A DNA stretch of 64,000 bases, from the IMG/VR virus record IMGVR_UViG_3300033066_001354; one strand, given 5' to 3'. A model generated the notes under the pieces. That model had not been told where the DNA came from and searched no databases. It was given only the letters and a program-made list of their open reading frames with translations. Positions 1 to 64,000 of this stretch are shown here, piece by piece; positions within the stretch are counted from its first letter, which is position 1; each line of letters starts with the position of its first letter. Made by a program: the position numbers and the translations under genes. The DNA is from an uncultured virus (IMG/VR IMGVR_UViG_3300033066_001354). Its lineage: Duplodnaviria; Heunggongvirae; Uroviricota; Caudoviricetes.

Positions 1-3000
1 TTGTTGCCTGCCACCAATTGTATTGGGTTCACAACGACGCCTTTCGAAGTCTTAAATCCACTAAAAGTCGTAAGGAAAACTTTTCCGCCGCACCAAAACG
101 CTGCGTAATAAGTTTTGGTCGGTTCATGACAAGCAAGCGCTGGTGCAAAGATATCGACCTCTGACACCAAATTGCCGTTAGAACGCAAGGTGGCTACGAC
201 GTAGGGGTTGCTCATTCCCTGACCGCCAATCAATGTTCGTGCAAAAAGTTCACCAGTCCTACCCTGTAAAGTGTAAGCTACAATGACCGTGTTGTCGCCT
301 CCCACTACAACGCCCGGGAATGTTTGAACGGCATTCAAACCAGACAGGAACGATGGTTGCACGACAGGAGACGAGTCTGGTATAGGATTGTTTGGCACTC
401 CATCGACTAAAAATATAGTTCCAACGGCTGTGTTGGTCGAACTGTCCCAAATATTAGCCTCTTTCAATAAAATGGAGCCCGGTGCAGCCCAACCCGCCAC
501 ATAACACAATGAAGAAACTGGCGATTGAGCAATTACCGAAGACAAAAAGCCGTCCGCAATTTTCTTGACAGCGTTAAAGTCTGCACCAGCCATATCTCGG
601 TTTGGCGCGAACCAAGAACCATAACCACCCAACGACGTGTTAATGTTGGCTTGAGCACCAGCATAATCGTTTCCTTCCACTTGAGACACTAACCCCAGAA
701 CACCCGAGTTGTTATTCGTAAAACTACCCTGGTTGACGAATTGAAGACTCGGTGCGGACGTACTCAAACTCACGACTCCTCCAGCACTTTTTCCTGCCAC
801 ATTGTCGTTTTGTAACGATGTGCGATATGGTGAGTCGAAAGTTTTATGTTTGATTACAGCAGTGTTCGAAGTTCCTCCCGTGTTGTCAGTGTCCTCATGG
901 GCAACATGTACAGTTTTTGACACCTTGTCTTCTACCGCAGCGGTAGCGGGTTCTCCAGCAGCACTGTCGGCCAGAACTGCCCTAAACCAAACATCTTGGT
1001 CTAAAAAGCCTTGCCCTCTTGCCAAAACTTCCATGTTCTTGGGCATGTTCATGAACCATGCTGGGCCGTAAAGGCTTCCTGTAATATCAATACCTGTAGT
1101 GCCAAGCACTACAAAAGAATTTGTCAAAAACTGTGAAGCTATGAACCAGAAGTCTGAAGTTTGTCCAATTGATTGATTTGGCACAAGCTGCAAGTCTTCG
1201 TAAAAAGCCGGGCTGCCCAAAAAAGATGCAACTTGCGATATAGAAAGGCGTGACACAGTGTGCTCCTTGATTTCCAAAGATTCAATCCTTAAACCAAATG
1301 GCACGTCACCAAGTTGACTTTGTAACGCCCCAACATCCACACCCTCGCCGCTCCTTGAGTATGGATATCCTATCAGCCTTAACACTAACTGCGTGCCAGT
1401 CCCTCCAATAATCATAGGTAGCTGTACAGTCGTTTTGTAACTCACATCATCAGAGCCTCCGACAGTCACACCTTTTATACTCGAAGAACGAAACACGCGC
1501 TCGGTGACAACCCCGTCACCGCTGACAAGAAACACTTCAATTCGATAATCTATCGTTACGACACTTGTGTCCAAGCCTCTGTTGACAATGAAAGATACGT
1601 CCCAGTCACCCTCTAACACACGTCCAGAGTCCAATGCTTTGCCTCCTGTGGCAAAATCAGCGTACACGTATGTCTGCTCGTCTTTTTCGCCAGGTACTGC
1701 CGTTATAGGAATACAAAATTTGGCTATTGCTCCCGAGTCAGACTTTCCCAGTTCTAAAAGCCCAGAGAAAGGAGCGGGGTCGTTTGATTTGAATTTTTCT
1801 TGATACCTTGGAAAATTACCATCTTCCAACACACCTCCGCCTATTTTGTTCACTGTGGCAACAAGAGGCTTGTCTAAGGCTACAAACTGAGAAGAATTAT
1901 AGCGCTCACCTCGCTGTGCGAACAAAACATGCGACTCTACATATTGAATTGGCGTCTCGAAAGTACCATATTGTGCATCTAGCTCCAATGTGATTTGTGG
2001 CAATGTCGGTGTGTTTTTCTCCACACCCTTTATCTCGCCGTCTTTTGAAGGATATCCCACTGCGTACAAAGCCACCATAAGTCGTGCGCCCCCGCTGAAC
2101 GATAAGTTAGGTACAGATAATTCTGCGTCATTGTAGCGCGTGATTTCCAGATATGTCAACCCGCTGGGTATTGGAGGGGAAATCATAACATCTTGCAGAC
2201 TACGAGGCGCTCCTTGAACCAATTTAGTCACGTTAGAGGACGTTTCAAAGTGAAATTCGTCCTTGCTATTCCTGAAGTGGTACAAATCATTGACATCCGT
2301 GTCTAAGTCGTCAGGCACCATCCAAAATCGGGCGAACAGATGCGTGTTCAGTAAAAAGTCAGAATCAGACACCTTCGCCCTAATAGCTAACTTAAAAGAG
2401 CCTTTGCGAAACTTGATAGGACTGGCAAGTGGCTCAAAACCGTCCATGACAAACGTTGCAATAGGTCTGTCTATTTTCAGAGGGTCATTACCGACAATAT
2501 CGTCTAAAAGCAACACACGACGCACAATACTGTCTTTCTTGGTCGAAGTCGTTGCGGACGAAAGCGCACGGTATACCACTCTTTCACTGTATGTTTGATT
2601 TTTAAACGGCGCAGAATACTTTTCACCGCCAGAAGATAGTGACTGCACTACTCTATACCAATCGTTTGCGGACACTGTGTTGTCTAAGAAAAGATATTCA
2701 CTGACATATGGCCCGTTTGGGTCAAAGACATTGTTGCCACCGACGTTGTAAGTTGAACTATCAATCTTTGACCAATTTGCATTATCGGCTGGGGGTGGAG
2801 TGGCGTCTTTAGACGCGATTTTTTCCAACCTCAAAGTAGTAGTGCTTTTTTCTACACCAACACTGTCTGTCACAACGACCCTATTTTTGTTGGCATTAGC
2901 TATATGCGATGACGCAAGCTGACCACTTAATGACGTTTTGACAGTCCTTCTTCCAGGGGCTGGCCCAATAAACACAGCGAAGAATAAATTAAAGATGTTC

Positions 3001-3986
3001 AACGGGTCGAATATTGGCATCGAAAAGACCAAAAACCGTAAGTTTATCGAATGCGCAAGACCATACTGTTTGGCTATTCGCTCTTCAGGGGAAAAGACTT
3101 TAATATGAAAATTAGGATTGTCAGCGTCTGAGGGGAACGGCAATCTTTGCGCGTCCATAATTTGAGTTGGCGTGAAGTTGAACCTTACTGGATAAGCATA
3201 TTCCATCAAAGCGCATGGCAATTGTTCGTCATGTATATTAACCCTAGCTGCGTCAAAAAGATATACTTTTGACAACACAAGAGTGAGTGAAGCCAGACCC
3301 ACTCTGTTCGATATCGCAAACTTTTTTACAGTCGGAAAATCAGCCACAATAAACGACTCGACAAACTTTACAGTATGTGTGCTCAATGATTTTGTCGTAC
3401 CAGTGACTGCAAGTTCTTTCGGCTTGCCGTCTGAACCGACTTTTGGATACTCCGCATCGTCAAGTGTAATTTTTGCAAATTTATATTTGCTCCAATCCAC
3501 TCCAGGTGGCTCTCCGGTAGGGTTGCCAAGGTATTGTTCGACCAAGGCTTTGTCTTCAGGCTCAAGCAAATTAAGAAGCGCCGGGTCATTGATGTCCACC
3601 ATAAGCGCATATTCCAAAGTGACGGCCGAAAGTCTGTTCGATTGTGCAATTTCCATCTGCCATTTAAAGTCCACACCCTTTACCTCGAACACTTCGCTCG
3701 GTGGTTCTCCACGGTCGTTGTCGGGGTCTGCCCTTGGGCGATGTACAGTCAACACAGGATTGTTCTCCGCTCCTCTGGAACTTGGAGAATCGCCATTAAA
3801 CGTCACAGTGGCTGTGCCGCCTGAAAAACCCTCTTGCACAGGCACATCGTTACGGAACGAACCGCGCACAATGTGCGTCGGATAAAACCCTATCGGCGTA
3901 TCACCACCAGACGGGATGGTGTCTGGCACCCACTTGTAAGGACGAGTAGGCGGCTTGAACGTCGGGTTGGTATAACTATCGGGCAT
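1..3986 (-). CDS. Large protein (>1300 aa), probably virion structural; truncated by the window edge
   Basis: ATG at 3986 (MPDSYTNPTFKPP...). Manual translation is open over the stretch I read, and the same frame reads as protein at the left edge (...FSGFKTSKGVVVNPIQLVAGN). It is absent from the ORF track, consistent with no stop inside the window. Function inferred from context only. Confidence 0.75.
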   Translation of the reverse strand, partial: MPDSYTNPTFKPPTRPYKWVPDTIPSGGDTPIGFYPTHIVRGSFRNDVPVQEGFSGGTATVTFNGDSPSSRGAENNPVLTVHRPRADPDNDRGEPPSEVFEVKGVDFKWQMEIAQSNRLSAVTLEYALMVDINDPALLNLLEPEDKALVEQYLGNPTGEPPGVDWSKYKFAKITLDDAEYPKVGSDGKPKELAVTGTTKSLSTHTVKFVESFIVADFPTVKKFAISNRVGLASLTLVLSKVYLFDAARVNIHDEQLPCALMEYAYPVRFNFTPTQIMDAQRLPFPSDADNPNFHIKVFSPEERIAKQYGLAHSINLRFLVFSMPIFDPLNIFNLFFAVFIGPAPGRRTVKTSLSGQLASSHIANANKNRVVVTDSVGVEKSTTTLRLEKIASKDATPPPADNANWSKIDSSTYNVGGNNVFDPNGPYVSEYLFLDNTVSANDWYRVVQSLSSGGEKYSAPFKNQTYSERVVYRALSSATTSTKKDSIVRRVLLLDDIVGNDPLKIDRPIATFVMDGFEPLASPIKFRKGSFKLAIRAKVSDSDFLLNTHLFARFWMVPDDLDTDVNDLYHFRNSKDEFHFETSSNVTKLVQGAPRSLQDVMISPPIPSGLTYLEITRYNDAELSVPNLSFSGGARLMVALYAVGYPSKDGEIKGVEKNTPTLPQITLELDAQYGTFETPIQYVESHVLFAQRGERYNSSQFVALDKPLVATVNKIGGGVLEDGNFPRYQEKFKSNDPAPFSGLLELGKSDSGAIAKFCIPITAVPGEKDEQTYVYADFATGGKALDSGRVLEGDWDVSFIVNRGLDTSVVTIDYRIEVFLVSGDGVVTERVFRSSSIKGVTVGGSDDVSYKTTVQLPMIIGGTGTQLVLRLIGYPYSRSGEGVDVGALQSQLGDVPFGLRIESLEIKEHTVSRLSISQVASFLGSPAFYEDLQLVPNQSIGQTSDFWFIASQFLTNSFVVLGTTGIDITGSLYGPAWFMNMPKNMEVLARGQGFLDQDVWFRAVLADSAAGEPATAAVEDKVSKTVHVAHEDTDNTGGTSNTAVIKHKTFDSPYRTSLQNDNVAGKSAGGVVSLSTSAPSLQFVNQGSFTNNNSGVLGLVSQVEGNDYAGAQANINTSLGGYGSWFAPNRDMAGADFNAVKKIADGFLSSVIAQSPVSSLCYVAGWAAPGSILLKEANIWDSSTNTAVGTIFLVDGVPNNPIPDSSPVVQPSFLSGLNAVQTFPGVVVGGDNTVIVAYTLQGRTGELFARTLIGGQGMSNPYVVATLRSNGNLVSEVDIFAPALACHEPTKTYYAAFWCGGKVFLTTFSGFKTSKGVVVNPIQLVAGN

Positions 3987-3993
3987 GTTGTTA

Positions 3994-5322
3994 TTAAGGG
4001 TTTAGAAAATCATATATCATACTTTCGAACAAACGCACACTTTGTTTTTCCATAAGTTTGTTGTTCTCGACAAGACGAGATTCGAACCTGTCCCGGAGTT
4101 CTTGTTCTATCTGGACTCTCAAAAAGGCGTCTCTTGCCGCCAATGAAAACTCCATGTCATCGCTCCCAAGCTTCCTTTGAACTATATTAGGGTGAGAATC
4201 GACCACCTCTTTGATGATTTGTCTAATTTCTTTCACAGTCTCTTTATCACTTTCCAACTCTTCTGGAGGAAGCTCAGACTGTATGATTTTTTTAACTTTT
4301 GTTTCAATGGTCTTCATCTGTATTGTACTGTCTTTGACTTGTTTTTTCTTCATCTGAACGAAATCATCCATTACCTTGCGAATCACGCGAGGGGCGTCTT
4401 CTTCTTGGTGTATTTCTGGCTCTTCTTCACGATACACAAGCTTTTCTTCCATCAAGTTAATTAAGTTTTGGCTTTTGTTCGCTGGCTTTCGAGAAGTATT
4501 CAGGGGCTGGGCAGCTTGGATTTGTGGGATTGAAGCGTCTGGTACACCCGGCTCAGATTGAAGGACTTGACTGGAAGACACCGAATTATCGTCTCGCGCT
4601 TTGCGTGTTGTGACAAAAGTCTGTTCTACCTTAACTGCCCTGGCTTCAATAGGAATGGCGTCATGCCCTACTGGTGACAGGTTTAAATTGTCATATTTCT
4701 TGTCTGGTAACGATGAGACAACTATTTTGACAGAAGGTTCTGAACGAGCCGTTTGTTGTTGCTCAGACAATACAATTCTATCACCTGTTTCAACGTTGAT
4801 TCTTTTCTCCACAATACCGTCAGAGCGATTGGCGCTAATTTGAGAACTGTGATGCGCTTCGAAGGACACCGCTCTTCCAAGCCTTTCAAGCAAAGCGGCG
4901 GCCTCTGAATGAGTACGCGCAAAGTCTACACCTGGTAGCGGTACCGATTTTGCTGTATCGACGTGCGTATCAAATTCCTTTTGTTTCAAATGCCTGACCG
5001 AAGTAATTCGTTCTGGTTGTCCAGAGTTTATCCTCAAAAATGAAGGCTCGGGAGGTAGTGGGGCACCAGTGTTCTGCTCTTTGGTCTGTGGAGAATAGCG
5101 CTTGGAAACTTTAGACGGCAATGCCACATAAATACTGTCTGGCAACTGATGTTCCGGCTCGTATTTAGTATCTCCAGAAGTATACTTACCTATTTCAAGC
5201 CCTTGTGTGCGCAATGGGTTGGAATATGACGCTTTATCGTAAGAGCTTTCAATGTCTGCTTGTAGCTCCTCCGGTTCTGCAAAAGCTTCATGGTGAAAAG
5301 CGTTGATGTTGTCTTTCATCAA
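3994..5322 (-). CDS. Hypothetical protein, 442 aa, low-complexity/charged
   Basis: Long ORF in a minus-strand operon; no recognisable motif. Confidence 0.7.
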   Translation of the reverse strand: MMKDNINAFHHEAFAEPEELQADIESSYDKASYSNPLRTQGLEIGKYTSGDTKYEPEHQLPDSIYVALPSKVSKRYSPQTKEQNTGAPLPPEPSFLRINSGQPERITSVRHLKQKEFDTHVDTAKSVPLPGVDFARTHSEAAALLERLGRAVSFEAHHSSQISANRSDGIVEKRINVETGDRIVLSEQQQTARSEPSVKIVVSSLPDKKYDNLNLSPVGHDAIPIEARAVKVEQTFVTTRKARDDNSVSSSQVLQSEPGVPDASIPQIQAAQPLNTSRKPANKSQNLINLMEEKLVYREEEPEIHQEEDAPRVIRKVMDDFVQMKKKQVKDSTIQMKTIETKVKKIIQSELPPEELESDKETVKEIRQIIKEVVDSHPNIVQRKLGSDDMEFSLAARDAFLRVQIEQELRDRFESRLVENNKLMEKQSVRLFESMIYDFLNP

Positions 5323-5325
5323 GCT

Positions 5326-5613
5326 TCACCATGTCGCCTTGTCATGATAAGGAAAATCACCGACCCGCCAACCAGGAGTGATTGAGGGGCTAAGTGGATT
5401 AATCGGAAAATTAGGGGTGGTGTTAGGCGGGTCTCCAATTGTCCAATCTGGACTTATTGGAGGACATAATGGATTAAAGGGCATGTTTGGTATTTGTGGC
5501 AATGTCTTGTGAGGCACTGGCATTGGCTCACCACAACAAGGGCAAAGTACGTAGTTATTATTGCACTTTGGGCACGTGATTCGATTAGGGAAAGTGTTCG
5601 GTATGTAGCACAT
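5326..5613 (-). CDS. Small Zn-ribbon, Pro-rich protein with an internal duplication
   Basis: CPKC..CPCC followed by two similar units, PNMPFNPLCPPISPDWTIGDPP and PNFPINPLSPSITPGWRVGDFP. Confidence 0.6.
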   Translation of the reverse strand: MCYIPNTFPNRITCPKCNNNYVLCPCCGEPMPVPHKTLPQIPNMPFNPLCPPISPDWTIGDPPNTTPNFPINPLSPSITPGWRVGDFPYHDKATW

Positions 5614-5634
5614 AGTTGCACCTTTTTATACAAG

Positions 5635-7815
5635 CTAGTTAAGGCGTCTTATCCTGTGCTTTGGCTTCATTTTCCATGTAGGTTCGTTTCGATGTTCCTC
5701 GGGGTGTACCATAACATCTCCATAAGGGGGCTCGTTGTCGTACAACTTGTCCCAGTATTCATCGACCTTCATTGGTTTGGCCTCGACAGTATTAGAGTCC
5801 TCACTATCCTCTTTGACGCCTTTTTCCACCAATTCTTCAGGACTTTTTTCAGAAAGTCTGACAAATTTATCATTTGTGGAAGCAATGGCTCCACCAGACT
5901 GTTGTTTCATCAAGTTTCGTAAAGCCACCACACCTTCAGATTGTGCCATTTGTGCCGCAGCCTCCATTTGGTCTGCCCTGGATTTACAATATTGCGCCAT
6001 CGCAGGTTCGGTCTGTTGTATTTTAACAACAGCACTGCGGTACATTTGCGCTGCCTGTCCATATAATTGTGCCATTTGTAGTGCGACTTTTGAAAAGGGC
6101 ATGACGTAAGCGTCTGCTCCGACATAGTTGAAAGCAGCCATCATTTCCATTCCAGCTTTTAGTTTGCGGTACGTTGGCTCTAACACTCGAACTTGTTGGT
6201 CGATTGGGCCGATGATGGAAATATCAAAAATCTTGATGCGCATTTCTTGCGCTTCTTTAAGTTGAGCCCTATAGTTAGCCTCCAGGTTTCTTAAATTCGC
6301 CATGAATTGCACTATGCCGACTCCGCTTTGATTTAAAGAGGCAGGCGATACAGAAGAAGCCACACCTACAAAAATAGTCAACAAAGACTGAATCAACTGC
6401 ACTAATGTTTGGGCATTCTTGTCTGCGGTGACGGAATATGCCTGAATTTGTTCTGGCGTAACATAAGTGCCTGTGGCAAATTCTTGGTCGAATTGTGACC
6501 GTGGTTGCCAACCAGCTTCAAGCATTTCTGTCAAATTCTTAAAGTTGGTGTCGAGAGCAGCTTTGGTCGTCTCTATCAAAGATTGCGTCCTCTGGACTTC
6601 ATTAGCCACTTGAGTGTTCCACACCCCGACCATCAAGCCCATTTGGGCGATATTATTTGTGACACCCTGGTTCGCCTGTTGCATGTTTTGTGAGATTTGC
6701 TGTGTCTGGTCTGGTTGCGTTGGCACATCAGGAGCGGTAGGCGCAGGCGCAGTTTTGGCAGCTTCAGGAGGGGCAGACAAATCCTGTGGAGCCGCCCCTG
6801 GCTGGTTTTGAGCGACGACTTTCCTTACCCTTGTACTCTCGGCACCGATAAAACCACCAGGTACTGTATTAGGTTTTGGAAGATTACCAAGACCAGTCTT
6901 CCCTCCGACACCCAGACCGTGTAAAGCGGTGTCTTTCAAAGCATTGGCCATAGCCACACCTCGCAACAACTTCATTATCGTAGCGATACCAAGCGTGTTG
7001 GTTTTCACCCATTCTGGCAAGTTCTGGTTCAAATAAGAATAAATGTCGTGCAATTTTTTGTCGGCAATTTTGCGAATCTCAAGATTCATAAGATTCATTT
7101 GCATCAAAAACGCCTCATGGGTGGCTTGCATTCTTTGATGCGTCAAGTTGGTTTCGTTCAATTCGGCACCAAGGGTGCTATTAGGAGCATTAATACCGTC
7201 AAAAGCTTGTTGCAAGTCACGGCTTTGGTTCATATTGCCCTTACTACCAGGAGCACCCATTAAGCTATATCTTACTGCGGCTAAAGCCTGCGGGTTGAAC
7301 TGTCCTAAAGCAGCTTGTTTTGCCATATTGAACAAACCCAGACCAGGCACTTGTCCTTCGTATTTTGCAATCGTCCTCATGATTGCTATAGCACGGTCAG
7401 GGCTATATGGGTTTCGCATATAAATAGCCTCTGCCACCGGGAAAATATCTTGAAACGTCGTTGCTGACGAACTAGCCACGGACGCCAAGTCTTGTAAAAA
7501 CTTTGCCGCATTCATGTAACTTGGCATGCCGTCATTAATAAGTTTTTGAGCGTAAGCATCAACCGTGTCTTTATCAAGACCATAGCCCATTAATTGCTCG
7601 CGGGCTGCTTGTTGAGTCATATTAAGGTCATTAATAAAGTCATCACCATCGCTGGTTTTGTCACCGCGATGATTTTCGCCACCAATTTCATTAGCTTTGT
7701 CTGTAAGCCCTTTAGCCGCTTTACCAGCCTCGCTTACAGCTTCACCAATAGCTGGCAGAACTTCTGCGGCAGCTTGAGCTTGGGCTGTGGTGATTTTTAG
7801 TAAGCGTTCTGACAT
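5635..7815 (-). CDS. Helical Ala/Gln-rich virion protein (internal/ejection or tape-measure-like)
   Basis: 726 aa, A/Q/M-rich; N-terminal KITTAQ site; ends in TAG. Confidence 0.5.
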   Translation of the reverse strand: MSERLLKITTAQAQAAAEVLPAIGEAVSEAGKAAKGLTDKANEIGGENHRGDKTSDGDDFINDLNMTQQAAREQLMGYGLDKDTVDAYAQKLINDGMPSYMNAAKFLQDLASVASSSATTFQDIFPVAEAIYMRNPYSPDRAIAIMRTIAKYEGQVPGLGLFNMAKQAALGQFNPQALAAVRYSLMGAPGSKGNMNQSRDLQQAFDGINAPNSTLGAELNETNLTHQRMQATHEAFLMQMNLMNLEIRKIADKKLHDIYSYLNQNLPEWVKTNTLGIATIMKLLRGVAMANALKDTALHGLGVGGKTGLGNLPKPNTVPGGFIGAESTRVRKVVAQNQPGAAPQDLSAPPEAAKTAPAPTAPDVPTQPDQTQQISQNMQQANQGVTNNIAQMGLMVGVWNTQVANEVQRTQSLIETTKAALDTNFKNLTEMLEAGWQPRSQFDQEFATGTYVTPEQIQAYSVTADKNAQTLVQLIQSLLTIFVGVASSVSPASLNQSGVGIVQFMANLRNLEANYRAQLKEAQEMRIKIFDISIIGPIDQQVRVLEPTYRKLKAGMEMMAAFNYVGADAYVMPFSKVALQMAQLYGQAAQMYRSAVVKIQQTEPAMAQYCKSRADQMEAAAQMAQSEGVVALRNLMKQQSGGAIASTNDKFVRLSEKSPEELVEKGVKEDSEDSNTVEAKPMKVDEYWDKLYDNEPPYGDVMVHPEEHRNEPTWKMKPKHRIRRLN

Positions 7816-7816
7816 A

Positions 7817-9214
7817 TCAATTCACATCTTTCACAGTTGATTGGTCTGACACCTGGGTTTCATTGCCAGTCTGGGGCTGGTATTGCTTCAAAAACAGTTG
7901 CGCTTGGGCGTCCACAGTTTCTAAGTAAGATAGCGCCTGTTTGAAAGTCGCCTCGCCTGGAGCCCCCTGTTCCAAAATAGTAAAGAGATTGCGGACAACC
8001 GTGTCCATAGGCTCAACAGTCATTGTTGGCGCGTTTTGTGCCACCCTTGTGTTGTCATTCAAAACATCAGACTTTTTGCGGTCTACTAAATTGTAATAGT
8101 CGCTTGCTCCGGTGGGCAGCCAGTCGTTTGGATTCGCTGGCAAGTTAGGTTTTGTAGGACTCCAAGAAGAGTCGTCGGGGCTGAATTGACCACCCAGACC
8201 ACCAATATTATTACCATTTGTCGTTCCCCCCAGTCCGCCAGTTCCGCCGTTGTTCGGTAGTTTGGCAGGCGCGTCTGGATTCATAAAACCTTGTCCGGTC
8301 GTGATATTACCAGCCTTGTCTATATCTGTTTGCGGAAGGGGAAGTCCAGCCATTTGTGAAGCGCCCCACACCGTTGCGGCACCAGTAGCCAAAGCGGGTA
8401 AAGAGGCGATTCCGGCGCTCAAAGTCGCAAAGCTTTGTGCGACTCCACGAAGGGCCGCTGAGGCTCCGGTATCAGCGCTTAGTTGCTGTAAAGCCGATTT
8501 TACAGCAACTGGGTCGTTAATAACTATATGCCCCGGAGACAAACTTGCCGAACCAGCGCCGCCATGCACCATCTGTCCAGAACCTTGGAAAAATTGCTTA
8601 TATGTGATTGAGCGTGGTATCCCGTTGTCACCCATCTGGGAAACACCTGGAATAACATTGTTCATAATCTTGTCATCATTGGGAGTTAGCCACTTGATAG
8701 CTTTCCAATACTTGCCCAAAGCCGACTGTGTGCCAATACCCGCATTACCAAGCTCCTGTTGCATAGAGTTATAAGCCGCAACGTCACCTGTCTTAGCACG
8801 TTCTGCCAATTCTTGAATACGCTTCCAGAACGGTTGCATACCCTTCTGAAAAGGTTTGAAAAGAACAGGTTTCCCAGTCCTTTTGTTCAAGTCCGACAAG
8901 AAGTCGGTCATTTCGTCTGTATATTTCCGCAAATCAGGATGAGCAGCAGCGCCAGCAGGATTGGCTATTCCCTTGACTTTAGACAGCAACTGTTCGACTT
9001 CTTCAGGACTGTAGTGACCACGGCTTAAGATTTTAGTCAACAAGTTGCGGATTGTGTCACCGACACCCGACTCGACGATACGACCAGACTCCAACAATGC
9101 TACGGCCCTTGCCGTAATGTCGGCATCCACCGTCCTTTCGGCTGTTTTCAACCCACGAGATTCCAATAAAATACTTGGAATTTCGATTGTTGCTAAGCGT
9201 GTCTTCTTCTTCAT
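7817..9214 (-). CDS. Probable internal virion protein, Gly-rich
   Basis: 465 aa; GLKTAE site near the N-terminus; preceded by the AGG-N19-GAA promoter. Confidence 0.5.
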   Translation of the reverse strand: MKKKTRLATIEIPSILLESRGLKTAERTVDADITARAVALLESGRIVESGVGDTIRNLLTKILSRGHYSPEEVEQLLSKVKGIANPAGAAAHPDLRKYTDEMTDFLSDLNKRTGKPVLFKPFQKGMQPFWKRIQELAERAKTGDVAAYNSMQQELGNAGIGTQSALGKYWKAIKWLTPNDDKIMNNVIPGVSQMGDNGIPRSITYKQFFQGSGQMVHGGAGSASLSPGHIVINDPVAVKSALQQLSADTGASAALRGVAQSFATLSAGIASLPALATGAATVWGASQMAGLPLPQTDIDKAGNITTGQGFMNPDAPAKLPNNGGTGGLGGTTNGNNIGGLGGQFSPDDSSWSPTKPNLPANPNDWLPTGASDYYNLVDRKKSDVLNDNTRVAQNAPTMTVEPMDTVVRNLFTILEQGAPGEATFKQALSYLETVDAQAQLFLKQYQPQTGNETQVSDQSTVKDVN

Positions 9215-9243
9215 GGTGTGCTCACGTTGAACCTAGCTATACT

Positions 9244-9268
9244 TTCTCATAAACCAAGCCCCTGTCCT
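9244..9268 (-). promoter_or_regulatory. Putative late promoter AGG-N19-GAA
   Basis: AGG ACAGGGGCTTGGTTTATGA GAA, upstream of 9214. Confidence 0.6.
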
Positions 9269-9307
9269 ACAATTCCTCATAATCAAAACAGTGTCGTGTA
9301 TACAGAC

Positions 9308-9574
9308 ATGGTTATGGTCTTGTTGGCCGTGTTTGCGACTGCCGCAACCCTACTTGGTGTAGGTATAATCCTACAAAATGCCACCCAAAAGTTGCTGACG
9401 CCGTTCATAGGAGTCTCAAAGGCACAAACAGTAATGCACCACATCTATCGTTTGTTGCAATTGGGTGTCTGTGGTGCGGCGTTCTTGATTTCTGTGCAAC
9501 TCTTCGGCTGGGTTGTTACGGTCGTGTCTACAGTTATAATCACTGTCGCAGTGTTCTTAATCAGGTCTGGTTAG
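9308..9574 (+). CDS. Small membrane protein (2-3 TM segments)
   Basis: Hydrophobic ORF; start moved to ATG 9308. Confidence 0.5.
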   Translation: MVMVLLAVFATAATLLGVGIILQNATQKLLTPFIGVSKAQTVMHHIYRLLQLGVCGAAFLISVQLFGWVVTVVSTVIITVAVFLIRSG

Positions 9575-9741
9575 TCTGAACTGGCTATGAACTTGTAAGT
9601 CGAAGTGTTGCAATGCGGGCAAGCACCCTTTAATGCGCGTCTTTTGGAGCGCAAGGTTAGAGTTTGTGGGTTGTTGACGTTCACTTTGTGCCTACATTTG
9701 ACACAATACATCACTACGTTCTTCAGAAAATTTTCGGACAT
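9571..9741 (-). CDS. DUF5679-like small zinc-binding protein (56 aa, not in the ORF track)
   Basis: MSENFLKNVVMYCVKCRHKVNVNNPQTLTLRSKRRALRGACPHCNTSTYKFIASSD; YCVKCR...G.CPxC pattern. Confidence 0.7.
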   Translation of the reverse strand: MSENFLKNVVMYCVKCRHKVNVNNPQTLTLRSKRRALKGACPHCNTSTYKFIASSD

Positions 9742-9793
9742 TTTTTTGTCTCCTTTTACCTTATACAGTTCTTAGTTGTATAAACCTTCTGCG

Positions 9794-10132
9794 ATGCCGA
9801 AATATAAGTTTCGATGTCCGAACGAAAAGTGCGAAAACCACTTTGACGTTCGGATGTCGGCAGAAGAATACAAACCAGAACAAACATGTCCCGATTGTGG
9901 TTCGGAAGCTGTAAGGGTGTTCACACCCGTGACAGTACACCAGGGTCGAACTTTGTCGCAAAAACAGTCTGGCGCGTCTCTACAAACGATTGACAACGGC
10001 AAATACATGAAAGACGCACGAGAGAGAAGGAAAAAAAATTATGACCCTACTTCCAGAGAAGCGCAATCAAACGAATTATGGGTGGGTTCTGAAGTAAACG
10101 ACGGGATAATTAAAGCGCCACCAAAAAAATAA
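9794..10132 (+). CDS. FmdB-family zinc ribbon protein
   Basis: MPKYKFRC..C...F......CPDCGS...RVF pattern; start at ATG 9794. Confidence 0.75.
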   Translation: MPKYKFRCPNEKCENHFDVRMSAEEYKPEQTCPDCGSEAVRVFTPVTVHQGRTLSQKQSGASLQTIDNGKYMKDARERRKKNYDPTSREAQSNELWVGSEVNDGIIKAPPKK

Positions 10133-10157
10133 AGGTCAAAACACACTTGAGACAGAA
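10133..10157 (+). promoter_or_regulatory. Putative late promoter AGG-N19-GAA
   Basis: AGG TCAAAACACACTTGAGACA GAA. Confidence 0.6.
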
Positions 10158-10203
10158 GCATTAATTTCTGAACTCAAAAAACAAAAACGGAGACAGAAAC
10201 AAT

Positions 10204-11226
10204 ATGAGCGAAATCAAAAAACCAGCCAAAGGTGCTATGCGAAAGACCGCAGCGCCAAAAACGCCTGCTAAAACAGCAAAGCAGACACCTCCTGCAACAC
10301 GACGAACCGTCGTCGAGACACCTCAGCCGCCGCAGCCACAACCAATGTACGCTGTACAGCCGCAAGCCGCGCCAACAGCACCTGAATCTATTATTGTTCA
10401 GAACACTCTTGCGGGGCCGCTTTACATTTCTGATATTGGAATGGAATTTGGCGGATTTGAAGTGCGTGATTTGACCTGGGAAGACCCGTCAATTGTCAAA
10501 CGAAGCCAAGATTTGCGCCGCGCCTTTACTACAGGACACTTAATGCGCATTACACAGGCTGAATGGGACAGAATTATGCAATTCAAAGCTGCTGAAGCAA
10601 GGGCAGAAACCCAGCGGGTCAGCAACACAAGGACGCGCAGAAAAGTCAAGGCAGACGGAAGAATCATTGACGCCGAATACTTGAACTTGAACAAAGCGGA
10701 CGGAGGTCGCACGGCACAAGACCAAGTTAGCACTGCTGGATATGCCAATGACCCGATGTCTTACGCCATGGCCTTTCAAGAAGCGAGGGCACAGTACGAA
10801 GAGAGGGGAGCAATCCTTGATGCTCAGACTTTTGCTGGCATGGTGGAGAACCGACCGCGATTGATTCAGCAACTATTGAACAATGAAAGTATGTTCAACG
10901 ATGGTGTGATGTCTGGCGCTGTCGGACGTGGAAGGGCCACGGTAATCACACAAGGTGTCGGATACGACACTGGCGTGACTCAACTCGATATGACCAACTA
11001 CAATCGAGACCAACAAATCGCTGGAAGCACAGCGGCAGGCTTAGGAAGTCAGAAGAACCAAGTCCTAGACCCGTTCAATCCCCATATCATGCCATCAATG
11101 GCACAAATCCCAGATTTTGTGGATTTAGACAATCTAGACGACGATGATGACGCTGGCTATGCAGAAGAAATCGACTTAGCTAACGACGGCGATGACCTCG
11201 GCGGCGGCGTCAGAAGACTCGGCTAA
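10204..11226 (+). CDS. Hypothetical protein with basic N-terminus and acidic C-terminus
   Basis: 340 aa ORF with GGAG RBS; follows the late promoter motif. Confidence 0.7.
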   Translation: MSEIKKPAKGAMRKTAAPKTPAKTAKQTPPATRRTVVETPQPPQPQPMYAVQPQAAPTAPESIIVQNTLAGPLYISDIGMEFGGFEVRDLTWEDPSIVKRSQDLRRAFTTGHLMRITQAEWDRIMQFKAAEARAETQRVSNTRTRRKVKADGRIIDAEYLNLNKADGGRTAQDQVSTAGYANDPMSYAMAFQEARAQYEERGAILDAQTFAGMVENRPRLIQQLLNNESMFNDGVMSGAVGRGRATVITQGVGYDTGVTQLDMTNYNRDQQIAGSTAAGLGSQKNQVLDPFNPHIMPSMAQIPDFVDLDNLDDDDDAGYAEEIDLANDGDDLGGGVRRLG

Positions 11227-11249
11227 CATCTTAGTCTGATGTTTTGAAT

Positions 11250-11280
11250 AAAGGCGATAGGTAAAACCCTGTCGCCTTTT
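11250..11280 (+). terminator. Hairpin/intrinsic terminator overlapping a late promoter
   Basis: AAAGGCGATAGG-taaaac-CCTGTCGCCTTT-T. Confidence 0.55.
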
Positions 11281-11283
11281 GAA
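11259..11283 (+). promoter_or_regulatory. Putative late promoter AGG-N19-GAA
   Basis: AGG TAAAACCCTGTCGCCTTTT GAA, 10 nt before ATG 11293. Confidence 0.6.
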
Positions 11284-11292
11284 TTGAAAGAT

Positions 11293-12354
11293 ATGGCCGA
11301 CACACCATTAGGCGCGAACCAAGATGTAGCAAAGTCTTACTTTGAAAGTATGGCGTTGCCTGGAATTTTAGTGAGATGGGACAGAATCAACAGAAGTGGT
11401 GTTATCAAATACAATATTTTAAGCTCGACACACTTGGATGGTAACTATACACTTATCGGTACTGTTGACTTCCCGCAAGACGAATTTATCGACAACAAGG
11501 GCAACCCCAGCACATACTACAAAGTTGAAGAGGTAGATAGCTCCAATGACGTTATCGCTACTTCACAACCGTTTTCTGGTGACGAATACCTGCTCATATC
11601 CAGTATTTTATACGAAGTGAGACAATTCACGCGCAAGATGGTCTATCGAGAAATGGGGGTGTTCGAGGGTACTGACAGAACATGGTGCCGATTTGGTTAC
11701 AACGATTGGAATTATTGGCCAAGGCCGCAAATCATCATTAGTGGTGTTTCAGACGACGGAGACAAGAGCCCTTTGATTGTCATGAGCGAAAACACACCTG
11801 TGTACAAAACTGTCTCAGGGCCTGACGACAACTATGCTGACGGGTTGTTATACAGGCTGGACTATCAAGGTCGTATTCATTTTTTCAGAGCCACTGACGG
11901 CTCTCCTTACGCTATCGAAGACTACGACACCGTATATGCCACTTATGCGGTCAAAATGTTCACGAATTATGAAATAAACGCGGCAACGGTATACGCGCTT
12001 CAGGCTATTAGCGCCCGGCCAGGCGCACCCAAAATCAGCAGCGTTGGACAAATGCCGTTCTGGTGGGAGCAGGGTGTGGTGACTGGTGCCGCTTATTGGC
12101 TTTATAGACAACTGTTAGCCAACCTGAATGAAAGAGAGTGGAGACTGCTAGTCCAAGACCCTGACAGGGACGCATACGATGCGATTAAGGACATTCGAGA
12201 AACCATGAAGTCTTACGAAAAATGGTGGGAGGACGCCTTGAAAACTCTGCCGATTTCCAGCTATCCAGCCATTCGCACCATTGTCACGCAGACACACATG
12301 CTGCCGGGTGGACGTTCCAGGTTTTTCAGACAACTTTGGAAGGGCGGCGTTTAA
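11293..12354 (+). CDS. Probable neck/head-tail connector protein
   Basis: Beta-rich N-terminus plus a helical C-terminal region resembling adaptor proteins; late promoter. Confidence 0.4.
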   Translation: MADTPLGANQDVAKSYFESMALPGILVRWDRINRSGVIKYNILSSTHLDGNYTLIGTVDFPQDEFIDNKGNPSTYYKVEEVDSSNDVIATSQPFSGDEYLLISSILYEVRQFTRKMVYREMGVFEGTDRTWCRFGYNDWNYWPRPQIIISGVSDDGDKSPLIVMSENTPVYKTVSGPDDNYADGLLYRLDYQGRIHFFRATDGSPYAIEDYDTVYATYAVKMFTNYEINAATVYALQAISARPGAPKISSVGQMPFWWEQGVVTGAAYWLYRQLLANLNEREWRLLVQDPDRDAYDAIKDIRETMKSYEKWWEDALKTLPISSYPAIRTIVTQTHMLPGGRSRFFRQLWKGGV

Positions 12355-12372
12355 CTTGTATAAAGCAGTCAT

Positions 12373-13920
12373 ATGGTACAAGGACACAAAATTCTCGTAC
12401 ACCTGACAGTATCAAGCCACAAGTACGCGAAAATCATCGTGCCACAAATTCTTTCTCAAGAATGTGTGGACTCCTTGGTGTTGCTTGTGTCTTCGGACGA
12501 TTCTTATACGAAAGGATATCTTCAGACCGTCAGTATCGAGCACGGTTCAAAAGTTCAGATTGTCCATTTGAACAAGTCTCAACCAGCCGATTCTTCGGTG
12601 TTAGAGTATTTTAAGTCCAAAAAGTTTCACAAGGACGATGTTTGTGTCTATTTTGCCAGTCAAATTTGCTTTATCGCACCTGATTGTATTGAAGAGTTGT
12701 CAAAATTCGCCATAGACAACCCTGAATACGAACTTGTTTACCCAGCCGCTGTCAACACTGAAAGAACTACTTACATCTTTCAAGTGACCAGCCATTTGAA
12801 ACCGAGACTGCTATGGAGGTGGGACACGGCTTATTTGGACGAGTTCTCCTTTAAAAACACGCAGCCAAGTTTTCACATCGAGGCTCACGAAAGCTTTTTA
12901 AAAGAAGCGTCTGAAGATGGGCTAGACTGTTTTAAGTTCGGAGTCTACACATTGAGCGGTACAGAGGTTGTTCCAAACCACGCTTTTGCGATGATGGGCG
13001 AAGTGTCGAACTCACACTTCAAGCTCAAGTACAATTTCTTTCGCTCAGACAAACATTTTCTCAGCGCCATTACAGGAAAAGCGTTGTGTTCTTGGTTCGC
13101 CAACCCTGTACACAAGAAAAGCCTCGATAACACAGACCTGTTGTCAAAATATCAGGATTTAGGACAGGCTGTCTACCTCAATACTGAACAAGACTCGAAC
13201 AAAGTCAATGATGACATCAGCGAAGTAGACACTGGTTTTCATCTAAGCGCTTTCTTGAACAAAAAGAAGGAGTCATTTGACATTAAGTTTGCTATTTCGT
13301 CTCACGTTTCAACGCAGAAAAAAACACTGCCTGTACTTTTGAAAAGCATGGTTGAAGCAAACATCGACAAAGAAAACATTCTCGTCGTAGTGGGCGGCGC
13401 GGAGGAACAGCATATCGAGCGCAAAAATGGAATTTTGTACAGCTACGTGACACACAACTCTTTTGACCACAACTCAATTATAGACGTTGTGGAAAAAGAC
13501 TGGGGCGGAGAATGGTGGTTTTTTTTGCACGACACCACCAAAGCTGGGCTAAAGTTCAAAGAAAAGCTGCTAAAAATTGGGCCAAAGGCAAACCACGTAG
13601 CGGCCCTTAAGGACGGGTGGCTCAATATGGGGCTTTTCTCTCAAGACGCTTTGCGAAGCATGAAGAACTACATATTACAACTTAAAAACTGCAACAAAAT
13701 GCAGGCAATTTTAAGCGAAAAACTCTATACACGCATGTCAGACTATACTTACTATGATATTGTTGAACAAATCAATTTTCCATACTACGGCGATATTTAT
13801 GGCGATGGTATCGACAGACAAGTGATGCACATGCCTACAATAGACCTTTATAAGTTCCAATCGTTCCATTATCATTCAGAGGCAACAAAAAAAGTCATTG
13901 ACGAATGGGTGATTAAATAA
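12373..13920 (+). CDS. Two-domain glycosyltransferase-like protein (GT-A fold)
   Basis: C-terminal half has a WFFLHDT motif typical of viral GT-A-like proteins; first gene of a translationally coupled cluster. Confidence 0.55.
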   Translation: MVQGHKILVHLTVSSHKYAKIIVPQILSQECVDSLVLLVSSDDSYTKGYLQTVSIEHGSKVQIVHLNKSQPADSSVLEYFKSKKFHKDDVCVYFASQICFIAPDCIEELSKFAIDNPEYELVYPAAVNTERTTYIFQVTSHLKPRLLWRWDTAYLDEFSFKNTQPSFHIEAHESFLKEASEDGLDCFKFGVYTLSGTEVVPNHAFAMMGEVSNSHFKLKYNFFRSDKHFLSAITGKALCSWFANPVHKKSLDNTDLLSKYQDLGQAVYLNTEQDSNKVNDDISEVDTGFHLSAFLNKKKESFDIKFAISSHVSTQKKTLPVLLKSMVEANIDKENILVVVGGAEEQHIERKNGILYSYVTHNSFDHNSIIDVVEKDWGGEWWFFLHDTTKAGLKFKEKLLKIGPKANHVAALKDGWLNMGLFSQDALRSMKNYILQLKNCNKMQAILSEKLYTRMSDYTYYDIVEQINFPYYGDIYGDGIDRQVMHMPTIDLYKFQSFHYHSEATKKVIDEWVIK

Positions 13921-15866
13921 TGCTTCTATGTCAGTTAAACCCCGTTCACTTCGAATGTATATTTGGCGACTTGGGACTGTGTGGGAAACTTGGATATGAT
14001 GATTTACTAGTGTCTGTCAAGCTAAGACACCATACTACATCAATTGCGTTTCACCCACCAGGTAAGGTCGTGTACGAACTCGATGGCGAGTATGAACACT
14101 TCACAGCATTAATTGGGTTTAACGACACATCACTTTACGGCATTAAAGCAGACTTCTTGGTATACGCCGACGATGTGTTGGTGGCGGCAGCGTGCGGTGT
14201 GTGCGTGAACGACCAACCAAGGGAGATATTCGCAAACATCAACCAAGCTACTAAACTAGAACTTGTAGTGGAGACAAACACCCCGCAAGGATGTCACCCT
14301 GTTTGGATAGCGCCGACATTGCACAAAGAAAAAATGTCGCTTTACCCGGGTGTGCTCGGTCGTGCGTGGGGACGCATACCGGATGTAATCCCTGTGTGTG
14401 AAAAATGTATTTTCACTACGTTGACACCCAATTTTGTAGGAATGCTTGATGACATGCTTGGCTCACTTTACATTAATGGCGATTGTCAAGATGCATCAAT
14501 ATTCATATTTGCGCTTAATGCTGATGACAAGTGTAGAAGACTGGCTTCAAAGTACAACGCGACAATTATACCCATATCGGTTGAAAACACCCACACCCTC
14601 GTACTTAAGTCACTTGTTTACAGTGTCGCAAGCTTCATCAACGCAGACTACTATCTTATGTTGGATGCAGACATGTTCATATTACAAAGCTTGGACTCAA
14701 TTTTCAACACAATTAAAGCCGCTAACGAGTCAAACATTTTGGTTTGTCGAGAATACAACATTCCACAAGACCACACTTTAAGACACTTGTTGACCACGGA
14801 CGGACATCCATATTTTGGCGAACCTGGCAACGACGCTTTTTTACAAATCAAAGAAGAGGGTGAAACCACTTTTATAGTCAACGGAGGGCTGATTGGCGGT
14901 AGTCGAAAAGCGTGGTTGTCGCTGGACAGCGCCATGCGGACGTATATGCCACATAGCTCTGCCTGGGACATGCAAAAACCAGGTGTGACATGGAGAGAAC
15001 AAGCTATATTCAACCTTGCTCTTGGCAAGACACAACACTATACGGAATTGAACCCCAATTTTAACGTTCAAATGTTGTTTGCAAAACCCAACATTCAGGT
15101 TCACGAGAAATTTCTTTTAGCGTTCATGAATAGACAAATAGTGCATGTGCTGCATTTTAACGGAGTGCCAGGTAAGGAGGCTTACAAACCGTTTGCCGGT
15201 AAGTTTTCTCACATCCCTAATGCTAAATTTGGTTTTGACAACGTTGATTCTTTCGCATCGTTTGCCCAAAAGCTACAACTACACGGCAAAGCCATAAAAA
15301 ACAAACCTCATTTGCGCGCTATTTACTCTGACATAGAAGACTTACACAACCAAATACATGTCTACAAACATATGTTCGACCTTGTGTCAAAAATGAAAGA
15401 GCCTGAAATATTTGAAATAGGATGTCGCGCCGGATTGATGACAAGTTGTCTTGCAACAGCTTGTGCCAACAACAACGGCAAGCTTCAAACCATTGAGTTC
15501 AACACTTCCCCCGAATACTATCAAATAATTGAAACTTTGCCAGAGCAGATACAAAAAATCATCATACACATTGACGAAGACGCGCTCGTATATTTAAAAA
15601 AGACAAGCGAGAAACATGAAAAATTTGATATGATTTTGTGTGGGACTCACAACAATATTCGAAATATTTGTTCGCAAATAGTGTTGTCAAAAAAAATGTT
15701 AAATCCAGGTGGTGTCCTGTATGTCATGGACAGCAAATATCCATTGTGCGACATAGATGGTCTAAACCGAAGGTTGACGGCCGCAAAATTAAAACTAATG
15801 CCTGTTAGTGGCGAAAAACTGTCAGGGCTTTATACAGTCGAAAATCACAACGAGGACACCCTGTGA
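13920..15866 (+). CDS. NPCBM/NEW2 carbohydrate-binding + GT8-like glycosyltransferase + SAM methyltransferase fusion
   Basis: N-terminal YELDGEYEHFTALIG.ND...F.VYAD (NPCBM-like); LMLDADM (DxD), NGG, EQAIFN, VLHFNG (GT8-like); FEIGCRAG and LNPGG (class I MTase). Confidence 0.7.
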   Translation: MLLCQLNPVHFECIFGDLGLCGKLGYDDLLVSVKLRHHTTSIAFHPPGKVVYELDGEYEHFTALIGFNDTSLYGIKADFLVYADDVLVAAACGVCVNDQPREIFANINQATKLELVVETNTPQGCHPVWIAPTLHKEKMSLYPGVLGRAWGRIPDVIPVCEKCIFTTLTPNFVGMLDDMLGSLYINGDCQDASIFIFALNADDKCRRLASKYNATIIPISVENTHTLVLKSLVYSVASFINADYYLMLDADMFILQSLDSIFNTIKAANESNILVCREYNIPQDHTLRHLLTTDGHPYFGEPGNDAFLQIKEEGETTFIVNGGLIGGSRKAWLSLDSAMRTYMPHSSAWDMQKPGVTWREQAIFNLALGKTQHYTELNPNFNVQMLFAKPNIQVHEKFLLAFMNRQIVHVLHFNGVPGKEAYKPFAGKFSHIPNAKFGFDNVDSFASFAQKLQLHGKAIKNKPHLRAIYSDIEDLHNQIHVYKHMFDLVSKMKEPEIFEIGCRAGLMTSCLATACANNNGKLQTIEFNTSPEYYQIIETLPEQIQKIIIHIDEDALVYLKKTSEKHEKFDMILCGTHNNIRNICSQIVLSKKMLNPGGVLYVMDSKYPLCDIDGLNRRLTAAKLKLMPVSGEKLSGLYTVENHNEDTL

Positions 15867-16708
15867 AATACGGAACGACAATCGGGAATTGGGGTGATGT
15901 GATATGCTCTTTAGGACTGTTCCAAGAACGTGTCGGGACTGGAGGCATAGTCTATTATGGCGGAACAGACGGCATGAAAGAGTTCTTGGAATGCCAGTCA
16001 TTTATTACGGATGTTAAAATGACGCGTCACAAGGACGTGGAAGAATTTCGCTCAACAATGGACTCACTATGGACTCCAGAGCTTTATGAGCAAGGCTTGT
16101 TGAAAGTTCTTGGTAATACTGGTGTAAATCCTGAAGACGTAGTGAACACTGCCTTAGATTTTCGAGAAAACAGGAATTACAAAAAAGACTATCCGATAGC
16201 CAGAAATTTAGAACTTCCAATCGAAGCAAAACTCTGGGCTGAACAAATCGGCAACAACATTCCTCGTCCGTTTTATTTACTACAACCGTATAGTATCAAT
16301 ACTGTCACTAAATCGGCTCATTGGCCACACTGGTGGGAATATATTCTGTGGTTATTGAGAGACCAGACTAAAACTTTTGTCACTGTTGGAATCGACTGGG
16401 ATGATTCTCCCCTCGAAAACTTTAACAATACAGTAAGGCTTGTCAAAAAAGCGCCCACAATGTCTCACGTCTTTGCTTTAGCACAACTATCTGACGGAGT
16501 AATCACCACAAGCAACTCCTTGTCACATTTTTGCACATCTCAAAAAATTAAAACCATAGTCTGCGGCAATATAAGAAACACCGACCCAAAGGACTTTTTC
16601 ACCAAAATTATCCAAGGAGACAGCATCAAATTATTTAGTTATTACAGCAAGTTAATTAAGGTGTGTTATGCCACCAAGGAGATATTCGACATATGGCCGA
16701 CACACTGA
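15863..16708 (+). CDS. GT9/GT-B-like glycosyltransferase
   Basis: N-terminal GNWGDVI and C-terminal VITTSNSLSH resemble the GT9 GD.. and DSG..H motifs. Confidence 0.55.
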   Translation: MKYGTTIGNWGDVICSLGLFQERVGTGGIVYYGGTDGMKEFLECQSFITDVKMTRHKDVEEFRSTMDSLWTPELYEQGLLKVLGNTGVNPEDVVNTALDFRENRNYKKDYPIARNLELPIEAKLWAEQIGNNIPRPFYLLQPYSINTVTKSAHWPHWWEYILWLLRDQTKTFVTVGIDWDDSPLENFNNTVRLVKKAPTMSHVFALAQLSDGVITTSNSLSHFCTSQKIKTIVCGNIRNTDPKDFFTKIIQGDSIKLFSYYSKLIKVCYATKEIFDIWPTH

Positions 16709-18900
16709 AACACGATTTTAGTCTCATAATTTGGGGGGATGTCCATAGCAGCAAGACTACAGAGATAACAAAAATCTTCTCTAAAGAAAAAATTGAAATC
16801 ATCATCATAAAGAAGCACGAAGCTTCGTCGCATTCTCAAGCTTACAACATGGGGACAGACCGTGCCAAAGGCAAATACCTAGTATACGCCCATGAAACAT
16901 TAGAAATCTTGGACAAGCACTTGTTTTACAAAATAAGGCAAGCGTTTTTGAAGCATCCAAAAGTTGGAGTGATAGGAGTCGCTGGCAATGTCGATGGTTC
17001 AGACAAAAGCATCTGGAGCGAAAACCATCATTCATGCCTAAGAGGAGGATTTGTCAAAGGAAAACAAATCATCAATTATGGCAAGTATCAAGGAGAGGCA
17101 AAGCTTTTAGAAGGTTGTCTACTCGCGTTCAAGGCAAAACACAACTTCCCGGAAAGCGTCAAGGATATCGAGTATATGAGTTCTTGGATGTGTAAGGTTG
17201 TTGAACGAGAGGGCGAAAAGTGTTACATTATCGAGTCAGACACAGCATTCACACCGCCCGTCGCGCCTCCTGAAGTTCAAACCACTGACAAGGACAAATA
17301 TTTGCGCAAATGGTTTTTAGCAGAAGCCATGCATCAAATTCATAGCGCAAAAGTGCATAATCAAGAATTTTTGAACAAATATGAGGGCACCCGCAATTAC
17401 AAAAAACTTTCGATTGTCATTGCCGTCCACAATCAATGGGAATATACAAAGCACTGCATAGATTCCTTGCTCATAGACGTTCCTGAAGCTGAAGTCATCG
17501 TGGTGGACAATGGCAGTACAGACGACACCCAAAAAGGCTTGGCACGATACAAAAATGTCAAAGTTGTCCGTTTTGACAAAAATCAAGGAGTCCCAAAAGC
17601 ATGGAACGCTGGACTGTCGATAGCCAAAGGCGACATTCTTGGGGTTTTGAACAACGACACTAGCATCAATCAAAACGGGATGAAAGCCTTGGCTTGCGCA
17701 GCGGCCGAAAACGGAATAAGCGCGTACCAAGGTGGGGTTTTGAACGACAAAATGGAGTTTGCCGGATACACTACTAATGCTGAATTTTCGGACTATCCCA
17801 ACGGATGTTGTGTCTTGTTCCGACGAGACGTATGGCGCACAGTCGGTAAATATGACGAAATCTACTCTCCTGCGTATTTTGAAGACTCAGACTGGGGCGT
17901 GAGAGCACGACTGGCTGGCTTTAAATGGGTGTTCGTGCCAGAGTCTATACAGCATTTTATGGCCAAGACATCCCAATTTGTGCCAGTGGACTTAAACAGG
18001 AACTTGAAAATCTTCCAAGAAAAATGGGCTGGCACCGGACTTGGTAAAAAGATTATGGTCAAACGAATGGGAGCGGTGGGAGATGTTTTTATGTCCACTC
18101 CCGCTCTCCAGTCTTTGCGCGAAAAATATCCTTTGGCCAAAATTCACCTAGTCACCGGAATGCCAGTCATATGGCAAGGACTTGAGTCTGTTGATTATGT
18201 TTCCAACAGACCTGAGTGGTGTTACACCGATGTGTTCGTCCTGGACGGCGCATATGAAAAGTATCGCGCTCAAGATGTTTACTTTCCAGCCACGTCTGCG
18301 TTTGCGGAGGCACTAAACGTCGATTTGAAGGTGACACACTATGCCCACGCGCCAATCCCTGACACAATCAAAGAATGGGCTGCACAAACGGTCTCAGGTC
18401 ATGAAAACCTGATTGCCGTTGGACTGCGCTCCGGCACGCGGTCTTACAGCAATTGGGACGATGCCAAATGGTTCAAGCTGTTCACAGAAAACCCACACCT
18501 TACTTTTGTGCTTTTCGACACGGACAAAGACCCTAACGTCAATGTGAACCACAAAGACCACTCGACAGACCTTTACAGCGCTTCAAACATTTTGAATTTG
18601 ACAGGTCAGACTCCGAGCGTCCTTCACGTCTTGTCCATAATGGAACGTTGTCGAGCGTGCGTGTCAGTTGACACGGGCGTCGTACATATGGCAAACGCTG
18701 TACAAATTCCCGTGATAGGAATGTTCGGCGGCGAACCTTCATGGGCAAGGGTGCCACTCAAGGGTAAGTTTTTTGCACTGCAAGGGAGCGCACCGTGCTT
18801 TCCGTGTAATTGTGTATCGGCTTGTGAAAGAAAGCAAAAAGAGCATTGTCTAGAATGGGTGCAACCCCACCACGTGTCAGACTTGTTAAAGCGCCTTTAG
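16693..18900 (+). CDS. Multi-domain glycosyltransferase (GT2-like + GT2 + GT9 heptosyltransferase-like)
   Basis: AYNMG..AKGKYLVYAH; SIVI..HN, VVDNGSTD, LNND, YFEDSD; RMGAVGDV..STP, VSVDTGVVHMANA; start moved to ATG 16693. Confidence 0.85.
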   Translation: MADTLKHDFSLIIWGDVHSSKTTEITKIFSKEKIEIIIIKKHEASSHSQAYNMGTDRAKGKYLVYAHETLEILDKHLFYKIRQAFLKHPKVGVIGVAGNVDGSDKSIWSENHHSCLRGGFVKGKQIINYGKYQGEAKLLEGCLLAFKAKHNFPESVKDIEYMSSWMCKVVEREGEKCYIIESDTAFTPPVAPPEVQTTDKDKYLRKWFLAEAMHQIHSAKVHNQEFLNKYEGTRNYKKLSIVIAVHNQWEYTKHCIDSLLIDVPEAEVIVVDNGSTDDTQKGLARYKNVKVVRFDKNQGVPKAWNAGLSIAKGDILGVLNNDTSINQNGMKALACAAAENGISAYQGGVLNDKMEFAGYTTNAEFSDYPNGCCVLFRRDVWRTVGKYDEIYSPAYFEDSDWGVRARLAGFKWVFVPESIQHFMAKTSQFVPVDLNRNLKIFQEKWAGTGLGKKIMVKRMGAVGDVFMSTPALQSLREKYPLAKIHLVTGMPVIWQGLESVDYVSNRPEWCYTDVFVLDGAYEKYRAQDVYFPATSAFAEALNVDLKVTHYAHAPIPDTIKEWAAQTVSGHENLIAVGLRSGTRSYSNWDDAKWFKLFTENPHLTFVLFDTDKDPNVNVNHKDHSTDLYSASNILNLTGQTPSVLHVLSIMERCRACVSVDTGVVHMANAVQIPVIGMFGGEPSWARVPLKGKFFALQGSAPCFPCNCVSACERKQKEHCLEWVQPHHVSDLLKRL

Positions 18901-18937
18901 GTGACAAAGACATAAAGACAGAAAAAGGATATGAAAC

Positions 18938-20113
18938 ATGAAAGAACTACAAATCCAAACATTTCTGCGTGCTGGTAAAACGTTGACCGACCTTTATCAG
19001 CGCTATGAAATACAGGGAACTTTGTCCAAAAATGGCGACAAGGTTGTATTCAATTATCGTGTTTTGTCCCCGCTAGACGCTCCAATAGTACAAGAAAGCA
19101 GGGCGCTTGTCCTAGATACAAAAAATTGGGATGTAGTAAGTAAATCTCCAAATGCTTTTTTTGCCATAGAAGAACCTTATGCCGAACCTGTGATAAAAGC
19201 TTTTGACTGGGACAGCGCCAAAGCTATGACAAAGCTTGACGGAGCTTTGGTGACACTGTACCACTACAATGGAGAATGGTGTGTCTGTACCAGGTATTGC
19301 ACAGACGGTGAACTTAGGGTCTACACCATCAACGCCAGCCCATCAAGCCTGACTTGGAGAGAGTTGGTGGAAATGTGCGTCAAAGACATGGGCTACAGTT
19401 GGAAAGAATTCACCCAAAAATTGAACAAGGATGTGTTCTATACTTTTGAAGTGACTTCACCAGAAAACAGGGTGGTGGTGGTCTACACAGAACGTAGACT
19501 CACATTGGTGGCGGCAGTGTCACGCGAGACATTGGAAGAGATTGATATTTACGCGCTCGACTATCCAAAGCTCAAAGTGGACTATGTGACTGTCAGAACA
19601 CTTGACGAAGCGAACACCTTGCTTTTGAAAAATGACGACCCGCTTTCATACGAAGGATACATCCTGTTAGACAAGCATTTTAACAGGCTAAAACTAAGAA
19701 ACCCCAAATTCCTTCAAATGCTTCAATTTTATTCGCCTCAAGACGAACTTACCGCTTTACGCGAAATTCGTATGATGGACGCGAATTCAGGCTATAACAC
19801 AGGCACTGGCGGCACGAGTACAGGCACTGGCGGCACGAGCACCTCTAGCGCAGAGATATTTTCAACACAATCTTTGCTCAATCGCATGATGGGACTGAGC
19901 AAGTATGTAAGTGACTCATACCAAGAAATTCAGAACGACCCGACTATCGCAAGCGAGCATTACATCAACAAAATTTGGCCAGAAGCACTAGAGTATCTAA
20001 AACAAGGTATGAACATGTCTGACATGCTGGACAAGATGTCGGAAGAAGAAATTCTAGAAGCGTTGCAAAAATTTGAGACTATCAAACAAGGTGAGGAGCA
20101 AACAACACAGTAA
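18938..20113 (+). CDS. T4 Rnl1-like ATP-dependent RNA ligase
   Basis: ESRALVLD, KLDGAL (motif I KxDG), FEVTSPENRVVV.Y, EGYIL, RLKLRN. Confidence 0.8.
   Translation: MKELQIQTFLRAGKTLTDLYQRYEIQGTLSKNGDKVVFNYRVLSPLDAPIVQESRALVLDTKNWDVVSKSPNAFFAIEEPYAEPVIKAFDWDSAKAMTKLDGALVTLYHYNGEWCVCTRYCTDGELRVYTINASPSSLTWRELVEMCVKDMGYSWKEFTQKLNKDVFYTFEVTSPENRVVVVYTERRLTLVAAVSRETLEEIDIYALDYPKLKVDYVTVRTLDEANTLLLKNDDPLSYEGYILLDKHFNRLKLRNPKFLQMLQFYSPQDELTALREIRMMDANSGYNTGTGGTSTGTGGTSTSSAEIFSTQSLLNRMMGLSKYVSDSYQEIQNDPTIASEHYINKIWPEALEYLKQGMNMSDMLDKMSEEEILEALQKFETIKQGEEQTTQ
19799..19840 (+). repeat. 21-bp tandem duplication encoding a TGTGGTS linker
   Basis: acaggcactggcggcacgag(t/c) x2. Confidence 0.9.
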
Positions 20114-20212
20114 TTTGTGCTAAGTATAGGGAAAACACCTAATTTAGACTAAGGTAAGTAGTAGAGCCTAATTATCGGGTGACACAAATCGTAAAAAATT
20201 CTTGGTGGAAAA

Positions 20213-20659
20213 ATGAAAGAAACGTTAGACGACATGAAACAAAAAATGGACAGGATTGCTGCCAAGTTGACGCAAGCCAATCATCCGCGTTCTGCCGAGT
20301 TGACCAGAATCGCACAGTATTTTGGCGATATGTCCGCTTTGGCTGGCTCGACAAACCTGGCTGACGGGGGATATGGTGCGTCCGTACAAACCATGTCTGG
20401 CGCAGGCGATGCTGGAGAAACAAGTAAAGAAAACCTCAACCCTGGTATTTCTAGTTATGTCAAAATGCGCCCAGGCGAAGAGCCAATGGTCGATGACCGC
20501 AAAACTCACACATGCACTGTCATCTTTAAAGCGCCTGACGGGGTGTCTGAATCTGACATGATGAATTATATACTTGGCATCGGGCAAGAGCTAGGGGTCG
20601 ATGTTGAAAGTTTTAAATGGTCTAAGGCAGAAGTAAAACAAATGAAACCTTCTGTATAA
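20213..20659 (+). CDS. Probable virion protein with a helical leader ending LTRIAQ
   Basis: 148 aa; the leader resembles those of the ORFs starting at 36229 and 41101. Confidence 0.55.
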   Translation: MKETLDDMKQKMDRIAAKLTQANHPRSAELTRIAQYFGDMSALAGSTNLADGGYGASVQTMSGAGDAGETSKENLNPGISSYVKMRPGEEPMVDDRKTHTCTVIFKAPDGVSESDMMNYILGIGQELGVDVESFKWSKAEVKQMKPSV

Positions 20660-20697
20660 CAAGACTAAGCCACCCACAAAAACAAAAAGGGTAAAAC

Positions 20698-21306
20698 ATG
20701 AGCATAGAGAGATTTAACTTCAAAGCAAAGCCTGGTGAGCCTGGTTTTAAGAAAGTCGAAAAAAACAAATACGGTCACACCGTACTTCATTCTGACGACA
20801 AGCGCGAGTCTAGTTTAGACGATAAAGTCGTGCTTACTTTCGACCCAGAAACAGGCTCACCAAGAGCAGACCTCAGTATTTGGGACACCCAAGAGATGAA
20901 AGACTTGGCACTAAAGCTCAATATGCCTTTGGACTCTAACAACGAGTCATCGACTGAAGAAGAAACCCAATCAACACAGATGATAACTGAAAAGGACATG
21001 GACGATTTGCTTCAAAACATTAAGGACGAAATGCCCAACGATGTCAAGTCAGCCTTTGCCGAAGAGCCCCAAGACAGTCGTGTCCGAAAAGTTGTTGTGA
21101 GCACCAATGACGACCCCGACGCAGACTTAGACTTCGAGACCAAAAAGTGCGCCGACGACTCATGTGGGACAGTATTACCGTTGGATGCCAAATTCTGCTC
21201 TCATTGTGGCAAATTGCAGACTGTGAACTCGTATTGTATCGAGTGTGGCAGAAAGTATCACGACAGGGAAAAATTCTGTCCAGACTGCGGTTGCGCACGC
21301 CAATAG
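20698..21306 (+). CDS. Double zinc ribbon protein
   Basis: C-terminal C..C, FCSHCG, YCIECG, FCPDCG; ends in TAG. Confidence 0.75.
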   Translation: MSIERFNFKAKPGEPGFKKVEKNKYGHTVLHSDDKRESSLDDKVVLTFDPETGSPRADLSIWDTQEMKDLALKLNMPLDSNNESSTEEETQSTQMITEKDMDDLLQNIKDEMPNDVKSAFAEEPQDSRVRKVVVSTNDDPDADLDFETKKCADDSCGTVLPLDAKFCSHCGKLQTVNSYCIECGRKYHDREKFCPDCGCARQ

Positions 21307-21329
21307 GACAAAGCACTCAGTTTGCAGAA
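21305..21329 (+). promoter_or_regulatory. Putative late promoter AGG-N19-GAA
   Basis: AGG ACAAAGCACTCAGTTTGCA GAA. Confidence 0.6.
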
Positions 21330-21342
21330 TGCAAACAATAGA

Positions 21343-22077
21343 ATGTCTTGGTACAAGCACAACATCACACGCACCTCTTTGCGCAAACACATGTTGCGCG
21401 TGGACTTGCGCGTATATCCAGGTGACATGTCACAAATGGCGAATCCGAACGATATAAATTCGGCGCTTAAATCCATGTTGACATCAGCTATTATTAAAGG
21501 ATTGGACATAGTTGGCATCGTGGCTCCAAACACACCACAAACCGGATGGATTGCCACAAGCATTGCTAAAGAGTCTGGACTTGACATTTATGTGGCTCCT
21601 GGCGAAGACTATTTGTGCGCAGACAAGTTTCACCTCGTCGTGTACAATTTAAAAGAACCAATGCACCTAAACCTTACAGTGGACAAGGCGATTAAATTCG
21701 CCCACGACAGAGGGGGATGGGTGATGGCCATAGACGTGACCAAGAGACAAGCACAGCACCTGAACAAGTTAAAAGACACTATTCAGGCTCCTGATGCCAT
21801 TGAGATTTATAACGACGTTTCGGGAGGCTATATGGATGTCAACGTTGAATATCCAAGGTTTGTCTCGTCAGCCTCAACATCTCCCAATGAGTTAGAAAAG
21901 AGCAAAACCTATACTTTGATTCACAGGACTGAAATGGAAAGCATGGGGTTGTTGCCTGAAGGCGAAGGTTCGGAGTATATTCCGCAGTATTTGCAGAAAG
22001 AAGAGCAAGAACAACAGCGTGAAGAACAGAACGCTGTGAACAACCAACAACAAGGGGCACAATTAAATGGCGCGTAA
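21343..22077 (+). CDS. Degenerate PHP-domain protein with MSWYK leader
   Basis: RVDLRVY, KGLDIVGI, PGED, DAIEIYN follow the PHP layout, but most metal-binding His/Asp are replaced. Confidence 0.6.
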   Translation: MSWYKHNITRTSLRKHMLRVDLRVYPGDMSQMANPNDINSALKSMLTSAIIKGLDIVGIVAPNTPQTGWIATSIAKESGLDIYVAPGEDYLCADKFHLVVYNLKEPMHLNLTVDKAIKFAHDRGGWVMAIDVTKRQAQHLNKLKDTIQAPDAIEIYNDVSGGYMDVNVEYPRFVSSASTSPNELEKSKTYTLIHRTEMESMGLLPEGEGSEYIPQYLQKEEQEQQREEQNAVNNQQQGAQLNGA

Positions 22078-22555
22078 TTACTGTGACGAAGCTTCGGTGA
22101 AACAATATCTGCCAGACGGCGTGGTGACAGAGGGCTCAAACCCTACACCCGACCCAATGAACCCGTCGCCTGAAACTTTGACCAATGTCGATGTAGATTT
22201 TTTCATACAACAAGCTTGTTCACACATTGATGGCGCTCTAGCCACTCAATATGACGTGCCGTTAGTAAAAACCAACCAAGGCGGGGATGTTGGCTATCCG
22301 CCACCGATTCCATCTATAGCTGCTTTATTAGCGTCCCAAATGATTTGGGAGCAAAGGTTGCAAGGTGCAGACAGGCAGCGTAGCGACTCACAAAAAGAAC
22401 GAGAAGCTTGGGCGCACGCCGAACTTGCCAGAATACAAAACGGAGAAAGACTGTTGCTTGGGCAAGTAAATCTTCGTGCCAACCGTTTTGTTCGGAACAC
22501 TCTGATGAATGTTCCGCGAAACCCCGCCAGTGGCGGGAAGTCTGACACCAAGTAA
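22067..22555 (+). CDS. Mu gp36/DUF1320-like head-tail adaptor
   Basis: YC...V; I..A...IDG.L..QY.VPL; L..IQNG pattern. Confidence 0.7.
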   Translation: MARNYCDEASVKQYLPDGVVTEGSNPTPDPMNPSPETLTNVDVDFFIQQACSHIDGALATQYDVPLVKTNQGGDVGYPPPIPSIAALLASQMIWEQRLQGADRQRSDSQKEREAWAHAELARIQNGERLLLGQVNLRANRFVRNTLMNVPRNPASGGKSDTK

Positions 22556-22558
22556 TCA

Positions 22559-22583
22559 AGGACAATCAAGCTGTCTGCACGAA
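22559..22583 (+). promoter_or_regulatory. Putative late promoter AGG-N19-GAA
   Basis: AGG ACAATCAAGCTGTCTGCAC GAA. Confidence 0.6.
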
Positions 22584-22597
22584 ATTGACAGACAGGC

Positions 22598-23377
22598 ATG
22601 CTTGAACAAGTTTATGATACAATAAGGGGTATATTGTTCTATGAACTCCCGAAGAACACTGACGGAAAGACTGTGGTTTACGACCGAGTAATTGAACAAT
22701 ATCTTTTTGGCGACCAAGAAACCATCCCAAGCGTACCGTCAATTGTCATATTTGGTTCCACCAGCAAGCCGCAAAGATATGCTCATAACATTAACAAACT
22801 TACACACACCGTAACTATCCAAGCTTGGAACCAAAGCGACAAAAAGGAAATCGCTGAAAGAATCAGCCAAGAAATGGCGCGAGAAATCTTTGAAGCATTG
22901 TTGCCACACAAAAGAATCTGGGTGTTAGTGAAATGCCCCATATGTAACAAAAAGGTCATGTCACCATTGCACTTTACATCGGCGCACGCAGCTTTGTTCG
23001 CACCATATGTAACGATAGTCGAGACCAATCTTACAAACACATGGCTTGAAACGCACACCACCGATGACCCTGTGCCTACTTTTATAGATTCTGGAATAGC
23101 CCGGGCTGCTTATGACTTGCTTGATGATGATGTCAGGAACAACGTGGTTGTCTCAGGATTGAGCAATGATGCCAAAAACCGTATTTTGTCTTATCAAAGT
23201 AAAAAAAGACGCGCTGTCCGATTGCTGTACAATGTGGAAATGACAGACATTAAACCGAGCGATGATGGCAAAGGTAAAGAAATTATGCACAGTGCTCAGT
23301 TTACTGTTTCGCTAGAAGAGTTGGTAAAACAACCAGCTTACGGGCCTGACAATGTTCCAACAGACGCTTGGGATTAA
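22598..23377 (+). CDS. Probable tail completion/terminator protein with a Zn-finger insertion
   Basis: P.I.I / V.IQ.W pattern; follows the adaptor; CPIC..H..H insertion. Confidence 0.45.
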   Translation: MLEQVYDTIRGILFYELPKNTDGKTVVYDRVIEQYLFGDQETIPSVPSIVIFGSTSKPQRYAHNINKLTHTVTIQAWNQSDKKEIAERISQEMAREIFEALLPHKRIWVLVKCPICNKKVMSPLHFTSAHAALFAPYVTIVETNLTNTWLETHTTDDPVPTFIDSGIARAAYDLLDDDVRNNVVVSGLSNDAKNRILSYQSKKRRAVRLLYNVEMTDIKPSDDGKGKEIMHSAQFTVSLEELVKQPAYGPDNVPTDAWD

Positions 23378-23380
23378 CAC

Positions 23381-26300
23381 ATGACACATATCGACAGGAA
23401 ACAACTTAAGTTTCTTACCGAGTCGCTTGGTAGAGCTTGGGGAGCAATAAACAAGTCTGTTGGGGACACAAGCCGCAATCCTGGCGCTTTGCTGCGGCTG
23501 GAACGCGCACTCTGTCGGCTCAAGGGTTCATTAAGATTTCACGACTTTGATTATGCTTTACCCAGTACAAGTTTGCTTAAGTACAATGCTTTAGACCGAG
23601 TAGAGTATGGCATTCAGGGTGGAGAATTTATTGCCGACAACACAAAAACACAGTCTGCTTTTCCAGAACATACCTCTGGAAACTGGAACCCAGGTTTTGA
23701 CGGCCCTCCCTGTCCTGAAGGTTGGGGGGTTTGGGACTACAACCAATGGAAGGGTTATCCACGGTCAAGACCGTCGAACAACAACGAAAACGCCGAGCCA
23801 GACTATTCGCTTCGCCTTGCAGTATCGACTCCTTGTAGATATCGCGTCGGTACCGGGACATATCAACAAGTGGCTTATTGGCAAAATGCTAGATGGATTT
23901 CCATTAAAAACACGACGGGCGTCACATCTCCAAACAACAGATTTAAAATTACTTTGACTCGTGAAGATTTAGAGGGGGTTTTGGTCACTAACGCGACCAA
24001 TGACTCTCCAAGAGATTTAAGGTTTGCCTCGCACGCCAATTTACACCAAACGGGTACAGACGTGAGCGGTGTTGTGACATGGGGAACAATCACACAGCCT
24101 CCAGTCAGCGATGATGTGAACGGTATTTTGAACCCAGTCATATATTCAATCACGCGCAACCCCGACGTGTACACTAGTTGGGACATCACGTTCAGCCGCC
24201 CATCATACTTGACCGGATGGGCCAACAACGAATGGTGGCATATTGTCATGTACTGGGGGTCAAAGGACACATTTACACTTACAACATCTGCCAGCCCGCC
24301 TGATGTCAACCCTATTATTGCAGTCACTGACGACCATCAAATACGCTGGGAGAAAAAAAGCTATTTTCGCAATGAGATAACAGACAGGCTTACATGGTCA
24401 AGTCTGGCTGTCAATGACAAAGCCGACCCTTCTACTTCAAACCTTCATCTTATTGACAAACACAGAACTCACTTTCAGTTTATAGATGGACAATTTAGCG
24501 ACCCGACAGCACCAGCCGCCTACCACTTGTTGCACGATTGGCCTGAGTCTGAGGTACATGGTTTAACGAACAGCATTGTTGGCTATCTGCTTGACATCGA
24601 GCCGGGAGAAGCTGTTCCGGTATTGTATTTGACCAAAAACCGTGGTACAGAATTTGACTACCCCCAGTCAGACCCCATAGTTTTAGTAGGTGCGCCCGTA
24701 TCGCCAGAGGACTATCCAGACGATTGGGACAGGTTCTCTTACTGGCCAGACACCCCACAGGACTACACTCTAATCGGTAGGGTGGTGTACAAAAGAGCGC
24801 CCGGAACGATTTACAGGACTGTAGAAGGCAGTGACGGTGACTTGGTGCTTGCCACTAAAGTCTTTAGCTTTGAAGGCGGTATAAACGACAGTAATTTGCA
24901 TCAAAATTTCTCTATCTTGTACCAAGACCAACCAGCGGTGACGTTTGCCCATCCTCCGTACAACGATGTGCAAATGACGCTGACATTACTGGAATCTCTT
25001 GCTAACGCCGTTCAACAATACAGGAACCTTAATGCCACCAACCCTGTTTTAAACGCCGCTTTCAATATTGTCGTCCCAGGTTCAAGAACGCCTAGCAGCC
25101 TTGCCGCCTCGCGCCTTATATTGGCAAACCCTGACGGGACTGCCTCACAAACTTTTAGAGGGCTGTTGAAAAAACCGCACAGTCCTTTGTTAAAACCAGC
25201 GGCAGACGAAAAACCAGAAGCTTTACAATTCAGTGCAGACGCACGCGGTATGTTAGAAGAGCTTGCTGGCTTGCCGCCCTCAACAGAAGTGATGCGTTTT
25301 GATTCAGACAAGTTATACTTAACGAACAACAGGTTCAACTTACCTACTAAGTTTGAAATTTTTCAAGAGCCGTCCGATTCTTGCAGCGTGATTGACGTTG
25401 CTTCTGCGGGCGTGAAAATTGGATATGACTACCGATTAAGGCTTTTATTGGAGGACTCAGAAGAAAACACGTTCCAAAAAGATTGGGACATTATGGCTTC
25501 TAAGTATTTCTTGACAGACAAAGAATATGCGGACAGGGTGAGTCATGGACAAACTACGATTGGATATTACAAGCGTGGTACTGACGAAGAACGAGCAGCC
25601 AGGGCGAAGGGCACACTGGAAACGATAGACGACTGGCGTTTAAACGGGTACGCAGGAATCGTTCCAGACTTGGCAATGGGTGATTATCGAACACTGTACA
25701 CAAAAGTGGTGGCACCAGAGGACTCAACAAAAACTACTGAAGAACAGTTCAGAAAAAACCTTGAGAACCAGGGATATACGCAAGAACAAATTGACGAAGC
25801 CGTACAAGCCTACTTAGATTCTGGAGGAGAGTTTTACACCGCCGATTTGCGCCAGTATCCCAATGATTTTGTGGCGCTTCGAAGTGCTGCGCTTTCCGTT
25901 GCTGAATATAGTTTCGCCATAGTGCCTTATTGGAAGAACAACATTAATCCATATTTCGGTTTGGCCCAAGTGATTGGCGAAGACGCTATGCCTTCACTTA
26001 CAAGTCTTCGTGCAGATTCTTTCACTATCGCCCCCTCAAACTTAGCACCTGGTGACCTTGAAAATTTTGGCACACAGTCGCAACTTCCGTCCGACTCGGC
26101 GCTCAATTCATCTTCGCATACTGGTAAAGAAAAGATGTTCTTTGAGAAATCGCTCGGCTTTTATCTACTCACTACAGACAGCAGTGGAATCGGAGAATTT
26201 TCGTTCAAGGCTAAAGGGGTGTTCGACTTTGCAAACACGACAGGTGCTTTCACCAACTCCAACAATGAACAACTTAAGGTCTCTTTGTACTCCAACGAGA

Positions 26301-28003
26301 CTAATGATGATGGAAACGACATTCCGGGAGAAGTCATTGTTGTGGGAGGAACGATAAATTATGGTGAGTTGACCGAAAACTATCAAGAATTCAGGTTCAA
26401 TCTTTATGCTTCTTTGTCTTCTGGCACAAAGTATTGGGTGGTTGTGGAAAAAAGCGCACCCACTGAAGGCGGTGTCATTGTCATTGACAGTGACAATGCC
26501 GCGAACCCCACTGACGGCGGAATTGCCTATTTATGGGGCTCAACCTTTTGGGACACTCCTAGCGCTGATGTTTGGAGAACCGGAAGCGGCGGTGCATGGA
26601 TTAAATGCTACGACAATGTTTCACCCATAGACGGTACATTGTTGATTGACCATAGTTCTGGGTCTTACTCTGGTATCGAAGAGCCGTTTTTAGCCAAATC
26701 GCAAGCCATATACCTACCCTCAGCAGCACTGGGGTCAAGCATCCGTTCTTTCATCGTGAGAATGAAATTCATACCTGACTCTACAAATCAATCAGGTGTG
26801 CCATTCAATACAGCAGACGACAAAATAACCGCTTTCATTTACAGTGATGCTGGCGGGGGTGTCCCAGTCGTGTTACAGTCCGTCGATGGGACTTTTGTGC
26901 GAATCAACACTTTAACGTCTTCTTGGGAGGAATTCACTTTTGCTATTGACGCCTTGTCGCTTGGCAACAACTATTGGATTGTTCTTACAAAGAACGCCCA
27001 GCCGCTCGGCGGTACCATAGTCTTGGACAAAGGTGACAGCCCAAACCACATAGCTAAGTTGAACAATGACGACACATGGCAAATCGACTCAGGAACAGCA
27101 TGGTTCAAATTCTATCAATCCAGCAAATTCGTTCTAGGTGCCTTTAACCGTTCCAGCTTCGATGTGTTGCAATACCTTCCCGGGCCGAACATTGCCAGAG
27201 AAGCGGCTCCTTCGTACAAAGTGGACGGTTATTGGGCTTTTACTTGCGACAAAATGCCAGTGTCTGGGCCAATTTCGATATATCCCAGGGCTGTTTATGA
27301 TGGTAGTTGGTCTTATGTGCGTCGAAGTAAAGACATTTATGTTTGTGTAAGGTATGAAATTGGCGGCACAGTTTATGATTACACCACAAAACTACCAGCG
27401 GCCCAAGGATGGCGAAACCTATGGTGGAAACGCAATTCTGGAAGTTACAAATTTGTCGATGTCAACACACAGCCTGACGTGGACATTATGACGGACAGTA
27501 TCAACTATACTGACTACGACTTTTCAGGAGACCAATTAACCTATTTCAACGGCAGGTTTGAAGGTACAGTACACGCCTTAGAAAATGGGGCACACCAAAT
27601 CAGAGTCACATTTAATGATGGCGTCAGACTTTACTTCAATGGAGAGCTTTTGATTGATTCATGGCCAACTTCAGACCCGGCTTCACAGCAAACCATGACA
27701 GTGATGACGCCCACACTCTCGAACGCTTCAGATGTTTTTTATTCCGTTGTGATTGAACACTATTACGGCGCTCCATACGACGGACTGGATAATCAAAAAC
27801 TACACGTCGAATGGGCACCGCCATCAAACCTTGTGGCTTATGTAGACATGGGTGCCACAGATGTCGCGCCAGCACCAGTACAAATCACGCCCGACAACGC
27901 AGACCGTATTGTATTTTTGTCAGTCGGTAGGACAGCCGATAAATTTGACACGTCAACCCACGGTTCGCCACCTGGCGACATTCTTGTATTAAGGAGCATA
28001 TAA
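23381..28003 (+). CDS. Large tail/baseplate protein with a C-terminal PA14 domain
   Basis: 1540 aa; FNGRFEG...NDGVRLYFNGELLIDSW...IEHY...LHVEW (PA14); two YW[IV]V modules. Confidence 0.65.
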   Translation: MTHIDRKQLKFLTESLGRAWGAINKSVGDTSRNPGALLRLERALCRLKGSLRFHDFDYALPSTSLLKYNALDRVEYGIQGGEFIADNTKTQSAFPEHTSGNWNPGFDGPPCPEGWGVWDYNQWKGYPRSRPSNNNENAEPDYSLRLAVSTPCRYRVGTGTYQQVAYWQNARWISIKNTTGVTSPNNRFKITLTREDLEGVLVTNATNDSPRDLRFASHANLHQTGTDVSGVVTWGTITQPPVSDDVNGILNPVIYSITRNPDVYTSWDITFSRPSYLTGWANNEWWHIVMYWGSKDTFTLTTSASPPDVNPIIAVTDDHQIRWEKKSYFRNEITDRLTWSSLAVNDKADPSTSNLHLIDKHRTHFQFIDGQFSDPTAPAAYHLLHDWPESEVHGLTNSIVGYLLDIEPGEAVPVLYLTKNRGTEFDYPQSDPIVLVGAPVSPEDYPDDWDRFSYWPDTPQDYTLIGRVVYKRAPGTIYRTVEGSDGDLVLATKVFSFEGGINDSNLHQNFSILYQDQPAVTFAHPPYNDVQMTLTLLESLANAVQQYRNLNATNPVLNAAFNIVVPGSRTPSSLAASRLILANPDGTASQTFRGLLKKPHSPLLKPAADEKPEALQFSADARGMLEELAGLPPSTEVMRFDSDKLYLTNNRFNLPTKFEIFQEPSDSCSVIDVASAGVKIGYDYRLRLLLEDSEENTFQKDWDIMASKYFLTDKEYADRVSHGQTTIGYYKRGTDEERAARAKGTLETIDDWRLNGYAGIVPDLAMGDYRTLYTKVVAPEDSTKTTEEQFRKNLENQGYTQEQIDEAVQAYLDSGGEFYTADLRQYPNDFVALRSAALSVAEYSFAIVPYWKNNINPYFGLAQVIGEDAMPSLTSLRADSFTIAPSNLAPGDLENFGTQSQLPSDSALNSSSHTGKEKMFFEKSLGFYLLTTDSSGIGEFSFKAKGVFDFANTTGAFTNSNNEQLKVSLYSNETNDDGNDIPGEVIVVGGTINYGELTENYQEFRFNLYASLSSGTKYWVVVEKSAPTEGGVIVIDSDNAANPTDGGIAYLWGSTFWDTPSADVWRTGSGGAWIKCYDNVSPIDGTLLIDHSSGSYSGIEEPFLAKSQAIYLPSAALGSSIRSFIVRMKFIPDSTNQSGVPFNTADDKITAFIYSDAGGGVPVVLQSVDGTFVRINTLTSSWEEFTFAIDALSLGNNYWIVLTKNAQPLGGTIVLDKGDSPNHIAKLNNDDTWQIDSGTAWFKFYQSSKFVLGAFNRSSFDVLQYLPGPNIAREAAPSYKVDGYWAFTCDKMPVSGPISIYPRAVYDGSWSYVRRSKDIYVCVRYEIGGTVYDYTTKLPAAQGWRNLWWKRNSGSYKFVDVNTQPDVDIMTDSINYTDYDFSGDQLTYFNGRFEGTVHALENGAHQIRVTFNDGVRLYFNGELLIDSWPTSDPASQQTMTVMTPTLSNASDVFYSVVIEHYYGAPYDGLDNQKLHVEWAPPSNLVAYVDMGATDVAPAPVQITPDNADRIVFLSVGRTADKFDTSTHGSPPGDILVLRSI

Positions 28004-28004
28004 C

Positions 28005-28874
28005 GTGGTACCGAACAAAAACACAGCAAATGTATTAGACTCGTTGATAAGAGGCAGGGACTTAATCTTTGCCTCCGGCGACAGGTCTTACTCTTTGGAA
28101 GAGTTTGCTATGGGAATCAACCTTGAGATACGTGATTTGGACTTGTGTTGGGGCTATGCAGCGATAGAACCAAAGTTGCCAACCAATTTTGACAAAGAGG
28201 CTGTAATAAGTATAGGAGTGGCGAGACAGACGGATTTACTAGCGGAAATGCCGACAGAAGAATTCGGATTATCACTTTCCGATTTGATGGATGTAGGTGG
28301 TGCTGAAGTGTTGCAAAACGTTTATGCGTTCGGAAGCATTTTTTTAAAGTCAAACCTGGCACCTCCAGCAACCCCAAGTGTCATACCTTTCTTGTTGAGA
28401 GGTGGAGATGATGGCACAGGCAGGCGTTTGTTGATACACAAAGACATTACTGTTGATGAGGCTATTGCTGCAATGACAAACGGTGATGTTCCACCAGTAA
28501 CTCCGCCAGACGGCAATGTGCTAGAAATTTTCCGTTTTGTCATGGATATCACATATTTTGATTCTTCCAATAATTACAAAAACCGTATAGACACCCATAT
28601 AATCGACATGCGAAAACCAAGAGGCTGGGGAGGTTTTGCCGAAGAAAACATGGGAGTCGTGTTGACACCGGCCTCTATCGTTAACTATGACAACAATGTG
28701 GCTGGCGTAGACATATCCGAAAAAGCTGTAAAAGACTTAGTGGACACCTGGGTTCATTTGACCACATGGGAGCCCGACTTTCTACAGTTTTGGAAAAAGT
28801 CAGGCGGCAATGTCATGCCACCAAGGTTGGAAGGATACATTAAAGACGTTTTAGGGATAACACTACTACCATAA
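28005..28874 (+). CDS. Tail-module hypothetical protein
   Basis: 289 aa, coupled to its neighbours. Confidence 0.65.
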   Translation: MVPNKNTANVLDSLIRGRDLIFASGDRSYSLEEFAMGINLEIRDLDLCWGYAAIEPKLPTNFDKEAVISIGVARQTDLLAEMPTEEFGLSLSDLMDVGGAEVLQNVYAFGSIFLKSNLAPPATPSVIPFLLRGGDDGTGRRLLIHKDITVDEAIAAMTNGDVPPVTPPDGNVLEIFRFVMDITYFDSSNNYKNRIDTHIIDMRKPRGWGGFAEENMGVVLTPASIVNYDNNVAGVDISEKAVKDLVDTWVHLTTWEPDFLQFWKKSGGNVMPPRLEGYIKDVLGITLLP

Positions 28875-31693
28875 TGGCTACTACTGCAAGAATAGAAGAG
28901 TATATTGTCGAGTACGCACGCGCTATTGGTGATGCGTACATTGGGGTTAGAGACGGTATCGGCTCTGAGGATACTCCTGGCACGGCCTTGTTCGAAATGG
29001 CTCAGATGTCAGACCTTTCAAGCACCAATATGCCACGGTTCGGTGTTTTGGAAAGCGACCCAGCAGGTTTTGAGGTCACATATGACATTGTTGACCAACC
29101 TACTTTTGTCTCTGTCAGCGCCGGATTAGTAGCTTACAAGTCCCAAAGAATTACCGTCGAACCACAAAGCGTACCAATCGTAAGAGCTACGGCAAAACAA
29201 TATGACGACACTTATCAATATGGAGTCAGACTGGGTTTTCCGCTTTCAGAAGCAAAAAAAGCCGCACAGTTATATTCGACAGTAGTTTCACAAAGTGCGT
29301 CTAGTACAGACCAATTTTTATACGTAGCGGACACAGCCACTCCGCTAAGTTTAGGTTTCCCTCTTAAAGCTCACGTCGGGACTTCGTTCATAGTTTTCAA
29401 TGGGTTTAACGAAGATGGTACGGCTTTACAAGTAGACCCCAGCTTTACTTCTGATGGTATTAACTATGGAATTTTAGGAGAAAGCTTTTTAGAACAAACG
29501 CGTGTTTACTTCATTTATGAACCGCGTGTGCAGTCAATAGTGGGTATGCCAGTACCATCATCTGGCACTGACCCGACAGCATTCACATACTATCCGCCAC
29601 TTCCCGCTGATTGGTTGCCTGTCGCGGACGTTCTTGTGACAGGGCCAGACACAGGGGTCAACACGACAGCACCAACAGCAGCTTATGTACAGCGCACAGT
29701 GTTAGAGTGGCCTTCGGACACTCCCGTCTTTGACCCAAGTGACGCTAAGACAATATTAAAAATTACTTCTGCATCACGCTCTAGTTTGAAACAAGTCAAG
29801 CAGACTTCTTCTTTTGGTGACGCGATTTCGGCGTTGATTGACTATACAAATACAGTGGCTAATGATTCTAACACTAGCTTCCGTGAATACTGGGGTGCTC
29901 AACCATTTAGAGCAACTGACTACTTCGCCCGTGGGGTCAGTTTTTACGACCTGGAGAGAATTGACTTTCCTGAATCTTTCAAAAAGGCTTACTATGATTT
30001 CAGTAACGATGATTTACAACACACTTTTGGTGTATTTCGTGGAGACTTGTACGACTCTACCAACCCCCTAATCAATAATGAAAGTGTTAGCGGACTAGAA
30101 GTCAATAGTTTTGTTTCAACTTCTGTGCCGTCAACTTTAAGACGGGGGACTTACGTCTACGGTGTTTCAGCGGTATTGACTTCAGGGCACACTACAGGGG
30201 AAACTCCAGCTAGTTATATAGTCACGACCACAGACACTAACTCTTCAAACTATTTCGTCAACGAATTAACGTGGGACGCAGTTCCCGGAGCAATGTTCTA
30301 TCACATTTACCGACGCGCAACCCTTGTCGGAGACCAGACTGAAGCCAGACTCACCGAGGTGGACACTGTTACTGGCAGCGGCGCTTTTTCAATCCCCACC
30401 GATTTAACAGACACTGAAGAAAGGCTTGGTGATTATTACGACGCTTTCAAATTTACAGTCTTAGTCACCACACCTATAACAGACGTAGTGCTTGAACTTA
30501 AGTCTGCTTCACTTTTGACAGGGACTGGGGACGACTATTTAACCGTGAATTTGATGGCAGACAACGGCGGAATTCCCGGTACGTTCTTGAAACAGGGGGA
30601 AAACATACTCCTGAGTGACATTGGCACCACCTATACGGCTTTTACAAGCTTGCTTTCTTATACATTGGCCATAGGAACGTATTGGATTGTCATTGGACGC
30701 TCAGCAAAACCAAGTTCAGACTTATATTTACACCGAGGTGTCAAATCTGGAAACATAATTCCGGGAGAAGTCAGTGTCACATCCGTGCGAGTAACGCCAA
30801 CACTCGTGGCAGACGAATTATTGCACAAACAAGCCGAAGCAATTAAAGTTGAATCGTCCTCTTACACAGGTACACAACTTGGTGGTGTCAGGCTTAAGCT
30901 TAGAAAAACCGGGACTATACGCAATGGCAACGACGCACTGACGGTCTACCTGTTCTCTGACGGAGGCGGGCATAACGGCCCTGATGCGCTATTGGCTACG
31001 GGTACGCCAATTTACTATAAAGATTTGACGACATCGCCAGCCTTTTACACTAGTCAGTTAGATTATGTGTTGACGCCAGGTACGCATTATTGGATTGTCA
31101 TTGGGCGTACAAGTCCTCCCATCGGCGCGGCTGTGAACACATATATAAAAAGCGGCTTTGCTTTGTTCCAATACATGTCTTCCATCTCAGGTGAAGACGA
31201 AAGCGGCGCGACATGGGCGACATCTGGGGGCAACGAGGGATACTTCAGACTGTTAGGGTGGCTGGATTACGGAAGAAAAGGTTTATACCTAACTCGAAGA
31301 GGAATTAGGCTGACTGGCAATAAGTCACAAACTCCGAGACGATTGTCCGTCTATGTGCCACCAATAGAAATCACACTCGACCGTGGAAGAATGCCAAGTG
31401 TTTCACAATCAGGGAGCAATATTGAAAGCACTGAAGACACGAGCGTAAAGAACGAATTGCTTGTGACGGTGATTGCAAGAAAAGGAGCGAATGGAACTCC
31501 TGTGCAGTTGCCGACCATCACAGTGCCGCAAGGAACGACCCGTGACACTAGGTTTTTGTTGGGCTCCGACAGTGACTTGTTCGACAGAGTGGACGATATA
31601 CAGGTGGTTCCTGGAAGCAACATCCGACAAATGACTGACGGCACGATAGATTGGAGCGTCTACGACCTTGTTACTGTGGAGACAGCGCCTTAA
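28874..31693 (+). CDS. Large tail/baseplate protein with FN3-like and repeated YWIV modules
   Basis: 939 aa; LTWDAVPGA..YHIYR (FN3-like); GTYWIVIGRS and GTHYWIVIGRT. Confidence 0.6.
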   Translation: MATTARIEEYIVEYARAIGDAYIGVRDGIGSEDTPGTALFEMAQMSDLSSTNMPRFGVLESDPAGFEVTYDIVDQPTFVSVSAGLVAYKSQRITVEPQSVPIVRATAKQYDDTYQYGVRLGFPLSEAKKAAQLYSTVVSQSASSTDQFLYVADTATPLSLGFPLKAHVGTSFIVFNGFNEDGTALQVDPSFTSDGINYGILGESFLEQTRVYFIYEPRVQSIVGMPVPSSGTDPTAFTYYPPLPADWLPVADVLVTGPDTGVNTTAPTAAYVQRTVLEWPSDTPVFDPSDAKTILKITSASRSSLKQVKQTSSFGDAISALIDYTNTVANDSNTSFREYWGAQPFRATDYFARGVSFYDLERIDFPESFKKAYYDFSNDDLQHTFGVFRGDLYDSTNPLINNESVSGLEVNSFVSTSVPSTLRRGTYVYGVSAVLTSGHTTGETPASYIVTTTDTNSSNYFVNELTWDAVPGAMFYHIYRRATLVGDQTEARLTEVDTVTGSGAFSIPTDLTDTEERLGDYYDAFKFTVLVTTPITDVVLELKSASLLTGTGDDYLTVNLMADNGGIPGTFLKQGENILLSDIGTTYTAFTSLLSYTLAIGTYWIVIGRSAKPSSDLYLHRGVKSGNIIPGEVSVTSVRVTPTLVADELLHKQAEAIKVESSSYTGTQLGGVRLKLRKTGTIRNGNDALTVYLFSDGGGHNGPDALLATGTPIYYKDLTTSPAFYTSQLDYVLTPGTHYWIVIGRTSPPIGAAVNTYIKSGFALFQYMSSISGEDESGATWATSGGNEGYFRLLGWLDYGRKGLYLTRRGIRLTGNKSQTPRRLSVYVPPIEITLDRGRMPSVSQSGSNIESTEDTSVKNELLVTVIARKGANGTPVQLPTITVPQGTTRDTRFLLGSDSDLFDRVDDIQVVPGSNIRQMTDGTIDWSVYDLVTVETAP

Positions 31694-33063
31694 TGACAGA
31701 CTTTGACGAAATGCTGAGTCTTTACGCCAGCTTAGGGTTTCAACAAGGTTTTACGGATTTGATTGCAATTTTGCGCAATAATCCGCGTGAAACACTATTC
31801 GGCTTCGATGTTAACGACATCAGGGCTCAAGACGTGGTTCCAGCTAAGTCTTTTGACTTTAGTCTAAGTCAAGAGTCTGCATATCCCACAAGGCTTGCAG
31901 GAGAAGGCGCTGAACCAGCGACCATAAGAGTCGGTGTAAAGAAGTCTCGCGCCACCACAGTGCTACCTATCATCGCTCCGACAGAAGGATGGGTTGACCC
32001 AGTTATAGGATTATTGTGGGACTTGTGCAAACAGGCTTGGTGGGGAAGCTCGACTGCGGCACTAGGACGAATGATATCACCCACCAACGATGCCGTCATC
32101 ATGTCAGGGCAAAGTGAAATTTACACTGACAACATAGCTGATTTTGTGACTTTTGTAGCCCCGTTTCCCTTGACAATCATTCCACCAGAAGGAACCGCCG
32201 AAGACACAGAGACCGTGAATGTGGTGTCTATATCGAAAGCAGACCGAAAGTTTGTCCTTGAAAACCCTACAGCCTATTCACATACTGCATCAGACACATT
32301 GCTGGCGTTCTTACCAAATTTGTCAGGGCCTGAAAGAGAACCAGACTTTTCATTGATGTCGCTTCGTGAAGGTATGCTCACACCATGTTTGGTCAACAAG
32401 TTGACAATCAATGCCTCTGACGCAAAGTCTGCTATAGACTTGAACGCAGAATTGGCGTTCATACACACGTTTAGGAAGCCACAAGCTGATTTAAGAGGCA
32501 TTCGCCAGACAATGCTCACAAACATAGCTAAAAAGGGCCCTGGGCGTCTTATTTACGGCTCCGAGATTGTTTTGTCGTCTCCATCGCCCACAACTGGAGC
32601 TTTTGGTCTTGGTGTGGCTTTGGGCGACGAGTTGTTCGCCGGGTTTCAGGGACTTGATATCCAGCCCATCACAATCACAGGAATAAACATTATAGTTGAC
32701 AATCATTTGAACGATGTCTACTCGACACACTCGATGTCGAACACTGTCACAAAACGAAATTCAGACAACAACCTTCCTTTCGCCCTATATTCGGAAGGCA
32801 GGACTATATCTGGACAAATCACGTACAAATCGCCGTTAGAACCCTGGGCTGTGCTCGAAAGGCTTGCAGGGCCGTCTTCTATCAATAATGGTGGACTAGT
32901 AGTGAACTTCGGCCCATTCTCCATCACCATGAACCAAGTAGCCTGGAGACCTTCTCAAAGCTCGGCAAAAATAGACGGAGACACAGACAGAACACTGGAA
33001 TGGAGCATGCTGGCAGAAAATTACGATGATATGCCGAGGTTGGCATACGAGACTCAGGACTAA
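31693..33063 (+). CDS. Tail tube-like protein
   Basis: C-terminal I.I.VDNHL...GRTISGQITY pattern seen in tail tube families; start moved to ATG 31693 (TAATG coupling). Confidence 0.45.
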   Translation: MTDFDEMLSLYASLGFQQGFTDLIAILRNNPRETLFGFDVNDIRAQDVVPAKSFDFSLSQESAYPTRLAGEGAEPATIRVGVKKSRATTVLPIIAPTEGWVDPVIGLLWDLCKQAWWGSSTAALGRMISPTNDAVIMSGQSEIYTDNIADFVTFVAPFPLTIIPPEGTAEDTETVNVVSISKADRKFVLENPTAYSHTASDTLLAFLPNLSGPEREPDFSLMSLREGMLTPCLVNKLTINASDAKSAIDLNAELAFIHTFRKPQADLRGIRQTMLTNIAKKGPGRLIYGSEIVLSSPSPTTGAFGLGVALGDELFAGFQGLDIQPITITGINIIVDNHLNDVYSTHSMSNTVTKRNSDNNLPFALYSEGRTISGQITYKSPLEPWAVLERLAGPSSINNGGLVVNFGPFSITMNQVAWRPSQSSAKIDGDTDRTLEWSMLAENYDDMPRLAYETQD

Positions 33064-33081
33064 TCCCGTATAAGTAAAGAC

Positions 33082-33474
33082 ATGTCGGTGTTCATTTCAG
33101 ACGACCCGTTCGAAATCGAAGTGTGTTTTCAACCCATTTTGAACGCTTCCGGGCAATTGACCAGTGTCGCTATTTTTCCAGACGCCACTGACCCGAAAAC
33201 CGTCACGCTAAAATGTTGGGTGACGGGAAGAGACTTTGAAAACATGTCGAAGATTTTGGAGAACGCCACAATTATCAATCACATCAATGGTGAGACTTTA
33301 GTCAGAAAGTCAGTTTTTTACCGCGCAATAGTTTTGAAGTTTTTTAAGTCTTGGAATTTGTACGACGATAAAGGCGTAATGGTTCCGATTGAGAACCATA
33401 TTATAAGCAAAATGCACGACACATTAGTTCGTGCTTTAGCCAAGAAGTGGCTTAAGGTCACTGGCGGGAGATAA
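33082..33474 (+). CDS. Putative tail assembly chaperone
   Basis: KSWNL.D..G..VPI....I..M pattern; follows a tube-like gene. Confidence 0.5.
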   Translation: MSVFISDDPFEIEVCFQPILNASGQLTSVAIFPDATDPKTVTLKCWVTGRDFENMSKILENATIINHINGETLVRKSVFYRAIVLKFFKSWNLYDDKGVMVPIENHIISKMHDTLVRALAKKWLKVTGGR

Positions 33475-33476
33475 TA

Positions 33477-34676
33477 ATGCCAGTATCCACACACACACCA
33501 GCAGCAGCCCATCTGTTCTATATCATGTCTTTGACGGACAAAGACATTAGCATTTGGAGTGACCAGACACAAGTTAATTCTGGGCTGTACAGGGGTAATA
33601 CTGAAGCCACAAGAGAAGTTTACACCTGGGATTTGAGGTCTTTGGCAGCGCGAGGTGTGTTCAAGCGTCTGAAAAAAACTGATTCTCTTTGGTATAAATT
33701 ATGGCTAAGGGAGTACAATGCTGATGCTGGCTCTGGTGTTTACAAACCATTGCCCACGATTTTTACAGTGTCCCCGTTCAATCACCTGGACGCTTCAGGG
33801 CATGTCTATAGTGGGAGCTTTAGTTTTTCACCATTGGTCGCAGACACTGACATTAACGGAGGATTGACAGCCGAGACATACGACGCTGAAAGAGCAGTGT
33901 GGCAAGGCATGTTGTTTCCAGCCATGCCTATGCTTTTGGCAAGCACCATTGATAAGACTGATTGCTTTGGGCCTGTCTTTTTTAGGAAGATTTCTTTCAC
34001 TGTCTCTGGCGAGGGCGGTCTGTCGCCAGTAAGTGTCACTGCCGAATTCGCGGGTGGCAAAACTTTAAAGTCTCCAGTCATGGACGTGGCACCACCCGAA
34101 ACTGTCACATATCTAGGCACGACAGATTACCAAGCCTATCGACCAGCCAGTATGGTAGATTGCTTGGCGGCCGAAGACGTGTTCGACAATCTTCAAGACT
34201 TAAAGGATAACTTAGCGCCGTTTTATGAGTTGGAAAAGGAATCGCCCACCACCAGAATATTAGAAATCAAATTGACAATGACTCAAGATGTTGAGTTTGT
34301 CTTCACAGGTCACAAAGGTTCTTCCAACGACTCTAAAGGCCCGCGTTTCGCTGAAATCAAGAACAGAAAAGTCACAGGCTCTTTCATGTTCTTTTCACGA
34401 GAGGACAGCATCCTTTTAGGCACTTCTGACAAAAACCCTGACTCTGGTCAATTAACGCTGTACTTTGGCGGGCCTTACTTGTTCCCAATGTCCAATGTAG
34501 AATGGCAAAAACCTGTTTTAAGGGTTGTTCCGGGACAAGGTTTCTATCATGTCTATAATTTTACAGCAAGGGCCGCTGACAACGCTATTCAGATGGGCTT
34601 CAAGACAAGCGATTTGCCAGTATCTGAATTTGACTTACCGACTGTAGTGCTCGACACAAGTGAGGACGAGGCGTAA
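33477..34676 (+). CDS. Second tail tube-like protein
   Basis: PRF.....RKVTGSF.F and LTLYFG resemble the C-terminus of the 31693 protein. Confidence 0.4.
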   Translation: MPVSTHTPAAAHLFYIMSLTDKDISIWSDQTQVNSGLYRGNTEATREVYTWDLRSLAARGVFKRLKKTDSLWYKLWLREYNADAGSGVYKPLPTIFTVSPFNHLDASGHVYSGSFSFSPLVADTDINGGLTAETYDAERAVWQGMLFPAMPMLLASTIDKTDCFGPVFFRKISFTVSGEGGLSPVSVTAEFAGGKTLKSPVMDVAPPETVTYLGTTDYQAYRPASMVDCLAAEDVFDNLQDLKDNLAPFYELEKESPTTRILEIKLTMTQDVEFVFTGHKGSSNDSKGPRFAEIKNRKVTGSFMFFSREDSILLGTSDKNPDSGQLTLYFGGPYLFPMSNVEWQKPVLRVVPGQGFYHVYNFTARAADNAIQMGFKTSDLPVSEFDLPTVVLDTSEDEA

Positions 34677-35470
34677 TGGATGAAAAAGAGGTCACAAAAC
34701 GTATGAGAGAAGCCTTGGGTAAGGCAAATGAGCTAGAACCTTTAGAGCATTCCGCCCAAGAACAGGCATTGACCATACAGTCTTTTGAAGAATGGCTTCC
34801 CAGTTTGCCAAAAGTACCCAAAAACGGCTTTTTGTTGGATTCAGTCTATAAAGAGGAGACGGTCATTTTTTGTGTCAAAGAACTGGATTGGCAAACAGCC
34901 ATGAACATCGACATGAAAGCTTACCGGGTCACCGAAAAAGACACCGACTATTATTCTGAAGAATACGAACGAAGACAAACCCTGTCCAGAGCTATCTGTT
35001 GGGTCGCAGATTATGCCACAAGAACAGTGTTGCACAACAAAGACGAGCATATTTTGGAAAAAATCAACTACGATATTTTGGATGAAATTTGGCTAAAGTA
35101 TAAAACTATCACAAGCGTGACAGCTATCGAGGCTCAGAAACTATACGAATCTACGCGCCGTTATTTGAACAATCAAGCACAAGAGGGCGTGCCAATACCA
35201 AGCATCGTCCCTAAAACCATAGCCATTTGTGACGGATGGTGTTCGCTCAGTTCAAAAGAATTACAGTCAATAACTGCGGGTGACTGGGAACGCATGCAAA
35301 TAGTTAGAATGGCAAGAGCCGACCTTATGGGTGTCTATAGTCAGGCGCAGATAGCTTCGAACACTAAACAAGTCATCACTCACGAAGTGCAAGAAGAAAC
35401 CTCTTCCGACGCTATTGAATTTGCTAAACGTTTTCCAATAGGGCATCCCAACAGACCTCCTGGAATATAA
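34676..35470 (+). CDS. Hypothetical protein (possible tail chaperone)
   Basis: 264 aa, coupled ORF. Confidence 0.6.
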   Translation: MDEKEVTKRMREALGKANELEPLEHSAQEQALTIQSFEEWLPSLPKVPKNGFLLDSVYKEETVIFCVKELDWQTAMNIDMKAYRVTEKDTDYYSEEYERRQTLSRAICWVADYATRTVLHNKDEHILEKINYDILDEIWLKYKTITSVTAIEAQKLYESTRRYLNNQAQEGVPIPSIVPKTIAICDGWCSLSSKELQSITAGDWERMQIVRMARADLMGVYSQAQIASNTKQVITHEVQEETSSDAIEFAKRFPIGHPNRPPGI

Positions 35471-35482
35471 CGAAGGTGATAC

Positions 35483-35794
35483 ATGAAACCAAAAGAAGCT
35501 GCCGATGTTATGCGACTTGAAGCCGACCACATGATGCAAATGATTCGAGGCTTGCGTGCAAGGAAGTCTTCTGACTTTTCACAAAAGGACTTGCTGAATT
35601 GGTTGTGCATCGCACTACAACAACACTCTGACTTCAAAATGGCTATGGCAGACATACTGAACAATGTCAACTTGCCAGAGTTGATGTCTGAAACTACGCA
35701 AGCTGTGTATCAACAGACAGAAGAGGCTGAATCCATTAACATGGAAGCCCCGCCCTTCGACAAGTCGTTTTGGTTGGGGCTTGGTGACGTTTAA
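35483..35794 (+). CDS. Hypothetical protein
   Basis: 103 aa with AAGGTG RBS. Confidence 0.65.
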   Translation: MKPKEAADVMRLEADHMMQMIRGLRARKSSDFSQKDLLNWLCIALQQHSDFKMAMADILNNVNLPELMSETTQAVYQQTEEAESINMEAPPFDKSFWLGLGDV

Positions 35795-35797
35795 GAA

Positions 35798-36229
35798 TTA
35801 CTCGCCGCTAAATGGGTCAACGACTTCAGCGCCAGCGTTCTGTAAATTTTGAACAAAATCAGACTCTGCCTGTGGAGACTGCCCGCTGGCTCCACTATTA
35901 AATTGCGATTTGACATCAAGCAAACGACCAAGTTCCACAATGTCTTCCTCTGTAGGAGCCATTTTAGTGGACAATTCATGAATTTTTGCGTCTAGCTGGA
36001 TGATTTCATCTTCTCTGTTCAACTCTTCCATGACCCGTTGGCGCTCAGTGTCCTCATCATGACCCAAGAAACCGTGTTCCGTTGCGAGGTTGTCAGGATT
36101 TGACTCAGGGTCTGAGGATGTGAAGTATTGAGCCACTTTGGTCAACAAGTTGGCGTCATCGTACTGACCCATGCTGTCTAAATCGTTGGAAACTTCCAAC
36201 AGTGTAGCGATAATTTCTCTGTTCTTCAT
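35798..36229 (-). CDS. Acidic probable virion cargo protein with LD..G...A..LT leader
   Basis: Start moved to ATG 36229: MKNREIIATLLEVSNDLDSMGQYDDANLLTKVAQ. Confidence 0.65.
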   Translation of the reverse strand: MKNREIIATLLEVSNDLDSMGQYDDANLLTKVAQYFTSSDPESNPDNLATEHGFLGHDEDTERQRVMEELNREDEIIQLDAKIHELSTKMAPTEEDIVELGRLLDVKSQFNSGASGQSPQAESDFVQNLQNAGAEVVDPFSGE

Positions 36230-36247
36230 AACGTCACCAAAGCAATA

Positions 36248-36272
36248 TTCACTTATTGACCTCGCAAAACCT
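36248..36272 (-). promoter_or_regulatory. Putative late promoter AGG-N19-GAA
   Basis: AGG TTTTGCGAGGTCAATAAGT GAA. Confidence 0.6.
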
Positions 36273-37755
36273 TTGCATATACGTCTGCGTGCATTTTTGC
36301 CACTGCTTTCCAAGATGTCTTTTTCAAGAATTCAATCCTTTCTTTATTGAAATTAGAGTTTATACCAGGGTGACTGAACACATCGTCAATAGCTTTATAC
36401 AACTCTTCTTCGTCACCAGCGCGTAGCGCCATACCCTCCACATCGTCGAACAAATGGACTTTTGTAGTGACGAGTGGCGTCTCAGTGCCCAGAACGACCC
36501 GCGCAATGCCTGAAGTCGAGTAAACATCATGTTCTGGATGGCTGGTGTAAGGCAAGACACAAACTTTCGTAGTCCTCAAGAAAGACATTAAAACATCTTC
36601 GCTCACAAACCCGCGATTGATGGTCACATGCTCCTCGATGCCCATTTTTTTGCAAGCCAACATCAAGTTTTTATAAACTCTTTCGTGCTCTTTCATATTG
36701 TTAGGATTTTCAGACGCTTGAACAATGTAGTGAATATCTGGATATTTGCCTTTAAGTCGTGCAATAACAGACAACACTTTAGCGTGCCCTTTGTACTCGA
36801 ACAAAAACCCTGGTTGAAACATTGTGTGGTCGTTTTGCCAAGTGTTCCATAGCGCTGGCAGCAATTTTGGACTTTCAGGAGTACCGTCGAGAATGTTACT
36901 GCCGTGAGGAACGACGCTTATCATATTGTTTTTTAAGCCTTTGCCAAGCAAACACTTTTTTGCTCCTTCGGTGTGTACAATAATGTGTTGACCACTTGCT
37001 TCTTGGACTGTTTTGTCCCGATGTTCGTAAACAGAGTGCATAGTGGCTATGACTGGATATTTTTTGGACTTGAACCAAGACACTAAAGAAGTGAACAAAT
37101 AAGCTTTGGCGAAAAAGCCATACTCATGACCAAAGTGAATCAAATCCGGGCTCCATTCATCAACAGCGAACATAAGTTTGACTTTAGGATGTTCGTTTCT
37201 TGCCCAGCATCTTGTCACAAAGTCAGGGTCGCCCTCGATACGCTCTTGTTTGTCATCATCGGCATATTCAGCAAACACGCGCACTTCGGCATGTTGACTG
37301 AGTTCTGCAATCAATTGTTCGTTATAGGTGGCAATTCCACACGGTGTGTTGTAAACACTAATAAATGCCACGCGTGGCTTTTCAACCCCCTGCATCTTTA
37401 CCAACTTGTTCAATTTGGCTTTTTTACCGCCGCCAAACTTAGCCATAAACATGACGAATGGAAGGCAGAACCAAAACATGAACAATCCGAACGCACAACC
37501 ACACCCCATACCGTCATTAGGCGGACATCCACAATGAGGCGGACATCCGCAGTGAGGGTCTTCGTGTTTCTTTCCTGTGAGAAAACACCAGATATTACTT
37601 AATAGGGTTTTGATTGATTTAAACACTTTGTTCGTCCATTTTGTGCGTTTGTCTTTGTGCGGACACTCACTGTCGTCACACGTTTTCGGGTCATTGTCAT
37701 ACTGACAACAGTCAAACTTAGTACATCCTATAGTTTTGTTGCGTCGAGGTTTCAT
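36253..37755 (-). CDS. GT4-family glycosyltransferase with a Cys-rich, membrane-anchored N-terminus
   Basis: CGIATY, HEYG, TMHSV, IIVH, VVPHG, GFL..YKG, VLPY, SG motifs. Confidence 0.8.
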   Translation of the reverse strand: MKPRRNKTIGCTKFDCCQYDNDPKTCDDSECPHKDKRTKWTNKVFKSIKTLLSNIWCFLTGKKHEDPHCGCPPHCGCPPNDGMGCGCAFGLFMFWFCLPFVMFMAKFGGGKKAKLNKLVKMQGVEKPRVAFISVYNTPCGIATYNEQLIAELSQHAEVRVFAEYADDDKQERIEGDPDFVTRCWARNEHPKVKLMFAVDEWSPDLIHFGHEYGFFAKAYLFTSLVSWFKSKKYPVIATMHSVYEHRDKTVQEASGQHIIVHTEGAKKCLLGKGLKNNMISVVPHGSNILDGTPESPKLLPALWNTWQNDHTMFQPGFLFEYKGHAKVLSVIARLKGKYPDIHYIVQASENPNNMKEHERVYKNLMLACKKMGIEEHVTINRGFVSEDVLMSFLRTTKVCVLPYTSHPEHDVYSTSGIARVVLGTETPLVTTKVHLFDDVEGMALRAGDEEELYKAIDDVFSHPGINSNFNKERIEFLKKTSWKAVAKMHADVYAKVLRGQ

Positions 37756-38822
37756 GTCGTATGCTCAATATTGTTTAAAAATGTGTTCCACTCCCTGTCG
37801 AACAACTCCCATCTGGTCGCGGCCTCTGAACAGTAGGCGTTTACTTTTGTAATGTAGGCTGGTGAATTTTCAGCGTATTGCGCGGCTTTTACTAATGACG
37901 CACGAGTCAACTCAGAATATTCTGCCGATATTGGTAAAAGCCCGATTTCTTCCAGCAAAGACTTGTTTTTTGCGTGGTGTGTTATGTCGATACAAGGCAC
38001 GCCAGCGGCAAGGGCCGTCGTGGTCGAATGAAACCTCATTGAAACCACTAGGTCGCTGTTGGATATTTCCTTAATGAGTTCGTCCCATGTTTGAGGCTCG
38101 GCCACCCATTGGGCTTCGTTCTTTTGTTCCATCGTGCCGAAAACAAAAGCAGAAGGAATCCTGTCATCCACCACCTTGGCAGTGTGAGCCGACAAAAAGG
38201 ATACGTTCCATCCGAATTTTGTCATCCAGTCACAAAACTGTGCAATAATGCGACAGTTGTGCAAAGCTTGCACAAACTGGTTAACGTCAGTATTGTGAGT
38301 CAAATCGTTGAACACATAACTGTTCAAGAACACAGACATCTTTTTCTTTCCAAGCAGCCTGTTGTTCGATGGCACGACACCTGGGCGAAAACTAATGTCT
38401 GGCACAAGAGAAGCTGCAATACCAATGCCAGCCAAAATATCGGCAGACTGCCTTGTTCTTACCCACCACTTTGCTTTCAAGTTTTTAAGCTCTTCTGCAA
38501 ACGATGTGTTGTTCAACAACTCTGCTGTAACGTTCACATTGACAAACGCGATAGGTTTTTGCGCGGCCTTCAACTTGGTAAGACCGTCTCCTTTGAACAC
38601 CCAAAAATCTGGATTGATGATGCCACCACCACCGATGACTATAACGTCACAATCGAGATGCCCTCTTGACACCGCAGCATTTTCAATACCGTCAGCGCTT
38701 TTGTCGGAAAACACCTTGACTTCGTGCAAATCGTCAATCGACAATACTTTGGAGAGATGATGAGCCATTAAGTCATCTCCAAAGTTCTGTTTAGCGTAAA
38801 ATCCACACAAAGCAATTTTCAT
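37752..38822 (-). CDS. Polysaccharide pyruvyl transferase family protein
   Basis: GFY...NFGDDLM, IGGGGI, VR...S, PD, SMRFHS...AL..GVP. Confidence 0.85.
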   Translation of the reverse strand: MKIALCGFYAKQNFGDDLMAHHLSKVLSIDDLHEVKVFSDKSADGIENAAVSRGHLDCDVIVIGGGGIINPDFWVFKGDGLTKLKAAQKPIAFVNVNVTAELLNNTSFAEELKNLKAKWWVRTRQSADILAGIGIAASLVPDISFRPGVVPSNNRLLGKKKMSVFLNSYVFNDLTHNTDVNQFVQALHNCRIIAQFCDWMTKFGWNVSFLSAHTAKVVDDRIPSAFVFGTMEQKNEAQWVAEPQTWDELIKEISNSDLVVSMRFHSTTTALAAGVPCIDITHHAKNKSLLEEIGLLPISAEYSELTRASLVKAAQYAENSPAYITKVNAYCSEAATRWELFDREWNTFLNNIEHTT

Positions 38823-38906
38823 CTAGAAATGGTCGTTTTTTTACTGACCCACCTATAGATGGTATTGTGGAAAAAATTCAAAATTTCCTGTGCTCTTTAC
38901 GCTATT

Positions 38907-39164
38907 TTAATGGTTTCTTTTGCGCCGTTTTTCAGAGTGCTTTTTTACCTTGTCGAACAATTGGTCTCCACCCCTTTCAATGGCTTGACTGGAAAGAGTA
39001 GTGGACAACAAAGCGCTGACAAAGTATTCCTTGCGATGCGGTTTTACAGCACCGATTGATATAAATTTGTCTACTAAACTTTCAGCCGCTTTCCGTCTAC
39101 GATATTGCTCTGGACAGAAAACTCTTTGAAGGAACAATAAGACGACGCTTGGCACTGTCGCCAC
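38907..39164 (-). CDS. Hypothetical protein
   Basis: 85 aa filling a gap; start uncertain. Confidence 0.35.
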   Translation of the reverse strand: MATVPSVVLLFLQRVFCPEQYRRRKAAESLVDKFISIGAVKPHRKEYFVSALLSTTLSSQAIERGGDQLFDKVKKHSEKRRKRNH

Positions 39165-39216
39165 CTTGGTTGTTAGAGTTGTTCATCACTGCACCAATAC
39201 TGTCTTTACCAAACTT

Positions 39217-39726
39217 TTATGACTCTTCCTGGGGCGTTTCTGGGACATCTGGTGATTTTGACCTGTCTGCGCTTAACACGCCCTCCACCGTGGCGTTCGG
39301 CTCCCAGTTTCGCAACATTTGTTTAATCACTTCAATAGGCGTGCCGTGTCTGTTGCGTTTTGCCAATTCCTCTGCGTCAAAACGCCAAGGCGTGTCGGAC
39401 TCGTGAAACTCGATATCGTAACCGTTTGCGACACCTGACTCTACATATGGTTTCATTTCCCACAATTGCGTGTTCGTGCCATCAATGACAAGAGGGGACA
39501 AGCCTTGTTCCATAGCCTCTCTTGCCCTGTTTTGATTCCATTCGTGTGCTTGTCCAATTTTTGAACGGTCAAAGTCGTAGTCTGGGCCCCAGTAATCGTC
39601 GGTGGACATAGTGACACCACCCTTGCCCAATTCTTGAGCCTTGGTGCTTTTGCCGCTTCCGCTAACACCACGCATGATGACGAGCTTTCGACTTGATGAG
39701 CTTTTGTACCACATCTTTTCTTTCAT
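39217..39726 (-). CDS. AAA_33/N4BP2-like polynucleotide kinase
   Basis: IMRGVSGSGKST P-loop, STDDYW, AHEWNQ, VIDGTN, WEMKPY, RNRHG.P; start moved to 39726 (or 39714, MWYK). Confidence 0.85.
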   Translation of the reverse strand: MKEKMWYKSSSSRKLVIMRGVSGSGKSTKAQELGKGGVTMSTDDYWGPDYDFDRSKIGQAHEWNQNRAREAMEQGLSPLVIDGTNTQLWEMKPYVESGVANGYDIEFHESDTPWRFDAEELAKRNRHGTPIEVIKQMLRNWEPNATVEGVLSADRSKSPDVPETPQEES

Positions 39727-39812
39727 TGTGAATATTATGTCACAAAACCCTGCATTTGAGGAAACACAAGGTGTGAGCGGTCGTGCGACAGTAACATTGA
39801 TTAGGAGTACAA

Positions 39813-40007
39813 ATGGCAAAACTAACTATGTCCAGCAGCGAACCAGTCAAAATCATGCGACTGATGGAGCAAATGTTCCCTGGCGTCAAATTAGACGCTA
39901 TGGAAAAGATGATTGAAGGTGTCATCATCACTTGTGACGCTACTTTGACCAAGAAAATAGGTACAGACGAGTCCGTCACACTTCAAGTCATAATCACACC
40001 CGGCTAA
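39813..40007 (+). CDS. Hypothetical protein
   Basis: 64 aa with AGGAG RBS. Confidence 0.6.
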   Translation: MAKLTMSSSEPVKIMRLMEQMFPGVKLDAMEKMIEGVIITCDATLTKKIGTDESVTLQVIITPG

Positions 40008-40420
40008 TGATATTGCAATTCAATAAGACTGAAATAACCAAGCTCTTGTCATGGGTGCTTAGCGACCCCAAGAGCAAACCCGTTTTAGACATTATTGAAC
40101 AAAACGTCACTATGAACGGCGATATCACTTTCAAGAAAAACTTGAAACTTGGCAATGTCATGATAAGAGTGTTGATTTATCCAATTGAAGGCGGAGATTT
40201 GGAAATCAACATCAAAGACGCTTCGATTGCAGGTTTTAGCGTCTTCGGCATTGTCCGCAAAAAAGCGGGTGAAATGATAGTCGCGGCACTTGGGCAACAC
40301 TTGACGAAGTGTAAAGTCTGGAAAAACGGCAAAGGCAATATACAGTTGCACACTCCTGGTGTAACTTTTGAACAATTCGGCATCGTTGGCGAAGATGTGC
40401 TGTTAGAACTATCTGTATAA
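40007..40420 (+). CDS. Hypothetical protein
   Basis: 137 aa, TAATG-coupled. Confidence 0.65.
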   Translation: MILQFNKTEITKLLSWVLSDPKSKPVLDIIEQNVTMNGDITFKKNLKLGNVMIRVLIYPIEGGDLEINIKDASIAGFSVFGIVRKKAGEMIVAALGQHLTKCKVWKNGKGNIQLHTPGVTFEQFGIVGEDVLLELSV

Positions 40421-41101
40421 CTGCGGGTGACCGTCACCAATCTGTTGGTTTTGCATCTCTTGGTATAGCGCCCAATAACGCTGTTGAGCCTCCGCCATTT
40501 CATTTTGAATTTGCAGTTGGCGTGCGTTTTGCACTGTCTGGTCTGTGGTCAAACCTTGCCTAGATTGTTGGTAAGAATTTGCCAAGTCTTGCATAGTCGG
40601 CCCCTGTTGTGTGGTTTGACGCCCGTCTGGGCCTGTCGTAACCTTGAACAGTGGGTTTAAAGGTATGTTCAACAATTGTTCCTTCACCGCGTTGGCGTCA
40701 AATTGTCCAGTTTGCGGCGAACTGCTGTTGCCAGTGTACCAGCCTTGATATCCGCTTGTGTTTGCCGGGCCTGTGTATGGATTGTACGTCCCTTGAGGAC
40801 TGTTGAAAGGCACCGAATTGGAAAAAGGAGCCCTTGCTGTGTCTTTAATACTTGGGATGTTTGCAGCCCAATTGGGATATTGGGTGTTTTGTACAGCTTG
40901 TTGCGGCGACTGTTGGGCGGGTGGCGGATTCTGTTGCGGCTGTTGTGCAGTCCCTGCGGCCGAATTTGGAGTCCACCCTGCTTGACCAGGCATTTGTGCT
41001 TGTCTTACAAGGTTTGTCAACGTGTCAGCCTCGACATACATGCCGTGCTTGTCTAATTCGTCTGCCATGTCAAGCAGTTTTTTAGCTATCGACAAAAACA
41101 T
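40409..41101 (-). CDS. Gln/Pro-rich probable virion cargo protein with LD..G...AD.LT leader
   Basis: MFLSIAKKLLDMADELDKHGMYVEADTLTNLVRQAQMPG; GGAGG RBS; late promoter. Confidence 0.65.
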   Translation of the reverse strand: MFLSIAKKLLDMADELDKHGMYVEADTLTNLVRQAQMPGQAGWTPNSAAGTAQQPQQNPPPAQQSPQQAVQNTQYPNWAANIPSIKDTARAPFSNSVPFNSPQGTYNPYTGPANTSGYQGWYTGNSSSPQTGQFDANAVKEQLLNIPLNPLFKVTTGPDGRQTTQQGPTMQDLANSYQQSRQGLTTDQTVQNARQLQIQNEMAEAQQRYWALYQEMQNQQIGDGHPQLYR

Positions 41102-41122
41102 AGCGCCTCCATTGAAGTTGTT

Positions 41123-41147
41123 TTCTTCGAACAGAGGCGCTATTCCT
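41123..41147 (-). promoter_or_regulatory. Putative late promoter AGG-N19-GAA
   Basis: AGG AATAGCGCCTCTGTTCGAA GAA. Confidence 0.6.
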
Positions 41148-41152
41148 TTAGC

Positions 41153-41461
41153 TTAAGCCCACAACTTATATTTGCGGAAAGCGTTTCTGGACTTACCCTG
41201 CAACGGCTGGGAGCACAATGCGGTATAGCCCATGTCATCGTCTGGTTCATGAAACTTGTGCGTCTCAATTCCAGCTTCTGTCAACCTTGCCTCAGCTTCC
41301 AACAAATCTTCTTCGTTGGCAACTTGGCACAACACCATAAAAGTGTCTGGGTCGGCTTTGAATTTCAAGCCTGCTTCATAGCAAACATGACCGACTTGCA
41401 CGATTTGGTCTGGCACTGGAATATCTGTCCGAACCAAAACATAAACATAAGTGTTCTCCAC
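41153..41461 (-). CDS. Pth2-like peptidyl-tRNA hydrolase domain protein
   Basis: YVLVRTDI....QIVQVGH, VL.V.NEE.L, F.EPD, TA....P, KL at the C-terminus. Confidence 0.75.
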   Translation of the reverse strand: MENTYVYVLVRTDIPVPDQIVQVGHVCYEAGLKFKADPDTFMVLCQVANEEDLLEAEARLTEAGIETHKFHEPDDDMGYTALCSQPLQGKSRNAFRKYKLWA

Positions 41462-41483
41462 CTACAAATCCATGTTCGTCTTT

Positions 41484-41900
41484 TCACACATTGAGCTTCT
41501 CCCTGAGAAGTTCTTCCAGCGGAACGGGGTTATAGGCGCTTGCTCTTCGACCTTGAAGCAAACTTCTCACAAGATTGGACGCGAACGGTGTGTCAATCAG
41601 GGGTTCAAAGTCTGCATAAACCCCAGAACGCCCGAGGCTGTACATGGCTTCTGACAAAGTATAGTCTGCCCTTGCTCCGTTTGCAAGCTTTACTTCGCTT
41701 GAAACTGGCGTAAAGCATTTACGCCAGTCTTTGCCGCGCAACACGGCGTACAGAATATGATGTGCGAGAGTCAAAGAGCCTCCAGACTCTTTTTTGCTCT
41801 TCTGAAGTTCTTTCCAAAGCGATTGGACTTCAGAATAACAGTCTTGACGAATTTCTTCTTTGAAAAAGAAGGGTGTGATTTTTTTTGATAAAGTGTTCAT
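41484..41900 (-). CDS. Hypothetical protein (HHILYAVLRGK motif), first gene of the Pth2-like operon
   Basis: 138 aa; its AGGAG RBS lies in a hairpin. Confidence 0.7.
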   Translation of the reverse strand: MNTLSKKITPFFFKEEIRQDCYSEVQSLWKELQKSKKESGGSLTLAHHILYAVLRGKDWRKCFTPVSSEVKLANGARADYTLSEAMYSLGRSGVYADFEPLIDTPFASNLVRSLLQGRRASAYNPVPLEELLREKLNV

Positions 41901-41901
41901 T

Positions 41902-41945
41902 AGTGTCTCCTAGTAGTTGTAGTGTCGAAATTTGGAGGAGACACT
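41902..41945 (-). promoter_or_regulatory. Anti-Shine-Dalgarno hairpin
   Basis: AGTGTCTCCT (41945-41936) is perfectly complementary to AGGAGACACT (41911-41902), which contains the RBS of the 41900 gene. Confidence 0.8.
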
Positions 41946-42025
41946 TATGGCGGCGCTCGGTCGCCATAAGAAACTATGGCGTGGTCAACGAGCGACGAAT
42001 ATGGTTTGCGAAAGCCCTACAACAT
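41945..42025 (-). CDS. Leader peptide with in-frame UAG at codon 3 and a terminal RAPP arrest-like motif
   Basis: ATG TTG TAG GGC TTT CGC AAA CCA TAT TCG TCG CTC GTT GAC CAC GCC ATA GTT TCT TAT GGC GAC CGA GCG CCG CCA TAA = ML*GFRKPYSSLVDHAIVSYGDRAPP. Confidence 0.65.
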
Positions 42026-42073
42026 GATGTTATCTATTCTACAGTGTTTTGAACAAAGCAGTTCCCTGTTTTG

Positions 42074-42544
42074 TTACTTTTTAGGAAACTCCATTCCTTC
42101 TTGTCCGAGTTTTTCTCCAATTTTACGCAATATGTCCTGAATATCAAGGTTGGCTTTATCAACCACTTCTTGACTGTCTGGCTCAGTGCCCTGTAGTCCA
42201 CCCTGTTGTAATCCGCCGATAATTCCAAGAGCATTGCCAAGATATTCGTGCAACCTGTTGCAGCCATATTCGCTGTAAAATTCCGCACCCATGTAAATTG
42301 GGCCTGGTCGCATGAACGGGTCGCCCTCTTCGCGAACTTTTTGTTCCTCTTCTTCTGGGAACAAGACGCCAGTAATCAATCTGATTTTGAAAAATTGTTT
42401 TTCAATGTGTGCGATTAAAGTTTGCAACTTTTCTGCCGCTTCTTTCTCTTCGTCAGTGAGCTTGTCTGGATTGGCTCGATAGTTGTAGAGCAGATTTCGC
42501 ATAAACCAAATTTGCTCAGAAGTCGGATAGTAGTTGTCGAACAT
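42074..42544 (-). CDS. Hypothetical protein
   Basis: 156 aa, immediately downstream of a tRNA. Confidence 0.7.
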   Translation of the reverse strand: MFDNYYPTSEQIWFMRNLLYNYRANPDKLTDEEKEAAEKLQTLIAHIEKQFFKIRLITGVLFPEEEEQKVREEGDPFMRPGPIYMGAEFYSEYGCNRLHEYLGNALGIIGGLQQGGLQGTEPDSQEVVDKANLDIQDILRKIGEKLGQEGMEFPKK

Positions 42545-42562
42545 GTTTTTCTCTTTCTAAAG

Positions 42563-42648
42563 CGCCATAGACAGGATTCGAACCCGCGTAAACCTTGTGA
42601 GGGCCTTCTGTTTTAGAAACCGAGGCTCTACCGCTGAGCTACTATGGC
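42563..42648 (-). tRNA. tRNA with CUA anticodon (amber suppressor), long variable arm
   Basis: GCCATAG TA GCTC AGCGGTA GAGC C TCGGT TTCTAAA ACAGA AGGCCCTCACAAGGTTTAC GCGGG TTCGAAT CCTGT CTATGGC G; one mismatch in the anticodon stem; no encoded CCA. Confidence 0.8.
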
Positions 42649-42657
42649 ATTAGGCAT

Positions 42658-42683
42658 GTCAAAGGGGCAACAGCCCCTTTGAC
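42658..42683. other. 11-bp hairpin between pspA and the tRNA
   Basis: GTCAAAGGGGC-aaca-GCCCCTTTGAC; no U-tract. Confidence 0.6.
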
Positions 42684-42692
42684 GGATTGTTG

Positions 42693-43493
42693 TCAGTTGC
42701 CGCCCAACCTCTGGGACAGGGCGTTGAGTGCGTCGTCGGCACTTCCTGCCCCGGTATTGACAGAGACAGTCGCGGTTGGCGTTGTGGCGACAGGTTGTGC
42801 CAGACCAAGGCGTTGTTCAAGGTCTGAGAGAGCGGTTTGAGCTTCCATGTCATGAGTTGCCGATTCCAATTCCATCACACGACCCGCAAGCGAGTTGCTA
42901 GAAAGTTCGGTACGGGCAGCAGCCTCAGACTGCATGTTTTGAACTTTTTCAGCAGCGGCACCAAAACCTTGATTAATGTCAGTGACGTTGAATTCGTCCA
43001 AAGCTTTAGTGATGGCGTTTTGAACCTGGGCGCTTTTGTACTGAGCCTTAAGTGAAGCGGCTTCAGCCAATTTATTGCGGAATTGTGCCTGTTGGTTTTC
43101 AAGCGCCTTTTTAACGTTGTCACAAGCAGCAGTGGCTTGAGCAAGGGTCGCTTGAAGTGTGGTAAGTTGTGCCTGGTTGGTCTGTAGTTCACCAGCAAAT
43201 TGCAGGGCAAGTTGATTGAACTTGATATACTCAGGAGTCCCAGGAGCAAATGCGTTTCTTTGCTTCAAAGCAACACCAGCTTGAGCTTCATTCTTTTTGA
43301 TTTGCGCCTGGACGTTGCTTACCATCGCCTGAAGGTTGTTCTTCTGGGTAAGGGCCTGTACACCGCGTTCTTGATTTTTGATGAGAGCCGCCTGCATGTC
43401 GCGCTTGGCTTGGTCAATCATAATCATCGGGTCTTCAACCCTGTCCATTGCAAAACCGAAAAGGGCTTTGAGCCACGTGAAAAATCGTTTCAT
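42693..43493 (-). CDS. pspA: PspA/IM30 (Vipp1/ESCRT-III-like) family protein
   Basis: MKRFFTWLKALFG..MDRVEDP..MIDQAKRDMQ; coiled coil; A..AL; E.KV..MQSEA.A..EL; start moved to 43493. Confidence 0.85.
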   Translation of the reverse strand: MKRFFTWLKALFGFAMDRVEDPMIMIDQAKRDMQAALIKNQERGVQALTQKNNLQAMVSNVQAQIKKNEAQAGVALKQRNAFAPGTPEYIKFNQLALQFAGELQTNQAQLTTLQATLAQATAACDNVKKALENQQAQFRNKLAEAASLKAQYKSAQVQNAITKALDEFNVTDINQGFGAAAEKVQNMQSEAAARTELSSNSLAGRVMELESATHDMEAQTALSDLEQRLGLAQPVATTPTATVSVNTGAGSADDALNALSQRLGGN

Positions 43494-43507
43494 GTTTATA
43501 CCTTTGA

Positions 43508-43579
43508 TGACCCAGGTGGGAATCGAACCCACGACCGATAGATTTAGAATCCACTGCTCCACCATTGAGCTACCGGGCC
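43508..43579 (-). tRNA. tRNA with CUA anticodon (amber suppressor), short variable loop
   Basis: GGCCCGG TA GCTC AATGGTG GAGC A GTGGA TTCTAAA TCTAT CGGTC GTGGG TTCGATT CCCAC CTGGGTC A; no encoded CCA. Confidence 0.85.
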
Positions 43580-43589
43580 ATTTCGCACA

Positions 43590-43598
43590 ATGATACCA
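43590..43598 (-). promoter_or_regulatory. Extended -10 element for the tRNA-pspA-tRNA unit
   Basis: TGGTATCAT about 10 nt upstream of the tRNA 5' end. Confidence 0.5.
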
Positions 43599-43680
43599 CA
43601 TTTTGCGAAGTTTTTTGAGGAAAATCACGAAACGCAATTGAGCGCCCGCTTTGGGGGCGGTTTCCCCGCCCCCATGAAGA

Positions 43681-43836
43681 CTAGGAGGATGCAGGCACGT
43701 TGAGTAATTGCGCCTGCCCGGACATCAGTGGATATGCGCTCCAAAAAGCATCCACGTCAAATTCGGGCCTGTCTGTCTCAGCGGGTTTTCGCTCCTCGGA
43801 TGAGGATGAACTTAGTTCCTGGGTATCTTTGTTCAT
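43681..43836 (-). CDS. Small hypothetical ORF (51 aa) ending in TAG
   Basis: GAGGTG RBS; MNKDTQELSSSSSEERKPAETDRPEFDVDAFWSAYPLMSGQAQLLNVPASS. Confidence 0.4.
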   Translation of the reverse strand: MNKDTQELSSSSSEERKPAETDRPEFDVDAFWSAYPLMSGQAQLLNVPASS

Positions 43837-43911
43837 CTTGCGCACCTCGCCTATCTATTTTAGCATAATGTTAACACAGTTCCTCGCGGTTTTTATCTGT
43901 ATAAACTACAG

Positions 43912-44346
43912 GTGGAGAAAAAAACTTCTTGCAACATCGGAACGCCGTTCTCGGCAAACAACATGTACGCTCCCGTCGCCAGAGGCGTGTTGAAGCGGAC
44001 GAAAAAATATTTGCAATGGATTGAGACCAATCAACCAATTGTTGAGCGCGGACTAGACCCGGCACAAAATTTTCCTGTTGTCGTTTCAGTGACTGTGGTC
44101 GGTGGTAGGGGATTTAACGCCATGACTAAAAACGATGTTGACAACCTTAAGAAACCCCTTTGCGACCTTTTAGTAAGGGCGAAAATAGTCCCCGACGATG
44201 AGAAGAAATACATCTCCAGCGTGCAAGTGAATTATTTACCAGGCCCAAGCTCGAAAGGAGAACCGCTCACCCAAATCAGGTACGAAGAGCCTGAAAGTGA
44301 AGATTCTGTCGAATGGACAGCGCCTTATTTGTGGGAAAAAGAATAG
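43912..44346 (+). CDS. rusA: RusA-like Holliday junction resolvase
   Basis: PFSANNMY; DVDNLKKPLCDLL...IVPDD. Confidence 0.75.
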   Translation: MEKKTSCNIGTPFSANNMYAPVARGVLKRTKKYLQWIETNQPIVERGLDPAQNFPVVVSVTVVGGRGFNAMTKNDVDNLKKPLCDLLVRAKIVPDDEKKYISSVQVNYLPGPSSKGEPLTQIRYEEPESEDSVEWTAPYLWEKE

Positions 44347-44867
44347 TGCTTCTTATCGCCAGCCCAAGCTAGTGTGAACGAATCAAAGTCTAAAGGCATT
44401 TTTGGAACATCCACCTGTGGCAAGTCCGAATCATTGTCCAAATAAGCTAGAGTAATGTGAGGAGTGAAGCCATGCGTCTTGTCCAACTCTATACCAAGCG
44501 ACTCCATTGTCTCAACCAGTTCTTGGCGCATTTCTGGAAGACTCGGCGCGTCATAAGAAGCGTAGAAAGGTTTGGAATCGCCGTCTCCAGCAAAACACCC
44601 CAAACCACCGACTTCGCCCTTAATTTTGGCGTACTTTTCGGACATGGCTTCTAAAGCCGCTTCAACTAAGTCACGTTTGTCTTTCAAATCATCTGCTTTG
44701 CCAAGATAGAGCAATGTGACGTGCAAATTGTCAACAGGCTCAAGTTTGTCACCGTCAGCAAGGTCGGACTGAGAAAGCATCAATTTTTTGCTCTTCTCTT
44801 TGGGCAACCATAAAGCCACAATGACACTTGTGTGTTTTTCGGCCGTCACGACGTTTCGATACCACAT
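44325..44867 (-). CDS. 2H phosphoesterase (Acb1/ThpR-like) with MWYR..VTAE leader
   Basis: LHVTLLYLG and FTPHITLAY (two HxT motifs); start moved to 44867. Confidence 0.85.
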   Translation of the reverse strand: MWYRNVVTAEKHTSVIVALWLPKEKSKKLMLSQSDLADGDKLEPVDNLHVTLLYLGKADDLKDKRDLVEAALEAMSEKYAKIKGEVGGLGCFAGDGDSKPFYASYDAPSLPEMRQELVETMESLGIELDKTHGFTPHITLAYLDNDSDLPQVDVPKMPLDFDSFTLAWAGDKKHYSFSHK

Positions 44868-44876
44868 ACACAACTA

Positions 44877-44901
44877 TTCTACAAGATAGACAATCAAGCC
44901 T
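44877..44901 (-). promoter_or_regulatory. Putative late promoter AGG-N19-GAA
   Basis: AGG CTTGATTGTCTATCTTGTA GAA. Confidence 0.6.
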
Positions 44902-45418
44902 GTGTTTTGATTTTGTCCACAAATTCTTGCAAAGTGACCGGGCGCTCACACGGTTGTGAGTACATATTTTTGTTTTCTGATATTAATTTCATGATTGCCT
45001 CTTCGTCCGTCAAAGAGTGAACCATGTTTTTGTACTCAGACATGTCTGCAAGCCTTGCTTCGCACCTTGGGTCGAACGGAGTGTACCATTCAGCAGACAA
45101 GTTTGGATGTATATAAGCGTCGTAGGTGAAATACCTGATGCGATATTCGGTAGAGTCCAAAAATTCGCGCCCTCCAAGTACGATAGCTGCGGCGCGGTGA
45201 TGTCCGTCGTGCAAGAACAATCTGCCATCTTCGAAAGATGTCACCTCAATCAACGGAGAGACTTTGCCGCGACTTTGGTGTTTGCTGAGGCAATTGATAG
45301 TGAAAAACCCACCGTCTTTGACAAATTCGACCATGCGCGACAGTTGGACACGGTTTCTTATTTCGTGTTGAGTCACAAAAAGGTCGTTTATACTCAGCAT
45401 TGTCAGTATAATCTTCAT
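44894..45418 (-). CDS. ParB/Srx N-terminal-like domain protein
   Basis: L..TQ; I.V......LFLHDGHHRAAA; start uncertain. Confidence 0.65.
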   Translation of the reverse strand: MKIILTMLSINDLFVTQHEIRNRVQLSRMVEFVKDGGFFTINCLSKHQSRGKVSPLIEVTSFEDGRLFLHDGHHRAAAIVLGGREFLDSTEYRIRYFTYDAYIHPNLSAEWYTPFDPRCEARLADMSEYKNMVHSLTDEEAIMKLISENKNMYSQPCERPVTLQEFVDKIKTQA

Positions 45419-45446
45419 TATGTCACTTTTGAGGATATAATAAGGC

Positions 45447-46595
45447 ATGCAAGCAACTTTTCTTTATTCGCCAGGTTCATTGCTGTACACATTTGGCCCA
45501 AGCCACCCGTACAATTCCGAGCGTCTTCGCAGGACAGTCCTGGTGTTAGAGCACTTCAAATTAAAGGGCGTTTGCGGTGCCCGTCCCGCGACTGAAGCGC
45601 AGTTAAAGTCACTTCACGGTGATGACTACATCGACATATTGATGAAAGTCTCCGAAGACCCAACATTAGACATTGGATATAGTATTGGACTGTCAAACGG
45701 CGACACTCCAGCGTTTGAAGGTATGTACGAAGCGGCTTGCAACGTCGCTGGAGGCACAATCGAGGCGGCGGAATCTGTATTGTGCGGAGACACCATTGCT
45801 TTTCATCTTGCTGGCGGGCTCCATCACTCGCAAAAGCACCGAGCAAGCGGGTTTTGTTTCATCAACGATATCGCGCTAGGCATCAATGTGTTGAAAGCCA
45901 AGTACAAACGCATTGCTTATGTGGACATCGACCTCCACCACGGAGACGGTGTTGAGGCTATCTTCCACAACGACCCGGGTGTGTTGACTGTCAGCATCCA
46001 TCAGTTTGGCAAAGGTTTTTATCCAGGAACGGGAAATTCGGACGATACTGACGACCACGGCACTGTGGTCAACATACCATTAAAGGGTGGTACTGGCGGC
46101 GACACCTGGCTGCGTGCTTTTCGAGATGGCGTCATGCCAGCTTTGGAAATATACAAACCTGAAGTCATTGTTTTACAAATGGGTGTAGACGCGCACATGA
46201 AAGACCCCCTAGGGACATTGCGCATTAGGACTCAAGACTGGTATGAGGCCGTGAAAGCCATTAGAGACTTTGGAGCACCAATCGTCGCTTTGGGCGGCGG
46301 TGGATACTTTCCAGCCAACCCGCCTCGTATGTGGACTGCGGCAGTACACATACTTTTAAACGAACCGCTGCCAGCCTCAATGCCGCAAAAACTTGTCAAC
46401 GAATGGAAAACCGCTGAATTTGATTTCATCGACCCTGACTCAAGCGCTTATTGTGACGTAATGTCAAACGTTGGAGGATGGGGCAGAGGGGACGATTTAA
46501 GAACGCCTTCAGACGCACTTAATCGCCATTTGAAAGTATTGCGGGAATCCGTGTTTGAGAGGCTGCAACATACCAGTGAAGCGTTTCCGGTATAG
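45447..46595 (+). CDS. acuC: Zn-dependent deacetylase (HDAC/AcuC family)
   Basis: HP...R, GGLHH, GFCFIND, YVDIDLHHGDG, YPGTG, GVDAH..DPL, GGGGY all intact. Confidence 0.9.
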   Translation: MQATFLYSPGSLLYTFGPSHPYNSERLRRTVLVLEHFKLKGVCGARPATEAQLKSLHGDDYIDILMKVSEDPTLDIGYSIGLSNGDTPAFEGMYEAACNVAGGTIEAAESVLCGDTIAFHLAGGLHHSQKHRASGFCFINDIALGINVLKAKYKRIAYVDIDLHHGDGVEAIFHNDPGVLTVSIHQFGKGFYPGTGNSDDTDDHGTVVNIPLKGGTGGDTWLRAFRDGVMPALEIYKPEVIVLQMGVDAHMKDPLGTLRIRTQDWYEAVKAIRDFGAPIVALGGGGYFPANPPRMWTAAVHILLNEPLPASMPQKLVNEWKTAEFDFIDPDSSAYCDVMSNVGGWGRGDDLRTPSDALNRHLKVLRESVFERLQHTSEAFPV

Positions 46596-47058
46596 CTCGG
46601 TCGATAAACAGCACGCCGTCTAAGTGGTCAATTTCGTGCTGAACCACTACAGCTTCTGTGTCTGACAGGTTCAAAACGGTTTCCTTGCCGTGCGGCGAAA
46701 CACCAGTCACAACAATGTTTTTATACCTTTTTACGTCTCCCCACAACCCGGGGATGCTTAAACAACCCTCTTCTCCACAATACTCGCCAGAAGCCTCTTG
46801 TACGGTCGGGTTTATCAACACGAAACGAGTGTCGCGCCTGACCATTATCACTCGTTTACTGACACCAATCTGAGGAGCGGCAAGTCCTACACCTTTTGTA
46901 TCTCGCAATACAGAAGACATTTTTTCGATTAATTTCGATACTTCACTAATGTTTTCCACTGGCAACGCCGTTTGTCGCAAAACAGTGTCTGGATATTTGA
47001 CTATTCCGTTCTTGACTTTAAACAGAGACGCGAACGATTTATCAACGACGACTTCCAT
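46519..47058 (-). CDS. def: Peptide deformylase
   Basis: GVGLAAPQIG, EGCLS, QHEIDHLDG. Confidence 0.95.
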   Translation of the reverse strand: MEVVVDKSFASLFKVKNGIVKYPDTVLRQTALPVENISEVSKLIEKMSSVLRDTKGVGLAAPQIGVSKRVIMVRRDTRFVLINPTVQEASGEYCGEEGCLSIPGLWGDVKRYKNIVVTGVSPHGKETVLNLSDTEAVVVQHEIDHLDGVLFIDRAIPETLHWYVAASQTRIPAILSNGD

Positions 47059-47076
47059 TGACTGTATTATACCGCG

Positions 47077-47406
47077 TCAAACTTTGACAGCAAGCGGGAA
47101 GACATAATTGTCTTGCTTGAGCCGCTCACGGACAATTTTTTCCAACAGAGCCTGACGGTACATCGGAGAACAATCGAAAGAGCCTTCTTCTAAATTTGGC
47201 GCAGGATGTCCCAGGACGACGTGGCGAGCATAACTGCCGCAGAACACAGCTTCAGCACCTGTGAGACTTTGACCGTAATAACGCATCACGTCATAATTTT
47301 TAGCGTCTCCCTGCGCCCTGTCAACAACTTCAAGCCACTTTGCAAATTTGGGCGCAAAGTCACTAAGCGGAGACAAGTCTTCAAGTTCGAACAATTCTTT
47401 GTTCAT
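47077..47406 (-). CDS. Hypothetical protein
   Basis: Likely start MNKELFE at 47406. Confidence 0.55.
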   Translation of the reverse strand: MNKELFELEDLSPLSDFAPKFAKWLEVVDRAQGDAKNYDVMRYYGQSLTGAEAVFCGSYARHVVLGHPAPNLEEGSFDCSPMYRQALLEKIVRERLKQDNYVFPLAVKV

Positions 47407-47447
47407 GTTATTGTTTTCGTGTGTTCGGGGTACAATCAGCACACTTT

Positions 47448-47909
47448 ATGGAAAACAACATCGAATCCGCACAGCACACGATGGTGAGGAACAAGGATGG
47501 CAAGCCTGAATATGTCAAATTGGACTCTCCAGCCACAGTGGTATATAACAGTCTTTTGTTCGTCATCAAGCATACTCCAGTGCTTGAAAACGTTCCCGGA
47601 ATTTGTCCCGAGTCTTTTTTCAACAAAGAAATGGAAGGCGGTGCGAACGGTTACTTCAAATTTTGCAACGATTTTTACAAAGAAATAGAGCGGAACAACG
47701 CCTCAATTTCTTGGAACGTCGGAGACATTGTTCCGTTCGAGACTGCAAGAATCACTGACGAATGGGTGGACGCCAAGGTGGACTCAGCCTGGAGATATGT
47801 AAGGGCTCCTAGAGCAAACGTCGTCATGTTGTGTCCCAACCCGATTATTGAACACGACAACAAACAATTAAGCAGTTACGAATTTTGGGCACCAAGGAAA
47901 GCAGTATAA
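47448..47909 (+). CDS. Hypothetical protein
   Basis: ORF from ATG 47448. Confidence 0.6.
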   Translation: MENNIESAQHTMVRNKDGKPEYVKLDSPATVVYNSLLFVIKHTPVLENVPGICPESFFNKEMEGGANGYFKFCNDFYKEIERNNASISWNVGDIVPFETARITDEWVDAKVDSAWRYVRAPRANVVMLCPNPIIEHDNKQLSSYEFWAPRKAV

Positions 47910-47994
47910 AGCGATGACATATGATGCTTGAATTTTGGAGCGGAGACGTACTTGTGCCAAAGGCTTCTTTAACAAAAAGAAATTGACCTCTGAA

Positions 47995-48249
47995 TCAGTA
48001 AAAGAAAGGAAACCTAGCTTTCAAATAATTGTCGAAGTTCAAAATCATTTGGTCAATGTTCGTGACGAAGTAGAAAGTCGAACCAGCCGTCAGAGACACC
48101 AGCCATGCTTCTGACAAGTCCTGATGGAACAAATTTGTCCCCACCCATTTTGCGCAAGCAAGCGTGAGTAGAATCAAAATGCTCACCAATACATACTTGG
48201 TGTTGTAAGCCGCCGAAAATATCAACTTGTCCTTGAAAGACTGTTTCAT
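47995..48249 (-). CDS. Small two-TM membrane protein
   Basis: Two hydrophobic stretches. Confidence 0.5.
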   Translation of the reverse strand: MKQSFKDKLIFSAAYNTKYVLVSILILLTLACAKWVGTNLFHQDLSEAWLVSLTAGSTFYFVTNIDQMILNFDNYLKARFPFFY

Positions 48250-48300
48250 GTGTATTTTGTACACCTAAACTTACTTTTAGAAAGCAGGTATAATCACAGA

Positions 48301-48591
48301 ATGTCTTTTGTAGAACAACATAGTCGCTCATTAGTCAATGTCCCGCTCGGTTGGCTTAATTCAGCTAGATGTGCCTTTCGTCATGCTTGTGAATACGAGG
48401 GTATTGACCCAGAATCTAAATTTGTAGTTTTTTCAGAAGAAAACCCCTATGCTAAGTTCATCGACAAGGCGATGGAAAAATATTGGGAAACTACATCAGA
48501 AGCCCTGGTGTTTGGTTATGTAGGACTGGAGATGCACGCTTCAAAAAAGAAAAAAGGTCTTTTGCCTAAACAAAAATCCGTCAAGCTTTAA
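48301..48591 (+). CDS. Hypothetical protein
   Basis: TATAAT 6 nt before ATG 48301; basic C-terminus. Confidence 0.6.
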   Translation: MSFVEQHSRSLVNVPLGWLNSARCAFRHACEYEGIDPESKFVVFSEENPYAKFIDKAMEKYWETTSEALVFGYVGLEMHASKKKKGLLPKQKSVKL

Positions 48592-48593
48592 TA

Positions 48594-49013
48594 TCAAGCG
48601 CAAATATATTCGGCAAGTTTGTGCAAAAGCCATCCGGCAAAACGAGAGCCGTGGACTTTAGGGTCGTAGCCGACGCTCATAGCCGCTTTCACCAGAGCAT
48701 AACCTTCAAGCGGGTGACACACCAATTCTTTCTCAAGCACAACCACCTGTTCGTAGAATTTAGTTTCGTTTTCTTTGTAAACTTCGTCTGGTATAGCTTC
48801 TATTTCATCGTCTGACATTTCAAAGCACATGTCTAGGACTGGAGTGGCAGTGATGACAAACGTCGGGTCGTTGCTTTTCACAAGCCCCAAAGCGCCCTTA
48901 GGCCACTTGTCTGGCACATTGTCGTTCATGGAACGCATCAACAAAAAACCCGGCAAGAACTCGTCCTCTCCGTCAACGACGTATACAGCCTCAGTGGTGC
49001 ATTGTAGACACAT
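48594..49013 (-). CDS. Hypothetical protein (N-terminal CxxC)
   Basis: 139 aa; TATACT 6 nt before the ATG. Confidence 0.65.
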   Translation of the reverse strand: MCLQCTTEAVYVVDGEDEFLPGFLLMRSMNDNVPDKWPKGALGLVKSNDPTFVITATPVLDMCFEMSDDEIEAIPDEVYKENETKFYEQVVVLEKELVCHPLEGYALVKAAMSVGYDPKVHGSRFAGWLLHKLAEYICA

Positions 49014-49037
49014 GTTGTAAGTATACCATAGTAAGAA

Positions 49038-49232
49038 CTATATCTTCTTAAACTTAGCTTCGCATTCAGATTTTGTCAAAAACCAGGCAATTGTGAAAAC
49101 ACCATTACAATGAAGACAAATAAATTGTCCGTATCTACAATTGAAGCTCGGTTTTTTATGTATCTGAAAGTCAGGACAATAACAAAATGGACATGTACTT
49201 ATAGGAATTGAGTTTTTGATTGATTCGCTCAT
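49038..49232 (-). CDS. Small zinc-ribbon protein
   Basis: CPFC...CLHC; ATGA overlap with the upstream gene. Confidence 0.55.
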   Translation of the reverse strand: MSESIKNSIPISTCPFCYCPDFQIHKKPSFNCRYGQFICLHCNGVFTIAWFLTKSECEAKFKKI

Positions 49233-49657
49233 GCTTCGTCATGCTTTCTAAGATTTTGTTCATGAAGCTTGGAGTATGCTTCTTCATAAGTAAGTCCACT
49301 AGTGACAATTTCTTCTTGGACTTCAGCTTCTGTCGGAGACACTAGGCTTCCCCGCCCAGTCATCATAGCAATCGTTGCACTATAAGGCGTCGAAAGCACT
49401 AAATCGCGCAGAGCTTTCTTTAATGCTTGTTTTCCTTCTTCGGAAAAAGCCTCTTCGATAATAGCATCTCGTTGGCGATTTTTCTTTTCGTCGTACCATT
49501 GTAACGCTCCACGCCAGGAGTCAGCTTGTCGTTTTTCGTCAGAAAGAATTTCATTGATAGCCTCAAACCTTTTTTTTCTGTCTTCTTCACTTAAGACGAC
49601 ATCGCTCAGCATAAGTCCGTCAACAATGTCTTGGTTAATTTCTTCGTGTTCGCTCAT
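49229..49657 (-). CDS. Hypothetical protein
   Basis: 142 aa in a tight operon. Confidence 0.65.
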   Translation of the reverse strand: MSEHEEINQDIVDGLMLSDVVLSEEDRKKRFEAINEILSDEKRQADSWRGALQWYDEKKNRQRDAIIEEAFSEEGKQALKKALRDLVLSTPYSATIAMMTGRGSLVSPTEAEVQEEIVTSGLTYEEAYSKLHEQNLRKHDEA

Positions 49658-49658
49658 G

Positions 49659-49862
49659 TTACTCTTTTACAGTTTCTAGTGCATTGTCTGGCACTTCAAA
49701 AAATGGAATTTCTCCGTCGATGCTACAAGCAGTCCCCTCGTCTGTGACACACCCATATGTACATCCAGTATAACGGTAGACGATTTTTCCTTTCCGCAAA
49801 GGTTTATCGAGCCACGGACACTCTTTCGTAGTGACCGTGCGAGTCAGTCTATATTTAGTCAT
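49659..49862 (-). CDS. Hypothetical protein
   Basis: 67 aa in a tight operon. Confidence 0.6.
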   Translation of the reverse strand: MTKYRLTRTVTTKECPWLDKPLRKGKIVYRYTGCTYGCVTDEGTACSIDGEIPFFEVPDNALETVKE

Positions 49863-49863
49863 G

Positions 49864-50385
49864 TTATTTTCTCATGATAACCACACACCAGGGATTACCT
49901 CCTCGTTGTGCTACAGTAATGGTAAAACCTTTAAATTCTAAAACTGAACGAACTAAATGTAATGCATCCAGATATTCTGGTTTAATCCAAGCATAGATAT
50001 TATAGTAACCGTCTTCCGGCTTGTACTCTGGTTGAAATAATTCTATGAAGTCATTTGGATTGAACGCATGAGCCATTTTTTGGTCGGGATTGTGTTTTAA
50101 TTCTTCAATAGCCGTGTGTGTAATGTTAAGTAAGTCATCATATGCTTTTAGACCCATCAAGCTCAGTTCTTTTGGTGTATTTACAGTTATTGATGATATG
50201 AGTCCAAATGGAATAATAGATTTCTCATCCCAACTGCCATACCAAAAACGAGCCTCGCCTTCTGGAGAAGTATCAACAACAACAAACCTGTTGTCTTCTT
50301 TATCAATTACTTCGACACGATGATTCTCTGGGACAACGGGCTGTATTTGTAACCTAATACACTTTTCTATCTCTTTATCATTCAT
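49864..50385 (-). CDS. Hypothetical protein
   Basis: Start moved to 50385, 7 nt after TATAAT. Confidence 0.6.
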   Translation of the reverse strand: MNDKEIEKCIRLQIQPVVPENHRVEVIDKEDNRFVVVDTSPEGEARFWYGSWDEKSIIPFGLISSITVNTPKELSLMGLKAYDDLLNITHTAIEELKHNPDQKMAHAFNPNDFIELFQPEYKPEDGYYNIYAWIKPEYLDALHLVRSVLEFKGFTITVAQRGGNPWCVVIMRK

Positions 50386-50393
50386 CTTGTTCA

Positions 50394-51857
50394 TTATACC
50401 ATGCTTGACTCTTTCCACCAAGCCTCTTCTTCTTTCCACGTCCTGTTCAGAACAATGTCCATATATCTGCTTTTGGTCAACGCATGTTTTTCGTAAGCCG
50501 CTTTTCCCCGAACTCCGTCAGAGTAGTCTTGTCTGATTTCTTTAATTTTTTCAGAAGTGAGCCCTGTGCGCGATACTTCTGGCAAGTCATATTTCTTCGA
50601 CTCTTTTCTTCCTTGTTTCGTCGCTTCTTCCATCGACATTCCGTCTCGAAGCCTTCTGTCCAACGTTGGTTTGGGAATACCGCAGCTTTCTGAAATCAGG
50701 GTCAAAGTCATTTGTTGTCCGTTGTACTCATAAAACTTAGTCACTCTCTGGCTTTTTTGTGGAGCCAGATAATTGTCGTCTTGCCAGCTTCTTCCAGAAA
50801 TAATATCATTCACAATGTTGATACTGACTTCAAGCGCTTCAGCGACTTCTTTGTTCGTCATTTCTGTCGCTGACTTTAGGTCACGAATTTCTTTCACGTT
50901 AGCCCAAGAAAGTGTCGCTCGGTTGGAAGGGATTTCAGGTGCGTGGTTGACAGACTCTACTTCGCCAGATGGGATTGTAAGTGCGTCTTCAGGGTTCATC
51001 TGTGATTTGACGATGCGGTGATAGAGAGTATGCCTTGATACGACGCACCTTGGGTCGGAAGCCCAGTCACTGATACTTTTCTCTTCATCAAAAATATCAA
51101 CAAGCCATTTTTCTATGCTTTTCTCTGTAAAAATGGTGACATCGTTTTGTCTAAGGGAAGCATCGTCAATGTTGCGATAGAAGTCTTTGTAAATAGAGTA
51201 TTTTCGCTTTAGACGCGTCTCTGGTGTACTGCCTTCGTACATCCAGTCCATCATCTTTTTTACGGTCGCTGCGCCTGAATAAACAAGCTGATAATAAGTC
51301 CCGCCCTTCACCTTTACTGGACGCATATAGCCGTAAGGTTTGCCGATGACAGGCTCTAACGCTTCTTTGAGTCCCAGGAGATATTGCTCAGGGCCGCAGA
51401 AGTTCACGCCAATGTACTTACTTTTTTGGGAAGGGTGTTTGATGAGGTGGATACTACCGTCTCCGTCAAAAAAACCACGAACGTAATGATGAAGAAATTC
51501 TTCAGGATAGTCAGTTGGCCATTCCGCTGTCCAAGACTTTCTCGGGTGGACATGAAGCCGCATGAGGTCTTGGGCAATTTGAACGGAATTTACCAAAAGA
51601 GTGCTTTGCTCTCCACTAATATATTTCCCAGTCTGCTTAGGCTCTGAAATTACCAAAGGGCGGTTACTACCAATCATGTCATTAAATGATTTTAAGATAT
51701 GTTGGTCTTTTGAATGCAAACCAATAGAAAGGCGGTAGGTGTTTATCCCTGTCGTGTATTTGTATAGGCATCCGTCCGCAGCAATAAAGCCCAGCATGTA
51801 CGCCATTTCAGGAGTCCAAATAGAAAAGAAACTTTCGTTCAATGTGTATTTTCGCAT
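50394..51857 (-). mobile_element. Free-standing LAGLIDADG homing endonuclease with C-terminal HTH-like repeats
   Basis: YMLGFIAADG and YVRGFFDGDGS; LKRK; repeated V.EIR...I...RSW / I.EIR...I...RTW modules. Confidence 0.85.
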
Positions 51858-51914
51858 GATAGTTCTATTATACACTATTTTTGATAATATATATCAACAA
51901 AATATTCTGGTAAC

Positions 51915-51943
51915 AAAAAATCCCTGATTTCTCAGGGATTTTA
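51915..51943 (-). terminator. Intrinsic terminator after the major capsid gene
   Basis: AAAATCCCTGA-gaaa-TCAGGGATTTTTT. Confidence 0.8.
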
Positions 51944-51973
51944 AGTTCATTTAGTTAGATTTACTAACCAAAC

Positions 51974-52834
51974 TTAGCTAACGATGATACGGCTAATTGC
52001 GTAATCGTTGATGACTCCAAAGCCAACCTCTTCGAAAACTACCCAACCAAGTCGGAGTTTCTTAGGGTCGTCAGCAGGCAAGACAGTGATGTCTTGTCGG
52101 ACTGGCATAGCTCCCACGAACTGAGCCGGAGCCAGAACGTAGACAGCGTTTTTCGGAACCATCGTGGACACGTGAATGTCCGCGCTGTAGATGTGACCGT
52201 ACAGACCAGTCATCAAGATGTCTCGCTGAGTTGCCTCGTCGAAGAAATCTTTGCCCCAGTCTCGGACATCTTTGTAGCGCTGTGGGTGCATAATGACCTT
52301 AGCGCCAATCAACTCGTGCTCTTCAATAAGAGTCAAGGCGAGGTTGATGTTTTCTGGTTGCAACGTACCGCTAACGGCGATGCTGTGGTCAGTGGGAACA
52401 GCCGCGTTGATAACTTTGAAAACTTCAACGTCTTCCTGTCGCTGGATACTGTCTTTTGCACGAACCTGGGCTCGGTCAACGATGTAGTACCTTCGCTGGT
52501 TGATTTCGTTGATTTTGATTGTCGGGTTGGTAGCAAGCTCGACAACGGGGATGAGAAGCTCTTCAGCTTCCACCACGTGGGTTGGAACTTGACCACGTTT
52601 TGGAATGACATATGACTTCACAGCCACATCTCTTTCGTAACGAGGAAGCGCACCCTGTGGCAATTCGTCCACCATGAGTAGTTTGCGTCCAATAGCTTGA
52701 TACATCAAGCTGGTCTTGATTGGTTCGACCATTGCTTGCGCAAGGGCGACACGTCCATCGGCAGAGTCAAGGGCCATCGCCATGATGGCTTCCCTCTGCT
52801 CGTTGGTGTTTCGGTTGTTTCTTACCATGCTCAT
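51974..52834 (-). CDS. Major capsid protein (HK97 fold)
   Basis: 286 aa; gene order portal-protease-scaffold-decoration-MCP; doubled AGGAGACT RBS; terminator; MHP..Y.D.R and G.IY...I.VS patterns. Confidence 0.85.
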   Translation of the reverse strand: MSMVRNNRNTNEQREAIMAMALDSADGRVALAQAMVEPIKTSLMYQAIGRKLLMVDELPQGALPRYERDVAVKSYVIPKRGQVPTHVVEAEELLIPVVELATNPTIKINEINQRRYYIVDRAQVRAKDSIQRQEDVEVFKVINAAVPTDHSIAVSGTLQPENINLALTLIEEHELIGAKVIMHPQRYKDVRDWGKDFFDEATQRDILMTGLYGHIYSADIHVSTMVPKNAVYVLAPAQFVGAMPVRQDITVLPADDPKKLRLGWVVFEEVGFGVINDYAISRIIVS

Positions 52835-52866
52835 TTCTTTAAGTCTCCTTAGTCTCCTAGTTCAGC

Positions 52867-53571
52867 TTATGACCTGTTCGTCAAAGCGAGGTTGTCGATA
52901 GCCTGAAGCTGAGTGAAGTAGAGTAGACCAGCGGTCGCGTCGTACTTGTCGCAGCGTGCGACTGGGATACCGTCAACAGCCAACTGAGTTGGGTCAACAG
53001 CGACCAATTTGCCAGCGTTCGCACCAGCGCCAAAAGTCAAGAAGTCTCCTGGCAAGAAGGTGTATGGGGTGGTGTCGTCAGTCGTTTTAGTTGCTGTGAT
53101 GACAGCTACAAATCGGTCAGTGACAAACTGGCCAGACGGGGAGGTGAAAACACCGATACCGCGTCGTGGGCCTTGGTAGCCAGTAGAACCGCTTGTTGGG
53201 TCTGTTACATTAGTGACAAGCTCGTCCATGTAGTCGCCCAAAGCTCGTTTCGCAACAGCATAGAAGCCGTTGTTAGAAGCTGTGAACGTGCTACCGTCTG
53301 AACTGACGACAGTTGAACCAACTGGGTCAGGCAGAATCATGGTTGCGCCAGTGCGGGCATGGTCGTCAGCAGCGAATCCGACAAAAGTGCCAGAATCGTG
53401 GCCGAAAGCTCCAGTGCCAGAGTTGTAAGCCGTTACCGACAATGCACGGTCTGCAACAATGCAGAGTCCAGTGTACGGGCTTCGGACTAAGCAGTCTCCT
53501 GCCAAGCAGGTGACGGATTTGCTCATTTCAAAGTTGCCCTGAATGAGTTCTTGTAGTGGTCGAATAGCCAT
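52867..53571 (-). CDS. Capsid decoration/cement protein
   Basis: Directly upstream of MCP; G/A/T-rich beta protein; AGGAGG RBS. Confidence 0.6.
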   Translation of the reverse strand: MAIRPLQELIQGNFEMSKSVTCLAGDCLVRSPYTGLCIVADRALSVTAYNSGTGAFGHDSGTFVGFAADDHARTGATMILPDPVGSTVVSSDGSTFTASNNGFYAVAKRALGDYMDELVTNVTDPTSGSTGYQGPRRGIGVFTSPSGQFVTDRFVAVITATKTTDDTTPYTFLPGDFLTFGAGANAGKLVAVDPTQLAVDGIPVARCDKYDATAGLLYFTQLQAIDNLALTNRS

Positions 53572-53609
53572 TTTGTTTGTTTCCTCCTAGAGATTGAATC
53601 CGAAACCGA

Positions 53610-55448
53610 TTAAGAGTCCTCGTATTTCGGCATGAGAATGCTGCGAAGAGCCTCTCGTAAGTCATTGGGCGCTTCGTTTGCCTGCGAATTCGCAGCGAAG
53701 GCACCGGGGTTCAAAGAGACGTTCGCGGTTCGAACGTTACGACCTTCTGAGAAGCTTGAAGCAACTCTTTCAGCCGCTGACGAAGCGGATTTCAGCATCA
53801 ACTTGCCTTGAGAAGCCATAGTAGCTGGGCTGAGGTTGTCTGACAACCACATGTCCACGTTACTGTCCACCTCATTTGGTTCAAGGACACCGGCCAAAGC
53901 CAACTTGTAACTTACTGAGTAAGCAGTTTTTACGCGGGCGTGGAACAATGCCATTGCTTTTCGCGAAGACTCATCGTCTTCGTGTGGTTTACGTGTAAAG
54001 CCGTCGCCGTTTGGCTGTTTTACGCTTGGGTTGGTACCTTTTGCTTCTTCAGCGTCTTTCTTGGCGTCGATTTCAATAGTCACACCACTGTCTGCCTCGA
54101 CACTTGCTGTAGCGACCCCTGCGCAAACTGGGCAATAACCCTCTCGTTCGCAATCTTCGCAAGCAGCGATGACTGTTTTACAATCGTTGCACTCCAGTTG
54201 GTTCACAGCCCTCAAGTCAGGGTTGTTGCAACCACTGCACTCGACGATTCTTTCTGCGACAGTCGTTTTGCGGTTGCCAGTGGTTTCTGGCATTTGTGTC
54301 GGAACAGTGTATTCGTCCATTCGGTCGGGGTCTGAAGACGGAATTTTGTCGAGTTTGTTGAAATCAACTGTGTACTCAAGTCCACCGTCAGTGCCGCCTT
54401 CTTTTTTGACAACTTCATATCCGCTCTTAAGCTGCAAATTGTCAGCGTTATTGGTTGGAATAGGTTGTTTGTTGAACGAAGGATTCTGGTCGCGAAGGCT
54501 GTTGCCTTCAGAATTCTGTTTTGTGTTCGTGGGTCGGTCGTCCTCCCCTTTGTACTGTGCGTCACCCGCGTAGCTGAACGGCTTTCCACCTTCGGACGTG
54601 TCTTTTCCAAGACCGATGTCTTTGGGTTTTGTTTCGTCTTCAGCAGTAACCGTGCGGGTGGCGTTCGTGCCAGCAAGAATTGCTGCACGCTCATTTTTAC
54701 GAGCTAATAGCTGTTTTGCATCCATTGGATTTTCCACCTCTTCTTTCATTTTTAGCGGGTCTTCAACCGCAAGTTCCGCGTCGTCCATTGGGAAGGCTTC
54801 TTCCTTAACGGGCATCGCGTCGTTGTCTTCAGCGTTCATACCGCCACCGAAATGTTCGTCCAACAACTGCTGGACTGCATCAATTTCACTTGCGGGCACT
54901 TCAATTTGAATTAAAGCTGTTTCGCCTTTTCCTTCGTTTACTTCGCCTAAATCTGTATTAAAATTGTCATCTTCGGACTGAGCGTCCATATCTTCGATGG
55001 CGTCCGCGACTTCTGGTTTGTGCATTTCGGGGGTCTCACCCTCGATAGCCTCTTCTTCAGAGTCGGGAATGTGACCGTGCTCAGCAATTTCGTCTTCAAT
55101 AGACTCGTCGCTCGGCAAGATGCCACCAGTGTCTTTGTCTTCTTCGTCTTCGTCTTTTTTGGCTTTTGCGAAGTCAGTAGTCTTCATTCCACCATGAAGA
55201 CCCATCACTCCCATAGCGTCCTCTTCGTCAATACCCATTTCATGGGCGATTCGAGGAAGGGCTTGAGCACGATAGGCCGCAGCAACCACTCTCGCTTCCG
55301 CAGGGCTAAGTCCAGCGTTTTTGACTAAATCATTCACGCAGGTTTCCATGTCGGTAGCGTCAGTAGCACTTAAAATGTCACGGAATTCAGCCAATCGCAT
55401 TGACTTCTTAACCGCTTCACGGTGGGCGCTTGTATTTTGAGTTTTCAT
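53610..55448 (-). CDS. Scaffold-like head protein (acidic, Zn-finger)
   Basis: Between protease and decoration genes; E/D-rich; CxxC cluster; several [KR]TA sites. Confidence 0.6.
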   Translation of the reverse strand: MKTQNTSAHREAVKKSMRLAEFRDILSATDATDMETCVNDLVKNAGLSPAEARVVAAAYRAQALPRIAHEMGIDEEDAMGVMGLHGGMKTTDFAKAKKDEDEEDKDTGGILPSDESIEDEIAEHGHIPDSEEEAIEGETPEMHKPEVADAIEDMDAQSEDDNFNTDLGEVNEGKGETALIQIEVPASEIDAVQQLLDEHFGGGMNAEDNDAMPVKEEAFPMDDAELAVEDPLKMKEEVENPMDAKQLLARKNERAAILAGTNATRTVTAEDETKPKDIGLGKDTSEGGKPFSYAGDAQYKGEDDRPTNTKQNSEGNSLRDQNPSFNKQPIPTNNADNLQLKSGYEVVKKEGGTDGGLEYTVDFNKLDKIPSSDPDRMDEYTVPTQMPETTGNRKTTVAERIVECSGCNNPDLRAVNQLECNDCKTVIAACEDCEREGYCPVCAGVATASVEADSGVTIEIDAKKDAEEAKGTNPSVKQPNGDGFTRKPHEDDESSRKAMALFHARVKTAYSVSYKLALAGVLEPNEVDSNVDMWLSDNLSPATMASQGKLMLKSASSAAERVASSFSEGRNVRTANVSLNPGAFAANSQANEAPNDLREALRSILMPKYEDS

Positions 55449-55502
55449 TTACTGACTTGCTCCCTTGATGCGACAGTAAAATTTGTCGCAACAATCCTAC
55501 AC

Positions 55503-55527
55503 TTCTAAATCTTTTTGCTTTTGACCT
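55503..55527 (-). promoter_or_regulatory. Putative late promoter AGG-N19-GAA
   Basis: AGG TCAAAAGCAAAAAGATTTA GAA. Confidence 0.65.
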
Positions 55528-55568
55528 GCAAAGAACGGAATATTTGTCAAAAAAACCTTATCTTGAAC

Positions 55569-55600
55569 TAAAAAAGCCCCTGGAATTAACTTCCAGGGGC
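55569..55600 (-). terminator. Intrinsic terminator after the protease gene
   Basis: GCCCCTGGAA-gttaa-TTCCAGGGGC-TTTTTT. Confidence 0.8.
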
Positions 55601-55617
55601 CGGGTAACGGTCGGGGC

Positions 55618-58600
55618 TTAAATCACCCAAGAGATTTTGGAGTAAATCTCACCGTCTTTTTCTTCGATTTCAGACTTGGCGACAGTGGCGCACTTGTAGC
55701 AGTAGGAAAGCCCACTAGAAGCTACTTTGTTCACTTCGCGGTCTCCGCACTTAGGACAGATGAAACCGACTGGCAACACCTTTTCCGACTTGCGGTCGAA
55801 AGATTCACCAAGTTGTGCGACACGAATGAGCACGTCTGGGCTTGTCTTCCACGAAGCTGCCATCATCATGGGTGCCGTGCCTCCAGGGCCAGGAGCAGCG
55901 CCACCAGGGGCACCACCGCCAGGAGCAGGGGCTGTAGCAGCACCGAGTCCCATGTCACCGCCCAGGTCTGGCATTGGTTCTTCGGCAGGAGCTTTATCGC
56001 CACCCTTGTCTTTGTCACCGCTTGGTTTGACTTTGGCAGTGTAAGAGTATTCGATGTTGGCTCCGCAAGAGTTGCAGTTTCCTTCACCGTTGGCGACATC
56101 AACGTCTTCACTTCCGCACTGTGGGCACAATGTTCCCCAAGGCTTTTCAGTACCTGGCTCTGACATGTCGTCAACATTGGCGTCTTCTTCTTCTGGATTT
56201 TCTGCGGTCGGTGCTGTGAACGAGGAAATACCAAGTCCGTCAGCCGCACCAGCCAAATCGCCAGCAGGAGGGGCACCAGCAGGAGCACCCATTCCGCCAC
56301 CAGCGCCACCTGGCATTTGCGCGTATCTTTCAAGAAGTTCTTTTCGTTTCGCGATGCGAATGTTCTTGAGCGACTCGCTCATTACGACAGTAGGCTCTTC
56401 AGTGGGCACTGACTCCGGCATTCCTTCTGCACCTTCTACCACTGTTGTCCCGTCCCCCATATTGATTGGACTGTTCGTCGCCTCAGCCGTGAAAGTTTTT
56501 CGGACTGATGAAGTCACAGAAGCGCTCACAGTGTCGCCATTGATGGTCAAGTCTGTGAAAGTGAAAGTCGATGGGTCAACTGTATAACCGTTTGACGCCA
56601 TAATTTCGATGGCTTTGTCTCGGAAAGTCGATTCAAAGTTTTCGTCCTTTGGGTCAAGACCAATGTCGTTGACAGTGCATTCGAGCCTTTTTGTGCTTGT
56701 TCGCTCGTCAGTCACCTGAATGGCGGCTGTCTTGACAGAACTCACAATGACTTTGCCGATGAGTTTTTCGGCAGCGACTGGCTGTGCCACGAGTTTTTTG
56801 GCGGCTGTGACGATGTTGCCACTGGTGTAGTTTCCAGCCTCGGCATAGTCGGCAAGCCATCCAACAACGTTGTCGTAAACGCCTTCTTTGGCAGCATAGC
56901 GGTTGACGCCCCAGAAGTCGTGTCGAGCCCTTACGAGAAGTCGAGACTCTCGCACTGCGGCAGAGCGTGCAAGCTCCATGTCGGACAAAAGTTTGCTTTC
57001 GTCAACATCGGCAAGAGCACTGACAATTTCGTGCGGGTGTGCAGCAAGTTCGTCGGCAGAGTTGGCAAAAGCGAACAATGCCGTTCGCAAATGGTCTTTC
57101 AAGGGTTGTGCCGTTTCTGTCTCGGCCAAAGTAGCCAAAGCAGCGCGGTATTTGTCAGCCTTGCTGACTGTCTTGCGCAACATCGAAGGTTCGATGTTGT
57201 CCTTGTCACCGACCTGAGACTTGACGATACGAGTCACAGACTGTACAGCTTTGCTGACTTCAGAAGTCACAACGTGCAGACACTCTGCAATGTCGGCGGC
57301 GGTCACATTGTCAGCGACTGCCTGTCCCAAAGCGTCCAGTACAGCGGCTTCGGCCGCGATTTCTGTTGAACCGAGCTTCCAGAAGTTTGCTCTTTTTGCT
57401 TCGACTTTTCGAACTTTGTCACCAAGATGGGCAAGTTGAATCAACTCGACAAAATCGTTGCGTTCTGCAAGGAGTTTGGTAGCTTCAACGACTTCTTCAG
57501 GAGTCACTCGTGCGGCAATGACAGCTTTGCCGAGCGCCTGTACAGAAGCAGTGGTGACTAGTCCAGTGTCGCCTGGCCCGTAGTTTGTGCGGACTTGTTC
57601 GAGTTGCTGTTCGATGACATCCACAGGATGACCGCGACGTGCGTCATTGATGAGGTTTTCCATGACATCAATGTCGTTGTTCTGCCGTGCGTAAAGACCA
57701 GCTTTGTCGCCAAGAAGGTTTTCCTTAACGTCGTCGTCGGTTCCAGGTCGCAAGTCTTTCTTGGGCAACTCTCGTTCCTTGATGTCTTGCTCTTCGTTCG
57801 TCCTGTTGTAACGTCCAGCTTTGTCGCCAAGAAGGTTTTCTTTAACGTCGTCGTCTGTTCCGGTGCGAACAGCGTCAAGGGCTTCTTCGCGGGTGATGTC
57901 GTATTCATGTGACGGTTTCCATTCCGCTGTGCGGATGAATTTTTGGAAGTCGCCCAAAAGAGCGGCAGCGACACGAGTGCCGTTGTCAGTCTCGATAGCT
58001 TCTTTGTATTCGTCAGTGAGAATTGGGTCGAACTCAGGAACAAGTTGTCCCTGGTAGTAGGCGTGAATAGTGCCGTCAGCGGAGAGCCGAAGTGAATGTC
58101 CTGCCTTGTCGGAGACTTTTACTTCTTGCTCCATTACCGCTGCCTCTCGTTTGTTACGAGCCTGTTTGAACTGCTTGAAAAAGTCCATAGTTTTATTTCC
58201 TCCGGTCTGGGTGCTTGGTTTTGGTGTGCTCTGTGGCGTTGTTGCCGCAACAGTGCTTGTGCTGTCTACTGAATGCATGTTAACACCCAGTGTTTCGGCA
58301 AGACTCTGGATAGATTCTGCCAATTTAGTCACTGACTTACTGTTGTAAGTCATGGGTTTCACTTCTGTCTCAGTTTTGGTGTCCTTTTGTGTGGACGCTG
58401 TGATTGTCCTACCAGACACCTCTTCTTCGTTGTCGTGAGCCCATACTACGCGGGGGAGATTGCGTTCGGCAAAAATGCCTCCGCCAAATCCCATAGGCAT
58501 TCCCATGAATGCCTGATTTTGTGTTGGTGGTGCGCCACCAGGAGCACCAGCCTCGGGGCCGATAGCTCTGCCAACGGCACCAGGTTGTGAATAATCGCCC

Positions 58601-59889
58601 TGAGCCGCGTTTGGCCCTGGTTGTGGTGCTTGTTGCTGTTGCATAGAGCCTTGGTTCATCGGCGTTTGTCCGTCTCCTCCGGTCTCGACACCATCGTCAA
58701 TCATGTCCTGCATGGTCGATTGTAAATCAGCCATTGACTTTGTGATTTTTCCGACGTGTGCCAAGTCAACATTGTCTTTTCTAGCGAACAAGTTCATGAC
58801 CGCGACTTCAAGGAAGTTCAAGGCCAAATTCAACATGTCGAGAATGTTCAGACCAGCATTGCCCTCTATTCCCAAAAACTTCAAGATGTTTGCGACAGTC
58901 GTGTTGTTGCCAGCACCCTCTCCGGCCAATAGTTGTCCGCCCACCAGGGTTCCAGCAGTCTGGGCAATTTTAATTGTCTGTTTGGTCGTGTCGTATGCTG
59001 TCCTAAGACAATCCTCGTAAGCCCTCCTGACCATCAAGTCTTTTGGTGAAGCAGCACTGGCTACAATAATTGTCGTTCGAACAGAGTCTGCTTTTTTGTC
59101 GAGTGCCGCAGCCTTGTGCAAAATCTCATCAACGTCGTAGATTTCTTCAATCATACAACTGTCAAAAGCACCGTCACCCACAACAGAAAGTTCAATGAAT
59201 TTGATACCGTGGTTTTTCTCGTATACTTTTTTGCCAGTCTTGGGATGTTTCTTGCCTTTGTACTTCTTAAGACAATCGCAATATTCTTTCTCGGTGGTGG
59301 CTTTATTGCCACACTCAGAACACGTTCCTGACTCGACTTGACAACCCATTGAAACGTCGTGCATATATCCGACACGGATACCGCGTGCGATTTCGGGATA
59401 AGCCTCTTCGTCAACGATGAACGTACAATAGACGCATTTTTCTTTGTCGTCCCATTCTGCGTTCACCACCATGCCTTTGGCATGTTCAATGTCGTCGTTC
59501 TTGTGGTTGGTGTAAATTGGTACGCCTTCAAAAGTTTTGTAGGCTGGCATCTTGTTGCCTTTTTGGTCAGTGACCTCGCCCAACAGTTCTTTTTCGCTGA
59601 AGTAGTCGCCGTTTGCGTTCGCTACGTCTGCGTCGATGGCGCGAGCCCTCACCCAGAGCAATTTACCATCGTGAGCCTTCATTGATGCGACGATATCAAA
59701 GTCCTTGTACTTTTCCAGTACATCTTCAGCATCGGCGTAAAGACTTAACAATCCCTCTTTTGCGGCAAATCTTGCCGCGTTGCCTGCGGCCATAGCGAGA
59801 CGGTGTGGCACAGCGCTTTTTCTATCAGCGCTGTTCAGGAAGCTGCTTACCGTGATAAACCCTCCAGACCTACCCTTTTTCTCCATCAT
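55618..59889 (-). CDS. Prohead protease fused to a large multi-domain extension
   Basis: N-terminal N.NGD.F, YKTF.G.P...NH, KG.V, VSMG, FIELSVV..GA (HK97/assemblin-type protease); C-terminal Zn ribbons. Confidence 0.75.
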   Translation of the reverse strand: MMEKKGRSGGFITVSSFLNSADRKSAVPHRLAMAAGNAARFAAKEGLLSLYADAEDVLEKYKDFDIVASMKAHDGKLLWVRARAIDADVANANGDYFSEKELLGEVTDQKGNKMPAYKTFEGVPIYTNHKNDDIEHAKGMVVNAEWDDKEKCVYCTFIVDEEAYPEIARGIRVGYMHDVSMGCQVESGTCSECGNKATTEKEYCDCLKKYKGKKHPKTGKKVYEKNHGIKFIELSVVGDGAFDSCMIEEIYDVDEILHKAAALDKKADSVRTTIIVASAASPKDLMVRRAYEDCLRTAYDTTKQTIKIAQTAGTLVGGQLLAGEGAGNNTTVANILKFLGIEGNAGLNILDMLNLALNFLEVAVMNLFARKDNVDLAHVGKITKSMADLQSTMQDMIDDGVETGGDGQTPMNQGSMQQQQAPQPGPNAAQGDYSQPGAVGRAIGPEAGAPGGAPPTQNQAFMGMPMGFGGGIFAERNLPRVVWAHDNEEEVSGRTITASTQKDTKTETEVKPMTYNSKSVTKLAESIQSLAETLGVNMHSVDSTSTVAATTPQSTPKPSTQTGGNKTMDFFKQFKQARNKREAAVMEQEVKVSDKAGHSLRLSADGTIHAYYQGQLVPEFDPILTDEYKEAIETDNGTRVAAALLGDFQKFIRTAEWKPSHEYDITREEALDAVRTGTDDDVKENLLGDKAGRYNRTNEEQDIKERELPKKDLRPGTDDDVKENLLGDKAGLYARQNNDIDVMENLINDARRGHPVDVIEQQLEQVRTNYGPGDTGLVTTASVQALGKAVIAARVTPEEVVEATKLLAERNDFVELIQLAHLGDKVRKVEAKRANFWKLGSTEIAAEAAVLDALGQAVADNVTAADIAECLHVVTSEVSKAVQSVTRIVKSQVGDKDNIEPSMLRKTVSKADKYRAALATLAETETAQPLKDHLRTALFAFANSADELAAHPHEIVSALADVDESKLLSDMELARSAAVRESRLLVRARHDFWGVNRYAAKEGVYDNVVGWLADYAEAGNYTSGNIVTAAKKLVAQPVAAEKLIGKVIVSSVKTAAIQVTDERTSTKRLECTVNDIGLDPKDENFESTFRDKAIEIMASNGYTVDPSTFTFTDLTINGDTVSASVTSSVRKTFTAEATNSPINMGDGTTVVEGAEGMPESVPTEEPTVVMSESLKNIRIAKRKELLERYAQMPGGAGGGMGAPAGAPPAGDLAGAADGLGISSFTAPTAENPEEEDANVDDMSEPGTEKPWGTLCPQCGSEDVDVANGEGNCNSCGANIEYSYTAKVKPSGDKDKGGDKAPAEEPMPDLGGDMGLGAATAPAPGGGAPGGAAPGPGGTAPMMMAASWKTSPDVLIRVAQLGESFDRKSEKVLPVGFICPKCGDREVNKVASSGLSYCYKCATVAKSEIEEKDGEIYSKISWVI
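57698..57868 (-). repeat. Internal direct repeat (117-nt period) in the protease fusion
   Basis: R[TP]GTDDDVKENLLGDKAG encoded twice by nearly identical DNA. Confidence 0.85.
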
Positions 59890-59948
59890 GATGTTGATTT
59901 TCTCCTCACAACCGCGTCAACTTTTTTGAAAATCGGACAAAAGTGTTG

Positions 59949-59973
59949 TTCTACGTAAAAAGTGTCGTCACCT
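59949..59973 (-). promoter_or_regulatory. Putative late promoter AGG-N19-GAA
   Basis: AGG TGACGACACTTTTTACGTA GAA. Confidence 0.65.
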
Positions 59974-60051
59974 TCATTTTTTCAAAAAAATGAAGGCTTT
60001 TTTAGTCGTGCTTCTTGAATTATTGGTGAACTGTTGTTGACACACCTTGTG

Positions 60052-62442
60052 TCACAGAATTACAGTAGAGCCTATATGGTCTCCGCTTCCCATCAGTCGT
60101 CTTATCATTTGCATGATGACCTTTAAGACTTCTTCGGGATGTTCGTTCAGTTCCGTCTCTGTAAAACGAAGAATAGTCCAACCCTGTGTGGCAAGCAACG
60201 AGTCACGCTTTCTGTCTTTGGCAATCTTTTCAGGATTGCTGTGATAGATTTCACCGTCAGCCTCAAGTCCGAGTTTTAATGCTGGAACAGCCGCGTCAAG
60301 TTGATATTCGAAATGTTGTGTCATTGGCCCAGCCAAATACTGAGCATACCAAGCAAAGGGTAATCCTGCTTGCATCAAAATTTTGTAAAGCTTTTGTTCC
60401 AGCGAGGTGAACCTGTATGTCTGTTTGACATCCTTTTTGGCTGCTGCCGCCCTTGTCATGCCCTCTTTTGCAAGAACGCTGTCCATTTGTGCAATTTCGT
60501 ACATTGCCAAACGGTTCATCGGCACACAAGAGAAACCACCGTCTTTTGGCCCTTCTCCTAGTTGTGAAACAATATCGCTGGGTTCCATGTCAAGCGGCCC
60601 GACATATCCTCTTCCAGTGACTGGTGAAATACTTTCGACATACGCCCTGTGCGCTTCGCTGACAATTTTACGGCTGGCTGTGCGGATTACGCGCTCGTTT
60701 TTACAAGCAGCCAATTGAGCGTCGTACATGTCGCCGCTCATTACCGACGCAAACCTGTAATTGGACTGCCAATCGCTGCTTGCGGCAGGGGCAAGCCCTG
60801 GCATGCCGCCCATATCTGGAGCGCCCATCGGTGCCGTTGGAGAGCCCTGACCTCCAGGAGCCCCGCCAATCGGGCCGCGGAACCCGTTGCCCATTCCGCT
60901 GAAACCAGTGTTCATGTCTGTGTTCATTAAGTCTGGCGACGAAATGAAAGAAGAGCCTTGCTCAAACCTTAGTCGTTCGACTTCTTGGTCATAATCAAGC
61001 CCCAAAGCTTCAATAACAGACTGGTTGGAAACAATTCCTGCTTGATTGGCACCCAACATGGTTTGCAATTTGCCCGTTTCGTCCCTGAGTTGTAAATCGT
61101 CCCATTTGACAGTAGGATAGACATATTCGACCTGTCCTCTTTTACCCTCTGTGGTGAAGCCGTTCCACATGGACACAGCCTTGTAAAGATGCTCTTCCAT
61201 CCAAAAAGCGACTTCTTCTCTAAACCTTTCGAGCCTTTTTGCCATAGTCAGCAAGCCGACCTGGGCATTGCTGTAAGACGGGCCTTCACCATTGATAATG
61301 GCTTTGTTCAACATAAGACCGTCAATAATGTCTTGACTGATTTCTTCGTACTCTTTGGTGAGTTGGAGGACTTTGCCGCTTGCGCCAACATAGTCAAAGT
61401 CAAAAGCATGGTGAGTGACGATGGTAAGAAGGGGGTCGTTGGCAAGAGCGGTAAGCTCGTCCTGCGCCTGCATCAAATCGTCCTCTGTGGCAGGACGGTC
61501 TTTGTCACCAATCTTTACGATTTTGATTGGAATGATGTGTCTTTCTGCCACCAGCCACTGGGCTTGTCTCAATTTGTCTTTGTAAGCCAATGTCTGGAAC
61601 AAACGACGAAGCAACGAAGTGCCGAAAGGTTGCCAAGGCATGCCCCCGCGTTTGAAGTGATAGATACATTCTGGTGAAAAATGAATAGGTTGTCCACTCT
61701 GAATCAACCTTCTCATTTCCGGCTTCATTGAATTGTAAAGTTTTTCTGGACGCTTTTCTTGGACGACTTTTTTCATCATATCGTCTGGCAAGAAGAAGTA
61801 TTCAGGTTCTTGGTCTAACATCGCAGGATGGACTTCGATATGGTCTGGGTTTAGGATTGACAACCCTTTCCAAGAAGCGCCCTCATGTGTACAAGGCTCG
61901 TCAGTGTCAGGATTGATGTTAAGACCGCCGCACAATTCACATTCTAACGACGCTAGTACAAAACAATCTCCTCGAACATGATACTCTTGAGAAATTTGTG
62001 GCAGTTTCTTAGGAAGTTTCAACTTTTTGTTCAACTTCTCAAAATAGTCCTTGACATATGCGTTAGGGCATTCCAGTGTAAACCCGCTTAATGGGAAGTC
62101 TGTGTAAAACTCGATACCAGCGGCTACTTTTGGTTCGTTGTCCACCCACCATTGCGCCCAAAGATAAATCTCCTTTCTGTTGTTAGGTATCTGCCAAGAG
62201 GATGCCGTCAACCACGGGGCGTAAAACGAAGGCGGCCCAAGGCTGGTGTTAGCGCCTCCACCAGAAAATTGTCCCATGCGCCTTCTAACGGTGCCGTCAG
62301 TCAAACCAGTCCTTAAACTTGGCAATTGCGTGCTTGTACTGACTGCTGAATCGACAGTAGGAATTTTTTTGCCCAACGCCTCGTGCGCGGCAGTACGAAT
62401 GGCGTTGTCTAAACTGTCAACCTTTTTATTGTCTCTAGCCAT
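60052..62442 (-). CDS. Portal protein with a C-terminal DUF559/Vsr-like endonuclease domain
   Basis: P.V...I.FY..FP, EY...GD.F, LNPD.I, H.KR, G.S...R; C-terminal E..LY..L, LD.A, EADG..YH, D..RD..L...GW.ILRF. Confidence 0.8.
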   Translation of the reverse strand: MARDNKKVDSLDNAIRTAAHEALGKKIPTVDSAVSTSTQLPSLRTGLTDGTVRRRMGQFSGGGANTSLGPPSFYAPWLTASSWQIPNNRKEIYLWAQWWVDNEPKVAAGIEFYTDFPLSGFTLECPNAYVKDYFEKLNKKLKLPKKLPQISQEYHVRGDCFVLASLECELCGGLNINPDTDEPCTHEGASWKGLSILNPDHIEVHPAMLDQEPEYFFLPDDMMKKVVQEKRPEKLYNSMKPEMRRLIQSGQPIHFSPECIYHFKRGGMPWQPFGTSLLRRLFQTLAYKDKLRQAQWLVAERHIIPIKIVKIGDKDRPATEDDLMQAQDELTALANDPLLTIVTHHAFDFDYVGASGKVLQLTKEYEEISQDIIDGLMLNKAIINGEGPSYSNAQVGLLTMAKRLERFREEVAFWMEEHLYKAVSMWNGFTTEGKRGQVEYVYPTVKWDDLQLRDETGKLQTMLGANQAGIVSNQSVIEALGLDYDQEVERLRFEQGSSFISSPDLMNTDMNTGFSGMGNGFRGPIGGAPGGQGSPTAPMGAPDMGGMPGLAPAASSDWQSNYRFASVMSGDMYDAQLAACKNERVIRTASRKIVSEAHRAYVESISPVTGRGYVGPLDMEPSDIVSQLGEGPKDGGFSCVPMNRLAMYEIAQMDSVLAKEGMTRAAAAKKDVKQTYRFTSLEQKLYKILMQAGLPFAWYAQYLAGPMTQHFEYQLDAAVPALKLGLEADGEIYHSNPEKIAKDRKRDSLLATQGWTILRFTETELNEHPEEVLKVIMQMIRRLMGSGDHIGSTVIL

Positions 62443-62475
62443 GTGTCACCTGAAATAGTAATTTGGGTTATACAA

Positions 62476-62973
62476 CTAAGCCCAGCTTTTATCTGATGGC
62501 AAGTCGTTATAGCCGTTCCAACCTTTTCCAGATGCATGTGCGTATTCGCCCCTGATGCGCTCTTCTCCCCTAGACGGTTCTGTGGAAGACATAGACTGAC
62601 TTTCGTCGTGATTGACGTTTTGTTGTCTTACAGCCTCAAGCTGCTCTTCCATAGTCGTTTCTTCGGGGTTTTGGTGATATGGAGACATTCTTCTTGCTTC
62701 TTCTGCTTCAATGGCAGGCCCGTCGTCAAGAGGGTCGCCGTCAGCAGTGAGCGGAGAATCACCAGGATGAGAGCCCACCGCGTCACTCCTGTTCACCAAA
62801 GTGTCCCAGAGCCTTTTTTCATAATCGTCAGTGGGTTCTTGAACCGGGTTACTTGGCAGTCCTTGTTCTGTCGGTGTAGGGGTGTCAGCATGAGCGGACG
62901 GTTCCTGTTTTCTTAATTCAACAGGACTCAAAACACCTCCGCCAAAACCTTGCTGCGCCGTTTTATACCACAT
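62476..62973 (-). CDS. Acidic head-associated protein with MWYKTAQ leader
   Basis: Start moved to ATG 62973; adjacent to the portal gene. Confidence 0.65.
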   Translation of the reverse strand: MWYKTAQQGFGGGVLSPVELRKQEPSAHADTPTPTEQGLPSNPVQEPTDDYEKRLWDTLVNRSDAVGSHPGDSPLTADGDPLDDGPAIEAEEARRMSPYHQNPEETTMEEQLEAVRQQNVNHDESQSMSSTEPSRGEERIRGEYAHASGKGWNGYNDLPSDKSWA

Positions 62974-62980
62974 GTGCTTC

Positions 62981-63997
62981 TTAGTCTTTGTCTTCACGAG
63001 AACTTTCAAGCCATTCTTCCAACAGCATGTCTAGTTCTTCATCAGTCAGTCCGACATGTTCGTCTTCCAACATCTGTTCCCAAGTCATGTCGTCTTTAAC
63101 CGGGTCGTGCCCAGCAGACAATTGGGTGCCAAAAGTATCTTCCGACTTGGGGTCGATTTTGTCATACCCTTTGGAAGCAGTTTTGGAAAGCGTGTGCGCA
63201 ATACTTTCGTCTTCTTTAGGGTCTCCGTGATGACCCAAGTAAGCTTCTGGAGTATCGTTCAAAGCTTCTTCGCGGCTCTTGTCCCAGTTCTTATCGTCAT
63301 AACGACCCTTGGTGTCTTCGTCGAGACGCTGTTCGTAATTCCTTTCGTTCTTGGTCAAAGGTTTAGAACGCTCACCTTTCGCCAGTGTCAACAGAGATTC
63401 GTCGTTTACTGGGTTGCGGTGCGTTTCAAAACGGTTGCGTGCCGCTTCCATGTTGTCGCGCCTTTGTTCAAAGCCGATATAACCGTTCTTGACTTCCCCG
63501 GTGTTAGGGTCAATTTTGGCGTCTACGCTTTGGTCTCTGAATTTCGAAAGTTCAAGAGTTGTCGGGTGTCCTATCTGATGTTTGCCTTGTGGCAGCATGA
63601 TAAGAGTGCCATTCTGTGTCTCTAGATTGGTATAAGCAGTCCTGACCATTTGCTCTGGCACGTATTGAGAAAAGACTCCTCGAACCCGATACCCAGCAGC
63701 GTCAAAGTGTTGTGCCGTTCCTTGCAAGACGGCATCTTTGGCTTTCATCAATTCAGCCTGCTCTTTACTTGACGCAGTTTTTACATACGTGTCGATTTTT
63801 TTCACGGCCAAAAGTTGATGCTTGGCTCCCAAGCCCGCCGCCGCTGCATTGATGTGTTCAAAAATCTCTTTCAACGCGTTAGCTTTGTTGGCGATGCGAA
63901 TTTGATTGAGCCTGTGGTACATTTCGGACAGCTTTACAAGAGCCTGCTTTCGGTCACTGATGCGCAGAATTTTAATCATTCCGCCGCAACCACCCAT
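62981..63997 (-). CDS. Head-associated protein with multiple [KR]TA sites
   Basis: VKTAS, VRTAY, SKTAS; acidic C-terminus; start uncertain near the window edge. Confidence 0.65.
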   Translation of the reverse strand: MGGCGGMIKILRISDRKQALVKLSEMYHRLNQIRIANKANALKEIFEHINAAAAGLGAKHQLLAVKKIDTYVKTASSKEQAELMKAKDAVLQGTAQHFDAAGYRVRGVFSQYVPEQMVRTAYTNLETQNGTLIMLPQGKHQIGHPTTLELSKFRDQSVDAKIDPNTGEVKNGYIGFEQRRDNMEAARNRFETHRNPVNDESLLTLAKGERSKPLTKNERNYEQRLDEDTKGRYDDKNWDKSREEALNDTPEAYLGHHGDPKEDESIAHTLSKTASKGYDKIDPKSEDTFGTQLSAGHDPVKDDMTWEQMLEDEHVGLTDEELDMLLEEWLESSREDKD

Positions 63998-64000
63998 GTC

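Follow-up and report, generated by a model that had tools for sequence, protein, structure and literature searches.

What suppressor tRNAs with a CUA anticodon act upon in phages that retain the standard genetic code is the question raised by the present locus, in which two such tRNA genes lie near a short leader and a gene that each carry an in-frame amber codon close to the start. For phage XacN1, the genome paper states that its authors could find no targets of the CUA tRNAs (PMC5852040). The window, that is, the whole 64,000-nucleotide stretch of DNA that was analysed, is a standard-code, phage-like sequence: its coding density is 93.3% when read with the standard code and 92.9% when TAG is taken as sense, and ten of its 66 ORFs end in TAG, eight of which run just 1-32 codons to the next stop. 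The reading favoured here, with a probability of roughly 0.7, is that the locus is a stop-codon-suppression switch constructed from the suppressor tRNA(s), the leader, a 138-aa protein (p138) and a protein resembling the peptidyl-tRNA hydrolase Pth2. No published account of this cassette was found in a literature search.

The leader ORF, read from the sequence, occupies 41945..42025 on the minus strand and encodes M-L-UAG-GFRKPYSSLVDHAIVSYGD-RAPP-UAA. Its ATG (42025-42023) is followed by TTG, by the in-frame amber at codon 3 that constitutes the first gate (42019-42017, minus strand), by 19 sense codons, by the RAPP codons CGA GCG CCG CCA (41959-41948, minus strand), which represent a putative ribosome-arrest motif, and by TAA (41947-41945). 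The initial annotation had claimed that RAPP can be reached only via readthrough, and the sequence agrees, since no in-frame ATG, GTG or TTG is present between the TAG and RAPP of the window leader.

To describe the design in relatives, a strict leader pattern was defined as ATG, 0-12 sense codons, a stop codon of any identity, at most 30 codons, and [RK]xPP or PP-stop. Of 89 unique related loci, which are not independent and many of which are Chloroflexota relatives, 63 carry this pattern, while 200 shuffles that keep base composition only gave a mean of 0.95 matches (maximum 5) and the reverse complement gave 0. The expectation that an upstream RAPP/RGPP leader with an early in-frame stop would be conserved is thus borne out. 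Among loci that contain p138, 43 of 48 match; where a different ORF lies upstream the figure is 6 of 15, and where the Pth2-like gene stands alone it is 14 of 26. Only eight of the 63 leaders offer an ATG, GTG or TTG in frame after the early stop and before the motif. The strict pattern was unmatched in 26 of the 89 loci; the leader of L075 carries RSPP without an early stop, and in L008, L102 and L026 the motif sits in the +1 frame, so that a +1 shift is needed.

Most often a single sense codon separates the ATG from the stop, which is then codon 3 (46 of 63 leaders), and some leaders have 4-11 codons before the early stop. RxPP is present in 38 of the 63 leaders (RAPP 17, RGPP 7, RSPP 6, RDPP 4, RPPP 4), and these 38 motifs are written with 31 different codon quadruplets, in which Arg is encoded by AGA 20 times, CGC nine times, CGA five times and CGT four times. 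Such retention through synonymous codons, including both Arg codon families, indicates that RxPP is under selection at the peptide level. In the PP-stop leaders, the Pro codons overlap a CCUCC-like anti-Shine-Dalgarno sequence, so that PP there could have arisen incidentally from RNA pairing. Taken alone, the 9-mer ATGTTGTAG does not reach significance in the window (one match against 0.39 expected); judged across loci, the leader design as a whole is far from chance. In many loci the nascent chain at the putative stall would be very short, approximately 11 residues, and we know of no documented arrest by chains of that size.

The leader proposal of the initial annotation stands as to the conservation of the design in relatives, and its own caveat holds as well: on reading the sequence, no Shine-Dalgarno element precedes the window leader ATG, and no sigma-70-type promoter was called beside it, so that initiation there is assumed. 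In the relatives L048, L049 and L002, GGAG lies 6-7 nt upstream of the leader start. Regarding the earlier concern that the TAG might be a sequencing error or a private mutation, a run X1 contig with a depth of 208 spans 41100-42651 and carries five differences, none within the leader, and the early stop recurs in relatives; X1 may be the source sample, so its contig is not independent evidence on the TAG.

The segment between the leader and p138 was predicted to fold into an anti-Shine-Dalgarno hairpin, whose 5' arm AGTGTCTCCT (41936..41945, minus strand) and 3' arm AGGAGACACT (41902..41911, minus strand) pair in a perfect 10-bp stem (41945-41936/41911-41902). The first base of the stem is the final A of the leader TAA (41945), and the 3' arm harbors the p138 Shine-Dalgarno AGGAG, 1 nt before the p138 ATG (41900). 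Folding by minimum free energy (-38.3 kcal/mol, z -3.2) includes the stem, and none of 200 shuffles does as well, in agreement with the earlier proposal that a stem from the last stop base of the leader masks this site. In 46 of 63 loci the stem sets in 5-10 nt past the first Pro codon, the distance in the window being 8 nt. Between the post-PP region and the Shine-Dalgarno region, the longest perfect helix averages 9.1 bp, compared with 5.9 bp when the 5' arm is shuffled. In a helix alignment of 33 loci, 87.7% of the cells pair, versus 79.0% in shuffles, none of 500 of which reaches 87.7%; compensatory changes occur at eight of 11 helix pairs, and slid controls pair at 29-54%. These alignments indicate that the hairpin covaries across loci.

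Both CUA tRNAs that had been noted upstream on the leader strand were recovered by ARAGORN and Rfam. The distal one (43506..43580, minus strand, ~1.5 kb upstream) has 75 nt and an ordinary short variable loop, scores 63.9 bits against RF00005, and shares ~81% identity with tRNA-Lys genes of three Roseobacter phages. The proximal one (42562..42648, minus strand, ~0.5 kb upstream) has 87 nt and a long variable arm, scores 52.9 bits, and, aligned to RF00005, carries 16 inserted nt in its variable region. Both are retained in L001 and L047, the closest relatives. When the early stop of the 63 strict-pattern leaders was compared with the adjoining suppressor tRNA, TAG was accompanied by a CUA anticodon in 44 loci and TGA by UCA in four, with 0 mismatches, while 14 loci with a TAG leader and one with a TGA leader had no suppressor tRNA in the examined DNA. 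L081, which falls outside the strict pattern, combines a TGA leader with a UCA tRNA, consistent with the pairing rule, and the tRNA end is located 5-39 nt 5' of the leader ATG in 33 of 43 loci. The co-occurrence that had been suggested as a check on early TAG codons and CUA tRNAs is therefore found, and the tally shows covariation between the leader stop codon and the anticodon of the adjoining suppressor tRNA.

The gene behind the hairpin encodes p138 (41484..41900, minus strand), an all-helical protein with a conserved core H-x-x-Y-x-x-L-x-G-K-D-W in an alignment of 40 homologues. No fold match was found for its structure model (pLDDT 86.4), nor any credible Pfam, NCBIfam or PADLOC family, with a sub-threshold DUF7219 match in one of 40 members, and the p138 family includes 853 representative clusters at E<=1e-3.

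Located 10 nt downstream of the p138 stop, the next gene encodes the Pth2-like protein, which has 102 aa when counted from a GTG (41153..41461, minus strand). Its structure model (pLDDT 96.6) matched Pth2 structures in Foldseek with a probability of 1.00 and TM 0.72-0.81. Of the top 12 PDB hits, eleven are Pth2 chains, solved or from structural genomics, and the remaining one is Atu0240, a protein of the same fold. The family profile matched a peptidyl-tRNA hydrolase among PDB sequences at E 2.9e-4 (others 0.04-0.9), and a Pfam search of the protein gave 0 families at E<=0.01, PF01981 included. The model thus indicates that the protein has the Pth2 alpha/beta fold, as the initial annotation had supposed of the gene after p138. 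R-x-D, V-Q and H are common to the family and to solved Pth2, and in the profile alignment the family has Gln-Gln opposite the Lys-Lys of 24bt_A, for which reason hydrolase activity of the family is not assured.

A second gate, overlooked earlier, lies directly 5' of this coding sequence, where ATG GAT TTG TAG (41462..41473, minus strand) reads M-D-L-UAG in frame. With its UAG at codon 4 (41464-41462) read through, the ORF probably comprises 106 codons from the ATG at 41473; the GTG at 41461 abuts this UAG and could act as a start, bypassing the gate. Sequence reading and comparison of loci placed ATG-(<=8 codons)-TAG some ten codons 5' of the conserved R-x-D, without an intervening ATG, in 67 of 127 unique loci, while at most 7.4% of control ORFs fit this pattern. 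The frame after the stop is the zero frame in the 63 leaders as well as in these 67 ORFs, and within the 64-kb window the Pth2-like ORF alone has an ATG-TAG prefix without a nearby ATG. In the cultured phages GAP32, ME3, RsoM2USA and Arash, which between them infect Cronobacter, Salmonella, Ralstonia and Acinetobacter, the Pth2-like ORF opens with M-x(1-2)-UAG and a CUA tRNA is encoded in all four; existing annotations of the cultured phages shorten the gene or leave it out.

The cassette is also present in 24 Chloroflexota genomes, where 22 of 24 leaders fit the strict pattern; the remaining two, which start with TTG or GTG, agree with it on visual inspection. The RF1 gene prfA scored above the curated cut-off in all five Chloroflexota carriers checked, which makes UAG a contested stop there. 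Taken over phages and bacteria, the comparison indicates that the design is kept in well over a hundred loci.

In the favoured switch, ribosomes would initiate on the leader and reach UAG at codon 3. Should RF1 prevail there, termination would follow after two residues, and the hairpin would stay shut with the p138 ribosome-binding site masked. If the phage CUA tRNA decodes UAG, the ribosome would proceed to R-A-P-P, where, once parked, it would cover the 5' arm of the hairpin, so that AGGAG is freed and p138 may be translated by other ribosomes. This logic of readthrough, parking and stem melting, already outlined in the initial annotation, gains support from the comparative data. As the Pth2-like gene starts M-D-L-UAG, its product would require a second readthrough. 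Under this double gating, the higher the ratio of UAG decoding by suppressor tRNA to termination by RF1, the more p138 and Pth2-like protein would be made. As to purpose, we infer with low confidence that suppression sets the load of certain acyl- or peptidyl-tRNA species and that the Pth2-like hydrolase, together with p138, acts upon these, which would be why its dose is tied to suppressor activity.

The proposed switch resembles the ApdA/ApdP/ApcA class of arrest peptides, which follows the SecM and MifM paradigms: there, too, a short upstream ORF ends with R-A/G-P-P and a stalled ribosome is placed to open a stem-loop that masks the next gene's ribosome-binding site. RAPP and RGPP are robust arrest motifs refractory to EF-P, RSPP and RDPP being partly permissive (PMC12992588), and the arrest and stall state at RAPP/RGPP have been described (PMC10951233). 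The C-terminal R-A/G-P-P(G) core is kept at the protein level here as well (38 of 63), and the motif spectrum of the cassette (RAPP, RGPP, some RSPP/RDPP) corresponds to the published arrest-competent set (PMC12992588, PMC10951233, PMC7897499). In contrast to that class, the leaders are far shorter (~8-40 codons), that of the window (24 residues) lacks a signal, membrane or hydrophobic segment, the downstream genes are p138 and the Pth2-like gene rather than sec/yidC, a dedicated tRNA gene belongs to the unit, and it is apparently arrival at the motif, via early-stop readthrough, that is regulated instead of arrest release by pulling force.

In prfB, which encodes RF2, an early in-frame UGA lets the competition between release factor and alternative decoding set the protein amount. 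The cassette shares with prfB an early in-frame stop whose bypass the product requires (codon 4 of the Pth2-like ORF), whereas its alternative is suppressor-tRNA decoding rather than a +1 frameshift, its product is a Pth2-fold protein rather than a release factor, and most loci have no frameshift site. In the engineered 'Uaa transcriptional switch', a leader-peptide TAG ties downstream expression to an amber-suppressor tRNA through transcription attenuation or Rho and orthogonal tRNA-synthetase pairs (PMC6412442); unlike this man-made device, the cassette is natural, would act on translation initiation, and appears to have a second gate within an ORF. Stop-codon-recoded phages likewise encode CUA tRNAs, and share with the cassette the idea that suppression times or conditions particular genes, but the window is not recoded, has one amber-prefixed ORF without a nearby ATG, and carries its ambers within the first few codons of a single leader and a single gene beside the tRNAs. 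The protein itself shares with archaeal and eukaryotic Pth2 (Bit1/PTRH2) the fold (TM 0.72-0.81 to 1wn2, 1q7s, 2zv3, 3erj and 1xty) and, across the first 65-70 positions, a weak resemblance at the profile level; it differs in having 12-18% identity, ~15 fewer residues and no Pfam match.

Among the alternatives, the likeliest one, which we still consider improbable, keeps the same wiring with negative feedback as its purpose: the Pth2-like enzyme, with p138, would de-acylate or otherwise disable the suppressor tRNA, whereby more readthrough would yield more enzyme and less charged suppressor, holding suppression at a low set point. It accords with the cassette's own genes being the only amber-dependent ones found in the 64-kb window, with the failure of the XacN1 authors to find targets of its CUA tRNAs (PMC5852040), with tRNA, sensor and enzyme moving as one compact unit even into RF1-keeping Chloroflexota chromosomes, and with the Pth2 fold, which belongs to an enzyme that targets the ester linkage of acyl-tRNA. 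Against it, Gln-Gln replaces the Lys-Lys of solved Pth2 in the family profile, the scan for amber-dependent genes covered 64 kb of phage, and holding suppression low brings no obvious benefit if suppression has no other target.

We regard as very unlikely that ATG-TTG-TAG is a complete two-codon mini-ORF at which termination or peptidyl-tRNA drop-off is regulated, RAPP being untranslated and the hairpin opened otherwise. Two-codon minigenes do cause drop-off, the arrangement is the commonest one, and a peptidyl-tRNA hydrolase-like gene follows, but the in-frame RxPP kept through synonymous codons, its fixed spacing to the stem, the TAG/CUA and TGA/UCA covariation, the leaders with 4-11 codons before the stop, and the like early amber within the Pth2-like ORF would all go unexplained. 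Little credence is likewise given to the idea that UAG is a plain sense codon, making the leader and the Pth2-like gene ordinary ORFs with nothing conditional, to which the two CUA tRNAs of the window and stop-codon recoding known in phages (bioRxiv 10.1101/2021.08.26.457843) lend some appeal. The near-equal coding densities, the ten ORFs ending in TAG and RF1 in all checked Chloroflexota carriers argue against it. The Salmonella, Cronobacter, Ralstonia and Acinetobacter hosts of the cultured carriers use the standard code. Finally, an accidental reading of a non-coding spacer, in which the hairpin alone or nothing matters, may draw on the missing Shine-Dalgarno and the non-significant 9-mer, but is close to refuted by the conserved leader, the helix and its covariation, the synonymous RxPP codons, the Chloroflexota loci and the second gate.

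Suppressor tRNAs of standard-code phages have been without a known target so far, and the stop-codon-suppression switch would place a candidate target right beside them, namely a leader and a gene apparently completed only through readthrough. If true, it would to our knowledge, and according to the literature search, be the first natural regulatory leader with stop-codon suppression as its input, and RAPP-type arrest peptides would gain a new kind of signal; p138 and the divergent Pth2 branch would be two uncharacterised families tied to translation termination. Since the cassette occurs in cultured phages of tractable hosts, the idea is directly testable. On a wider and rather doubtful view, the unit may be a mobile, self-contained suppression controller, comprising a non-standard suppressor tRNA, a double stop gate, and p138 with a Pth2-fold effector, in which the leader would measure the balance of release factor and suppressor at one stop and the effector would feed back, either by hydrolysing the acyl-tRNA of the suppressor or by freeing ribosomes caught at the stop or at RAPP. 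Were this so, standard-code phages and Chloroflexota could reassign UAG (or UGA, where the tRNA is UCA) at a low and tunable level; such a state, equipped with its own regulator, would be a natural forerunner of genetic-code change.

In minus-strand order, the window carries a tRNA with a CUA anticodon (43580-43506), a PspA-like gene, a second tRNA(CUA) with a long variable arm (42648-42562), a 156-aa ORF, a 173-nt spacer, the gene of a 138-aa protein termed p138 (41900-41484) and a Pth2-like gene that extends to 41153 and whose listed start is GTG 41461. The initial annotation had placed in the spacer a minus-strand leader (42025-41945) with an early UAG, an RAPP motif and no internal start, downstream of two CUA tRNAs on the same strand. 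Both tRNAs are genuine, and the leader is present exactly as described, reading ATG TTG TAG, 19 sense codons devoid of ATG, GTG and TTG, and then CGA GCG CCG CCA TAA. An Rfam search of the region 38000-47000 (E<=1) returned the two tRNAs alone, with no T-box and no other leader family. The 156-aa ORF ends in a TAA (42074-42076, minus strand) that shares its reading frame with the leader ATG (42023-42025) 48 nt downstream; no stop intervenes, and the arrangement is possibly a matter of chance. Among the contigs of four sequencing runs, only X1, which may be the source sample of the window and covers 41100-42651, spans the leader cleanly.

The 9-mer ATGTTGTAG is expected 0.39 times by chance in the window. 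Since a single leader reading in one sequence means little, relatives of the Pth2-like protein were collected. A scan of viral contigs with p138 alone retrieved no relatives; searches with the Pth2-like protein and with alignments yielded 4 loci at first and 41 afterwards from viral contigs, together with 80 kept loci among 118 relatives from metagenome contigs, of which 89 were left once duplicates and those with <150 nt upstream had been dropped. The strict leader pattern, required inside the 200 nt upstream of the operon start, was defined as an ATG with 0-12 sense codons before a stop X, then a stretch of at most 30 codons in which X is the only stop allowed, and finally RxPP or KxPP, or PP followed by a stop. 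It was matched by 63 of the 89 loci, as against a mean of 0.95 in base-composition shuffles (maximum 5, n=200) and none on the reverse strand, so that the leader proposed from one sequence is conserved in homologous loci. An in-frame ATG, GTG or TTG lies between the early stop and the motif in only 8 of the 63 leaders. The non-matching loci are informative rather than contrary: in several, the leader begins at a codon other than ATG or its motif deviates slightly, four carry the amber codon within the Pth2-like ORF instead of the leader, one (L075) has an RSPP leader that lacks the early stop, and three (L008, L102 and L026) have the motif in the +1 frame.

Among the 38 RxPP leaders, the motif is encoded by 31 different codon quadruplets, with arginine as AGA in 20 leaders and CGN in 18 and with all four third bases among the proline codons; this synonymous variety indicates that RxPP is under selection at the protein level. 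The motifs are RAPP (17), RGPP (7), RSPP (6), RDPP (4) and RPPP (4). According to PMC12992588, RAPP and RGPP cause robust arrest that is not relieved by EF-P and persists when the upstream sequence is short or varied; RSPP and RDPP are partly permissive. The leader motif set matches the motifs singled out by the published mutagenesis and proteome statistics. In L008, L102 and L026, RxPP or RPP-stop is shifted by +1 with respect to the ATG..TAG frame, and each of these three loci has an A directly following TAG, a base found at this position in 16 of 58 in-frame TAG leaders. An indel, an assembly error or four-base (UAGA) decoding could account for this arrangement. Some leaders (L070, L165 and L170) have two in-frame TAG codons before RxPP, which would steepen the gate.

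The association of the gate codon with the tRNA, which had been proposed as a check on the idea, is consistent. Among the 63 strict-pattern leaders, an early TAG is accompanied by a CUA tRNA in 44 loci and an early TGA by a UCA tRNA in four (L016, L106, L109 and L112), while 14 TAG leaders and one TGA leader have no suppressor tRNA in the DNA examined; mismatches between stop and anticodon number zero. A further TGA leader with a UCA tRNA, that of L081, falls outside the strict pattern. The leader ATG lies 5-39 nt past the end of the tRNA in 33 of 43 loci, and therefore tRNA and sensor usually appear to form one transcription unit, of which the window, with gaps of 0.5 and 1.5 kb, displays an expanded version. 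The cassette tRNA of one Chloroflexota genome (L184:2270-2342) and similar tRNAs from soil and Chloroflexota possess an unusual D arm with a 5-bp stem and a 5-nt loop lacking the usual GG, and an A-C mismatch is present in many copies at the base of the anticodon stem. The L184 tRNA shares at most 73% identity with any of the 32 other tRNAs fetched from the same genome.

Between leader and p138, a perfect 10-bp stem was found that begins at the final A of the leader stop codon and whose 3' arm, AGGAGACACT, ends 1 nt upstream of the p138 ATG, so that the ribosome-binding site is hidden as the initial annotation had stated; the minimum-free-energy fold (z -3.2) includes this stem. For each related locus, the 36 nt that follow the first Pro codon were compared with the 22 nt that immediately precede the start codon, and the longest perfect helix they can form was recorded; its mean length was 9.1 bp, compared with 5.9 bp when the 5' arm was shuffled. 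In 46 of the 63 loci, the 5' arm starts 5-10 nt past the first base of that Pro codon. RNAalifold predicted no pairs on the alignment from the R codon to the start because the loops differ in length, and the helix was consequently named by hand (columns 15-25 with 84-94, 33 loci) and then counted. Paired cells amounted to 87.7%, against 79.0% in shuffled alignments (0/500 reached the observed value) and 29-54% when the helix was slid, and compensatory changes occur in 8 of the 11 helix pairs (30 cells). A ribosome in the stalled state would cover the 5' arm of this hairpin, from which we infer, by analogy with SecM-type leaders, that the ribosome-binding site of p138 would be freed.

A second gate, overlooked by the initial annotation, is located in the Pth2-like ORF itself. 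Directly before GTG 41461, in frame and 10 nt past the p138 stop, the window reads ATG GAT TTG TAG. The 25 codons preceding the conserved R-x-D were inspected for in-frame stops in 127 unique loci; the stop nearest to R-x-D is TAG in 79 loci, TAA in 11 and TGA in 10, and 27 loci have none. Of the 127, 67 combine a stop at most 14 codons ahead of R-x-D, an ATG no more than 8 codons before that stop and no ATG after it, and in most of these gated loci the stop is placed exactly 10 codons ahead of the Arg. For comparison, the same loci supplied 1867 stop-to-stop ORFs with a length of 90 codons or more, the Pth2-like ones included, and 7.4% of these have a TAG with an ATG within 8 codons before it. 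Within the window, every other amber-prefixed ORF has an ATG shortly past its TAG; the GTG that follows the TAG of the Pth2-like ORF could permit some bypass. Taken together, the leader and the in-ORF TAG imply two separate gates, one in the leader for p138 and one at codon 4 of the Pth2-like gene for that gene itself.

The Pth2-like model (pLDDT 96.6) has solved Pth2 and Bit1 structures as its best PDB matches; its sequence similarity to Pth2 is marginal, with Gln-Gln in place of the Lys-Lys of a solved Pth2. p138 is modelled as all-helical (pLDDT 86.4) and is represented by 853 clusters in a library of 1.84 billion proteins. It has no PHROG, NCBIfam or PADLOC family and no credible Pfam family, one of 40 members giving a sub-threshold DUF7219 match (E 2.6e-4, 21 bits versus a cut-off of 27), and fold searches found no match (best Foldseek E 2.8, best VIA-align Z 3.6, ESM Atlas 0.86, under its own bar). 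Complex prediction for p138 and the Pth2-like protein returned a score of 0.00, 'no answer', which speaks neither for nor against an interaction.

With the standard code, the coding density of the window is 93.3%. TAG ends 10 of its 66 long ORFs, and 8 of those 10 would extend merely 1-32 codons to the next stop. Two pairs of ORFs are joined in frame through a TAG with no other stop, namely 20698-21306 / 21322-22077 (plus strand, a 256-codon extension) and 49038-49232 / 48594-49013 (minus strand, 147 codons); family searches of both pairs gave no evidence for single proteins, and they could be readthrough fusions or chance. The gene set resembles that of a large phage, including PspA/IM30, a 2H/LigT phosphoesterase, an AAA_33 kinase-like protein, a peptide deformylase, a histone-deacetylase-family protein and long structural-type ORFs, and DNA comparison with phage records gave matches of tRNA size only and no close phage record. 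The surroundings of the cassette (39217-47058) form an RNA/translation gene cluster with the AAA_33 polynucleotide-kinase-like, LigT/2H, deformylase and histone-deacetylase-family genes. Beginning 10 nt past the Pth2-like stop codon, a 9-bp inverted repeat, TAGCGCCTC / GAGGCGCTA, was read from the minus strand at 41101-41142, and its 3' arm takes in the greater part of the next gene's ribosome-binding site, GGAGG, as well as the first base of its ATG. That gene (40409-41101, minus strand) encodes a 230-aa Gln/Pro-rich protein that is also kept in L001, a related locus, and the arrangement suggests that it is a third, coupled gene.

In tblastn searches, the Pth2-like gene was detected in 37 phage records, and the five gate-carrying records that were opened read M-A-Q-UAG in GAP32, M-T-UAG in ME3, M-L-UAG in RsoM2USA (again ATGTTGTAG), M-L-UAG in Arash and M-K-UAG upstream of a fused ORF in XacN1. 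A CUA tRNA is present in all four phages checked, ME3 (where it is annotated), GAP32, RsoM2USA and Arash, that of Arash carrying the annotation tRNA-Phe. The gene is truncated or unannotated in the records of GAP32, RsoM2USA, Arash and ME3 because of the early UAG. A counter-example of a sort is provided by the Klebsiella phage RaK2, whose Pth2-like ORF (L127 2363-2803) has no early stop and is directly preceded by tRNA-Leu(UAA) in the position of its relatives' suppressor tRNA. When one genome per prokaryotic species was scanned with the p138 alignment, 24 loci were recovered, every one in a Chloroflexota assembly. ARAGORN identified a CUA tRNA in 23 of them and the 24th was recognized by eye, the strict leader pattern occurs in 22 while the remaining two fit with TTG or GTG starts, and 23 contain the Pth2-like gene. 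RF1 and RF2 both score above curated cut-offs in the five Chloroflexota genomes checked. The full cassette resides in bacterial chromosomes of several Chloroflexota orders, where the flanking genes vary by locus; the metagenomic loci are flanked by ordinary bacterial genes.

Early stop codons that sense the release-factor level are known from prfB, and arrest leaders with hidden ribosome-binding sites are also known. Engineered amber codons in leaders are already described in PMC6412442. A literature search, largely outside subscription journals, did not turn up any account of an arrest leader that is natural, linked to a tRNA and gated by a stop codon, or of the in-ORF amber of the Pth2-like family.

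At the level of sequence, the putative regulatory wiring of the cassette is well supported, and the output of p138 and the Pth2-like protein would scale with the chance that the suppressor tRNA, not a release factor, decodes the gate codon. With regard to its purpose, the main rival explanation is feedback, in which the Pth2-like enzyme would reduce suppressor activity or clear the stalled leader ribosome, and it is favored by the observation that no amber-dependent genes were seen apart from those of the cassette. The reading that we prefer, at low confidence, follows the 'rescue' idea of the initial annotation, whereby suppression may be dose-linked to a hydrolase acting on acyl- or peptidyl-tRNA.
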